From Octopus vulgaris (lineage: Eukaryota), in NCBI GenBank assembly GCA_951406725.2, contig OX597816.1, positions 138,508,001-138,572,000 of the forward strand: 64,000 bases of DNA. Reading direction: 5' to 3'. This document shows, in pieces, positions 1 to 64,000 of the stretch. A model generated the notes under the pieces. The model saw nothing but the letters and a program-made list of their open reading frames with translations. It searched no databases and was not told the DNA's origin. A program made the position numbers and the translations under genes. Each line of letters begins with the position of its first letter. Within the stretch, counting starts at the first letter, position 1.

Positions 1-70
1 GTTGTTGTCTTATTATTTGATTACGTTACGTTTTTCTTGTTCTTTCTTTCTCTGTTATGTATTTTCATGT

Positions 71-111
<41 letters not shown>

Positions 112-342
112 TATATACCAGGTCAACTTTAATTATGTAGACCCTTGATCAAATATAATCCAGTCGTGACCATCACGTCTGTTGTAACTGTTTTATATCT
201 AGAATTACATTTTACAAGATGATGAGATGTTTTGCGGGATATTGTCGACTCTGTCGATTGGGTCACGGCGTTCAGTTTTCATCTTTGGTTGTTCTTGCAG
301 TTATTTCATAATGGAGATAAAGAAAAATAAAATGCTTGTTTA

Positions 343-500
343 AGGCGGCGAACTAGCAGGACCGTTTCGCCGAGGTCGACACTACCTTTCATCCTTACGG
401 GATCGATTAATTAAGTACCAGTTAAGTACTGAGGTTTACGTAAACAACTTACCCTTCTCTTCAAATGTCAAGCTTTGTGTCTGCAGCAGAAAGGAATATT
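343..500 (+). mobile_element. SINE family M copy, internally deleted
   Basis: Contains the family core GAGGTCGAC..CCTTTCATCCTT.CGGG.TCGAT..TTAAGTACCAG seen in more than 10 copies in the window. Confidence 0.75.
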
Positions 501-974
501 AAATTCTTTTGGAGTCGAATTGACAAAGTCAATAGAGCAATGGATGCCTCGAGATAGTTTTTTTCAACTCTATACGTTTCGCGTTCAAATTCCACTGAGA
601 TAAAAATTTCGTCTTTCATACTTCTGAGTTAGGTAAAGAAAAAAAAAACACAATTAAAGGCAGCTGATTGAGGGAAGTTTTAGTGTGTCGATGATAAGAT
701 AAGATGGGTGAGGTGTGTGATCTCTGTTCTGGCTATTTCTATTCTGACAGTAACGCCTATGATGACATGCTCCCGTGCTGTATAGACCTTTAGTCAGTGA
801 TGTTGCCCTTGAATAAAATCGGTGACGTAAGTAGCTACCAGTCATCCGTACATACAGACACACAAAAAGGAAAATAAAATTTGACTAGACCTGAGCAAAC
901 ATAAACAGACGAGCGGTCGACCTTGAACAATGGAGGCCTAAAATTCTTACTTCTTTTAGCTGATGTAATCATGT

Positions 975-1160
975 TTCAAATTTTGGCACAAATTTTGGTC
1001 GATTACATCGACCCCACTATTCAACTGCTACTTTTATCAACTTCGAGTGGATGAAAGGCAAACTCAACCTCGGCGGAATTTGAACTCAGAACGCCAAGAC
1101 GGATGAAACGCCACTAAGTATTTTGCCCTGCCTGCTAAAGATTCTGCCAGCTCACCGCCT
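975..1160 (-). mobile_element. SINE family M copy
   Basis: Reverse complement of the AGGCGG.GAGCTGGCAGAATC head, GTTCTGAGTTCAAATTCC B-box-like motif and core. Confidence 0.8.
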
Positions 1161-1205
1161 TTTTAGCTGATGTAGTAATAGCGTCCATTATTATCAATCG
1201 CTAAA

Positions 1206-1425
1206 GAGGTGAGCTTGGCAGAAACGTTAGCGCGCAGGACAAAATGCTTAGCAGAATTTTTTCAGGCTTTTTACGCAATGAGTTCAAATTCCACCATGGT
1301 TGACTACCCTTTTCGTCCTTTCGGGGTCGATCAAATAAAGCGCAGTCAAATACTGGGGTTCATATGTTCGACTTCTCCCTCCCCGCAAAACTGCTGACTT
1401 TGTGCCAAAATTTAAAACCATATCT
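1206..1425 (+). mobile_element. SINE family M copy, head-to-head with the previous copy
   Basis: Head GAGGTGAGCTTGGCAGAAACGTTAGC, GAGTTCAAATTCC, core CCTTTCGGGGTCGAT. Confidence 0.8.
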
Positions 1426-2243
1426 ATTAACCCGTCAGGCGAACTACCATTATGGCTATATTGTATATATTGGTGTATTATTTCAGGCTTTTTGTGTCCT
1501 GAGTCCAAATTCTGCCGAGGCCAGTTTTGCGTTTCATTCTCTCCGTTTGAATAAAGATTATGGCCAGTGTCAATTTTCTGCCACTGTAACAGAAATGTTC
1601 TAAACAGTTTCAGACATATCTCACTCAGATATATATATACTCTTTTAACCTAAAATATAATTCTGTTGGTATTTCGTTGTTAATAAATTGTCGTTGTTAA
1701 AACGGATGAGCAGTCGATTTAAACCAACGCCAGTTCTTGACTGGTTATATTATTTTACCGACCTAATGATGGAGAAAAGCAATGTTGACCTCTGTGAGAT
1801 TGGAACTCAGAAGATGAAGAGAGGAAATAAATGCCACAAAGTAATTTGTCCAATGCTAAACGATACCGTCAATCTATTACATTATTATTGTTGCAGCTGT
1901 TGATACAGATTATTGTATATTTTCGCTGCTTTATGCTGCTTCAATTGTTGCTATTGTTTTTGTTGTTGCAGTTCTGGTTGGTGCAATTACTTCTGCAACA
2001 GCTGTCGTTATTTCCGTTTTTGTTGATATTATTGCATAATGAATTGTAGCTCCATTTTAGCAAACATATGTCACAGAGAGACGTATTCAAACCGGTTTGG
2101 CCTCTCATCTTTCAAGTTAGAGATGACCTGTTAGAAATGTAGCACATGTGAATACGTAGCAAGGATCTCTACATTTGAACAGAGAATCAAAAGAACGAAT
2201 ATATTTTGCCTGCGGTTGAGAAGGGTCAAAAGGGCAACATACT

Positions 2244-2293
<50 letters not shown>

Positions 2294-2313
2294 TCACTAT
2301 ATAATTATCAGGT

Positions 2314-2590
2314 GGAGGCACATGGCCTAGTGGTTAGAGCAGCGGACTCGCGGTCGAGAGATCGCGGGTTCGAATCTCGGACCGGGCGGTGTGTGTGTTT
2401 ATGAGCGAAACACCTAAGCTCCACGCGGCTCCAGCAGAAGGTAATGGCAAACTTCTGCTGAATCTTTCACCACAACTTTCTTTCACTCTTTCCTCCTGCA
2501 TATTGCAGGTCACCTGCGACGGACCGCCAAGGTAACCGGGAAACCGGCCCTATGAGCCAGGCGTGGCTCGAGAAGGAACAAACAACAACA
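2314..2590 (+). mobile_element. tRNA-derived SINE family T, with (AAC)n tail
   Basis: A-box TGGCCTAGTGG, B-box GGTTCGAATC, shared body GAGCGAAACACCTAAGCTCCACG. Confidence 0.85.
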
Positions 2591-2621
2591 TATAATTATC
2601 ATAAATTTAGAAACATATAAA

Positions 2622-2950
2622 GGAGGTGGTATCAAAAAGTTCCTGGACTAGATATGCTTAATAAAAAAATAACTTATTTACATAAGTTTTAACATCATCT
2701 CCTTTGAAATAGTCACCCTGCGCAGCACTACACCGGTCTCAGCGTTCCTGCCACTTTTGGAATCCAGCTTGGAAGTCAATTATCGTAAGCGAGTCCAAGA
2801 CTTTCTGCGATTTGTTCTGCATCTTAACAATGGTATTAAAACGGTGACTTTTCAGCTGCATTTTTCCTATTTGGGAAGAGATGGAAGTCTGCGGGTGCTA
2901 AATTTGGTGAATAGAGCGAGTGTAGAAGTGATACCATGTTGTTTACCATG
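2622..2950 (-). mobile_element. mariner transposase C-terminal fragment and end, degenerate
   Basis: Translation HSLYSPNLAPADFHLFP resembles the mariner YSPDLAP motif; QKWQER*DRCSAAQGDYFKG resembles the mariner C-terminus; stops and frameshifts present. Confidence 0.85.
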
Positions 2951-2975
2951 TTGTATGTGTGTGTGTGTTTGAGCG

Positions 2976-3035
<60 letters not shown>

Positions 3036-3107
3036 CGCGTGCGGGTTTAGACACACACACAAACACATATACAACCTCATATATATATATATATATATAT
3101 GTATATA

Positions 3108-3384
3108 TGGAGGGCAGCGGACTCGCGGTCGGAGGATCGTGGTTTCGATTCCCAGACCGGGCGTTGTGTGTGTTTATTGAGCGAAAACACCTAAAAGCTC
3201 CACGAGGCTCCGGCAGGGGGTAGTGATCCTTGCTGTACTCTTTTACCACACTTTCTCTCACTCTTTCTTCTGTTGGCCTGCTCGCTTAGCCAGCGGGGTG
3301 GCGTCGTTCGAAGGCTAAAACAATGCGAACGCATTGTGACCAGCGATGTGTAACAACATCTGATGGTCTGGTCGGTCACGTGAT

Positions 3385-3390
<6 letters not shown>
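3108..3390 (+). mobile_element. SINE family T with GGTCACGTGATCACGTGA tail, between (TA)n tracts
   Basis: Family T head and body; same tail as the copy at 29825-30070. Confidence 0.85.
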
Positions 3391-3455
<65 letters not shown>

Positions 3456-3620
3456 CGAGGTTGTATGTGTGTGTGTGAACCCCTATAACTTCTGAAGTTC
3501 ACTACTGATCTTCTCTAAACTGGGAACATACATTGCTTATGTCCCACAGATGGTTTTAGACTCTTAAAATTTTTCACATACTGAGTAAAGTTCTCTCTAG
3601 GACCAGAAAATACCCTTTCC

Positions 3621-4233
3621 TGGCAGTGTGAAAGAGCAATACTGGCTCCAGTAAAACAGCACTGTAAGTAAAATTAATGAGCAGCTGCTTCAGTACCTTC
3701 CTGAAAGTCCTTACATCTATAAGTTAGTTGATACAATCCCAGATCCAGAAAGGGTGGTAAATTATTCAACAGAAGTTCTCAGTTCATTGGAGCCTCCAGA
3801 ATTTCCTCTCCACAGATTAGAACTTAAAGTGAGAACTCAGTAATGTTATTGATGAATTTGGATCCACCAACACCCTGCAATGGGACACGCCTAGTGGTAA
3901 AGAAGATGATGCCACATGTTATTGAGGCCTCCATTCTCTCTGGATGCGGAAAAAGAGAGGATGTTTTCATATCCAGGATTATTCTCATTCCATCGGGAGC
4001 AGAAATTCCCTTTTCATTCAGAAGAGTGCAATTTCCTATTTGTATCAGCTTTGCAATGTCTATCAATAAATCTCAATGTCTAACACTGGTAGGACTTCAC
4101 TTGGAAGAATCGTGCTTCTTACACGGGTAGTTAAATGTTAACTGCTCTAGAGTGAGAAGCAAACAAGAAATCTATTTGCATTTATTCCACAATGAAAAAC
4201 AAAGAATATTCTTTACCAAGAGGTTTTGTATGA
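3621..4233 (+). mobile_element. Helitron PIF1-like helicase C-terminal fragment, pseudogenised
   Basis: CERAILAP...MLLMNLDPPTPCNGTRLVV...FRRVQFPICISFAMSINKSQ...VGLHLEESCFLHG match conserved Helitron helicase motifs; frameshifts and stops. Confidence 0.92.
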
Positions 4234-4243
4234 ATTACTACAT

Positions 4244-4320
4244 CCTACGATGCACTCCAATATCCACTGCTCTTTATGAATGGTGAAGATGGATACCATT
4301 TCAGCATAATACCAACAAAC
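4244..4320 (+). mobile_element. Helitron Rep-region motif fragment
   Basis: YDALQYPLLFMNGEDGYH resembles the conserved YDPLQYPLLFP.GE.G motif. Confidence 0.7.
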
Positions 4321-4850
4321 CCGAAGACTGCATCAGCAAAGTAGTTTCTGTCATGGATTTTAGTATCAAAGTGTATTCTCCAATTACTCCCACCAACCAC
4401 ATGGTAAGCCGTAAACCTTATTTTTTCAAGTAATTCATTATTACATATTTTTATGTGACTGCATAAGCTCATTTTATGTTTCTTATTCTACAGCCACACC
4501 AGCAATCCAATGTCAACACTTCACCTTCTGCAACATTTCAACAGTTCACTTCCCGTTGCCGTCTCCCATTGCAGCCCATTTATGGAATGTAGCCATTTAT
4601 ATACAATATTTCCATTACATCTACATTCATTCGACTGTCAGCCATACGACGGGTCGTGTTAGACACAGCGCCGATCGCCACAAATGAAAGTATATCCACC
4701 GATAGTTTTTTTTTTCAGTGCGTTCAAAAATCACATATCCCCATGTCAGTTTTCTATGACATACCGCTTAGTCGAATTAGCGCCCATCATTTATACCACA
4801 AATGTTTTGTCGTCAATGCTGTACTTTGCCGTATCCCATGTTTCAACGTA

Positions 4851-4913
<63 letters not shown>

Positions 4914-5082
4914 TGCGTACTTCCATCATATAATAAATTAATAAATAAATAAACCATATGCATATATACATACATATATGTACGTACCTACCTCTACATG
5001 TATATATACATGCATATATGGGTACAGGACACAAAAAACGTCGAACACAATGAGAAACGAAGACATAAACACAAAACCAAAG

Positions 5083-5546
5083 AAATACAAGGAAAATTCC
5101 CCTTATTCGGTCGCCTTCGTTTCATCTACTGCACGTTTCGAAGGTTAAGGCGATACATGACTTTAATGAAACATTCCTTCCCGCGAAAAGCAAATTAAAT
5201 AAAATTTGAGATTTTTTTGCGGAGGGGTAAAAATAGTAACAAAAACAGGACAGTAACGACAGTACAAAATATAAACAGTAAAAGACAGGACAAGGAGAAT
5301 AACAGTAACACAGACAAGAAGGGCTGTTAAGCCGAACGAGATAAGTTATTACGAACGCTATTTTTGAGAACGGCGAAGGAGCAACAGAAAATGCCGTTTA
5401 CACTTGAAGGAAGCCAGGTCAAAAAGATTATTTAATTTGCTTTTCGCGGGAAGGAATGTTTCATTAAAGTCATGTATCGCCTTGACCTTCGAAACGTGGA
5501 GTAGAGGAAACAAAGGCGACTGAAAAAGGGGAATTTTCCGTGTATT
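5083..5546. repeat. Inverted repeat, about 120-bp arms (5083-5203 / 5428-5546), in a TA-adjacent element
   Basis: Arms are near-exact reverse complements, e.g. AAACATTCCTTCCCGCGAAAAGCAAATTAAATAA and TTATTTAATTTGCTTTTCGCGGGAAGGAATGTTT. Confidence 0.9.
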
Positions 5547-5594
5547 GTATGTCCTGTACTCTATTTTTTCGTTATTTAAGAAAAATGTCCATTT

Positions 5595-6180
5595 CGTCCG
5601 TCCTTATATTCTGAGTTCAAATTCCACCGAGGTCGACTTTGTCTTTCATCCTTTCGGGGTCGATTAAATAAGTACCAGTTACACACTGGGGTCGATATAA
5701 TCGACTTAATCCGTTTGTCTGTCCTTGTTTGTCCTCTCTGTGTTTAGCCCCTTGTGGGTAGTAAAGAAATAGGTATTTCGTCTGTCTTTATGTTCTGAGC
5801 TCAAATTCCACCGAGGTCGACTTTGCTTTTTATCCTTTCGGCATCGATAAATTAAGTAGCAGTTGCGCACTGGGGTCGTTTTAATCGACTATCCCCCCCA
5901 CCACCACCACCACCACCTCAGCCGAAAAAATTCGGGCCTTGTGCCTAGAGTAGAAAAAATATTTTGTAAACTGGTTTCAAATTTTGGCTCAAGGCCAGGA
6001 ATGTTGGGAGAGGGTGCTAGTCGATTACGACGACCCCACTGTTTCTTAATCTATCGACCCCCGAAAGTTTGAAAGGCAAAGTCGACCTCGGCGGAATTTG
6101 AAATTAGAACATACAGACAGACGAAATGCCGCGAATCATTTTCCCGGCGTGCTTAACGATTCTGCCAGCTTGCCGCCGTA
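5595..6180. mobile_element. SINE family M cluster (+ dimer 5595-5960, - copy 5975-6180)
   Basis: Repeated family core on both strands. Confidence 0.85.
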
Positions 6181-6624
6181 AATTAAAATTCTTTTCGCTA
6201 TCAACCCGTCTCTTTCTTTAACATAGTGTTTGATTTATTTATACAAATACCAGTCTCTTGTTTCAACACTTAATCAACATTTTGTGAAGCTCTTATTCTT
6301 AGTGAGCAGCAATTCACACAGACGCAAATATACAAGCACACAAATACTTACAAACAATCACATGCGTCCCTCTTCCGCTCATACACACATATACACATAA
6401 AAATATGTATCCAAATCTATCCTTACACGAATACAATCACAACCAGACACACTAATATAAAGATGTCATTGACCTGAAATGAATGGTTGGATGACTTCTG
6501 ACAAGTCTCACTTTAAGTAGTGTTTAGTATTAGTTCAAGATACAACCGAGCATTGAACGTGCACTCTATGCCAAGTGGATTAAAGATCATGTTGAAACAT
6601 TACAATATTCTTCTCTACTCCAAA

Positions 6625-6808
6625 ATATTAGGGGAGGGAGCCAGTCGATTAGATCGACCCCAGTACGCAACTTTACTTAATTTATCGACCCCGAAAGGAT
6701 GAAAGCAAAGTCGACCTTGGCGGAATTTGAACTCAGAACGTAGCGGCAGACGAAATACCGCTAAGCATTTCGCCCGGCGTGCTAACGATTCTGCCAGCTC
6801 GCCGCCTT
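6625..6808 (-). mobile_element. SINE family M copy
   Basis: Well-preserved reverse-complement head and core. Confidence 0.85.
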
Positions 6809-7072
6809 GAAAGTTTACAATATTACAGGCGTACGCAAGGCTGTGTAGTTAAGCAGCTTGCTTTGCAATTGTATTAGTTCGGGTTCCGTTCAACTGCGGC
6901 GCACCTTAGTCATGGGTCTTCTGCTATAATCCCTGATCGCCAAAGACTTTGTGAATGAATTTGGCTAGAGTGAAACTGCTTATAAGAACTATTAATCTCT
7001 CTAACAAGATAACTTACTGACTCTCACTCACCACCCCATTTTGTCTGTATTCTCTCTCTCTTTCCCTCTCTA

Positions 7073-7104
<32 letters not shown>

Positions 7105-7289
7105 AGGCACATAGACTTATGTACATAGATACGCTCACACATGAGCACGTCGACACACATATTCACCCACGCACTCACTCAAACCGCGGCCATACTGGAG
7201 CCCCACATTAACATACAGAAATACATGTGCGTGTGTGTGAGTAGTGTTGTGTGGTAAGTCTTCAACAAGTAGCATAGCACTCGATCACC

Positions 7290-8610
7290 TAATACTTGTA
7301 TTTCTTTCTCTCTTGGCATCTCCTCCATTCTTTGTTCTCAGAGCACACCTCCAGTTGGAATAATTGGGTTGCTGTCTTGGACACCATGGGGATATGTGGT
7401 GTCAGCAAGGTGTACGCAGAAGTTTTATCTGTTTCTCCAGATGATCGTTCACCATACAAGCCTTTACTATCGAATAGCAATCCTTCGGAGCTATTCTCTG
7501 GGTCTATTCATTGACCTCTCGCCCACTTTGGCAAAGGGTGTTTTCCAGGAATATTTGCTGTCACTGATCTCCTTGCTGACTGCCTCAACTTTTGTCTTGA
7601 GGACCTGGTCATATCTCCTAAGATAGCATCCATCACTCGATGCCTTGGAGCAGCTGCTGTAGAGCGAAAATACCTAAAGCTCCACGAGGCTCCGGCAGGG
7701 GGTGATGGCGACCCCTGTTGTACTCTTTCGCTCCAACTTTCTCTCACTCTTTCTTCCTGTTTCTTGTCCCCGACTTCCTACGCAACCGCTGAGCCTGGAT
7801 GCGCATTTATCCATCCGTCGATGCTCTCGGTGTCGAGGGTTGACCTGCTTTCTCTTCTACGGGTCTTACGAATAGCAAAGGACCACGTTTCGGACTTCTC
7901 TCACTACAGAAGTTCGCGTCGCTCAACATCAACATCAACATCAGCAGCTGCTGTAAATACATTGGATGGGCTGCGGAGGCCATCATAAACAACCTCTAGA
8001 TCAGTAACTTGATTATCTGCGGGTTTCATAGCCAGGTAACATTCGGCAACATAGACTGCTCCCACTTCATCCAGGCCCTTTGTTTCTACATCACTGCTGT
8101 CCTGCTTACTATTTCTTCTTATCACTAATGTGCGCGTCACATCCTTTACCAGCTTCCACTTCTCCTAGTCATGTCGTATTGTCGTAGAGCTTCCGAATCC
8201 GGTCCTGTCTTGTATTATACTCCCAAGGAAGAAATTTCATTTTAGCCGCTCCACTCTCTGCTGATTACCTCCACTTCTGCTATGTTCTCTTTGAAATCTG
8301 CGCCTCAGTGACTTTGGTGTTTGGAACTTATGTACCACAGGTTTTCTCGTACCTGCGACATCAGGAATTCATCACTGAAAGAACTGATCGGAAGCTTGTT
8401 GCTGCTTCCATACACTTCGGTGCTATTCAGATTATTTGGTAAATCTCGTCCCGGTCTTCAGCTACTGTTATTGGAGCTTCACAAAGAAGCAGAGACAAGA
8501 GTATTCTTGGAAGGATCTTATGCTGATAAACCCAAACTTCGAATCTTCTTGCTAGTTCAAACTTGTCGATAGATCGCAACAGTTCTTCAGGTCTGCTTTG
8601 GTCACCTTGA
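7290..8610 (-). mobile_element. R2-superfamily (Hero-like) non-LTR retrotransposon 3' fragment, interrupted by a family T SINE at about 7660-7930
   Basis: Scattered-frame peptides VWVYQHKILPRILL, SNKLPISSFSDEF, VYDGLRSPSN, DQVLKT, QERKKYKY resemble the post-RT/RLE region of Hero-like elements; clade assignment is from memory. Confidence 0.75.
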
Positions 8611-8836
8611 TGTACACGTGCACATGCACATGTACACACGCACACACACACATACACACACACACATACACACACGTACACACACACATAGTCACATAAA
8701 CGAGTGAATGGACAGGCGAAAGAAAGACACTTAACTAATTTAGTAGAAGCTACCTTCATTATTATTTAAAACAGTTTGATCCGGCCCTATGCAGCTTAAA
8801 GTTTCGTAGGATCGTCACAGGAACCCAGTTCATCGC

Positions 8837-8934
<98 letters not shown>

Positions 8935-9144
8935 ATGTGACCGCGTGTGTACCGTTGGCGATTTTTTTCCTCCGTCTTCCCTTCTTTGGATCTTTCCTTT
9001 TCCTACGTTTCTGACGAAGAGCTCCGCTCGAAACGTTAAACCCTCCTTCTTCCCTTCTTTCCTGAGCGTTCAATAACACTATACTTGTTCCACGTCCGCG
9101 CGTTGTTGTGTTTTCTCTTTGTGTTTTCATGTTTGGATTAACCC

Positions 9145-9241
<97 letters not shown>
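8837..9241 (+). mobile_element. About 210-bp hammerhead-bearing element (8933-9145) embedded in (GATA)n
   Basis: Pure (GATA)n on both sides; 3' part resembles the element at 31321-31460 (CCTGAGCG...TTCCAC...TTTTCAT). Confidence 0.8.
9007..9041 (+). ncRNA. Minimal type-I hammerhead ribozyme
   Basis: GTTT-CTGACGA-A-GAGC(TCC)GCTC-GAAAC-GTT-AAAC: stem I GTTT/AAAC, stem II GAGC/GCTC, loopless stem III, predicted GUU site. Confidence 0.8.
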
Positions 9242-9889
9242 GGGATTAAGTATAAGAAGACAAGGCATAATCAATATTAGTTAGTATTGCAGATGGAAGG
9301 CATTGAAATATGTGTTTGCAATGTGGTTGTAGGCTGATCCATTAAAGACCTTTTTTATGAATACTACCGGATATGTTAAATAGTCCATTGAATTTATATA
9401 TATATAAATTTAATGGACAATATATGAATATATATATATGTATGTGTGTGTGTGAGAGAGTGTGTGTGAGTGTGTGTATGTAAGATGGACAGCGACGATT
9501 AACGTTTGAGTTCGGAAACATTAGCAGAGATGAGATGAAGGAGAGACGCAATGAACGAGGGCAGTCAAGATAGGAACTGTGTTGTGATTGATAGATGTGG
9601 TAATAGGAATGTGACATAATGTGAATTGAGAAACACGTTGATGTGGTTGGCAAGAGGTAGTTAGAAAGGTAGTGAATGAAAAGTGAAAGAAAGTCTGAAA
9701 GAAGTAGAAGTCTGAATGAAAGAATAAAGGAATAAAAGGATGAGGGGAATCACGGAATCGGAGAAAAAACTTGGCACGGGGACACCTGATGAGATTCAAG
9801 AGAGAGAGAGAGAGAGAGAGAGAGGGGAATGGTTACGAAAAAATAATATAGACACGTTGAAGAGAATGATGAAGATAGTGACGGCGAAT

Positions 9890-10390
<501 letters not shown>

Positions 10391-10656
10391 AGGAGGAATT
10401 CAGCAAACAATCAGATGCAAGAGTTAGAAATAGGAGTAGAGTGCAAAGAGAAACGAAGAAGCGTTAGAAACACATGAAAAATAGAAAGATTATTACGAAC
10501 ATATGAAGAAGGTATGAACGATGAACAGTGTTACACATATATAGAACATTAACATAGAGGCCATGGATAGCCAATACCTACACAGATGCATACACACGCA
10601 CATACAAATTACCCCAAAATTCATTTATAACACCAAATATATTATTTTAACTTGTT

Positions 10657-10745
<89 letters not shown>

Positions 10746-10860
10746 CGTGTGTGTGTGTGTGTGTGCGTGCGTGTGTGTGCGTGTGTGTGAGTGAGTAAGT
10801 GAATGCCATTAAGTTGGAAATGGCTTGGACCAATCTTTAGCCGAAGCATATCTAAATCAT

Positions 10861-10919
<59 letters not shown>

Positions 10920-11447
10920 TGTGTGTGCTCCAGAGCCTGTTGCTTCAATTGGTAACTAAGTCAAGTAAACTATAGTGCAAAAGATATATGAGCATTACCA
11001 GAACTTATGTTATTGATGCACATGTGTATACACTTGACAAATGTATTCATTTCGCACTATATAATCAATACTATAGAATTACATAGTCCTGCATACACGC
11101 ACGTAATTGTGACAACGTTTTGTAGAAATCAGAGAATTTATAACCAGTAAGTCATACATAAATCTTTTAACGGGTTTAATTCCATTTGTTGGAATTTCGA
11201 TAATTATATTGAGATATGTGCACAGGCATCTCAAGTGTAATTAGACAGCCCTCATTGTACTGTTTTTCTTTAGTGCGTATAGTACCTGGTCATTCTTTAA
11301 ACTTGGTAGTGTATAATGCACAAGGAATGCCTACTAAATACTACATTAAATATTTAAAAGCAACAAATTATTTTTTCTATAAATAAATAATGATTGTGTC
11401 TATTTACTATCTAGATATCTGCATATATATATATCTGCATACATACA

Positions 11448-11509
<62 letters not shown>

Positions 11510-11513
<4 letters not shown>

Positions 11514-11656
11514 CATGTGAATATTACCGTTCGAAACGATCGTATGCATGGATTAAATTCTTTTAAAACTTTTAACACCTTTCTTTCTCCATGTTTAAGT
11601 GTTTGTTGAGTTTCTATAGGATATGTGTCCTATAAGCGCTCATAACACCCTTATAT

Positions 11657-11736
<80 letters not shown>

Positions 11737-11871
11737 ATATAAGGATGTTATGAGCGCTTATAGGACACAACTCAACAAACACTTAAAGATGGAGAAGAAA
11801 AGGTGTTAAAAGATTTAAAAGAATTTAATCCATGCATACGATCGTTTCGAACGGTAATATTCACATGTAAA
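11510..11871. repeat. Tail-to-tail inverted repeat (11510-11654 / 11738-11871) around a (TA)n(GT)n spacer
   Basis: Arms are near-exact reverse complements and both contain GAAACGATCGTA. Confidence 0.92.
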
Positions 11872-11949
11872 TAACATGGTGAAAAAAAAAAAAAGAAATT
11901 AATTTAATTATAATTAAATTAATTGCATACTATAGTTCTCCTCAGAGCG
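11834..11949 (-). ncRNA. Hammerhead-like motif with long stem II insert
   Basis: CTGAGGA-GAAC...(~80 nt, includes an AT palindrome)...GTTC-GAAAC-GATC-GTA; stem I pairing is weak. Confidence 0.55.
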
Positions 11950-12899
11950 AAAAAAGAATACGTCAAAAAATACACCAGAAAAATATTATATTGTTACAGA
12001 AGAGTAGATGGAGTGAATGTCACATAACATATTCGGATATACATAATATCCTTATGTACGATAAAAACATGCTGAGGTAGTGTTGTTGAGTCTAGTTGTA
12101 TATGAACTAAAACTATCCATAAACATCTTCAGGACAACATTGCCCTTCTTTGACTTCAAAAGTTAGACTACTTCAAAAAGAATATATAAAATTACTAGCC
12201 TCTTCTCCTTTCGTAAATGTCTAAGTTTTATATGTCGCCGAAATCAATGAAGAATAATGATCTGGCGAAGATAGTTAACGTAGTAAAGACACGTATTCAC
12301 GATTGGTCTTGTTACCAGGATGAATATATGACTATCATTTCTATCAGAGTAAGAAACATGGCAGTGTCCTCCCCATTGGCACGATATTTGTAGTGCTCCA
12401 ATGCAAACCGACGATTCGTAGATCACCTTATCTATGAATCTCCGTTTCCCAGTTTCGAAATCAGCTTTCTAATTTAACGGCATAAATTCTGCAACAGTTA
12501 CTGATACATAAATAGAATTTTTGTTTCATGTGGGATTATGCAGTACAACGTATATCAATCGATTTTATTCCTACAACGTTGGATAAATTCCTTAGCCATA
12601 CTCTGTAGTAAATATCAGCATCATATTTTTCAGACAAAAACTCCTGCTACCACTGTCATTATTACAGACATGTGCACCTCTAGGTAGTCATCTGATTTGT
12701 CAGAAATAGTAGCAAATTTTTCTCAGATCAAACCCTGCCGTTTTAGAAAAGGTTTTGTTGATTAATATAGTTTTGATTTCCTTGTGCATATACATGAGAG
12801 AAGGTCACAACTAGAAAACATTTTTCATCATATGGCAACTAGATCAACATTGAGCTGAGACTAAACAATAATAATAGCCTTTGTAATACAGGTAGAAAG

Positions 12900-13218
12900 C
12901 CTTATTTTATCGACACTGAAAGAATGAAGGGCAAAGTCGATTTCGGTGGAATTTGAACTCAGGATATAAAAGTAGACGAAATACCTATTTCTTTACTACC
13001 CACAAGGGGCTAAACACAGAGAGGACAAATAAGGACAGACAAACGGATTAAGTCGATTGCATCGACCCCAGTGCGTAACTGGTACTTAATTTATTGACCC
13101 CGAAAGGATGAAAGGCAAAGTCGACCTTGGCGGAATTTGAACTCAGAATGTAACGGCAGACGAAATACCACTAAGCATTTTGTCAAACGTGCTAACAGTT
13201 CTGCTTGCTCGCCGCCTT
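12900..13218 (-). mobile_element. SINE family M dimer
   Basis: Two cores joined at the AAGAAATAG|GTATTTCGTC junction. Confidence 0.85.
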
Positions 13219-13592
13219 ATTAGGAATTAGCATTAAACAAACATAGAAATCTGAGAGTCATTAATAATTCTTTACATAAGACTTTTAGTAGTTTCTCATT
13301 TCATTTTCTTTTATCGCCAGCAACAAGAATAACCGTAATAATATTCTAAGCTGGAGACTGAACATGTTGACTCAATCAACTACATTCTTAACAATTCCTT
13401 TCATAGCCTTATAAAATGTATTTCAAGATATACAACATATTTAACATACATGATGGTCACGACTGTGATGCCTTTGAGCAGAGGTCTACGCAATGAAGGT
13501 TGTTCTGAGATATAGCGCTTTGTCCGAAATACTGACAATACTGTCAGCTCGCTACCTAAACACTGATGATAACAAAAACATATATGGCAATA

Positions 13593-14420
13593 GAGGCGAC
13601 GAGCTGGCAGAAACGTTAGCACGCCGGGCGAAATGCTCAGCGGTACTTCGTCTGTCGCTACGTTCTGAGTTCAAATTCCGCCGAGGTCGACTTTGCCTTT
13701 CATCCTTTCGGAGTCGATTAAATAAGTACCAGTTACGCACTAGGGTCGATTTAATCGACTTAATCCGTTTGTCTGTCCTTGTTTGTCCCCTCTGTGTGTA
13801 GCCCCTTGTGGGTAGTAAAGAAATAGGTATTTCGTCTGCCGTTACGTTCTGAGCTCAAATTCCACCGAGGTCGACTTTGTCATTCATCCTTTCAGGGTCG
13901 ATAAAATAAGTACCAGTTACGCACTGGGGTCTGTCCTTGTTTGTCCCCTCTGTGTGTAGCCCCTTGTAGGTAGTAAAGAAATAGGTATTTCGTCTGCCGT
14001 TACGTTCTGAGCTCAAATTCTACCGAGGTCGACTTTGTCATTCATCCTTTCAGGGTTGATAAAATAAGTACCAGTTACGCACTGGGGTCGATATAATCGA
14101 CTTAATCCGTTTGTCTGTTCTTGTTTGTCTCCTCTGTGTTTAGCCCCTTGTGGGTAATAAAGAAATAGGTATTTCGTCTGCCATTACATTCTGAGTTCAA
14201 ATTCCGCCGAGATCGATCATGCTTTTCATCCTTTCGAGGTCGATAAATTAATTACCAGTTATGCACTGGGGTCGATGTAATCGACTTAATCCGTTTGTCT
14301 GTCCTTGTTTGCACCCTCTGTGTTTAGCCCCTTGTGGGCAATAAAGAGTACCTAGGTTGATGTAATCGACTTGCCCCTTCCCCAAAAATTTCAGGCTTTG
14401 TGCCTATAGTAGAAAAAAAT
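13593..14420 (+). mobile_element. SINE family M tandem array (one head plus four ~160-185-bp modules)
   Basis: Module GTATTTCGTCTG...GCCCCTTGTGGGTAGTAAAGAAATAG repeated head-to-tail. Confidence 0.92.
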
Positions 14421-15371
14421 ATGTTTATCCTTATATGCTATAAATGAAACATGCAACATTTAGTGACCTTTTTAAGAATATCATTGAAATTATGTTTGCC
14501 ATGTAACACTAGTATGCCCCAAAATAACATTGGCTTGCCTAAAGAACCAAATAATTGTTTCGCTTACATGCATATAATATTTCACATGCATATAATATTT
14601 ATGTATCACATATGAAAGATATCAATCAACAAGTGCATTTTACATATACACGATAAGACGTAATGTATATAATACACACACACACACACATATATATCTA
14701 TATATAACACACGAGTAATATATGGTGAGAATTTTGCGCACTTGCACGTATACATTCATACCTACATACATACATACATACATACATACATACATACATA
14801 CATACATACATACGTACGTACGTACATACATACGTACGTACATATGTACATACATAAATACATATATACGTACGTACGTACATACATAAATACATACATA
14901 CATATGAATGTATATAGGAAGAGAATAAAATGTGTTAGAGAGAGAGGGCGGGGGCGGAGTGACATACATATAATATATTCAGAATATTTACATGTATACA
15001 CTTAAGAATGTCTACATATGTCAAATATTGAAACTCAGGAGTTCCTCTGTACATATGCTTTACACACACACGCACACACACACACATATGCATACATGCA
15101 TAAATGTGTGTGTGTGTGTAGATGCTTCTATGTATGTGTGTTTGTGTGTGTGTGCTCATAGTAGACAAAAATGCACGCCTTCAGTAGGACAGCATATTTG
15201 CAATGCACATAAAATATATAATAAACAAGCTGCAATATATATCATTTTTATGCAACATATTTCTCTGCAAAGTCGTATGTACATTTACATATGGCCTCAT
15301 ATAAATATATATATATATATAAATATATATATATATGTGTATGTATGTGAGTGTGTGTGTGTGTATGTATG

Positions 15372-15453
<82 letters not shown>

Positions 15454-15561
15454 CTATTGCACTATCTCGTTCACATAGTCACACACATATATATATACCA
15501 TATATATAATTTTGCATACATGCGTTTTTAAGCAAGCACACATACATATACACACACACAC

Positions 15562-15601
<40 letters not shown>

Positions 15602-16377
15602 ACACACACACGAAGAGAGCTCATTAATATTAGTTCAGAGGCGAGAAAAGAAACACTTATACATGCAATTTAATGGCTTCCTGAGTCTCTACTTACAGCT
15701 TAGCTCAGCTGTTTTGAATAAAACTTTAAACGTCTCCAGCTAATAGCCATTAATTCAATTCATAAGCATTCAATTAGACGGCTATATTAGTTTCCTTTTA
15801 AACGAAACATTAATAATCTTTGGCAAACATTTCGTCTTCGTCAAGTCTTTTATCGTTTAGCTATCAAATCCCATAACGACATAGATTGATAAAGTCTTTT
15901 TTGTTGTTGTTGTTGTTTTTTTGTTTTTTTTTTTGCTTTTCTGTAGTTTTCTATAAGAGGCAGCATGACGACTTTATAATGAAACTTGTTATGCCAGCGT
16001 CTCGCACATCAAAATCGTTTCTTTCTTAGCTGTCCTCATCAAACAGGACTCTGTTAATCACACTTATATACAACGTTATAGATGAGGACGGCGAAAAGTA
16101 CATAGTTACTTATTAAGAAAATGATTCCATGAAAGACGAAAGAAAGAAGAAAGCAAGATGAAAAGAGAGAAAGTCAACGGCAATAGTTGAAAGAAAGACG
16201 GAAATTAATGAAATTTTCTGTATAATGGCGGGAATAAAGATTAATAAGCGGTAAATAAAGAATAAAGAAATGTGAAGAAAAATATTATTAAAGTTCTTAT
16301 CATGGATATCGATAGTACTAATCCAGAATGGATTTATAAATACATATGTACATCGTGAGATCGGGGGTTTGATTCAC

Positions 16378-16572
16378 GGTCTGAGGTCGACTTTGCCTTT
16401 CATCCTTTCGGGGTCGATGCCGAGGTCGACTTTGCCTTTCATCCTTTCGGGGGCGATAAATTAAGTACCAGTTACGCACTGGGGTCGATGTAATCGTCTT
16501 AATCCGTTTTTCTGTCCTCGTTTGTCCCCTCTGTGTTTAGCCCCTTGTGGGTAGTAAAGAAATAGGTCTGAG
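16378..16572 (+). mobile_element. 5'-truncated family M module inside another tRNA-like SINE, flanked by GGTCTGAG direct repeats
   Basis: GGTCTGAG at 16378-16385 and 16565-16572. Confidence 0.75.
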
Positions 16573-17422
16573 CGGTGCTTTGTGTTCCAGAGCAATTCTA
16601 TGCAGCATTTTTTTCATTAGTGGTAGGCTTCTATTCTTTTCAAAAAGAATTTATGTACGTACGTAAGAATGTATGTATATACGTGTATGATTTATCATTA
16701 TCTTCCTCCATATAGCCGTGCGTAGTACAAATCTTATTGAATTAAAAATGCATTTGGTTGTTAGTTATATATGAGTTTTAGCTACAGATACGTGTGGTAA
16801 AATATGAAACTTCAACACCTAATATGATATTGTTACCTTATCACTTAAGCTATTCAGTTTACGTTATTTTGTAAAAATAGAAGTATGATATAATCAAACG
16901 CCACTTGTCAAAGCTGTGTGGCATTGTTATTATTATGTTGCTTTCACAGGTATTTTTTTCAAGGAGTGCTGATCATCATATGAAGCTTATACTAAAAGTT
17001 GTGTCAGTCTCTATAAATAAAGTATGTTTTACAAATTTGGTGACATGTGTGTCAAGTTGTTTTATAAGCAAAAGGCTAGTGTTTTATAGCTGAATTTTTC
17101 AGTAGCTTCTGTTTCAAAAATAGGGCTGACGTGTGATTTTACAAAGCCATCGGATTTTGTTGACAGAGAAAGGAGTAATAATCATATATACATACAAATA
17201 TACATACACACATATATATAGACACATAAACACATGGATTGGGCGCATGTATGTATGTGTATAAACATGATGTAAATATAAGAAAATATTGGGTCGAAAT
17301 AGACCGATAGAATAAGTACTAGGCTGGCTTTAAAAAAGTTTCTGGATCGATTCTTTTTGACTAAAATCGGCCAAAGCGGTGCTCCAGTATGGCCGCAATC
17401 AAAATTACTGAAACTAGTAAAA

Positions 17423-17462
<40 letters not shown>

Positions 17463-17473
<11 letters not shown>

Positions 17474-17628
17474 AAAAAGAAGTTTGAAAACGCTACTATA
17501 TAAGATAAATTTTAATTTTCTTAGAAATTTTACGTGTTTCGGTTCTTCTTGAAACATGTGAAATTTCTAAGAAAATTAATATTTATCTTACATAGTGGCG
17601 TATTCAAACTTCTTTTTTATAAATATAT
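17463..17628. repeat. Fold-back hairpin, 78-bp arms and 10-nt loop, between (TA)n tracts
   Basis: 17463-17540 is an imperfect reverse complement of 17551-17628; both arms start at GAAACA. Confidence 0.88.
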
Positions 17629-17652
17629 ACCCACTCGTATACGATCTACACT

Positions 17653-17723
<71 letters not shown>

Positions 17724-17996
17724 TAAGATTATGTATCGGGAAGTAGAATATTATCTTGCAAATTTTTTGCATATCTACGCAGTCTACGGGGCCAAATTAC
17801 AATTAATAAGGTGTCTAGAGAGAAATTAACATATATCATTACTTTTATGTGTGTGTGTGGTTGTTCTATTCTTTTATTCTTTTACTGGTTTGCGTCATTG
17901 AAATGTTGGCACGGCTGGGAACCACCCTCAAAGATTTTTAGTGCATAACGACCCAGTACTAAGTTTAATTTTCATTCTATTAATATTTCATATAGT

Positions 17997-18510
17997 ACCA
18001 GCTGAATCAACCGCCTTCCGGGCGCTTGATTCAGCTAGTGCATATCTCAACTTCTGTTCGTAGTTTAAAAGTAAAGTGGAACTTACTTTAATTTTCTTAA
18101 AGAATTTCCTTATAAACAACGTTGTCGGGGTACATTCCTTTCATACCCTTATACTCTGAGTCCCAAGCCAATATATGCAAATTGTTCCCTGAACCAAAGC
18201 CAATATATAATCATTGCTCCCAGAACCAAATAGGGCTTTCGTCATCTCAGTCCATTCTGAGTTGGTTGTCATAGTGATGAAGTAGTTTGTCTTTCCAAAC
18301 TCTCTAACCAGAGCAATTCCAGCTTGGAAACACTCCCTGTAAAACCGAGGAGAACCAGTATGTGTTGACGGAAGAATGATTTTAGACCCTACATTATTCA
18401 TATCACCATTTGCAATAGCATCCAGAAGACCCGGGTACTTTTCAGCATTAAGTTGTTTCTGATGATTTCTCAGAAAGTGTAATCGATTTTGCTCTATCTT
18501 TGCATATTGC
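17997..18510 (-). mobile_element. Helitron Rep fragment with probable 3' terminal hairpin
   Basis: AKIEQNRLHFLRNHQKQL...KIILPSTHTGSPRFY...ALVREFGKTNYFITMTTNSEWTE (Helitron Rep); palindrome 17997-18039 ends in CTGG on the minus strand (CTRR). Confidence 0.88.
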
Positions 18511-18679
18511 GCAAAGTTTCCGAAATTTTCATATTTTTTACGTCTGCTATTTCAGAATTCTACCCATGCATGAAACATCAGACGAAAGTACATTCAATAA
18601 CATATTTATACACTCAACGGCGTAAACAGGCATAACAATAGCTCCGACGGCCGACGGCAAGAAAATAGGTACTCTCTTT

Positions 18680-19085
18680 TACTCTTTTACTTGCTTCACT
18701 CATTTGACTGTGGCCACGCTGAAGCACCACCTTTAGTCGAGCAAATCGACCCCAGGACTTATTTCTTTGGAAGCCTAGTACTTATTGTATCGATTGCTTT
18801 TGCCGAACCGCTAAGTTACGGGGGTGTAAACACACCACCATCGGTTGTCAAGCGATGTTGGGGAGACAAACACAGACACACAAACACATACACACACATA
18901 TATATATATATATACATATATACGACGGGCTTCTTTCAGTTTCCGTCTATCAAATCCACTCACAAGGCTTTGGTCGGCCCGAGGCTATAGCAGAAGACAC
19001 TTGCCCAAGTTGCCACGCAGTGGGACTGAACCCAGAACCATGTGGCTGGTAAGCAAGCTACTTACCACACAGCCACTCCTACGCC
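18680..19085 (-). mobile_element. SINE family C (tRNA head, CORE-like TTGGGCAAGTGTCTTCT, internal microsatellite, LINE-like tail)
   Basis: Full-length copy; partial copies at about 26950-27170, 28365-28715, 28785-28915, 31110-31245, 40785-41165 and 62440-62610. Confidence 0.85.
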
Positions 19086-19299
19086 TAAACGACAAATTTT
19101 ATTAATATCTTTAAAAATACTAAATTTCCAACATTTTTATGGTCAAATTCGTTAAGAGCAATTCAATGACATAAAAATCTCACTTTAAGATTGTGTTTAG
19201 CGAGTATGGTGTAATTGTTATTTTCACCGAAGTCTAACAGTGTCTTTATGATTGTTTTTTTTTTTTTTTTCAAAATGACAACGATAGAGACATTTCAAA

Positions 19300-19400
19300 G
19301 AACATAACCAATTAAGAGAGAATGAAGTAGGAGAAATAGTAAATATGTGTGTGAGAGAGAGGTTTATGAGAGGTTAATATTGTATGAGAGAGTGAATTCA

Positions 19401-19436
<36 letters not shown>

Positions 19437-20045
19437 AACGTCAAAGTAACACCGAAGGAGACATGGAAACGAGCGCTACCGGTTAAGAGAGTTTGAGTTA
19501 AGAGAAGCAGTAAATATGTAGGATGGAGAGAGAGAGAGTTATGAGAGGTAACATTGTATGCTATTTTGTCAGTTACCACTCCTCACACTACAGCTCTCAA
19601 TAAGAGAAAGAGGTGGTAAGCATGAGGAATAGTAGGGGAGTCATTGAATAGTGAGAGAGGGGTAATTCGTTTTGTCGGATTTTACCAAACTGGAACCGGA
19701 CCGGTTAATTTTCGTGAATCCCATATAGATGTTGACACTCTCCGGGTACCCACGGTTCCTCATGCCAAGTTTGATCAAAATTGGTTGAGGGTAAGCAATG
19801 TAGCCACAAAGTTAGGGCTCGGTTTTACGTATATTTAGCATTTGAATGCGGTCCCCTCAGATTGGAACCAGACTGTTTAATTTGCAGGAATTCCATATAA
19901 ATTTCGACACTCTTTCGGTACACACGGTTTCTCATGCCAAGTTTGGTCGAAATCGGTCCAGTGGTTACAGAGGAGTTTGGTAACACAATTTTGACACACA
20001 CACACACACACACACACGTAAATACCGCAATTAAAGTATAGATAG
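19300..20045 (-). mobile_element. Non-autonomous Helitron/Helentron-like (DINE/HINE-like) element
   Basis: TCTATCTATA 5' end, GT run, CCGATTTCGACCAAACTTGGCATG core present as two diverged copies; segment 19621-19662 recurs inverted at about 62099-62141. Confidence 0.6.
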
Positions 20046-20734
20046 AACAAGTGAATGATTTATTGAGCTGTGCTTTTTCCTGTCAGTTATACATGCATGT
20101 GTGAGCCATTGTGTGTAAGTGTGTGTGTGTGTGTGTGTATGTGTGTGTATGTATGTGTGTGCGTGTGTGTGTGTGTGTGTGTCTGTGTGTGTGTCTGTGT
20201 CTGTGTGCATACTATTGTATATTGAGGCTGTAGGATTATGTGATTATAATAGCCAAAACAGGCGAATTCGTGTCTTTTCTGTGTCCAGTTATCGTTGGCA
20301 TTGGTTGATGATTATTCATCTCTGCAGAAGTCGCTCGGTCACTTACGAATTGTTTTACTTCGGATTGGCTGGCGAGTTATCCAGAAGAATATTCGTCTTT
20401 CATTCGTTCAACTGGAATTACATTGTACATTATTGAAATGATTCAACATACATGAAAATATTCCATTTCAGTATTATATTCATGTTTACAACTCAGTATT
20501 TACACACACACACGCACGCACGTACACGCGCACACGGATAAGCACATGCGCACACACACACACACACAGACAAATATATATATATATGTACATATATACA
20601 CATATATGCTTATAAATTTGTGTATATATATATATCTATATATATATATGTATAGCGATATGTACATATATATGTGCATATATATATGTGTGTGTATATA
20701 TGTATATACATTATGTGTATATATATATTTATGC

Positions 20735-20791
<57 letters not shown>

Positions 20792-21534
20792 CATATACAA
20801 ATACACACATACACACACATATACATTTGTATTTATATACATATATGCATATATTTTCAATTAAACATATATATATGAATATATATATGTGTGCGAGTGT
20901 GTATTTACACACACACATATATATATGCACACACACATAGACACGTATGCGCACGGACGCACACAAGGTTTCTAGAGGGTATGTACAGCTTTGTGTATGT
21001 CAGTTAAGGTAGTTGTTATGGGGTGGCTGTGATAATCTACATAATTAATTGTCAAGTGCAATTTATTAAATTGAATTATTCTTGACAAAGAGTGAATGTC
21101 TCTCAAAACGTCAGCTTTTCAATTTATGCTTCGTGTATTCTTTATATTGTTTTATTATTTTAAAGTTAAAAATATATATAGAATTTAGGAATATTTCTTG
21201 AGCAGCTGATGTAATAATAATACACACATAACATGTACATTGACATATACATAATGGTATATATAAACACACACAATTTTCAAAAACACATGCATATATC
21301 GGTCAGAAGTACACATATAGTTATACGTGAGATATAGACGAAAATTAGTGCAGCTATCAGATTGAAAACGATACCTTGAAATTGATTGACAGAAAAATCA
21401 ATACAAAATCATATTAAAGAGTATTGCACATTGCACAATCTTATATTATTATGTTTTTGTTAATGCTTCGAATTTGTTGGCGGTGGTGTTGCTACCCCTT
21501 TTGTTTCATTGTTTCGACTGTATTTTTCGTTCAT

Positions 21535-21765
<231 letters not shown>

Positions 21766-22499
21766 TAAAAGATAATGTTTTTACTGATATGTTAATTTTC
21801 ATGCTGATCGAGGTGAAATATAATGGCGGTGAGGTTGATAAAATGGTGATCGTCGTCATCGTAATAGCATCTTTGCTGCTGTCTTTGATATTTTTGTTGC
21901 TGTTATTGCTGTTATTCTATCTAATTATGTTGTTGTTACTGTTATTGTTAATCTTGCTGTTAGCTTTCAGTTTTGGTGCTGTGGTAGTGCTGCGCTGATG
22001 TGGTAGTTGTTGAGGTTAAATAGATGCTGGTGATAATGATGATGATCACCATGGTGACCATAATGAGAACTATTATCAAAATGATGAATAACATGATGTT
22101 GATAATTATAATGATCGTTAGCATAGTAATGGCAATGAAGATGCCGCTGTGGATAGTAATGTCTACTGATATGGCTCTGAAGATGTTATTGGGTTTACAA
22201 TGAGCTATGAACTATGCTCAGTTTAGCCATTTAAAGGTCACATGTGTTTCCCGATTTAAACCACTAGTTTAAGCTAATGATATGTTTAATCATTTTCTAT
22301 ATCTATTGATGATCGTAAGGCAGAACCGTTAGCACGCCGGACAAAATATTTTATGTCCTCAGTTCAAATTTCACTTAGGTCGACACTGCCTTTCATCCTT
22401 TAGGGGTCGATAACACCAGTTGAGTATTGAGGTCAATGAATCGACTTTCCGCATACCGAAATTGCTGGCCTTGTACCAAAATTAAAACCATTTAAAACC

Positions 22500-22651
<152 letters not shown>

Positions 22652-22652
22652 C

Positions 22653-23717
22653 ATAAGCACCATTATACTAAGTCCAGTATACCCATCATGACTACCAGTC
22701 TGATAAGAGTACACCAAGCATGTGCATAACAACCATATGTGCGCGACATGGTGATCACATATCAAGATAAACAGCACATGACCTTGCAGGTGGGGCCCAG
22801 TTACAGTTTTCTCAAAAGGTCCCTGAATAAGGGTTGTCTAAGGATGTTGAACGAAACATCCAAGTTTCCAGAGGTGATTTATTCAAACCCCAAAGAATCC
22901 CTCTCAACACATGGCTATGATGCTCCCTCACTACTTCTGATCGTGGTCAGAGATGCACATATCGTCAGCCACTAAGGGACATGCTCAACTGGTTAAAGTC
23001 AAACAACTGACAAGCAAATCTGTGGTATTGAGCAGAATATCTGCTGTAGCCCATCTTTTATACCAAGACAAAACAATGTACATGATAATACTTCTAATCA
23101 GTTAAGACCAGAAGCCACGAGAGCCGCAGCCTGGTACTGCATCAGAGCATTTATTATTATTATTATTATTGAGTGAGAGAGCACTGCATGCCATCAAAGT
23201 GACACTGGGGTAAAATATACGAAGCCCAATATACCCATCATGACTACCTGTCTGATAAGGGTACACTAGGCACATGCATCACAACCATATGTGCGCAACA
23301 TGGTGATTTCATATCAAGATAAACAGCACATGACCTTGCAGGTGGGGCCCAGTTAGAATTTTCTTCTGGTCGAGTAACCCATCCCGCTCAAAAGGTCCTT
23401 GAATAAGGGTTGTTTAAGGATATTGAACGAAACACCTATGTTTCCAGAGGTGAATTATCCAAACACAAAAGAGTTCCTCTCAACACATGGCTATGATGCT
23501 CCCCCACTACTTCTGCTCATGATCAGAGATGCACATATGGTCAGCCACTAAGGGAGATGCTCAACTGGTTAAAGTCAAACAACTGACAAGCAAATCTGTG
23601 GTATGGAGCAGAATATTTGCTGTAGCCCATCTTTTATACCAAGACAAAACAATGTACATGATAACACTTCCAGTCAGTTAAAATCAGAAGCCATGAGAGC
23701 CACTGCCTGGTACTGCT
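22653..23717. mobile_element. Two tandem diverged copies (22653-23150, 23171-23717) of a ~550-bp repeat embedded in (TTA)n
   Basis: Collinear similarity over about 480 bp; (TTA)n before, between and after the copies. Confidence 0.88.
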
Positions 23718-23719
23718 TC

Positions 23720-24074
<355 letters not shown>

Positions 24075-24705
24075 TAAGCTATCACACACTATCCAATATC
24101 GTGGTGTTGTTGATAGAAAATATTGTGTCTACCAGGGGTTTGTACTGTCTGTCAAGTCACAACAAGGACTTCAGACTGACAATACTTTACGCAATATGAT
24201 AAACTACAAAAGGCAAGAGAAGAATGCTTATAAGAATTCTATATCTGAAACTAAACCGGAAAATTTCAACATCATTACTAAAAACAACTTCCTTTATGCG
24301 GAAAACCCCATAGCACGTGTGTTTGATGAGCTGAATAAGGAAAGCGGTTACGCACAATACAAAAACTTTATTACAGAATGTTCGTCTTATTTTGTATTTT
24401 TAAGAATTTTTTAAGAAATAGTTTAATAACTTATAACAAAATCTCTCTTTGAATATTATAATGCATAAAGTAAATTAACAAAGACTTTTAAATATTTCTA
24501 TATGCGCGTGTGCGTGAATGTGTGTATACATATATACATATATTTATATGCATATGTATGCATATCTGTGTTTATGTACATATACATATATATATATTTA
24601 TATAATCATATAAATACACAGCCTTATGTACGCGTTTGTCTGCACGCGCGCGTATGTAATAATCTATCTCTATCTCTCTCTCTCTCACCCATTCTCTCTC
24701 TCTCT

Positions 24706-24785
<80 letters not shown>

Positions 24786-25082
24786 ACACACTAACACGCA
24801 CACACACACACGTACGTACAGCAGACTGAATCTCAGACAAAAGATTGCCTTGTATGTCAGAGAGGGGGCGAGGGAGTGAGAGAGAGAGAAAGAGGGAGAA
24901 ATAAAATGAAAGGCGAAAAGAAAGAACGTGAACATCTCAGGAATGTGATGGAGTGAGTGTAGCAACAGATTTCGACTGGGTAAAAGAGCGAAATGTACAA
25001 TATTTCTGCAAAATATAAGTATGCAAATGAGGTAATACAACACGTCTGAGATTACCTGTGTCACTATATACTTATATTCATA

Positions 25083-25232
25083 CATTCCACCGAGGTCGAC
25101 TTTGCCTTTCATCCTTTCGGGGTCGATTAAATAAGTACCAGTTACGCACCGGAGTCGATGTAATCGACTTAATCCCTTTGTCTGTCTTTGTTTGTCCCCT
25201 CTATGTTTAACCTCCTGCGGGCAATAAAGAAA
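25083..25232 (+). mobile_element. 5'-truncated SINE family M
   Basis: Core plus ...GGGCAATAAAGAAAT tail. Confidence 0.85.
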
Positions 25233-25446
25233 TGCATATACTTATATTTATACACGCACATATATATCGACTTTTCCCCACTCTCTCTGTTCATATGTGT
25301 GTGTGTATGTGTGAGTGTGTGCGCACATACGTGTGTGTATATTATGTATTCATTTATGTATGTATGTATGTATGTATGTATGTATGTATGTATGTATGTA
25401 TGTGTGTGTGTATATATATATGTATGTATATATAAATGTATGTATG

Positions 25447-26010
25447 TCAGGTCACTTTCGAGTGCTACTGGTAACATGTAACCCAGTACAACCTGTTGCA
25501 TGGTCGGGTCGTCGGCGACTAAACCGGCAACCCCACCAAGCTCGCTTGGTGAGGAGGCTGTTTATTGGTCACCCTGCGGGATGTAAAACAAAACCCGTCA
25601 AAGGGTGGAGGAACTCTTGAGAGTCAACGGCCATCCAATAAATGTCTTAAAGCTGTATTATGCGCGGGGACATAGAAATAATCGGATTGAATACCCGATC
25701 GCGCAGTTAAACCATTGGGAGTGAAGGACTCCTAGCCTTTGTCAGGGCATCCTTCTAAGAGAAGGCAACTCAGGTAACTGGGATAACTCCGACGTAAAAC
25801 CTGCGGCTCAGTGGTTACCGATGATGTTGACTTGTTCTTCTTTTCGGATTATGGCTGCTGTTGCTTAGTGAGTGGGATTGACTCAGTGGACAGCCTTTCC
25901 TCACTTAAAAAAAATATCTTCTTGCACAGGCATTGCACGATAACAACATTGATTAAGCTTCGTGCAATGGCCATACTCGATAACGAGTGGGCAGCCACCA
26001 TGTATGTATG
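25447..26010 (+). mobile_element. Non-autonomous RTE-related element with (ATGT)n tail
   Basis: GGGCATCCTTCTAAGAGAAGGCAACTC resembles an RTE 5'UTR motif (recalled, not searched); diverged second copy at 48708-49158 (-) has the same two ends. Confidence 0.65.
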
Positions 26011-26268
26011 TATAAAAGCACGTATGATGCATTGCACTAATGTTAATCGCGTTTAATTCCAAGTGTTACTTCTACGCACAGGTTTTCCTTGCTCTATGCT
26101 GGACCTATAAGCTGCACCTACAGGTTGGATCCATTGTGTAATATCATGTGCGACCAAATACTGAAACGTATGTAACAATTTGAATAAAGGAATACCAAGT
26201 TAATCCCATGTTCCTTTTTCATATGATACACACACACATACACACACACACACATACATATATATGTA

Positions 26269-26537
26269 TATATCATGGAATTTAAACCTTACAGAACTTA
26301 AAACTGAAACCCTCTGAGACTGTGCTTGTAGTCTAGTCTTCAAGGCTGGTCTCCAAGGCTGGTCTCCATGCTTGCTAAAAAAATTTCCTTGTTTATATGC
26401 CTTTGACTTTTCTGCTACTTCTTTCCGCATTCCAAATAAACAAGAAAATTTATACATTAAACTTGGAGACCAGGCTACAAGTACAATTTCACTGCATTTA
26501 AGTTCTAAGTTCTGTGAGATTTAAATTGCATGATATA
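26269..26537. repeat. Imperfect inverted repeat (~75-bp arms) between microsatellites
   Basis: TATATCATGGAATTTAAACCTTACAGAACTT... versus ...AAGTTCTGTGAGATTTAAATTGCATGATATA. Confidence 0.75.
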
Positions 26538-27638
26538 CATACATACATACATACATACATACATACATACATACATACATACATACATACATACATACAT
26601 ACATGTATATTTATGTATCTTTAGTATAATTCGGGTAAAAACAACAATAGCAGTAACAGAAACAAGGCAACCTTCGAGGTGCTCAAAGTATTAATAAAAA
26701 AGAAACAAAAAAAGTAAAGAGTTTATTTTGTATTTTCTCTTTATATTATGACCACATTGAAGGTCGTCTTGCTTCTGTTATTATTATTGTTGCTGGTAGT
26801 ATCACTAATATTTCTTATATGTTTATACTGGCGTACCCCGGAATTCTGAGATATTTGAGTGGTGGAAAACAATGTATATTGTATACCCAGAGCATTCAGA
26901 ATAATCCAGCAGGAATTAATCGTATTCCACACGATGAAGCGTCCTTATTCATTTATTTGTTTCAGTCATTTGACTGTGGCCATGCTGGAGCACCGACTTT
27001 TAGTCGAAGAAATCGACTCCAGGACTTATTCTCTGTAATCCTGGTATTTATTCTATCGGTCTCTTTTGCCGAACGGCTAAGTTACAGGAACGTAAACACA
27101 CCAACATCGGTTGCCGAGTGATGGTGGAGGGAACAAACAGACACAAAGACACACAAATATATATACATATATGCATATATATTAGATATATGCATACACA
27201 CATACGTATATATTCATGTGTATATACATATATGTGTGTGCGTGCGTGTGTGTGTGAGAGAGAGAGAAAGGGAGAGGGAGAAGAGAGAGCATGTGTGTGG
27301 TGTATGGTGTACGTATGATGTGCTCCCGTTTCTTTGTAGGACTGTGCGTGCTTGTGCATATTATGATTCCGCTGAGGTATAGTAGTACTGAACACAGGGT
27401 TAATATTTTCTTATAATTAAAGCAATTGTAAGGTAATGTATGTGATTACATAACAGCAGTTTTATTCTCTTTCTATCTATTTCATTTATCTCTCTCTCTC
27501 TCTCTCTCTCTCTGTATATATACATTTATATATAATATGCATGTGCATACACATGTATGCATACATATATATATACATGTATATATATATACACACACAT
27601 ATATATATATATGTGTGTGTGTATATATATGTATATAT

Positions 27639-27718
<80 letters not shown>

Positions 27719-27771
27719 GCATAAAATAACTCACATAATTAAAATGACCGAAGTGATAACCAATCGAAGCC

Positions 27772-27803
<32 letters not shown>

Positions 27804-27811
27804 TACATATA

Positions 27812-28110
27812 GTGGAGGCGCAATGGCCCAGGGACTAGGGCAGCAGACTCAATGTCGTGGGGTCGCGTTTTCGATTCCTATACCGGCCGTTGTGAGTGTT
27901 TATTGACCGAAAACACCTAAGGCTCCACGAGCCTCCGGCAGGGGATTGTGACGAACCCTGCTGTACTCTTTCCCCACAACTTTCTCTCACTCTTTGTTTC
28001 TGTTTTACCTGTATTTCAATGGGCCAGCCTTGTCACACAGTGTCACCCTAAATCTCCCCGAGAACTACGTTAAGGGTACACGTGTCTGTTGAATGCACGT
28101 CAGATACTGG
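27812..28110 (+). mobile_element. SINE family T copy
   Basis: GGAGGCGCAATGGCCCAG head, family body, distinct tail. Confidence 0.85.
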
Positions 28111-28127
28111 GAGGAAACGGCAAAAAA

Positions 28128-28362
28128 CAGACCACCCTGGAAAACCACCATCCATGAGGGAACGGCGACTTTCGAGTCGAAAAGGTCTGCAGAGCTGGAG
28201 GAGAAAAGACGACGACGGAAGGAGCGCCAACAACAACCACGTGCGACTCTCCCTTCCGGCACTAGATGTCCGCACTGCGACCGATCTTTTCAAGCAAGAA
28301 TTGGTCTTATCGGTCACCTAAGGACTCACCAGTAAATTTGCGCGAAGACCATCATCCTCGAC
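28128..28362 (+). mobile_element. RTE (BovB-like) LINE 3' end with C2H2 zinc finger
   Basis: RPPWKTTIHEG...EEKRRRRKER...CPHCDRSFQARIGLIGHLRTHQ* is a typical RTE ORF C-terminus followed by a short 3'UTR. Confidence 0.85.
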
Positions 28363-28728
28363 CTTACCAGTGACATGGTTCTGTGTTCAGACCCACTACG
28401 TAGCGCCTTGGGCAAATGTCCTCTACTGTAGCCTCGGGCCGACCAAAACCTTGTGAGTGGATTTGGTAGAAGGAAACTGAAAGAAGTCTGTCGTATATGT
28501 GTGTGTGTGTTTTTCTGTTTGCCCCCACCCCCAAAAACAACAAAACATCGCTTGGCAACCGATGCTGGTGTGTTTACGTCCCCGTAACATAACAGTTCGG
28601 CAAAAGACAGCGATAGGATAAGTTCTAGCGATAGGATAAAGTATAATTCCTGATTTGCTCGACTAAATGCGGTGCTCCAGCATGGCCGCAGTCAAATGAC
28701 TGAAACGAATAAAAGAATATATATATGC

Positions 28729-28784
<56 letters not shown>

Positions 28785-28937
28785 CGAGCTTCTTTCAGTT
28801 TCCGTCCACCAAATACACTCACAAAGCTTTGGTCGGCCCTGAGGTTATGGTACAAGACACTTGCCCAAGGTGAACTGAGAACCATGTTGTTGGGAAGCGA
28901 GCTTCTTACCCCGCATTCACATGTGTTTGTGTTTGCG

Positions 28938-29018
<81 letters not shown>

Positions 29019-29555
29019 AAGCGCATGCATTTTATACGTATATATACGTACGTACGACTGTATATGATAATCACACAATGAGTATATGTGTATCCGAGCG
29101 CGTGCGTGAGAGCCCCGGACGCGCGCAAATGTATGTATATATGTGTGTGTGTGGGTGTGGGTGTACATACTCATAGACACGCAGCGTGTTTTATTTAGCT
29201 GTAAAATGATACTCCTATGGTTAATCATGTGACAAGCCAGTTCGCCTGGTGCTGCCCTTCCTCGGCTGTCAAATTTAATAATATCTCACCGCAAATATAA
29301 GAATTGTTCCCATACCCCACGGGAAGTCAGCTTGAAGCAATGTCTAAAGTGTAACCATTTACTTGTGGCATTCTGACACAAGAACATAAATATCACAGTT
29401 GCCGCCACAAGAGACGTCTAAGACTTATCATTGCTGCTTCAGACGAAAATCTATTCATAAATATAGCGTTTTAATACTGTTATTCTGCTGTAGCGTAACT
29501 GGCGTAAGAGAGGGGGAGAGAGAGAGAGAGAGAGGGGGAGAGAGAGAGAGAGGGG

Positions 29556-29590
<35 letters not shown>

Positions 29591-29688
29591 GCACACAAAC
29601 AAACAAAAGGAAAGAGGAGATAAAAAAGAAAGACAAAGAACATACATGTGTGTGTGCGTGTGCATATTTACATGTATTTAAATATGCT

Positions 29689-29727
<39 letters not shown>

Positions 29728-29824
29728 CTGTGTATGTGTGTGTGTATGTGTGTGTACGTATATATATATACACACATACATATATATATATTTATACACT
29801 CATATATATATATATATATATATA

Positions 29825-30070
29825 TCACGTGATCACGTGACCGACCAGACCATCAGATGTTGTTACACATCGCTGGTCACAATGCGTTCGCATTGTTTTA
29901 GCCTTCGAATGACGCCACCCCGCTGGCTAAGCGAGCAGGCCAACAGAAGAAAGAGTAGGAGAAAGAGTGGTGAAAGGGTACAGCTGGGATCACCACCCCC
30001 TGCTTTTAGGTGTTTTCGCTCAATAAACACTCACAACGCCCGGTCTGGGAATCGAAACCGCGATCCTACG
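29825..30070 (-). mobile_element. SINE family T copy in (TA)n
   Basis: Reverse complement of the 3108-3390 type. Confidence 0.88.
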
Positions 30071-30136
30071 GTTATATATATATAACCGCAAATGAACAAG
30101 CACAGACATAATATATAAACATTTGCGCGTCTGTGC

Positions 30137-30270
<134 letters not shown>

Positions 30271-30822
30271 GCCGCTCTCTCACTCTCCCTCTCTCTCTCT
30301 TCATATACACTCACACACAACACATTCAGACACATACATACACACATAAGCATGTATGTATACATTTAATAAAACATATATAAACATAAATAACATTGTG
30401 TATAGCAATCACTGAGTACGTATATGCGTCCGTGAGTGTGCATGAAGGCGTGTGACTTGGTACTTAGGCCGTTACCCTAACGAACATAAGGCTGTGAGTT
30501 GGAGTCCACCACCAGACGGTGCGCTTTGTCTCTAAACAAGGCACAGGATTTTATTCAGCTAAATATGAATGCTAGCTTAGTGCTGGTGCAGCTCTCAATA
30601 ATCCCATCTGTTAGATCTTCATTGTTCCGTTGAGTCAAATTGTGGGAGGGCCTAGTGAATTTCAGTGCTTGCACGGGGGTTAAATACGCACATATAACAA
30701 GAGGGGATAACATGGTACATGCCACTATTCATACCTGTTTATCAGTGGCGGCTGTGTCTGTTGACATTAACGCGCGCACCCAACTCTCTCTTTCTCTTTC
30801 TCATACGCGCGCACAAACGTAC

Positions 30823-30903
<81 letters not shown>

Positions 30904-31253
30904 CACATACACACACACACATCTGAGTTTGTATGGTTGTGTGTAGAAGAATATACTAAGCAATGAACTTCCAACTTAGTGTGATTTTCACGTTTAATTA
31001 TTTGCTATCTTTTACAATTTTACAATTTTATAATAGTAAAATAAACTAGTACTCATCCCCCACACACACACACACACATACATATACATAACAGGCATGG
31101 TTATGTAATAATGCTTCCCAACCTCATAGTTTTGTGTTCAGTTCCACTGCGTACCACCTTTAATAAGTGTCTTCCACAATAACCCCGGGCTGACCAAAGC
31201 TTTTTGAAAAGATCTGGTTGGCAGAAACTGAAGGAAACACGTCGTCTATATAC

Positions 31254-31323
<70 letters not shown>

Positions 31324-31419
31324 CGGGAAGCTTTATGAAAATAAACAAAAGACGAAGGCAGGTGGAATACAAACAAACAATTGTATTAGTATGGCGCTCA
31401 GGAATATAAATAAAACAAG

Positions 31420-31457
31420 TCTTTTACGTTTCGAGCCTACGCTCTTCAACAGAAAGA
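31420..31457 (-). ncRNA. Minimal hammerhead variant (CUGUUGA core)
   Basis: TCTTT-CTGTTGA-A-GAGC(GTAG)GCTC-GAAAC-GTA-AAAGA; host element 3' end abuts (TA)n at 31321. Confidence 0.7.
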
Positions 31458-31554
31458 TACACAGAAAAGAAACACGGAGAGAAACAAGGAGAGATCAAAA
31501 ATGAGAGAGTGCTTGTGTTTGTATTAGTGTTTCAGCCACCACCACCGCTGTATG

Positions 31555-31586
<32 letters not shown>

Positions 31587-32288
31587 TGTATGTATGTATG
31601 TATGTATGTATGTATGTATGTATGTATGCATGTATGTATATGAGCAGAAAACGTAATTACAAATACACACCATAATTTCACATATACATACATACTAATA
31701 GCAGAAATACTCAATATATGATATATAATAGGGAGCGTCTTCTAGAAATAGCCAAGTCTCCCTCAAATTGCACTCCCAATAAAAATCATATTTTGAATAA
31801 TTTAATCACATATGTACTATTCCTAAAAATATGACGGTGTAGACACGGCTGGAACACCTTTGATCAAAAACCTACTAGACAAAAGCTGACCTGAGGTGAA
31901 AAGCAACATCAACTGCTTATTGATAGTGAGAGATATATAAGTAGAGTTTTTATACGCACCTGCCAATGACAGAGTGATTATGTCAAATTGTATGTATGTA
32001 CTTACGCATGCGGGTATGTATGTAAGTATGTATGCATGTATGTATTTTATATGTATTCATCTACGTACGACGTACTATGTATGTATGCATGTATGTACGT
32101 ACGCACATGTGAATGAATTAATGAATGAATGAATGAATGTGTATATGCTTGAGTGTTTGTTTGTAAATATGTGTGTGCTTGTATGTTTGTAAACATGTAT
32201 GTATGCGTTTGTATCTAATTGAGTGTTTGCATGTGTTTCAAGTTTCAGTGTTGTTCGTTAGGGTTCCATTCGACAGCCGTACACTCAC

Positions 32289-32346
32289 CGCTGTATTGCT
32301 TGCGTAGACAGCACCATTCACTGAACACGGTTTGATCTCGATTTTT
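32289..32346 (-). CDS. Candidate 58-nt exon (KIEIKPCSVNGAVYASNTA)
   Basis: TTCATTCAG acceptor, GTGAGT donor, open frame phase-compatible with candidate exon 50764-50926; no homology check possible. Confidence 0.22.
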
Positions 32347-33387
32347 CTGAATGAATGATGGAACAGTAGGTAGCTATCTTGGAAAGGAAGGAAGAAGGTA
32401 AATGGTATTTCTATTGTATATCACAGACATCATTTGGTACGTCATATTACGGATATGACAAGCAAATAAAATAGATTTGCAAAAGGTAAATTCTACTATC
32501 GTACCTTCCGGATATTGTCAGAGTTGTTGGCAATACTATAATGATGTGTTTAGTTTGACATGAGACATAGCTGTGATCATGTCATATTCAACACATTCAT
32601 TGTCTGTTGGTTTTTGTAAGTAGAAGCGGTTAATGAGTTGTAGTATGAGGAGGTAGGAGGCTTTCTGTTATTTCCTCGCTAAATTTGGCCAACATTGAAA
32701 GATTGATGATCGGATTCTGAAAAAAGAGTGTTTTGTATGCACTTAAATTAGTACTCTCGCGCTTGTGTATGTGTGTGTGTGCGCGCGCGCGCATGACCTG
32801 ATACCTAAGAAGTTTTCTTGGTGCTCATGAGGTCTCAACTCTATAGAAAGAGCGTTTTGTATGCATTTGAATAAGCGCGCGCGTGTGTGTATGTGTGTGT
32901 GTGTGCTTGCAGGCATGAGCAAATAACTAAGATGTTTTCTTGGTACTCATGTGGTTCTGGTTTCGATCCAACTTCGTGGCATATTAAGTCCTTTACCATA
33001 ACCTAGAGTAAACCCTAAAACTTTGGGAGTGTTGTTTAGTAGACAAAAGAAGCAGTTGGAAGCGCGGTTGGAAGGGCTGTAACTCTAATTCTAAGTTCTA
33101 GATTTGTCACACACCGTCACGTCACACTGGTTTTTGCTGATGATTACATTAAGCGTACACTTACTATTGGGTTACTTTTACTTACAAAACCTTTCAGTGG
33201 ATCCAACAACTGCAATAGTCAAGTTGAGACCAACGGAGATCAATTTAAATTCACTCGTCTGAGTGTGTAGTGTCTGTGTGTCTGTGTGTGTGTGTGTGTG
33301 TGTGGAAGCATGTGGTAAGTGTATATGTGCGTGTATGTGTGCAAGCATGTGCTTATTTCTACGCCTATTTGTGTTTGTTTGGGTGTG

Positions 33388-33426
33388 TATTATTATTATC
33401 ATTATTATTATTATTATTATTATTAT

Positions 33427-33489
<63 letters not shown>

Positions 33490-33562
33490 TGGTGGTGGTG
33501 GTGGTGGAGGTGGTGGTGGTGGTAGTAGTAGTAGTATTAGTAGTAGTAGTAGTAGTAGCAGC

Positions 33563-33625
<63 letters not shown>
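33388..33625. repeat. Compound (TTA)n(TAG)n(TGG)n microsatellite
   Basis: Direct reading. Confidence 0.97.
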
Positions 33626-33626
<1 letters not shown>

Positions 33627-34869
33627 AAAACTGCTTTCAGCTAACAGACGTGTGTGTATGTATGTAGGCATACATTTCTGATAACTGTTCATGGCACATT
33701 CGTTCTTGTGCATATTTATCATGAGGAAAATATGGTGCTTCCAAACAGCTCTTTTATCTTCTGTAATGCAAATTCTCGGCGCTGAAACTTAATTGATGTT
33801 GACGCCCTATTGCGTATCGTCCAATGCTATAAAGGTGCCGCAGATACGAGCAAAAAGTCAATGATTTTCAACTAAAGCTGCACGCCATTAACCCACGTTC
33901 ACTGATTCAATATAGCATGGATGTCTACGTAAAACATGTAAAAACTACGGAAGAATTTTTTGCCATACTGTATCAACCCTTCATCCAATGTGTAACTTCA
34001 AACAGTTAGTTATAGGAAGCGGAAAATGAACAGCCAGTAGAACCGAAAAACTTCTTCAAAACACATTGAATCTCACAGCATTCATCATGTTCTCCCACGC
34101 ATTGTAGCGTCCACTTATATTAGACAATTTATTACATTTCAGCGACAATGCCAGAGAGAAAACTTGATGGCAACTTGGTTCTGTTACTTGAGTTTGCAAA
34201 ATTGTATATTCTCCTTGTGCTCCTTGAACAAGTTTTTCTATGGATCAAACCACTATCAAAGATACAGCTATCTTCGTGGGATGAGAATGCGGCAAACGAA
34301 CCGAGTGCCGAGTTGAATTGATGACTTTTGTAGTGTGCGAAACTGATAACAACGAAGGCATTTAATATACTAAGTTACTAAAACTACTGAAGTTTGGGAG
34401 GAGACAAATTAGCGAGGCACACTGTCAAGCATCTGTGGGCCCTGTTGTTAACAAGGTTGCCGGCAGCCATCCGACAAGTAGAGAAGCGATATTTTTGCTC
34501 TTTTTGTTGTGTTTTATTTTTTTCTTTTATTATGAGACCTTCATTCAAGTTTCAGATTAGATATGCCCAGAACATTGATACTGCTTTTTAGCAATATCAT
34601 CAAAAGTTGAATCCTAAAAACATCATATTTTTGTTTCGCAACAAAAACACTGAAACAGAATTGCTTTGTGCTTTATTAAAACTCGCAGCAAACAGAAACA
34701 GACACTACTATCTTCCATGTCTCATTCTATTTATTTAATGTTATCTTGAAATTATATTGAGGAGCCACTTTCTATTTGATTTATTATAGAAAAATAAACT
34801 TATATTATTGCTTATGTAAAAACTTTGTTTCCCCTCATACTTTCCTGATCGAATCTTGTCTGGGTTGAA

Positions 34870-35700
34870 ACAGTAGTAAAAGCTGCTTTGACTGGCGCCA
34901 TGAAGGCTTCGAAAAAGAAGCCATCGAATAGATAACAGACTCTGTTTTAAAGAGAAAGGAGAACAACAATATATACATAGAGGAAGCTAAAAATATCCTA
35001 AGCAAAGAAAAATAAGCGGGACTACAAAGCCGTGCTAAACCAAAAGCAAGGAAAGCTCTTACATGACCAATACTTGAAAAACGAGGGAGGAAATAGATTA
35101 CGGAAAACCTCACTAGTTCCTGAAAAGTGACCGAATAAAACTAAGACTGATGAATTTCTTTTACAGCGGCACAAAAATCAAAGAGTTTCAGCCAGAAATC
35201 ACCATGAGCATGTTATGAAACAGAATATGTTAAGTACTTACAGAATGTTTTGAGATTGATTGCAGACAGTTAATCGTATTGCCTTTGGTTAGATTGTCTA
35301 AGCCAGGAGTTAATATATCTACAACCACGACAGAGTTCTTTTTATGCATTGGAAGTTATATCAACATTATAAAATAATAACACAAAGGGGGCGGTATAAT
35401 CAGACACTAGAACAGATATGAGTCTGACAAAGCAAATATTTTCTGGTATAACCCTAGCTATACTGACAGAGAGATCAAGGTTAATCGACCGGATATAGTT
35501 ATGAAATACCACCCACAAAATGGCTTCCTACTCGAAATATCAGTCCCAACAGATTTGAAGTATGTCGCAGCAAACAATAATGTAACTCTAAAAAGAAATG
35601 TAAACGTTAACACTTTGTAAACCTATCAAGAGAAACTGAGATAAAAATGAATGTGGGAATATATAACATGTGCCTTGGGAATGAATAAAAAAAATCACAG
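34870..35700 (+). mobile_element. R4/Dong-like non-LTR retrotransposon 3' fragment (RLE endonuclease), highly decayed
   Basis: IFWYNPSYTDREIKVNRPDIVMK...LLEISVPTD resembles the TD..I..NRPDIV...DVSVP.D RLE motif; upstream remnants of LHGQY- and RHD-like motifs. Confidence 0.75.
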
Positions 35701-35959
35701 ACAAATATGTAACCAAATCATATATGCTTCACATGTAGACAACATGTGGGAAATAAAAAAAAACAATAATAAGCATTTCACATATATTTTCTAAAATATT
35801 TTCAATGCAATTAAAACGCAAAATCAAAATAAAACACTGCTCATTTCCAAGGCGAACAGACCTGCACCTGAGGGAAATGAATGCACGCAATAAAAATAAA
35901 ACTGCTGAATTATGATGATAGCGATTACGATCAAGATGGTGATGATTATAATAATAATC

Positions 35960-36360
35960 TTTTCTTCTATAGGCACAAGGCAGGAAATTTGTTGGTGGGG
36001 GGAATATAGTCGAATACATCGACCCAGTACTCAACTGGTACTTAATTTATCGACACCGAAAGGATGTATGGCAAAGTCGACCTCGGCGGAATTTGAACTC
36101 AGAACGTAGCGGCAGACGAAATACCTATTTCTTTACTACCCACAAGGGGCTAAACACAGAGAGGACAAACAAGGACAGACAAACGGATTAAGTCGGTTAT
36201 ATCGACCCCAGTGCGTAACTGGTACTTATTTAATCGACCCCGAAAGGATGAAACGCAAAGTCGACCTTGCCGGAAATTGAACTCAGAACGTAGTGGCAGA
36301 CAAAACACCGCGAAGCATTTCGGCCGGGCGTGCAAATGATTCTGCCAGCTGGCCGCTCCT
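35960..36360 (-). mobile_element. SINE family M dimer
   Basis: Two cores with the same recurrent junction. Confidence 0.88.
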
Positions 36361-36594
36361 AGAGTCGGAGAAAATACTGCAAGGCAATATTTCCAACAAT
36401 TCAATAATTCTGAAATACTCTACTCTAACAAATCTGAAGACAAAAAAAAGAAAAACAAAATAAAATTTGTCCAGTTCTCGTATTCACACTCCTCTAAGCG
36501 CTCTCTGAAGTCCAGTTATCGGAAATTTGCGATAAACATTTTATGATTATGTTACACGGAAGAAACTCACCTAATATATGTATATATTATATAC

Positions 36595-36668
<74 letters not shown>

Positions 36669-36695
36669 ATTATATATATAAATGTATATATATAT

Positions 36696-36747
<52 letters not shown>

Positions 36748-36758
36748 TATATGTATGT

Positions 36759-36789
<31 letters not shown>

Positions 36790-36792
<3 letters not shown>

Positions 36793-37715
36793 TGAGACCC
36801 CCTTCGGTCACGACTGACCATGAGAGTGCACCTAGAAAGTTACTCTCCGAGGCACAAGTCCGGGCAAGGTTGTTTATGGAAGACCTGCAGTCGCCCATGC
36901 ATACCGGCTCACCTCTCCACGCTACTAGTTTTATCCAAGGGAAAGGCAGATACAGCTTGGCACCTGAGACGTCGCAACTCATTTCTACAGCTGAGTGAAT
37001 TGGAGCAACGTGAAATAAAGTGTCTTGCTCAAGAACACAACGAGCAACCCGGTCCGGGATTCGAACTCACAACCTCGCGATCGTAAGCTCGACACTCTAA
37101 CCACTGAGCCATGTGTATCAGAACTCTAAGTGTACATCTTTATTGACTCGAAATGGTGGAAGGTAAAATTGACCTGGTATGAGCACAGAATACCGAAACA
37201 TATCGGAAGGTAATCCATCGAACACGTTAATGAATGTCTCCATCAAATTTGTACACACGCACAAACACGCAAACACACACACGATCACAGAAAAATAGAC
37301 TAGATTATTGTAGGACAACCAAAAAGTCGGCAAATGGTGCTATCAAAAAGACTGCATACTGATTCACATATTTACTATTTTTTGTGTAAGTTTCCCTGCT
37401 TCTTATATTACAAATGTGAAGGCACATACTTCAGTGGTTAGAGCGTCGGGTTCACAATCATGAGATAGTGAGTTTGATTCCCGGACCGGGCTGTGAGTTG
37501 TGTTCTTGAGAAAGCCACTTTATTTCACGTTGCTCCAGTTCACTCAGCTGAAGAAATGATGCCAATTGTAGAAATGGTGCCAAGCTGTAATCGGCCTTTC
37601 CCTTGAATAAGATCGGTGGCAAGGGCACTGCTGGTCTTCTATAAGCCACCTTGCTCGGACTTGTGCCTTTCTAGGTGTAATCCCATGATCATTCATGACC
37701 GAAGAGGGTCTTTAC
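36790..37715. mobile_element. Head-to-head pair of tRNA SINEs (36790-37115 -, 37420-37715 +)
   Basis: CAGTGGTTAGAG A-box, GAGTT.GA.TCCC B-box, TTCTTGAG.AAG.CACTTTATTTCACGTTGCTCCA body, shared TGACCGAAG.GGGTC tail; related head at 56918-57200. Confidence 0.85.
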
Positions 37716-38695
37716 TTTTTTAAATTACAAATATAATGTCCTCCATGCCTCTGCATCAGTAAGTTGCATATCCTTTCATCTAGAACAATCAAACAGATCT
37801 GGTTTTTCCATCGCGTTTACCATGCTGTAAGTGAATTTTCAGTCTTTTGAAACTGACTCTATAACTTACTCCGCTTACATGTTTTCTTAGAGCTACTGAA
37901 ACAGAATATCGACATAAAACCGCCAAATTATCAGTCAAGGAAGGCCTTCAGAAGTCATAGTCGCTACAGAATTAAGCAAGGCCTTCAAAAGTGAAGAACA
38001 CTCGTGGAGTGGGGGTAATATCACTAACCTAGTATAACAATGGGAATCTATACAAACAAATACATATTCAAACACATATATGTGAGGAATATATAAGAAC
38101 AATAATAAGTTTTGAAAGTAACATAAATTTATATACACATGCACCCACATACGCACTCACATACACTCACATGTGTGTGTGCTAAAGTTTTAGCATGAAA
38201 GGCAAATATTTCTATGAGTATTTTTGCAAATGCAAAAATATGTTTTCACATAAATGTTTTCATACGTTTATGAATTATTTTGCAAGATTTCATATAACGG
38301 TTTTTCTGTAAAGATATAAATGCACGTTTTCTCTAGGTGAGTTTTAAACATCCCCGCCACCACACACTCACGACAAAAGAGAGTCTCATATTACTGGAAA
38401 GTTTTTGTATAATAAAAAGTAAGACAAAATGTTATAGTGCATATTTTCGTGCATAGTTTAGTGTATATTGTATTCAACATATATAAATATGGGTTATGGA
38501 TCATAAGGCCAAATAATAAAAATTTTGAATGCAAGCAATAACGAAAATCCCAAAGCTGAAAGCAGTAAAATCAATTTGTCAGAACTCCAGTTTTTTGGGG
38601 GTTTTGTTTAATAACAAAAACAGTCTTCAATGCTATTTATTTGCAATTATGAAATAGAATATATTTTAGAAACATATCCAAACATAAGCAACGTA

Positions 38696-38900
38696 GCTCG
38701 TTAGAAATTCTCTATAAGAGATGAAAGTAGTAACTATACTGAGAAGAAATGTTTATCGTCACTCCAATATCGCTGTTCGACCGTTTTTAACCCCAGGAAG
38801 AGCCTTATCCAGCTGGTTATCGATACAATCTGCACCCGATGAACATTACTTCTCAGTATAGTTAATACTTCCATCTCTTATGGAGATTTTCTAACAAGCT
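38696..38900. repeat. Imperfect inverted repeat, ~63-bp arms
   Basis: GCTCGTTAGAAATTCTCTATAAGAGATG... versus ...CATCTCTTATGGAGATTTTCTAACAAGC. Confidence 0.8.
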
Positions 38901-39418
38901 AGTTTACTAGTTGCGAGATCAGTGACTGGTTGTCACTTATGTTTCTAAATATTGCGAGCTGGAGCGTACTACTGCTATCTCTCTCCGACAGGTGTCGATC
39001 ACTGAGGATAAGTACAAATAGCTCGAAACCCCGTCGTCGCAGGAATATGGTGAGAGGTTCGCTGTCCTGCTTGCAATGTATATTGGGCTCAGATTGCATC
39101 GACCACCAGCTGGAGGAGGCGTCCTCCTGGTGTTAAAAACGGTAGCATTGTTGGTTCATATTGAAGAGGCGATGAACATTACTATTCAAGCATATTTTCG
39201 TCAAAAACCAAAGCGTATAGTAGAGATAGAATATGGAAGACAATCGAAAACGGAAGCGGTTTCAAAATTTGGTATTTTTATCGGGTATTTATCTTTTATC
39301 TTTTACTTGTTTCAGCCATCAGGGGCACCACTTGAAGGGTTTTTAGTCGAATGAATCGACCCCAATATTCTTATTTCTAGCAATGGTGGTGCTAGCTAGT
39401 ACCTTACGCACATTAGTG

Positions 39419-39532
<114 letters not shown>

Positions 39533-39744
39533 CTATATGTATATGTATATATGTATATATATATATATATTTAAATAATGAGGGAGATAAATTAATATTA
39601 ATTTTAATATCAATTTAAAATCAGTAGTCTAGCATACAAAAAAAATCTGAGAAGTCCCCTAATGTAATCGGTAAAACTAAGCACGTGTCTGTCTTGGCAC
39701 AGAAAGCTGGGGTTAGTTTTTTCAAATTGCATTTACACTGAACG

Positions 39745-39821
39745 ATTGTACTGATGAAGCCACGGACATTTGAATTATCTAAGTAATTCTTTTGTTAAAG
39801 GCCGAAACCGAGGTATGCAAT
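39745..39821 (+). ncRNA. Type-I hammerhead ribozyme
   Basis: ATTGTA-CTGATGA-AGCC...GGCC-GAAAC-CGAG-GTA-TGCAAT; 6-bp stem I with one G-U pair; element runs into (TA)n at about 39980. Confidence 0.75.
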
Positions 39822-39976
39822 TAATTCTGTTTTTATATAAATTTTCATGTGTCCTGCCCGCCAAATTTGGTTCTGGTGTTCGCTGAATTTTTCCTCTAGA
39901 GAACTTTCTTTGTAGTTTGATCGTTGATGATCTATTTCTAGCATACGGCCGACTACCTAGCAGTCTTGCCCTGCCA

Positions 39977-40075
<99 letters not shown>

Positions 40076-40174
40076 TATATAATATTAATTCGAGACAAAA
40101 CCACTATTTTGCAAAACAAACAAGGAAAGACTTAATCAATACATAAAAATTTTTTAATATAAAGAAATAAACCG

Positions 40175-40217
40175 CCACTACAATCGTTTCATGTCTTCAA
40201 TGACATTCGTCAGGTGG
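40175..40217 (-). ncRNA. Type-I hammerhead ribozyme, canonical core
   Basis: CCAC-CTGACGA-ATGTC(ATTGAA)GACAT-GAAAC-GATT-GTA-GTGG: all core bases and three stems present. Confidence 0.85.
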
Positions 40218-40665
40218 ATTTTCGATCTAAAATATCAATATATTAAAATATAAGTTTAAAATAATAAAATTATCAATGAAAAATATAAATATATATAATC
40301 TATATATAATCTATATATAATCAATATATAATCTAAAATAAACCCTATAAACAATTGAATATAAAGAAACCTATTATTAAAGTTCTCATATTTAAAGATG
40401 TACAAAAAACAAAAAACAAAAAACAAAAAAAAACAAAAACAAAAAACAAAAAACAAAAAACAAAAAACAAAAAATATATATTTATTTATTTCATCTATAT
40501 ATTTCATTTATATATATATTTATTTATTTCATCACGAACTGTGGCCATGCTGGGGCACCGCATATATATATATAACGTGTTTGTGTGTGTGTTTCCATAT
40601 AAATATGTACACACTGAAAGAGAGAGAGACAATAGATGGGAGGATCCAAGGGAACAAACAGACGG

Positions 40666-40696
<31 letters not shown>

Positions 40697-40713
40697 CATA
40701 TATATGTATATTT

Positions 40714-40746
<33 letters not shown>

Positions 40747-41180
40747 CATACACACACACGTACACATACACATATACATATGTTTCACTCATTAGAAAAC
40801 AGCCGTGCTGGGGCACAGGCCTTGAAGGATTTTTTTATCAAATGAATCGACTCTAGTTCTTATTTTTTAAACCTAGTACTTTTCCTCTTTTCTTTTGTTT
40901 TCAGAACCGCTGTGGTACGAGAACATAAACACACCAACAGCGGTCTTCAAGTGGTGGAGGAGGTCAAACGCAAACACAAAGACACGCACTTAGATATATA
41001 TATATATATACGAGAGGATTTTTTTCAGTTTCCGTCAACCAATTTCACTCACAAAGCTTTGGTCGGCCCGAGGTTATAGCATAAGGCAATTGCCCAAAGT
41101 GCCACGCAGTGAGATTGAATGCAGAACCATGTGGTTGGGAAGCAAGCTTCTTAGTACCTTACCACGCTGGCACGCGTACT

Positions 41181-41276
<96 letters not shown>

Positions 41277-41319
41277 CATACATATATATGTATATGCATG
41301 TATGTATGTATAAGCGTTT

Positions 41320-41376
<57 letters not shown>

Positions 41377-41956
41377 TGTGTATGTGTGTGTGCAAAGAAG
41401 TATTGATTGTATCGCTATATATCTGTCATATCTCAAAAAGAGATTACGAAACCCCATAAAATATTATTTTAAACAACGGATCTTGCTTGAGACAAAAGTA
41501 TTCGCACCACTTCATTTTATATAAACGTATCTATAATACGATGGGTATTTACACACACACTGTTCCTCACTCAAGCACATCTATACACACAAACATATAT
41601 GTCATAACATATACGTATATATATATGTGTGTGTGTGTGTATGTATGTACATATATAAACGTGTTATTCATTGGAATGTACTCATTCCTCTGTATTTATG
41701 AATGCTTGTATTTGTGATTGTAATTCCATGTATGTACATCCATATGTAAGATTTTAATATATAAATGCTGTTACGGACATAGATATTGCTGTATTGACAC
41801 GCAGAATCTGATATTTACTTATATATAATTATAGCACATGTATAGCATACAACCATTCATATCCGTATACATAAATACATTCATACATGAATGCATATAT
41901 ATAACATATGAGTATTATTCATGCATAAATATATGTATACATATTTCTATCTCTCC

Positions 41957-41990
<34 letters not shown>

Positions 41991-42048
41991 ATATCTATCT
42001 ATCTATCTATCTATCTAGCTATCTATCTCTCTCTCTATATATATGTAT

Positions 42049-42130
<82 letters not shown>

Positions 42131-42159
42131 ATATGTATATTTACATATATATATATATA

Positions 42160-42205
<46 letters not shown>

Positions 42206-42269
42206 TATATCGAGAGAGAGAGAGAGAGCGAGAGTGCGAGAAAGATAAACAGAGACAGACATATTAAGC

Positions 42270-42326
<57 letters not shown>

Positions 42327-42425
42327 GAATATAAATATACATACTTATACACTCCTACACAAATACATACATAAGTATATGTATTTATGTATGTATGTAT
42401 GTATGTATGTATGTATGTATGTATG

Positions 42426-42462
<37 letters not shown>

Positions 42463-43239
42463 AAGAAGAGAGGAGGAGAGTGAGGGGCGCAGGAAGTAAA
42501 GATATATGTATATTCTTTAGGAATATTCCGAGAGAAAGAAGACTGTCATAGAAGCGGAAAGGCAGACACTTACTAAAATAATTATATTGCAAATCATCTC
42601 AGCAAAAAATAACCTCGCTGAAGGTTCAGCAAATCTGTCACGCGTGCATTTCATCTTGATCCATGCTGCCCCTAATTCGTTGCTGCTGTTATTGTTATTA
42701 CTATTGTCAAACGCTTATCTTTATATGCTTCATCTTGTCCCCATCAACGTCACCTACATGTAGGCATATCTAACTTATGTCGAATTATTTTCTTGTGATT
42801 GTACCTTATGACTTATTGTGATGTCAACGTATATGTCAACTTGCTGTAAGAGTTTTCTTCTTGCTTTTTTTTGTTGTTGTTTTTTCTTTTTTTTTTTGTA
42901 CAGGAAAACTTCACTCGTTTTCCACGCCAAAGAAGTTGCATTTGGTAAAGCTATCTTCAAAATACTGATACATATCCGTAATGAATCTTTCAAAAAACAC
43001 GCACAATGTAAAGAAATAAGGAATACACCATTAGATATACAAATACATACACACGCACACAAATATGAGGGCATGTGCACGTGTATGTATATGTGTATAT
43101 GCATGCACGTATATACATAAATATTTTTTTTGCATGTGTATATATCATATTATACATTTTTATGTGAATATATATATATACATATATGTGTACGTGCGTG
43201 TATACATATATATTTCAATATACGTATGAAGATCTCTTA

Positions 43240-43680
43240 TTTGATCAATAAGTATCCGGACTGTAACCATAGTAAGAAAGCTGAAACACACAAAGTGAAG
43301 CCACTGAGCACAAATTTAACTTGAGCTCTGCTGTGCATGCGCACTAAGTTTTAACGTTCTAGCTCACTTCTGCTGTTTACAGTAGTGTTTGGAAGGAAGG
43401 TGTGTAGCATGTGGTCATCACAGAAAAATTTGAGCTGAGAATCTGCATCAAATTTTGCCTAAAGCTTAGTGATGCTTGCTCAGAGGCCTACGCAAAGTTT
43501 TCAAAAAGTTTTCATCGTTCTCGACACAATCGAAGAGATCCTGTGCAACTGGAACCCGAGTGTCTTCTTGGTCAGGTGAAAGCTGTTTTGGCATCTCATA
43601 CCCAAATCTTCAGTGATAATGGACTGAGCTGCACATCCTCTGATAACTCATGGATGGTGATTCGACGATTTAGTCCAAAG
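43240..43680 (+). mobile_element. mariner 5' end / deletion derivative
   Basis: TEKFELRICIKFCLKLSDACSEAYAK resembles the mariner N-terminal HTH region; AATAAGTATCCGGACT resembles the end of the element at 2622-2650. Confidence 0.75.
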
Positions 43681-43695
43681 ACTATGTATTACTCA

Positions 43696-44560
43696 TCCCA
43701 CGAGTGGATTCCTTAGGTGTTTAAATGTACACTGTATTTTATGAGTAATACATAGCCTTTGGACTAAATTTTTACACGCTAGGCCACTGGAAGTGAGAAT
43801 TTCTATAAATTTCCCATTCCTTTTGATATGATTAAGTATTGTAAGTTCCAGTGGCCTAGCGTGTAAAAATTTTATATTACTCATAAAATAATACTTTTTA
43901 TATTACTCATAAAATACAGTGTACATTTAAACACATAAGGAATCCACTCGTGGGATTCAACACGCTAGAAAGAACAGCTAGGTTCTATAACCACAAAATA
44001 GGGATAGTTTCCTGAACCAATTGGTTTCTGATTTTAGTTTAGCAAATAAATAACATTCGCTTGGTGAAAATCTTCTTCAACAGGTACACCTTAGATTAAA
44101 TATATAAAACACGAGGCAGTCAACTATGTGTCTCTTGTCTATACATCCTAATTTTTTCAAAATCTACTGCGCAGACGCAGCCCCTCGCTGGCAATATAAA
44201 AATGCCAACTTTTAAAATCGAAAATTATCCAAAAAGTTTCACCTAGTGAAGATTTCACCTAGCGAATGTTAAACAAAAATCAGATACTAATTGGTCCAGG
44301 AAACTAGATGGTAAAAAGTTTTTATTTTTTCATTTCGTTCCTGTCGAATTTTATCCCTAAATTTGTGGTTATAGAACCTAGCTGTTCTTTCTAGCATGTT
44401 AAATCCCACGAGTGGATTCCTTATGGGTTTAAATATACACTGTATTTTGTGAGTAATATAAAAAGTATTATTTCATGAGTAATATAAAAAAATTTTACAC
44501 GCTAGGCCACTAGAAGGGAACATTTCTATTAATTTCCATTTCCCTTCGATATGATTAAGT
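43696..44560. repeat. Three alternately oriented copies of one TA-adjacent element (+43696-43838, -43846-44090, +44235-44560)
   Basis: CCCACGAGTGGATTCCTTA...ACACGCTAGGCCACT.GAA occurs on +, - and +. Confidence 0.9.
44011..44084 (-). ncRNA. Hammerhead-like motif, C3U variant
   Basis: CCTG-TTGAAGA-AGATTTT...AAAATCA-GAAAC-CAATTG-GTT-CAGG; palindromic stem III. Confidence 0.6.
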
Positions 44561-44579
44561 ATATATATATATATGTATA

Positions 44580-44905
44580 GAAATTAAATATAAAATATAA
44601 ATTACAAAGTGGGACAAGAACGCAAAAACACACAAAGAGACGACACAAAAAAACAGACGGGTCACTCGAAGCCTCTAATCTTCAGTCGGAACCGGATCAT
44701 CTTAGCAATTTCGGCTGTTTAATCTCGATATCACTCCGAACCGGCCAACCCCAAGGAAAAACTAAGCCACAGGCATTAGATTTTTTGGAAAGAGGATCGA
44801 ATGTATACGAAACAAAGACAGGATGCCACACGAATATAAATACAAGAAACAAAAAATAGAAATAAAAAACAAGAATGGTAAGCTGGACAAAAACAGCGGG
44901 CGTCA
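44580..44905. mobile_element. TA-embedded repeat, family also at 55177-55540, 56014-56259 and inverted at 56740-56870
   Basis: Shared TCTTCAGTC..GAACCGGATCATC...AATTTCGGCTG.TTAATCT.GA segment. Confidence 0.85.
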
Positions 44906-44924
44906 TATATACATACATACATAT

Positions 44925-44962
<38 letters not shown>

Positions 44963-45312
44963 TTCCGTGTTATTTTTTTGTAAAAATATTTTTTTTAAAG
45001 TTTATTCTTTGATTTACATAACTGATATTATAAATCACTAGATACGGTAGAAGATTGGTCGAGATAGCAGTAATTGCTAACAGATTGGGCCCAGGAGAGT
45101 GGATGACCTATAAAAAGTTATAATGTTGACATAGGGAACCGTAAATGGAGATGAGATAGATCTAACATGGTTACTACTACAATAATTTATTAAATTACTG
45201 TATTTCTATATTACAGATAGAAAGAGAGAGAGAGAGAGAGAGAGAGTATAGATAGATAAATAGCTATACAGTTTGATAGTTGTATATAGTATGTGCTGAA
45301 TATGTATGTATT

Positions 45313-45389
<77 letters not shown>

Positions 45390-45644
45390 AAAATAAGGGT
45401 GAAAAATAGGATATTAATTTAATAACATCAATTTAAACACCAGTGGTCTAGCGCATAAAAGTCTGAGATACAGTAAATATTATTAATACACAAATATGAG
45501 AGAGAATCCACTATGTGGACGCTCTTACGCTAGATATAGATCCGCAAAAGGACTCAACCATTAAGAGTTGTTCTCAAGAAAAAATTTAGCACACTAAGAA
45601 CGTAAGCGAGCAGGACAAATGAAAAGTAACAAAGATATAGATTA

Positions 45645-45720
45645 ACCCCATACAATTGTTTCACTGTTAATAAATTATGCAGTTTTACTTACATAATTAT
45701 CCTCAGATCATCGGTGGGGT
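45645..45720 (-). ncRNA. Hammerhead-like motif, U4C variant
   Basis: ACCCCA-CCGATGA-TCTG...CAGT-GAAAC-AATT-GTA-TGGGGT; perfect 6-bp stem I, palindromic stem III; element 3' end abuts (TA)n at about 45385. Confidence 0.68.
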
Positions 45721-46734
45721 ACGTCATAAAATATAATTTGTCGAACTGCACGCTATATATTAACACGAGGTCAGAGACACGAGCAGTCCGGCCTATTATA
45801 TTCACAGTTACACTCAAATTTGGCGCGCTAGAACGAGGGCATTTCATGCGGTTCACAAACAGATGTATGTATATTGGTTTTCTGTCGAAATTAATAATGC
45901 TATACTCTTACATTAAGAACTGCAGGTCAACCAGTACTAGAAAGAGCATAAATATTCTTTCGTTACTCAAAGATAACTCATGCCCTGTACAAAATCGCTG
46001 AAATCCCTTCTATCATGTAATTTATCCTGCTAGATTGGACCAACAAGGAAACCTCAACATTCTCACTTATTCTGCTAAAAACATCATCTATGTTCCTTTT
46101 AAATCGTACTGCACCGGCTTAAAAGAGGAAAACTCATTACTTAATGATATCTTAGAAACCTCATTTTTTTCTGAAAAAATTTATATTGAATCTTCGTAGC
46201 TTGGAACATTTTTGATTATAGCATGATCCCCTGTAAGTGAAGTGTGCATAACGTTGTGATAATACCAGTGGGTCGCAAACTAAAACTAACTCCGAATATT
46301 ATGGACGTATTTACCCTCATTCTCTTTATTAATCCTTAACACTATAGACAGAAAGCCTGGAAATTTGAGGAGAGTGCTAGTCGATTACACCGACAGCTCC
46401 AATGACAGCTCCTTAAAATTTCTAGAGACTTATCTAATGACTTTTTAGAAAATTTCTCTAGTGTATATTTTCTTGTGATGTTATCTAATCGCTCAGTGAT
46501 TATATGAGTAATTGTGCTGGCGTGGGAGATTACAGGTCAGAGTATTGCTCCGGTGTTCTTTTTAAGTCTTAAACGTATGTTGGATTAGCACTAGTCGTAC
46601 CGAGCGGTCATACATGACCGCTTTTGCATTTTACTTTTTAATTTCTACATCTGTATTGAATGTGAAATCCTAAGCATCATTTCATATATATATCATATGT
46701 CTATATTATATATATTTATACTTTATATTTATAT

Positions 46735-47170
46735 TTTATCTAATTTCAGCTCACGAGCTGTAGCCATGCTGGGGCACCGCCATTCGGTGTTGCTACATGA
46801 TCTTACTTCACGAATGCTTTTTAGCAATTGCCATTTGGTGCATGAGAGAGTTCGATGCAGCTACCCTCATCTGCACCTCCTGCCAATGAAGTTGGTTCAT
46901 CTGAGACACCTGCCAGGAAGAGATCCAGTTTTATTTTAAAGACATCAGCATCCACCCCATGCAGGTCTCTCAGGTCCTTCGGAAGGATATCGAAGAGCTG
47001 TGGGCCTCTGAAGCCCAGGCTATCACAGTATCTTGTCTTACATTTTGATGGTAAATTTGGAGTCCTTGACACTATGTAGTGGCGCCCAGTTCTAGTATTT
47101 GTGTGTAACTCTCGATGCCAAAGTTTGGGACAAGTCCTTCCAGGATCTTCCAGATGTATATATAATTATG
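46735..47170 (-). mobile_element. CR1/L2-group LINE 3' end
   Basis: YIWKILEGLVPNFGI...SLGFRGPQLFDILPKDLRDL...FKIKLDLFL resembles the ORF2 C-terminus; followed by a 3' tail GGTGCCCCAGCATGGCTACAG. Confidence 0.85.
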
Positions 47171-47199
47171 AACATAGTTTCGTACATATATATTTTTGT

Positions 47200-47900
47200 G
47201 CGTAATTTTTTTTTCAATAGATCCTAAAGGACCCTTTTTTCAAATCCTTTATTCACTGCATTAGCTTATATTTAAAATAAGTTCAATTAAATAAAGGTTT
47301 TTAATGCCGGTCATGTTGGTACTTCTAGTGTTAAGCGCTTTTTCTACATACGCGTATTCGCCGCGCTAATAAATTTAGAGTGTTTGATTTATAATTGCTC
47401 AGTGTTTTCAATTTCGATAAATTTGATATTATCATATACAATGATGTTGATTTTAGTAATATATTCATCTTTGTTCATAATAAACAGATTATTCTTATTG
47501 CCTTTTTACACATTGCAATTTTATCGATAATGTTCATTTCCTGTAGAGCTAGTTTAAAATTCTTGTTAAGTGCCTTTTTAGTTGTGTTTATATCTCGGTT
47601 TATCACCTTCACATCTGAAAAAAAATCTTGCAATTTATCTTTAATTTTTATTGTAATTTTATCACTAAGAGTTTCGAGAGATTGATGGAGCAATTCAAGT
47701 TTGACATTTTTAATGTTCCGACAATAATTTCCTTTGAAGTTTGTGCCGAAATAAAGGAGTGAAATTTAATATGTGATCTAAGATGTTGAGAAAAAAATAT
47801 CTTTTTGAGTAGATATTAATATTTCTACATTACAAAGACTTCTAACTTTCCATATATTGGTACTCCTTAAATTCAGCGATAACGTTTTAATCATGATATT
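47200..47900 (-). mobile_element. Possible decayed Penelope-like ORF N-terminal fragment
   Basis: Lys/Asn/Ile-rich broken frames with IKNL.LIEL....SE*RI*KKGP, loosely resembling the NLS...L...E..IL.KG motif upstream of PLE RTs. Confidence 0.35.
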
Positions 47901-48632
47901 TTTTTTTTTCCATTTGCATGATCTTTTGCAAACTATTGCAAAGTGGGCAAACAAGACGCCGCTAAATCTGCCTGCCAGTGACAGGTTGAATCTGAGTGCT
48001 TCTGAAAACTAGTGTTGCAAACTAACCATAAAGGTCTACCGAGGAACTATAAATAAACTAAATATACACTCACAGGTGTGTGTGTTTGTGTGTTGTTGTT
48101 GTTGTTGTTGCTGATAAAATAAGGTGCCACTTCGAAAGGCGGTGGATGGATGAAATTGTAAGAACGTCGAGCATAATGCCTTACATTCTTAATTCAAATC
48201 CTTCTTGTTGTTGTTGTTCTTTAACCCATGTCAGTTCACTGTAATCACCGAACATAAAGTACCAAGAATATAGGAAAACGACTTTTACATCCAACCATTC
48301 ATCCAGCCATCCTACCATCCAGAGATACATACATACATGCATACATACATACATACATACATACATACATACATACATACATACATACATACATACATAC
48401 ATACATACAGAGAATGCAAATCCTTAATTCATATGCTACAAATGTTCACGTTATCTGGGACTATAATAGTCTCCAAGACCTTCTCAAGATTTAAGGGATG
48501 ATGGTTAAAACATGATACTTTCCTTCATAATCTTGTTGTGAAGTAGGTGGCTGGTCAAACTTTACTCAAAGTTAAAAAGTTAAAGAAAACGAACATACAT
48601 ACATACATACATACATACATACATACATACAT

Positions 48633-48703
<71 letters not shown>

Positions 48704-48707
48704 TATA

Positions 48708-49158
48708 CACATGGTGGCTTTCAACTCGTAGACAAGTACGGCCATCTGGGACAATTTATCTTATCCTAGATGTTGAAGACAGTTGCTATCAGTAGTGCCT
48801 TATGCTGAAATTAAAAGCCATTAACAGCTTGCACAACACTGCTAAGACCCACCTACAAAACCAAGTAGTTCGAAAACAAGCAAAACCAAGATCTCCTACT
48901 TCGCAATGAGGAGGGTGTTATTTCAGTGTTTCCTCCTTCTATGTAGATGTTTAAACAATGATTAGGGGCCGTTGGCTCTACTGATTTCATCCTTTCTTTG
49001 ACAGTTTTTTTTTGTTTCATCCTGCAGGTGATCCAACGAAAACAACCCTCCTTACAAAGTAGGGTTGGTAAAGTTGCCAGTTTATTCGCTAACAACCAAA
49101 CTATACGATAAGCTGTACTGGTTACATGTTACCAACAGCAGTAAGGGTGACCTGACAA
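48708..49158 (-). mobile_element. Diverged copy of the 25447-26010 element
   Basis: Starts TGTCAGGTCAC...GGTAACATGTAACCAGTAC, ends ATGGCCGTACT...GCCACCATGTG next to (TACA/GACA)n. Confidence 0.8.
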
Positions 49159-49210
49159 AGCTGCTTACACTCATACACGTATACATATATACACGCATAC
49201 ATACACGCAC

Positions 49211-49290
<80 letters not shown>

Positions 49291-49754
49291 GCATACATAT
49301 GTAGCGGTAGCTAAATAGTTGAATGATCTCCCTTGCAAGAAAGATTATAGAGTAACCCCCCTTTCTATGTTTCTCGAAGCATCTGTGTCATGAGACGTGA
49401 TTCTTAATTATTCGGGAAGCTTAGTGCTTCTCTTGGAAGTTTCTAGAATGTCTAGCGTTCCATTAATAAAAGGAGCTTGCTAACCCTGCCCTTCGCTTCT
49501 TAGATGATCACGTCATTGCTCTGTCCGTCTATTTCTCTACGCCACATGACTGAAAAGCACCACTTAGCTATTATTTCTACATTTCCTATCTCTGAACTTT
49601 CTTGCATAGATTACTTCATTCAAATAGATTCTACATTTTGATTATGTTTCATCGTCGGTCAATTAATAGAATAAATTTTTGTGTAGTAAACATATAGTTC
49701 TTGAATTTATTCTTCATCTCTATATGAACTTTTGTAATAATATACAAACAGCCA

Positions 49755-49913
49755 CATACATTCATACATACATAAATACATACATACATACATACATACA
49801 TACATACATACATACATACATACATACATACATACATACATACATACATACATACATACATACATACATACATACATACATACATACATACATACATACA
49901 TACATACATACAT
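49755..49913. repeat. (TACA)n microsatellite
   Basis: Direct reading. Confidence 0.98.
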
Positions 49914-50763
49914 AGTCAGAAAAAAGAAAGCTAATTCAAGACTACAGACTCAAGCTATTATTGGAAGTGTCAAAATCTGTAAAATTTTCCAGAAGTTTAT
50001 CATTTAAGTATATATAAGCATGTCTAGATATGCAAGTATATGCATGAGAAGACATACATTAAAGAAATCATACAAATATGCACATAAACATATATACATA
50101 TATATATACAATGGAGCCTTGGATCTAGGTTAGAAACCGGCTCTTTCTCTATTAGCAAGAAATCTTGAAATGAAACTGGATGATGGCATACATACATACA
50201 TACATGCATACATTCATTCATACATGCCTGCCTATATGCATACATACATTCATGCATGCATGCCTATATACATACATCCATCCATACATCCATACATACA
50301 TCCATACATACATACATACATACATACATACATACATACATACATACATACATACATACATACATACATACACATTCTATCTGTTGGTTGATTTATTTTG
50401 CTCACTGGTTTTAGCAAAAGGAGAAACCATAGTAAGTGCAAATAAGATGGATGATCATGCACGAAATACCTTTCTTAATTATGCCTCATCAAGCTAAACA
50501 ACGAAAACAGTCATCGAAATAAAAAAAAAAAGAATATGAACTCAATAATCACTATATACTCAGGTTCCACACAGAATTCTGTCGTTCACTTTTGTGATTT
50601 GATGTTTTCATTCTTTTTATTTGTCTGATTTTAATAACGCTCAACGATTTTCATAGAACTAAGATTATTTATTCAATTAAGAATTTCATTTATCACAGAT
50701 ACGATCAAATGATTGTTGTACACATATAAATGGAAATCTTTTGGTTGTGATCACTCGACTTAC

Positions 50764-50926
50764 CCAATATTGTATTCTACCAACGATGAATTAGTGACAA
50801 GACCCACTAAAATAGTGGTTCCAAGCAAGCACCAAAACGATAATGAAACAGTCAACGACAACAGGATTGTTGATGTCTCCACATAGTAAAAGTTGATGAT
50901 CCGCATGGGGAGTCTGATTTTTCTCT
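50764..50926 (-). CDS. Candidate exon encoding a hydrophobic, signal-peptide-like stretch
   Basis: Strong acceptor TTTTTTCCAG and donor GG|GTAAGT; MRIINFYYVETSTILLSLTVSLSFWCLLGTTILVGLVTNSSLVEYNIG from ATG at 50906. Confidence 0.3.
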
Positions 50927-51339
50927 CTGGAAAAAACAACTTGTTACTATCAACTAATGCTAGACGTAAATGCATATCACCTGGCAACCACAGAAGAAAC
51001 TTCTCCGAACCAATATCAACACTGATAAGACACTGTAATCAGTGTTTCCATACATGCTAATATATAGCCACGATCAATAACGTATTTGACAGCTATTTCT
51101 AGCCAGGTTTCGTCATTTTCAACAACCATTTTTCTTGCATAGTTCTAGAAATAAATCATTTTTTTTTAACGTATCTGTCTAACCGGGGTCTCAGCTACAT
51201 GTTCCAGTCCGTCATTACATTACTGCCATAGTGTAAATAGTTAAAAAGACAAAAAGAGAAATGTTCCTTGCCATATACTCTCTACTTAATGAGGCTCTTA
51301 TTCCAATGACACAAGCAGCTATATTCTCTTTAACAATCT

Positions 51340-53215
51340 CTCAGTGATCTGAAGGCGCGAACATTTGGTTCACGCAGTTAGCAGCATACTTTTCGACTAA
51401 CTAAATCCCGTCAAATTCTCATATCTCAATTTGTTAATAAGTGTCTTTCCGCCAATCTTAAGTGGTGAAATAAAGGACAGAATTACTGCTCCTGCAGGTA
51501 CCATTTCGTATCAGGAAATTAAACCAGAGATATTAAAGCGCACGTCCAGTTCCCCACAAAGGAGCTCTAGTCACCTTCTCTACAGTGAAACTTTAGAAGA
51601 TAAGGCCTTCCAGCTTCTATGAAGACGAAGGAATTTCTAGAAAGTAATTCCTTGGAGGAAAATAATTCCTTACATGAAACAGTTGTCATTGTCACGTTTA
51701 CTGCCGAATGTACAGGCAATTTTTACAGTAAATGATCCCAGCTCTATTTGTCAACTGTCGGAATTAGCGGATAGCAATTTCGACATACCACTTCCAACTT
51801 GCTCTAACTATTTTGTTACTTGTAACTTTCTTCGAAGCACTTCATTTTTTCTGCATATTCAACTTCTCGTTCCAGAAATCGAGAGAAAAAAGCTCGCAGA
51901 ACTCATTCACAGTGCTGGTACCATTACAGATTTCGGCTCGAATGCTCACTGCTGTATACAGACTTGTTCTTTTAATCTGATTTCAAGCAACAGGATAACT
52001 TAGACGCCAAGGATTAAGTTAAGCGCCTTACTGTAGAAGTGCCAACTGTGGCACTTCTACAGTAAGGCGCTTTTTTTTTCCATCGATATCTCGTTTTCTC
52101 GTGAAAACAGGTGCTGAGTGCATTTTTTGGTTGTACAATTTTTTTACAGGGCAGACAGTAGCCGATAATTGCAAAATTTAAACCATTCAACAATTCACTC
52201 TTACAGAAAAAAATCTATAAAGTTTAACTTGAATTTACGTAGTTTCAAATGGCGTTTCATCGTAGATTCTGGATCAATTAATCGGAAAAGGAAGAAAGAG
52301 AAAATTCTTTTAACACCAGAATCACAATCATTTAACGAGATGAAAGAGAAATTATCCAGAGTCAGCTTATTAACCAAGCAGTAACAGAGACAAACCTTTC
52401 TCTGTAAGTGGATGCTACTGGTGTAAGAATCGCTGTTGTTTTAGAACAGTATAATCAGGAGTCTTGGTAAACTTTGTTATTTTTCTCGAAGTGTTTGAAA
52501 CCGGCTGAAAGTAGATATAGTTCATTCGATCAGAAATTATTAGCGTCATATTTAACAGTAAAGTACATTCGTCATTACCTGGAAGATAGAATCATTATCA
52601 TACATACTGACCAGAAGCTATAATTTTAAACGTTCTCCATAGGGGACTTTATATGTATCACAATTTACTGCCGATATTTGTTGTATCACGGGCTCTAATA
52701 ATTGCACAGCTGGTGCTTTATCCCAATTTCATATAAATTCCTTGCACTACGGTGAAGCCATTGACTTTCAAAAAATTGCTGTAGACCAGGAAACAAATGG
52801 AAAATTAACACAATTGGAGAACTCTGTATAATCTGTAGAGTTCCATGTAGTTCTTCCATACTCTACGAGGCATACTTTGTGTGATATTTCTGCCGTCCAA
52901 GAACGATATTTTGTACCTACCAAACATAGAAGCTCCATTTCCCCTCTCTTCACAATATATCTCATCCGGAAGTCACAGATGATTCCTGTGGCCAAATATG
53001 AACAAGAATATTTGTCAAACGACTAAGAATTGTAAAATATTGTCAAAAAGCAAAAGCTCAGCGTCAACTAAGAGTGGCCTTAAGAAATTTTGCTACACCA
53101 GTTGCACGTTTTCAACACGCGCATACAGAAACTTCTGGACCGTTATCACTTGTCCAGGACTAAATGTATCAGTTGACATGTAGTGATCAGTTCTCTATTG
53201 GGTCTGAAGCTGTTA
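51340..53215 (+). mobile_element. Ty3/Gypsy LTR retrotransposon internal relic (gag-PR-[RT deleted]-RNaseH-IN)
   Basis: gag-like WFTQL, EIKDRITAP..YQEIK, CWYH..FG..A.CC; NLNLRSFKWRF; RNaseH VDAT...FFSKCLKPAESRYSSFDQKLLASYLTVKYIRHYLE...HTDQK; integrase-like WPNMNKNI; many stops. Confidence 0.9.
52021..52072. repeat. Perfect 24-bp hairpin with 4-nt loop, running into a T tract
   Basis: AAGCGCCTTACTGTAGAAGTGCCA-ACTG-TGGCACTTCTACAGTAAGGCGCTT. Confidence 0.97.
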
Positions 53216-53269
53216 TTATATCATTATTATTATTATTATTATCATTATTATTATTATTATTATTATTAT

Positions 53270-53570
53270 TTCTTTCGCCCTTTTCAAGTCTAGCTAGGCT
53301 CATGGGCCCGGTTTCCTGGTTTATGTGGCGTATGTGTTCCTCTCAGCTGGACGGGACGCCAGTCCATCGCAGCGTTACTCAAGAAACAGGAAGAGAGAGT
53401 GAGAGAAAGTTGTTGCGAAAGAGTACAACTGAGGTCACCACCATCCCCTGCCGGAGCTCGTGGAGCTTTAAATGTTTTGGCTCAATAAACACACACAATA
53501 TCCGGTCTGGGAAACGAAACTGCGTCCTCCGATCGAGAGTCCGCTGTCCTAACCACTGGGCCATTGCGCC
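53270..53570 (-). mobile_element. SINE family T copy with GGACTGGCGTCCCGTCCAG segment
   Basis: GGCGCAATGGCCCAGTGGTTAGG head plus family body. Confidence 0.85.
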
Positions 53571-53587
53571 TACACTGTTATATTATC

Positions 53588-54240
53588 ATATCTATAAAAG
53601 GCATGATGTGTGTGTGAGTGTGTGTGTGTGCGCGTGTGTGTGTACGTGATTGTAATTTATGCGCATCCACAAATTAGCACGCATGTCGCTCAAATTTTAG
53701 GAGGACATTCGTCAACATCCTATCTGGGTTTTGTCAACTTATTTTTTCCCGAGGCACCCGCGGATAGCGTAAAAATCTATTTTCAGCCATTGCTTTTAGC
53801 CGTAAAAAATATCAGCCATAGCTTTTTTGACGGCGTCTAACAAAGACAAAACAAGATAAAGAAAAGTGGAAGAAGGAGGCAGAGAGTTTCACGGGAAAGA
53901 CAAAGAGAGAGAGAGGGAGAGAGAGTAAGTGACGACGTTCATAAAAAATAAAATGTATAATGTTTTGTTTTTTCTTAAACACGAGCTATAGTGTTCAAGT
54001 TCAGGATGATTTTGAAAGACACTATATTTTATAATCATATTATATATACTTTCTCACACAACAATTACAATATATTTATTTTAAATCATTTATTTATTTT
54101 AAATCGTTCGTCTTTCTCCCCCTCTCTCTGTCACGCACATTACTTTGGGTGCGAAAGAGTTTTGTTTATATTTTACGTCGAGTAAAAAAGTGTTTTTTAC
54201 TGCGGAAATTTACGTAGGATTTACCGAATCTATTACTCAT
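53588..54240 (+). mobile_element. Possible non-autonomous Helitron-like repeat
   Basis: TCTATAAAA start followed by a GT run, similar in layout to 19300-20045; single copy here and no clear 3' end. Confidence 0.35.
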
Positions 54241-54947
54241 ACAACAAACATATATTCCATCTGGCACCATTAACTGCCCTCTTGTTTTTATCCGTAGTGG
54301 TGTGGTGCAAAAGTCTATATATATCAGACTTTATAGTGTTTTGCAGGCACATTCTACACATTTCATACTTAATGTCCATGATAAAAACAGCGACAGTTAG
54401 TAAGTACAGAATGAAAAAAAAGAAAAGTCATGCATTGATTAATATGCATAATAAACTCAATGCAAGAGGACATGTGTAACGCGGTTTCAGTCGAGTTTGG
54501 ACAATCTCGCTCAAATTCTCCACTTTAGAGACACAGCCTAACAATATTGCAACAAAAAAGCCAGACTAGCCATAAGAAACAATCTATGTCCTCAAAAATG
54601 GCATTAACATCTATGTGAACATGGCTCAGTCAATCAGGTTGACTCGAAGTGTAGCCAAATAAACAATTGACATAGAAGATCTGTGAATTTTCCCGCCAAG
54701 CTTTTAGGAACTTCAAGGTTGTTATAAAATGTGGAGTTACTAAAGTACCAAATAAAACATTTTTATGATAAGGTGTGCGCACTATTTCTAGTTATCTGTC
54801 GTTAATAACTGAATGATTTTTCACATAATCAATTTATGCAGCATGTGATCATTCTCATCTTCTCAAGAAACTCATCAAGGGCTGAATGACCAGACTATTC
54901 TCTTCCCCTTCTCTCTTTCACGCGATATGCGTGTATATATACATGTA

Positions 54948-55049
<102 letters not shown>

Positions 55050-55132
55050 TGTGTGTATATATATACATATATTCTACCACTGGTATTTGAGTACTCTTTT
55101 TTCCACCTTGTTTCACATTTATGTGTTTAATC

Positions 55133-55170
<38 letters not shown>

Positions 55171-55179
<9 letters not shown>

Positions 55180-56259
55180 AAGGTATGTAGAAAAATACAA
55201 CATGGACAAGAACGTATAACTCAAGAAGACGATACAATAAACACGGACAGGACATTCGAAACCCTCAGTCTTCAGTCAAGAACCGGATCATCGTAGTAAT
55301 TTCGGCTGATTAATCTTGAGATTACTAGATCACGGCCAGCCCTCCAAGAAAAACTAAGCAACGAGCATTAGAAAAACTAAGCTGGGAGCGTAGATTTCCT
55401 GGAAGAAGGATCGAATGCATACGGACACCAGGACAGCAAAAGGGACGAATATAAAAAAACAAAAAAATAATGGAATACAGAAACATGAAATACAGAAGCA
55501 TTAACGGTGAAAACAACAAGTGTCTTACGACTGATAACAAGCAAACAAATTTTTTCTCTGGCGCAAGGAAAGGAGCCTTATCGGCGATGCCTATAGCGGC
55601 GGACGAAAAACAACGATGTTAACACGACGCTGGTCAGAAGCTGAAAGGCAGATTTCGGCCAGCAGTCACGTGACAGAGAAGAGAGAAAAGAAAAGAAAGA
55701 GAAGCAACGGAAGAGAGAGAGAGAGAGGAGAGAGAGAGAGGAGGGACAAACGCAACAAAGAGAGAGAAGAGAGAGAAAGAAGGAATCAGAGAGGGAGAAG
55801 GGATGGGTGTCGAAGAGCGACCTGTGAGTGCAGAGCGAGACAAAGAAATAGGAGGGTAGTGGAAGATTAGACCAAAGAATCAGAGGAAAGAGAAGAGAAA
55901 AAGAGGATGAGTAGAGAGTAAAAGTGAGAGAGAGAGAGAGACAAACAAAGAGTCGTACCAGTTATTAAGAATATGTGCTCACATTAATGTTAAGAGGGTA
56001 CGTGGCGCCTGGAATATATGTTAAGGTATGTAGAAAAATACAACATGGACAAGAACGTATAACTCAAGAAGACGATACAATAAACACGGACAGGACATTC
56101 GAAACCCTCAGTCTTCAGTCAAGAACCGGATCATCGTAGTAATTTCGGCTGATTAATCTTGAGATTACTAGATCACGGCCAGCCCTCCAAGAAAAACTAA
56201 GCAACGAGCATTAGAAAAACTAAGCTGGGAGCGTAGATTTCCTGGAAGAAGGATCGAAT
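55171..56259. mobile_element. Element with ~246-bp direct repeats (55171-55416 / 56014-56259), period 843 bp
   Basis: Two copies appear identical by eye; left copy abuts (TA)n; purine-rich spacer. Confidence 0.88.
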
Positions 56260-56272
56260 ATAAGCCTTATAG

Positions 56273-56463
56273 GTATAAAACACCATCAACAATTATAAAA
56301 ATGGAGAAGAGATGCTAAAAGATCAAAATTGGATTTAATATGCACTTACGAACGTTTCAGTCCTTGTATTGTCCTTTGAAACGTTCGTATGTGCATATTA
56401 AATCCAGTTTTGATCTTTTAACATCCCTTCTCCATTTTTATAATTGTTTATGGTGTTTTATAC
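56273..56463. repeat. Fold-back hairpin, ~87-bp arms and 17-nt loop
   Basis: Both arms begin TGAAACGTTCGTA; sequence resembles the 11510-11871 arms (TTTTAACA..C.TTCTCCAT). Confidence 0.9.
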
Positions 56464-56591
56464 ATATAATGAACTTGAAACACTTGTTATTTTCATATTC
56501 TTATTGCTTGCTCTAGCAGGATGTTTCTGAATATGATAAAATTTTATTAGAAATTATTTTCTCCCTTTTTGAATTGTTCTACTTGAACTTA

Positions 56592-56696
<105 letters not shown>

Positions 56697-56865
56697 GCAC
56701 AGATATATATATATATATTATTTATATATATATATATATATCAAGATTAATCAACCGAAATTGCCAGGATGATCCGGTTCTTGACTGAAGATTAAAGGCT
56801 TCGAATGACCCGTCTGTGCTTTTTGTATCGTCTATTTGGATGTTTTGTGTTCTTGTCTCATTTTG

Positions 56866-56920
<55 letters not shown>

Positions 56921-57548
56921 GGATGCATGGCCTAATGGTTTGGGTGTTGCACTCATGATCGCGAGATCGTGGTTTCAATTGCTAGACCGGGTGGTGCGCT
57001 GTATTCTTGAGCAAAACACTTCATCTCACGTTGCTCTGCAGTCACTTCACTTCAAGACTCGTCGTACACCGTTCTCCTCTCCAGGCAACGTCGATTTGAT
57101 GGAAGGTACCAGCTAATGTACACCACATACATTTGATCACCATAAACAAATCATTTGTCGTTCGGCAAAACAAGGAAGCTGAACATTCATATGTTGTCCT
57201 ATATATAAGCAACTGTTATTGCTGATGTGTTAGCGCTTGCTGTTAACAAATGAAATTAAAGGAAAATTTTAAGTGGATGATGGTTGGGGTGACCATGTCT
57301 GTAGCGACTCGATCTGACTGATTGGAGTCCTAGTCTGCCAACTTCACACAATGTCAATCACCCAAGAAGAACAAAACCAACAACAACAACTACTACTACT
57401 ATAAATCAGTTCCACTCCCCTTCGCCGTTTTCCTCCTCCTCTCGCATAAAACTTTGTGACATTTGCTCTCCACCATAAGAGATTTTCAATTCATTTGTCA
57501 TTTTACGCATCGCAAAACCACCCTCTTTCATCATCTTGCTCCTCCCTT

Positions 57549-57590
<42 letters not shown>

Positions 57591-58253
57591 ATTCCCTCTC
57601 CCTATGTTGCTTTGAGTGTGCACGCACACATATGTCCTTCCCCCTCACTTCCTTGTAGCAATGTTCATGCGGCAGCTGTTTAATAGACTGAACGTTGAAA
57701 GATAATGCGCGTGGATGGTTAGTTGAATGTTTGATTGAACACATGGATGGGTGGCTGGCTAGCTGGCTGGCTGGCTGGATGGATGGATGGAGGAATGGCT
57801 GGTTGGATGGCTGGATGGCTGGATGGTTGCCTGGATGGCTAGCTGGCGGGATGGCGGGATCGAGATGAATGGCCCGAAGCATGTGAGGACAGTTTCAATC
57901 TCCAAGTTTCTCAACGGATTGTGAATCCTACATACAACCCAGATGAACAATGAACAATGTTTCTTTGCTTTTTCTTTAATATATACACATGCATGGCTGT
58001 ATCAGTGTGTATCTGTATCTACATATCTTTATTCTATAAAGTTTACGTGTGTTTACATGTGTGATTGTCTACAAGCATTTGTTAGCATAGTCGTATGTAT
58101 AAGTCAGTGCGTGCGCATAAATGTGGAATTAAAATTTTCATGTATTTGTACCATTGTATTATCGATGTATCACATAATATACATCTGTGTGTGTATGTAC
58201 ACTTATGTCTATCTATATCGATCTATCTGTATGTCTATAAATCTCTCTCTCCT

Positions 58254-58356
<103 letters not shown>

Positions 58357-58422
58357 GTATGTATGTACATATGGACATATATATCTCTGTCTGTTTACCT
58401 GTGTGTCTGTCAGTCTGTCTAT

Positions 58423-58499
<77 letters not shown>

Positions 58500-60587
58500 T
58501 ATATATATACATATCTTATATGTGTATGTGTGTGTAACCTATAACACATGACCATATTATGTACACACTCACACATACATACACGATCGCAAACACACAC
58601 GTACACACATAATATGCATATATGCAGTTATACGCGTACTCACGCGTAGTTGTAGCTTAAAACATCGTTATATTCGTATATTATGTGCATGTGTATATAT
58701 ATTTGCGGGTGCGTGAAAAGTAGAGATAAGGAAACATGATAGTCATATATGAGACAGTAAAGAGAATTCATGAGAGATAAGAGGTGATGAAAAAAGAAAG
58801 AAAGAGTTTGTTATTATTTCTCTCTAACGTCATGACAGTGATTGTGAATTAATGTAGTGTAACGTTCTATATTTAATCTATACGGTTTTGTCTCATTCAA
58901 GCAACAGTAAATCTATGGAGATGAGAAAATGGCGCTCGGAGAAACGGTTTAATGTATATATGCGTATGAGCCTGTATGTGTGCATGTGTGTTCGAGGGGG
59001 AGTGAGTTAGCGCTTGGATATGAATGTGTTTTGGGGAGTATAGTTAGTGTGTGTGTGTGTGTGAAGGTGTATTAAAATAATGTACGATTGAGTGTGTGTA
59101 GTGTTGTGATTTGCAGGCATGTTACAGCGGCGTTTATCTCTGCACATATCGAAATTTGTTCATTTGTATTAAGGATGTGTGTATGTCATGTATATTTACG
59201 CTTCTATGAGTGCCTATACATATACATAGATTTATTTATGTATATTATATATATTATATATATAATATATGTATGTATATATACGATACATATTACATAC
59301 ATAAATACACACACACGCACACATATACAAACATGCGCAGACACATACGGATATATACATATAGTTACGTATATTATGCATATCTATCGAATCTATTTAT
59401 CTATCTGTGTATAAGTATGTGTATGTCTGTACATATATTAGACATACCCGTATACCTATGTGTGTGTGTGTGTGTAAGTATATACACGCGCATATACGTA
59501 TATACAGACAGTGGGAGGCAGATAGGGTGGTGTATGAGACAAACAGAGATCTTTGAAGGGCGCGTAAAGGTAATATTTAACGTTTTACTTGCTTCCATAC
59601 CATCTTCGCTTAGTGAATTTGATCATCCTGAACTAATAATGAAAGCGCTGTAAAAATGTTGTATATATAGTTTATATATTTCGAAATACTTTATGTTTGC
59701 CGCTAATGCAGTGTACTCTGATGAGTGGTACTTTCCCATTTTCTCAGGTAATAAATCTTTGCTGACTGCGCTTCAAATTATCGCTATCATTACAACATGT
59801 GCTTATTTGTATATTTCGACATTAACTTATTGTGTCGTCAATACATTTCACTGAAAACTACTAAAGCCATGAATCACCCTGTGTTGGCACTGACTATTAC
59901 AGCACTGGAGATAAATAGATCTTAAAAGTCGTATTGTTGAGGTACGTGGTTGATGTGTTACTGATGACCTTTAGGTTCTGTGCTACTGAGTTCACAATTT
60001 ATGTCTCTGCAGTGTGTTGCTATTCGTTTCCCCGCATTCATTCCCCATTAGTTATATCAGTATAAAGATTCACCTATTGTTAGTTATTGTCTGTTGAATG
60101 ACCGTGTCCTTAAAGATGGCGGTTATCACACAAGGATTATTTCTTTTATACACTATATTTTTCGGGCAAACGATGGAGCCCCAATACAGTAAGCAATTCT
60201 CCCTCAAAACACTATGATTCTTCAATTGTGCTTTCTTTCATATTCCATATCCGATAAAACATACATTATTCACAGCTAGGATACATTCTTAAATAGGTAT
60301 TTATGTTGCTACCAGTTCAAATATGTTTGGGACATATTCGAACGCATAAGAAAGTCGTTCTCTGCGTTTTGTCATAGAGAAAAATTTTAGCTGTCGACAA
60401 AAAGTCGTAACCACACCAAGTCAGTCCGAAGCGCCCTCAGTTAAACAATTCCCCACCAGCAATTTTTTTTTAAGTCTAACACTTATTTTATCGGTCTGTT
60501 TTTGCCGAACCATTAGGACACGAGGACGTACGCAAACCAACATCACTTATCAAATCGGTGTAAAATATATGTGCGTGTGTACGCCAC

Positions 60588-60690
<103 letters not shown>

Positions 60691-60745
60691 TACATATATA
60701 TAACAAATTAAAAGGGTGGCTTATTAGCAATTAGAACCTAAAGAT

Positions 60746-61220
60746 AAAATTAATAGAGGTCACAAAAGTGATGGAGGGTACTGAGCCACTAAAGCATTAT
60801 ACTTAATGACAGACAAAAGGATGTGAGTCCCGAGCGTACACAGCTGCATCGCGATTTGGAATTTTGGTGCAGACCACCTAAATTCTCATCAGGAGTTTTT
60901 ACCGCCTAGGGTTAAATCAACTACCTTTGTCAATCTTATAAGAAAAGCTGTTGAAATCATTTGCTGATTTTCAAAATGGTAAAAGTGTAAACAACAAATT
61001 AAAAGGGTGGTTTATTAGCAATTAGAACTGCTGATGAGAATTAAGGAGGTCTGCACCACAATTCGAAATCGCGATACGGCTTTACATGCGAGGGACTTAC
61101 CTCCATTTGTCAGTCATTACGTATAGTGCTTTATTTGCTTTAGAGTTAATTTAACTCCTATCTTAGCATAAGTTGTGCTAATCAGTACCATTCACCACTT
61201 TCGTGACCTCTATTAATTTT
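60746..61220. repeat. Head-to-head inverted pair of a hammerhead-bearing element between (TA)n tracts
   Basis: 60746-60892 is a diverged reverse complement of 61031-61220; 37-bp direct duplication at about 60702-60737 and 60993-61028. Confidence 0.85.
61028..61079 (+). ncRNA. Type-I hammerhead ribozyme
   Basis: CTG-CTGATGA-GAATT...AATTC-GAAAT-CGCG-ATA-CGG; palindromic stem III, predicted AUA site; the inverted copy at 60841-60893 has CAAA and ATG instead. Confidence 0.75.
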
Positions 61221-61274
61221 GCTTATATTACACACATATATATATATATATATATACATACATACATATATATA

Positions 61275-61317
<43 letters not shown>

Positions 61318-61320
61318 AAA

Positions 61321-61379
<59 letters not shown>

Positions 61380-61608
61380 CATACATATATATATATATAT
61401 ATATAATATATATATAATATATATATATATATAATATTAATATCAAAAAATAATAAAAATACATATAATATAAACAAAATAAAATAATAATAAATAAATA
61501 ATATGTACATATATATACATACATATATAAGTAAATAAATGGAGTTAAACGCAAGTGTTATTCAAATTCTTTTACTTTCGGCATATATTTTGAAGACAAC
61601 ATTTGTTT

Positions 61609-61700
61609 TATTCCAAAGGAATAAACGGTGTAAAATAATGTAATCTTCTCATCAGGATGAGAAGATTACATTATTTGACATCGTTTATTCCTTTGGAATA
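61609..61700. repeat. Near-perfect 45-bp-arm hairpin next to (TA)n
   Basis: TATTCCAAAGGAATAAACG...CTTCTCATC-AG-GATGAGAAG...CGTTTATTCCTTTGGAATA. Confidence 0.92.
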
Positions 61701-61722
61701 TATATATATACACACACACATA

Positions 61723-61783
<61 letters not shown>

Positions 61784-61975
61784 GTGTGTGAGTTAGAGGT
61801 TGGGAAACGATAGTACCTATCCAATATACTGCTGGCAGTGTGCCCAATTATTCATACCCAAGTGCTGGTTATTGTGTGGCAATCTCGCAATTGAGTGTCA
61901 TATATGGACGGGGGTAAAAAGTAGTAAAAGTGGTTTGCCCTTAATTTGTACGGCAAATAACAAAATGGAGAGGAG

Positions 61976-62038
<63 letters not shown>

Positions 62039-62189
62039 ATATATATTATATAATAAATGCGAAAACAAATTTCTATGTGTCAGTGTGTTACACTTTGACC
62101 CTCTCTCTCACTATTGAATAGCACTTCTACTATTCCTCATGATGAGGTGAGAATAATAGTAGGCATAGAGACTGTGAGGGCAGTGGCAA

Positions 62190-62228
<39 letters not shown>

Positions 62229-63278
62229 AAAGAAAAGGAGAGAAAGAAATACAATCATATTTAGGGGAGCGGGGGCTGATGATGTTTTACTATAAGTAGT
62301 AGTGTTGTAGTGGGAGTAATAATAAAAGAGAGAGAATGAGTTGGTATGTTACAGAAAGAGGGAGATGATGTACAACCTTTTGTTTAACCTTGTCTCTTTG
62401 ATATACATACATTCATACCTATATACATACATATACCAACCAAAGCTATGTGAGTGGATTTGATAGACAGAAACTGAAAGAAGCCCGTCGTAATAATATT
62501 TGTGTGTGTGTGTGTCTTTGTGTCTCTGTTTCTCCTCTACCACCGCTTGACAACCGGTGTTGGTGTATTTACCTCCATGTAGTTTAACAAAAGAATAAGT
62601 ACCGAGGTTGATTCATTCAGGAAGCTACTTACCGCATGAAAGAAATGTCACGTAATGCTTGGGTTTTTGCTAGTTCCAGGAGGTGATACTCTCTGTTGAG
62701 AAATACCCGCTGGGGAAATCTTCACAATATACTTATATTTATTTATGGCGTGATTTCAAATTAACACTCTCCATTAATCAATTTCACATTGACTTTGATA
62801 TCCAGATTTTTAATCGTTTAAATGAACATGCTTTTGAATTGCTTTAAGGTTTTACTTCGAGTGCAGAATCAATCCATCTCACTTACTGCGCGGAAATCCA
62901 AGTAATATAATAAACGATTAGAAATAACCCGTTTGACTCGGAGGAGAATAAAAGAATAACACTGGAATATGTCATTTATTCAACAGGACAGATATATTGA
63001 CTGTTAACTAATTGAGAAATTATAAATTAATGCGAATGTCGGAAGATAACAATGTTAGAATGCATAAAATGGATTTTGATCTGAGAATTAATTGTAGAAT
63101 ATTTGAATGTTCCATAAACAGCGATAAAAATACTGAAATTCATTAAAATATGCAAATGAGAACCATTTTTGGATTTCAATAAACATGAAGAATTAACTAC
63201 ACATTTCACAAAATTGTCTCGAATCATAATAATTTCTATAATTACTTTACAGTTTTTGTTTCCAAGACAACTCAGCTG

Positions 63279-63279
<1 letters not shown>

Positions 63280-63344
<65 letters not shown>

Positions 63345-63406
63345 TGTTGTTGTTGTTGTTGTTGTTGCTGTTATCATCATCATCATCATCATCATCATTA
63401 TTATTA

Positions 63407-63445
<39 letters not shown>
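63280..63445. repeat. Compound (TTA)(TTG)(TCA) microsatellite
   Basis: Direct reading. Confidence 0.97.
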
Positions 63446-63447
<2 letters not shown>

Positions 63448-64000
63448 CCCCCCCCCACTTTATACATGTCTTTGTATTGTTCCCCACATCCTTCGCCCTG
63501 GAGACAAATAAAAGTAATCATCGTCATCATTATTGTTATTAGCATACCCGTTTCGTAAAAAATGTCGACAATTTTATCAAAGATATGAAATGGCACATCA
63601 GCACAATGGAAGAAACGATTGATAAATGTCAGCAATCTAGCAAATATATATACATACACAGAACTGAAGAATGAGATTCTAACGTCTCGGTTGAAAATAT
63701 CGTACACACGCACATATACACTTGTACACACACACACACACACAGACACACACACACACACACACACATACATATATATATATTACGGAGATGTACTTGC
63801 ATAGCAAGTATCCTGATCTGAGATCGTGCGCTGGAACGAAACATAGATACATACACATACACGCATATATATATCGAGAGAGAGAGAGAAGGAAAGAGAG
63901 AGAGAGAAGAAATTGGGACATAAAGATAGATAGATAAGTTTCTTTATTGGCCACACAGGGCTGCACACTGATGGGACAAGTTACAAGGTAGAGCTTTTCT

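Follow-up and report, generated by a model that had tools for sequence, protein, structure and literature searches.

A 211-bp non-coding insert lying between two pure GATA arrays of Octopus vulgaris carries a minimal type I hammerhead motif and is very probably the solo 3′ end (pseudo-LTR) of an EN+ Penelope-like element (PLE), being either a heavily 5′-truncated copy or a short non-autonomous derivative. We limit the family claim to saying that the insert is built like the 3′ end of a PLE and most likely derives from one, leaving out a named family. The stretch of DNA analysed, 64 kb in length and hereafter called the window, is rich in microsatellites (140 TRF rows of tandem repeats). The insert, hereafter the cassette, and its surroundings are laid out as follows.

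8837-8933 (+): left pure GATA array, 97 nt, 100 % pure, (AGAT)24 plus one A possibly derived from the insert
8934-9144 (+): non-coding insert, 211 bp, between the two GATA arrays
8969-8987 (+): 19-nt direct repeat, copy 1, 18/19 identical to copy 2, with which it brackets the ribozyme
9042-9060 (+): 19-nt direct repeat, copy 2, beginning immediately after helix I
9145-9241 (+): right pure GATA array, 97 nt, 100 % pure, T plus (AGAT)24

The earlier note had described a discrete ribozyme cassette of ca. 210 bp inside pure (GATA)n, and this is what we found, with 211 bp between two arrays that are each 100 % pure. The ends of the insert, deduced from this one locus, are placed to within ±1-2 nt, since they merge with the arrays. 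These are in phase if the entry point was GA^TA, and the right one begins 108 nt past the predicted cut site, at a TpA step. Only 0.1 % of the non-repeat positions in the window have GATA runs at 130 nt or less on both sides. Both arrays comprise 24 units, which is not rare: among 91 other pairs of pure tetranucleotide runs, 8 are likewise equal in unit count.

The insert is 40 % T on the ribozyme strand, and its 19-nt direct repeat exceeds chance: 1000 dinucleotide shuffles never reproduced it, and 1000 trinucleotide shuffles did so once. We found a single copy of the insert sequence, with no tandem unit and no partial tandem or inverted copy within it, the last two being optional 5′ features among PLEs. 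A terminal inverted repeat was likewise not found, the sole inverted pair being internal (12 nt at 83 %), and the tRNA gene search called no tRNA-derived SINE head. The three sense frames all contain stops and hold no ORF. The antisense frame is open: a search of representative proteins with it gave one match (E 1.8e-5, 41 % over a K/R-rich stretch of a 1112-aa protein), and the protein route from this frame to related loci scored none of 17 and none of 3 candidates. The 3′ junction (9139-9146) reads TAACCCTA, one reverse-complement TTAGGG unit, and the 7-mer GGATTAA at the 3′ end of the insert (9135-9141) is repeated just beyond the right array (9243-9249).

The ribozyme itself is made up of the following elements.

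9007-9041 (+): type I minimal hammerhead, a descriptor match, with the consensus in Fig. S3 of PMC4209133
9007-9010 with 9038-9041 (+): helix I by sequence, 4 bp, GUUU with AAAC
9011-9017 (+): core CUGACGA
9018 (+): bulged A ahead of helix II
9019-9022 with 9026-9029 (+): helix II, 4 bp, GAGC and GCUC closed by the loop UCC
9030-9033 (+): core GAAA, followed by CG and then by UU at 9036-9037
after 9037 (+): predicted cut site GUU, with a palindromic ACGU and no loop III upstream

Two structural claims made previously are borne out by these coordinates: the core is intact, with both CUGACGA and GAAA present, and stem III lacks a loop, GTT directly following GAAAC. The G10.1-C11.1 pair is G9019-C9029, and GUU is among the active NUH cleavage sites (PMC3138052). 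The strict descriptor matched three times in the window (9011 on the plus, 40213 on the minus and 61031 on the plus strand) and in 0 of 100 block-wise dinucleotide shuffles. Freeing one core base added a match at 31452 on the minus strand, for a total of four; the shuffle mean was then 0.04, with one match in each of 4 of 100 shuffles. A looser half-core scan gave many AT-rich chance matches and was kept out of these counts. Rfam gave 0 matches at the gathering score over the whole window, including all four hammerhead motifs, and 0 matches at E<=10 over 8900-9200; this type of hammerhead is not well covered by Rfam. At 21065-21140 on the plus strand there is probably a decayed minimal hammerhead akin to the 9011 motif.

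The 9007-9041 motif fits the consensus of the minimal hammerheads (min-HHRs) of PLEs given in PMC4209133 at every position. That paper defines min-HHRs by a bulge before helix II, G10.1-C11.1, a palindromic 15.2-16.2 without a loop and a U-rich 5′ flank, and describes them as mostly single motifs, probably from truncated PLEs; by our own count, 15 of the 56 rows of its Fig. S3 end in GAAA-C-G-U-U. PMC8557442 describes PLE hammerheads close to the 3′ end, hidden target duplications, and a bias of Neptune, Naiad, Chlamys and Hydra elements towards microsatellites. The cassette has this layout, 108 nt separating its cut site from the 3′ junction, and its insertion site, at the one locus, is a microsatellite, as expected of an EN+ PLE. 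A PLE origin, which the earlier note did not name, explains all the features of the cassette. According to PMC13282606, 190 families of PLEs occupy 6.83 % of the O. vulgaris genome, so it is no surprise that a 64-kb window contains four remnants.

Of 373 filtered open frames, all but the 73 shortest (45-50 aa) were scanned against Pfam; in these 300 no RT or GIY-YIG remnant was detected and a Helitron fragment alone exceeded the cut-off, so that the scanned frames give no link to an autonomous PLE. The cassette is not an autonomous PLE, and the lack of an ORF is expected of a truncated copy. A second copy of the cassette family was not found in the window by blastn, and a blastn search against phages and plasmids gave no match. 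Two cassette patterns had 0 matches in genome contigs, in a search confined to non-eukaryote collections. Of nine window motifs looked up, besides a GATA-run term, in the supplement of PMC8557442, which by its file list does not include DNA consensi of Neptune, Poseidon and Nematis, none was found. Within a literature search whose scope mostly excluded subscription papers and Repbase reports, we found no octopus family of this kind and no GATA-targeting PLE.

The closest relative of the cassette in the window lies on the opposite strand and is delimited as follows, together with a short sequence common to both.

31255-31322 (no strand): pure (TA)n array, adjoining the 3′ end of the relative, 103 nt past its cut site
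31323-31548 (-): sister-family insert, with an uncertain 5′ boundary at about 31500 to 31548
31420-31457 (-): minimal hammerhead of the relative, helix I of 5 bp, cut site GUA after 31425
9059-9068 (+): 10-mer TTCCTGAGCG, 22 nt past the cassette cut site, in the same register in the relative (21-22 nt)

This relative is the best in-window match of the cassette by blastn (82 % over 34 nt, E 0.003), and its local alignment score with the cassette is 84 versus 56 for the best unrelated window. The 10-mer occurs in just these two places in the window; it was recovered in 36 of 10000 register-matched shuffles and in 44 of 1000 at any register. Helix II is identical in the two motifs, although its loop has 4 nt in the relative, and helix I shows a compensatory change from G-C to C-G, a comparison of two sequences only. 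Outside the ribozyme and the 10-mer the arms align no better than chance (3′, 283 of 2000 shuffles; 5′, 424 of 2000), and the 19-nt repeat of the cassette was not found in the relative. Because the arms do no better than shuffles, the relative represents a distant sister family, and 'subfamily', the term used at first, is too close. Its core is the deviant CUGUUGA, which fails the strict descriptor, and its ribozyme activity appears doubtful because a U at this position occurs in none of the 56 published rows (PMC4209133). The relative had been placed at 31321-31460 next to (TA)n: its 3′ end does adjoin (TA)n at 31322, but the insert stretches past 31460, and on its upstream side it lies near a (CATA)n-class array (31549-31639), not TA.

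The four hammerheads of the window share a layout. A pure array of the TA/GATA class lies downstream of the cut site in all of them, at 108 nt in the cassette, 103 nt in the relative, 107 nt for 40213 (as far as the pure run; impure TA sequence begins about 13 nt closer) and 160 nt for 61031. Such an array is found at 200 nt or less from 12.6 % of non-repeat positions, and the probability of all four by chance is 0.00019. Upstream distances vary (104, 132, 487 and 392 nt). A fixed 3′ end combined with a variable 5′ end is the outcome of target-primed reverse transcription. In none of 12 pairwise comparisons did the arms of the four inserts beat shuffles (best, 283 of 2000), and matches at 50521 and 5261 to the 3′ arm of the cassette were rejected as compositional only.

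Inverted partial copies typical of PLEs occur in two other inserts of the window. The insert at 60700-61235 lies between two (TA)n arrays and contains an inverted pair (60784-60897 and 61026-61139, 82 %), its plus strand carrying the hammerhead at 61031 and its minus strand a decayed copy, a typical PLE inverted structure. At 11508-11873 an inverted pair (96 %) faces into a (TA)n/(TG)n array; a GAAA-CGATCG-UA half core without a CUGANGA box lies 108 nt from the array, and the 3′ end is CCCT and then TA, as in the cassette. A possible PLE end at 5020-5546 comprises an inverted pair (5084-5207 and 5423-5546, 93 %) with GAAACGUG, in which the G is non-cleavable, and a 3′ end with CCC ahead of an AT-rich run. 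The insert at 40086-40230 on the minus strand contains the hammerhead with C3 at 40213, has UGAA and a helix III of 4 bp, and runs at its 3′ end into (TA)n; this motif resembles Hydra-clade rows of File S2 in PMC8557442. Two more pure GATA-class arrays surround 552 bp at 30137-30903, with no hammerhead match inside. The window also contains a Helitron_like_N fragment at 18144-18551 on the minus strand (E 7e-22; best match from Octopus vulgaris, 76 % identity), and, at 12901-14347, an interspersed repeat of 158-342 bp whose copies, both direct and inverted, are clustered and which we take to be probably a SINE. A MITE-like or fold-back insert with 128-nt inverted arms at 95 % is situated at 43870-44489, and a palindrome-like insert of 187 bp within (TA)n at 17469-17655.

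Folding, which used nearest-neighbour energies and ignored tertiary contacts and Mg2+, predicts that the ribozyme strand of the cassette is engaged in an alternative structure.

9005-9011 with 9030-9036 (+): competing hairpin, predicted, 7 bp, sequestering C3 and the GAAAC strand

The GUUU of helix I is complementary both to the AAAC after the cut and to the AAAC within the core GAAAC, and upstream bases lengthen the latter pairing to 7 bp. In the whole cassette this competing pairing reaches a pair probability of 0.67-0.80, helix I having a predicted occupancy of merely 0.02-0.09, and the hairpin is the monomer minimum (-8.9 kcal/mol versus -4.9 for helices I and II); it is no stabler than in shuffles (z -1.06). 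The probability of an open-core fold is 0.0004 in the cassette and 0.011 in the 31452 relative. For two copies of the cassette the cofold minimum is -28.3 kcal/mol and the double hammerhead is at -7.9, about 20 above it, and in an in-silico tandem the probability of an inter-copy helix III is near 0. The comparison motif at 40213, by contrast, has a double hammerhead at -21.8, essentially at its cofold minimum of -22.0. The nearest same-strand hammerhead match to the cassette is 52 kb off and of a different family.

The proposal that the motif would cleave only as a dimer agrees with the published model, in which the monomer of a minimal PLE hammerhead is inactive and the dimer and trimer have low activity (PMC4209133), but it is weakened by the cassette being a solo copy and by the sequestering of its core in both monomer and dimer folds; from these models, it is doubtful whether this sequence would cleave as a dimer. 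In PMC11167929, a PLE hammerhead did not cleave unless the PLE protein was there, and uncleaved RNA was the dominant in vitro insertion substrate of the Anolis PLE. The insert is unbroken across the cut site, and therefore the RNA template was uncleaved or re-ligated. Since helix III would form only between two copies and the predicted hairpin sequesters the core, cleavage probably depends on a second copy together with the PLE protein acting as a chaperone.

From PLE biology, a plausible history of the cassette can be outlined. The RT/GIY-YIG protein of the element would have nicked, at a TpA step, an (AGAT)n tract that was already in place. Reverse transcription would have been primed some 108 nt past the ribozyme cut site and would have halted once about 211 nt had been copied, the GATA repeat masking any target duplication. 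The naked RNA would probably fold into the core-sequestering hairpin, with cleavage reserved for encounters with a partner copy and the chaperoning protein, and the ribozyme in the lone copy would be a passenger.

The GATA context had been read as a hint of subfamily-specific microsatellite targets, a reading that our counts do not uphold: there is one copy per family, and GATA makes up 9-22 % of the available microsatellite target (three measures), so that a TpA- or length-proportional null gives a probability of 0.31-0.62 that GATA receives one or more of the four inserts. The 3′ junctions of the cassette and of the relative both fall on TpA. The likeliest source of the GATA site is the general bias of PLEs towards TA microsatellites; a GATA specificity of the cassette family is possible but not indicated. 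We accordingly consider it unlikely that, within the same PLE origin, the endonuclease of the cassette family is specific to (GATA)n and that of the sister family to (TA)n. This would suit the pure in-phase arrays on both sides, a setting so seldom met at non-repeat positions, two families diverged enough for different proteins, and the family-specific preferences of Chlamys PLEs for (C)n versus (CA)n (PMC8557442). It has to contend with n=1 per family, with the shared TpA junctions and the null expectation, and with File S1 of PMC8557442, where none of the 130 family rows gives a (GATA)n preference (Neptune, Poseidon and Nematis families are omitted there) and all six cephalopod families list (TA)n. 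A fuller version, in which a non-autonomous PLE family with both ends fixed is (GATA)n-specific beside (TA)n sisters and its hammerhead stays hairpin-locked until the PLE protein refolds it, would be slightly less likely again.

Explanations other than an EN+ PLE fare worse. A monomer shed from a non-LTR retrozyme, a tandem hammerhead repeat of 200-400 bp that spreads via circular RNA, is improbable: the 211 bp fall in the retrozyme size range, and dispersed monomers with a proposed origin in PLE pseudo-LTRs have been described (bioRxiv 10.64898/2026.07.22.740005), but there is no tandem unit at the cassette, its motif is of the minimal PLE type whereas retrozymes carry the canonical one (PMC7229834), and the cut site is mid-insert, with a 3′ arm near-constant across families. 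Movement or framing at the DNA level (microsatellite gene conversion, a MITE or Helitron-like transfer), or an assembly artefact of equal arrays, could draw on the exactly 24 units of both flanks; we consider it decidedly improbable, given the equal counts in 8 of 91 other pure tetranucleotide pairs, the lack of a terminal inverted repeat (the one inverted pair being internal) and of a 5′ TC, and the 3′-anchored layout common to four unrelated hammerhead inserts. The telomere unit of molluscs is TTAGGG, and the TAACCCTA junction would fit a fragment of an EN-deficient telomere-type PLE (Athena, Coprina, terminon) whose 3′ end annealed to this repeat, EN-minus PLEs being known to combine such repeats with hammerheads (PMC8557442). 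There is, however, a single unit, noticed post hoc and with its last 2 nt from the GATA array, the 8-mer class occurs at two other places in the window, the relative lacks it, and the target is GATA, not TTAGGG, which makes this origin very improbable indeed. A chance descriptor match in low-complexity DNA, to which the short helices and the silence of Rfam might point, was rejected on the 0/100 shuffle control; its probability is practically negligible in view also of the agreement in features outside the descriptor (bulge, G10.1-C11.1, palindrome, U-rich 5′ flank) and of the compensatory change in helix I of the relative.

The cassette, most likely the 3′ end of an EN+ PLE, is a real, well-formed and ordinary leftover. 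Minimal hammerheads in PLE ends, the dimer model and the microsatellite bias of PLEs have already been published, and solo motifs of this kind have been reported in thousands per genome. A (GATA)n preference, if true, would add to the PLE targets listed so far and offer a test of the proposed zinc-finger targeting. Within the sources searched, a GATA-specific family would then be the first PLE with this target, and the GATA and TA families a natural pair for mapping the microsatellite specificity of the zinc finger in the GIY-YIG linker. If conserved, the off-state hairpin would explain both the poor protein-free cleavage of PLE hammerheads and the inserts that span the cut site.

Several known systems can be compared with the cassette. 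Non-LTR retrozymes (PMC7229834; bioRxiv 10.64898/2026.07.22.740005) are similarly non-coding, about 200-400 bp in length, with one type I hammerhead per unit and a probable dependence on PLEs, but the cassette differs from them in being not tandem, in its minimal rather than canonical hammerhead and in being bracketed by microsatellites (PMC7229834). The Poseidon PAc element of Anolis (PMC11167929) resembles the cassette in its pseudo-LTR hammerhead, insertion of uncleaved RNA and AT-rich nicking; PAc is autonomous, with an ORF start inside helix II, where the cassette has no ATG. With the EN+ PLEs Neptune, Hydra, Naiad and Chlamys (PMC8557442) the cassette shares a pure microsatellite without a discernible target duplication, and its hammerhead is near the 3′ end as in Hydra-1_Obim, where the motif is at 2403 of 2507. 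Its target is (GATA)n, whereas the cephalopod PLE targets listed in that paper are all (TA)n. Hydra hammerheads have a helix III of 3-4 bp, and Naiads have no canonical ones (PMC8557442).

The closest likeness is with the min-HHRs of metazoan PLE pseudo-LTRs described in PMC4209133, whose table has no octopus row. The cassette, for which no linked ORF was found, shares their CUGANGA core, bulge and G10.1-C11.1 pair, the GAAA-C-G-U-H stretch without loop III, the short helix I, the U-rich 5′ flank and the single motif. It departs from them in its 3-nt loop II and a helix II of just 4 bp, and in that the GUUU of helix I can also pair with AAAC of its own core, in a pairing extended to 7 bp. The nearest row in that paper is Neptune from Acropora digitifera, from which the core and helix II differ at one helix base and in the loop, and by sequence the cassette motif appears closer to the Neptune or Poseidon type than to that of Hydra or Naiad.
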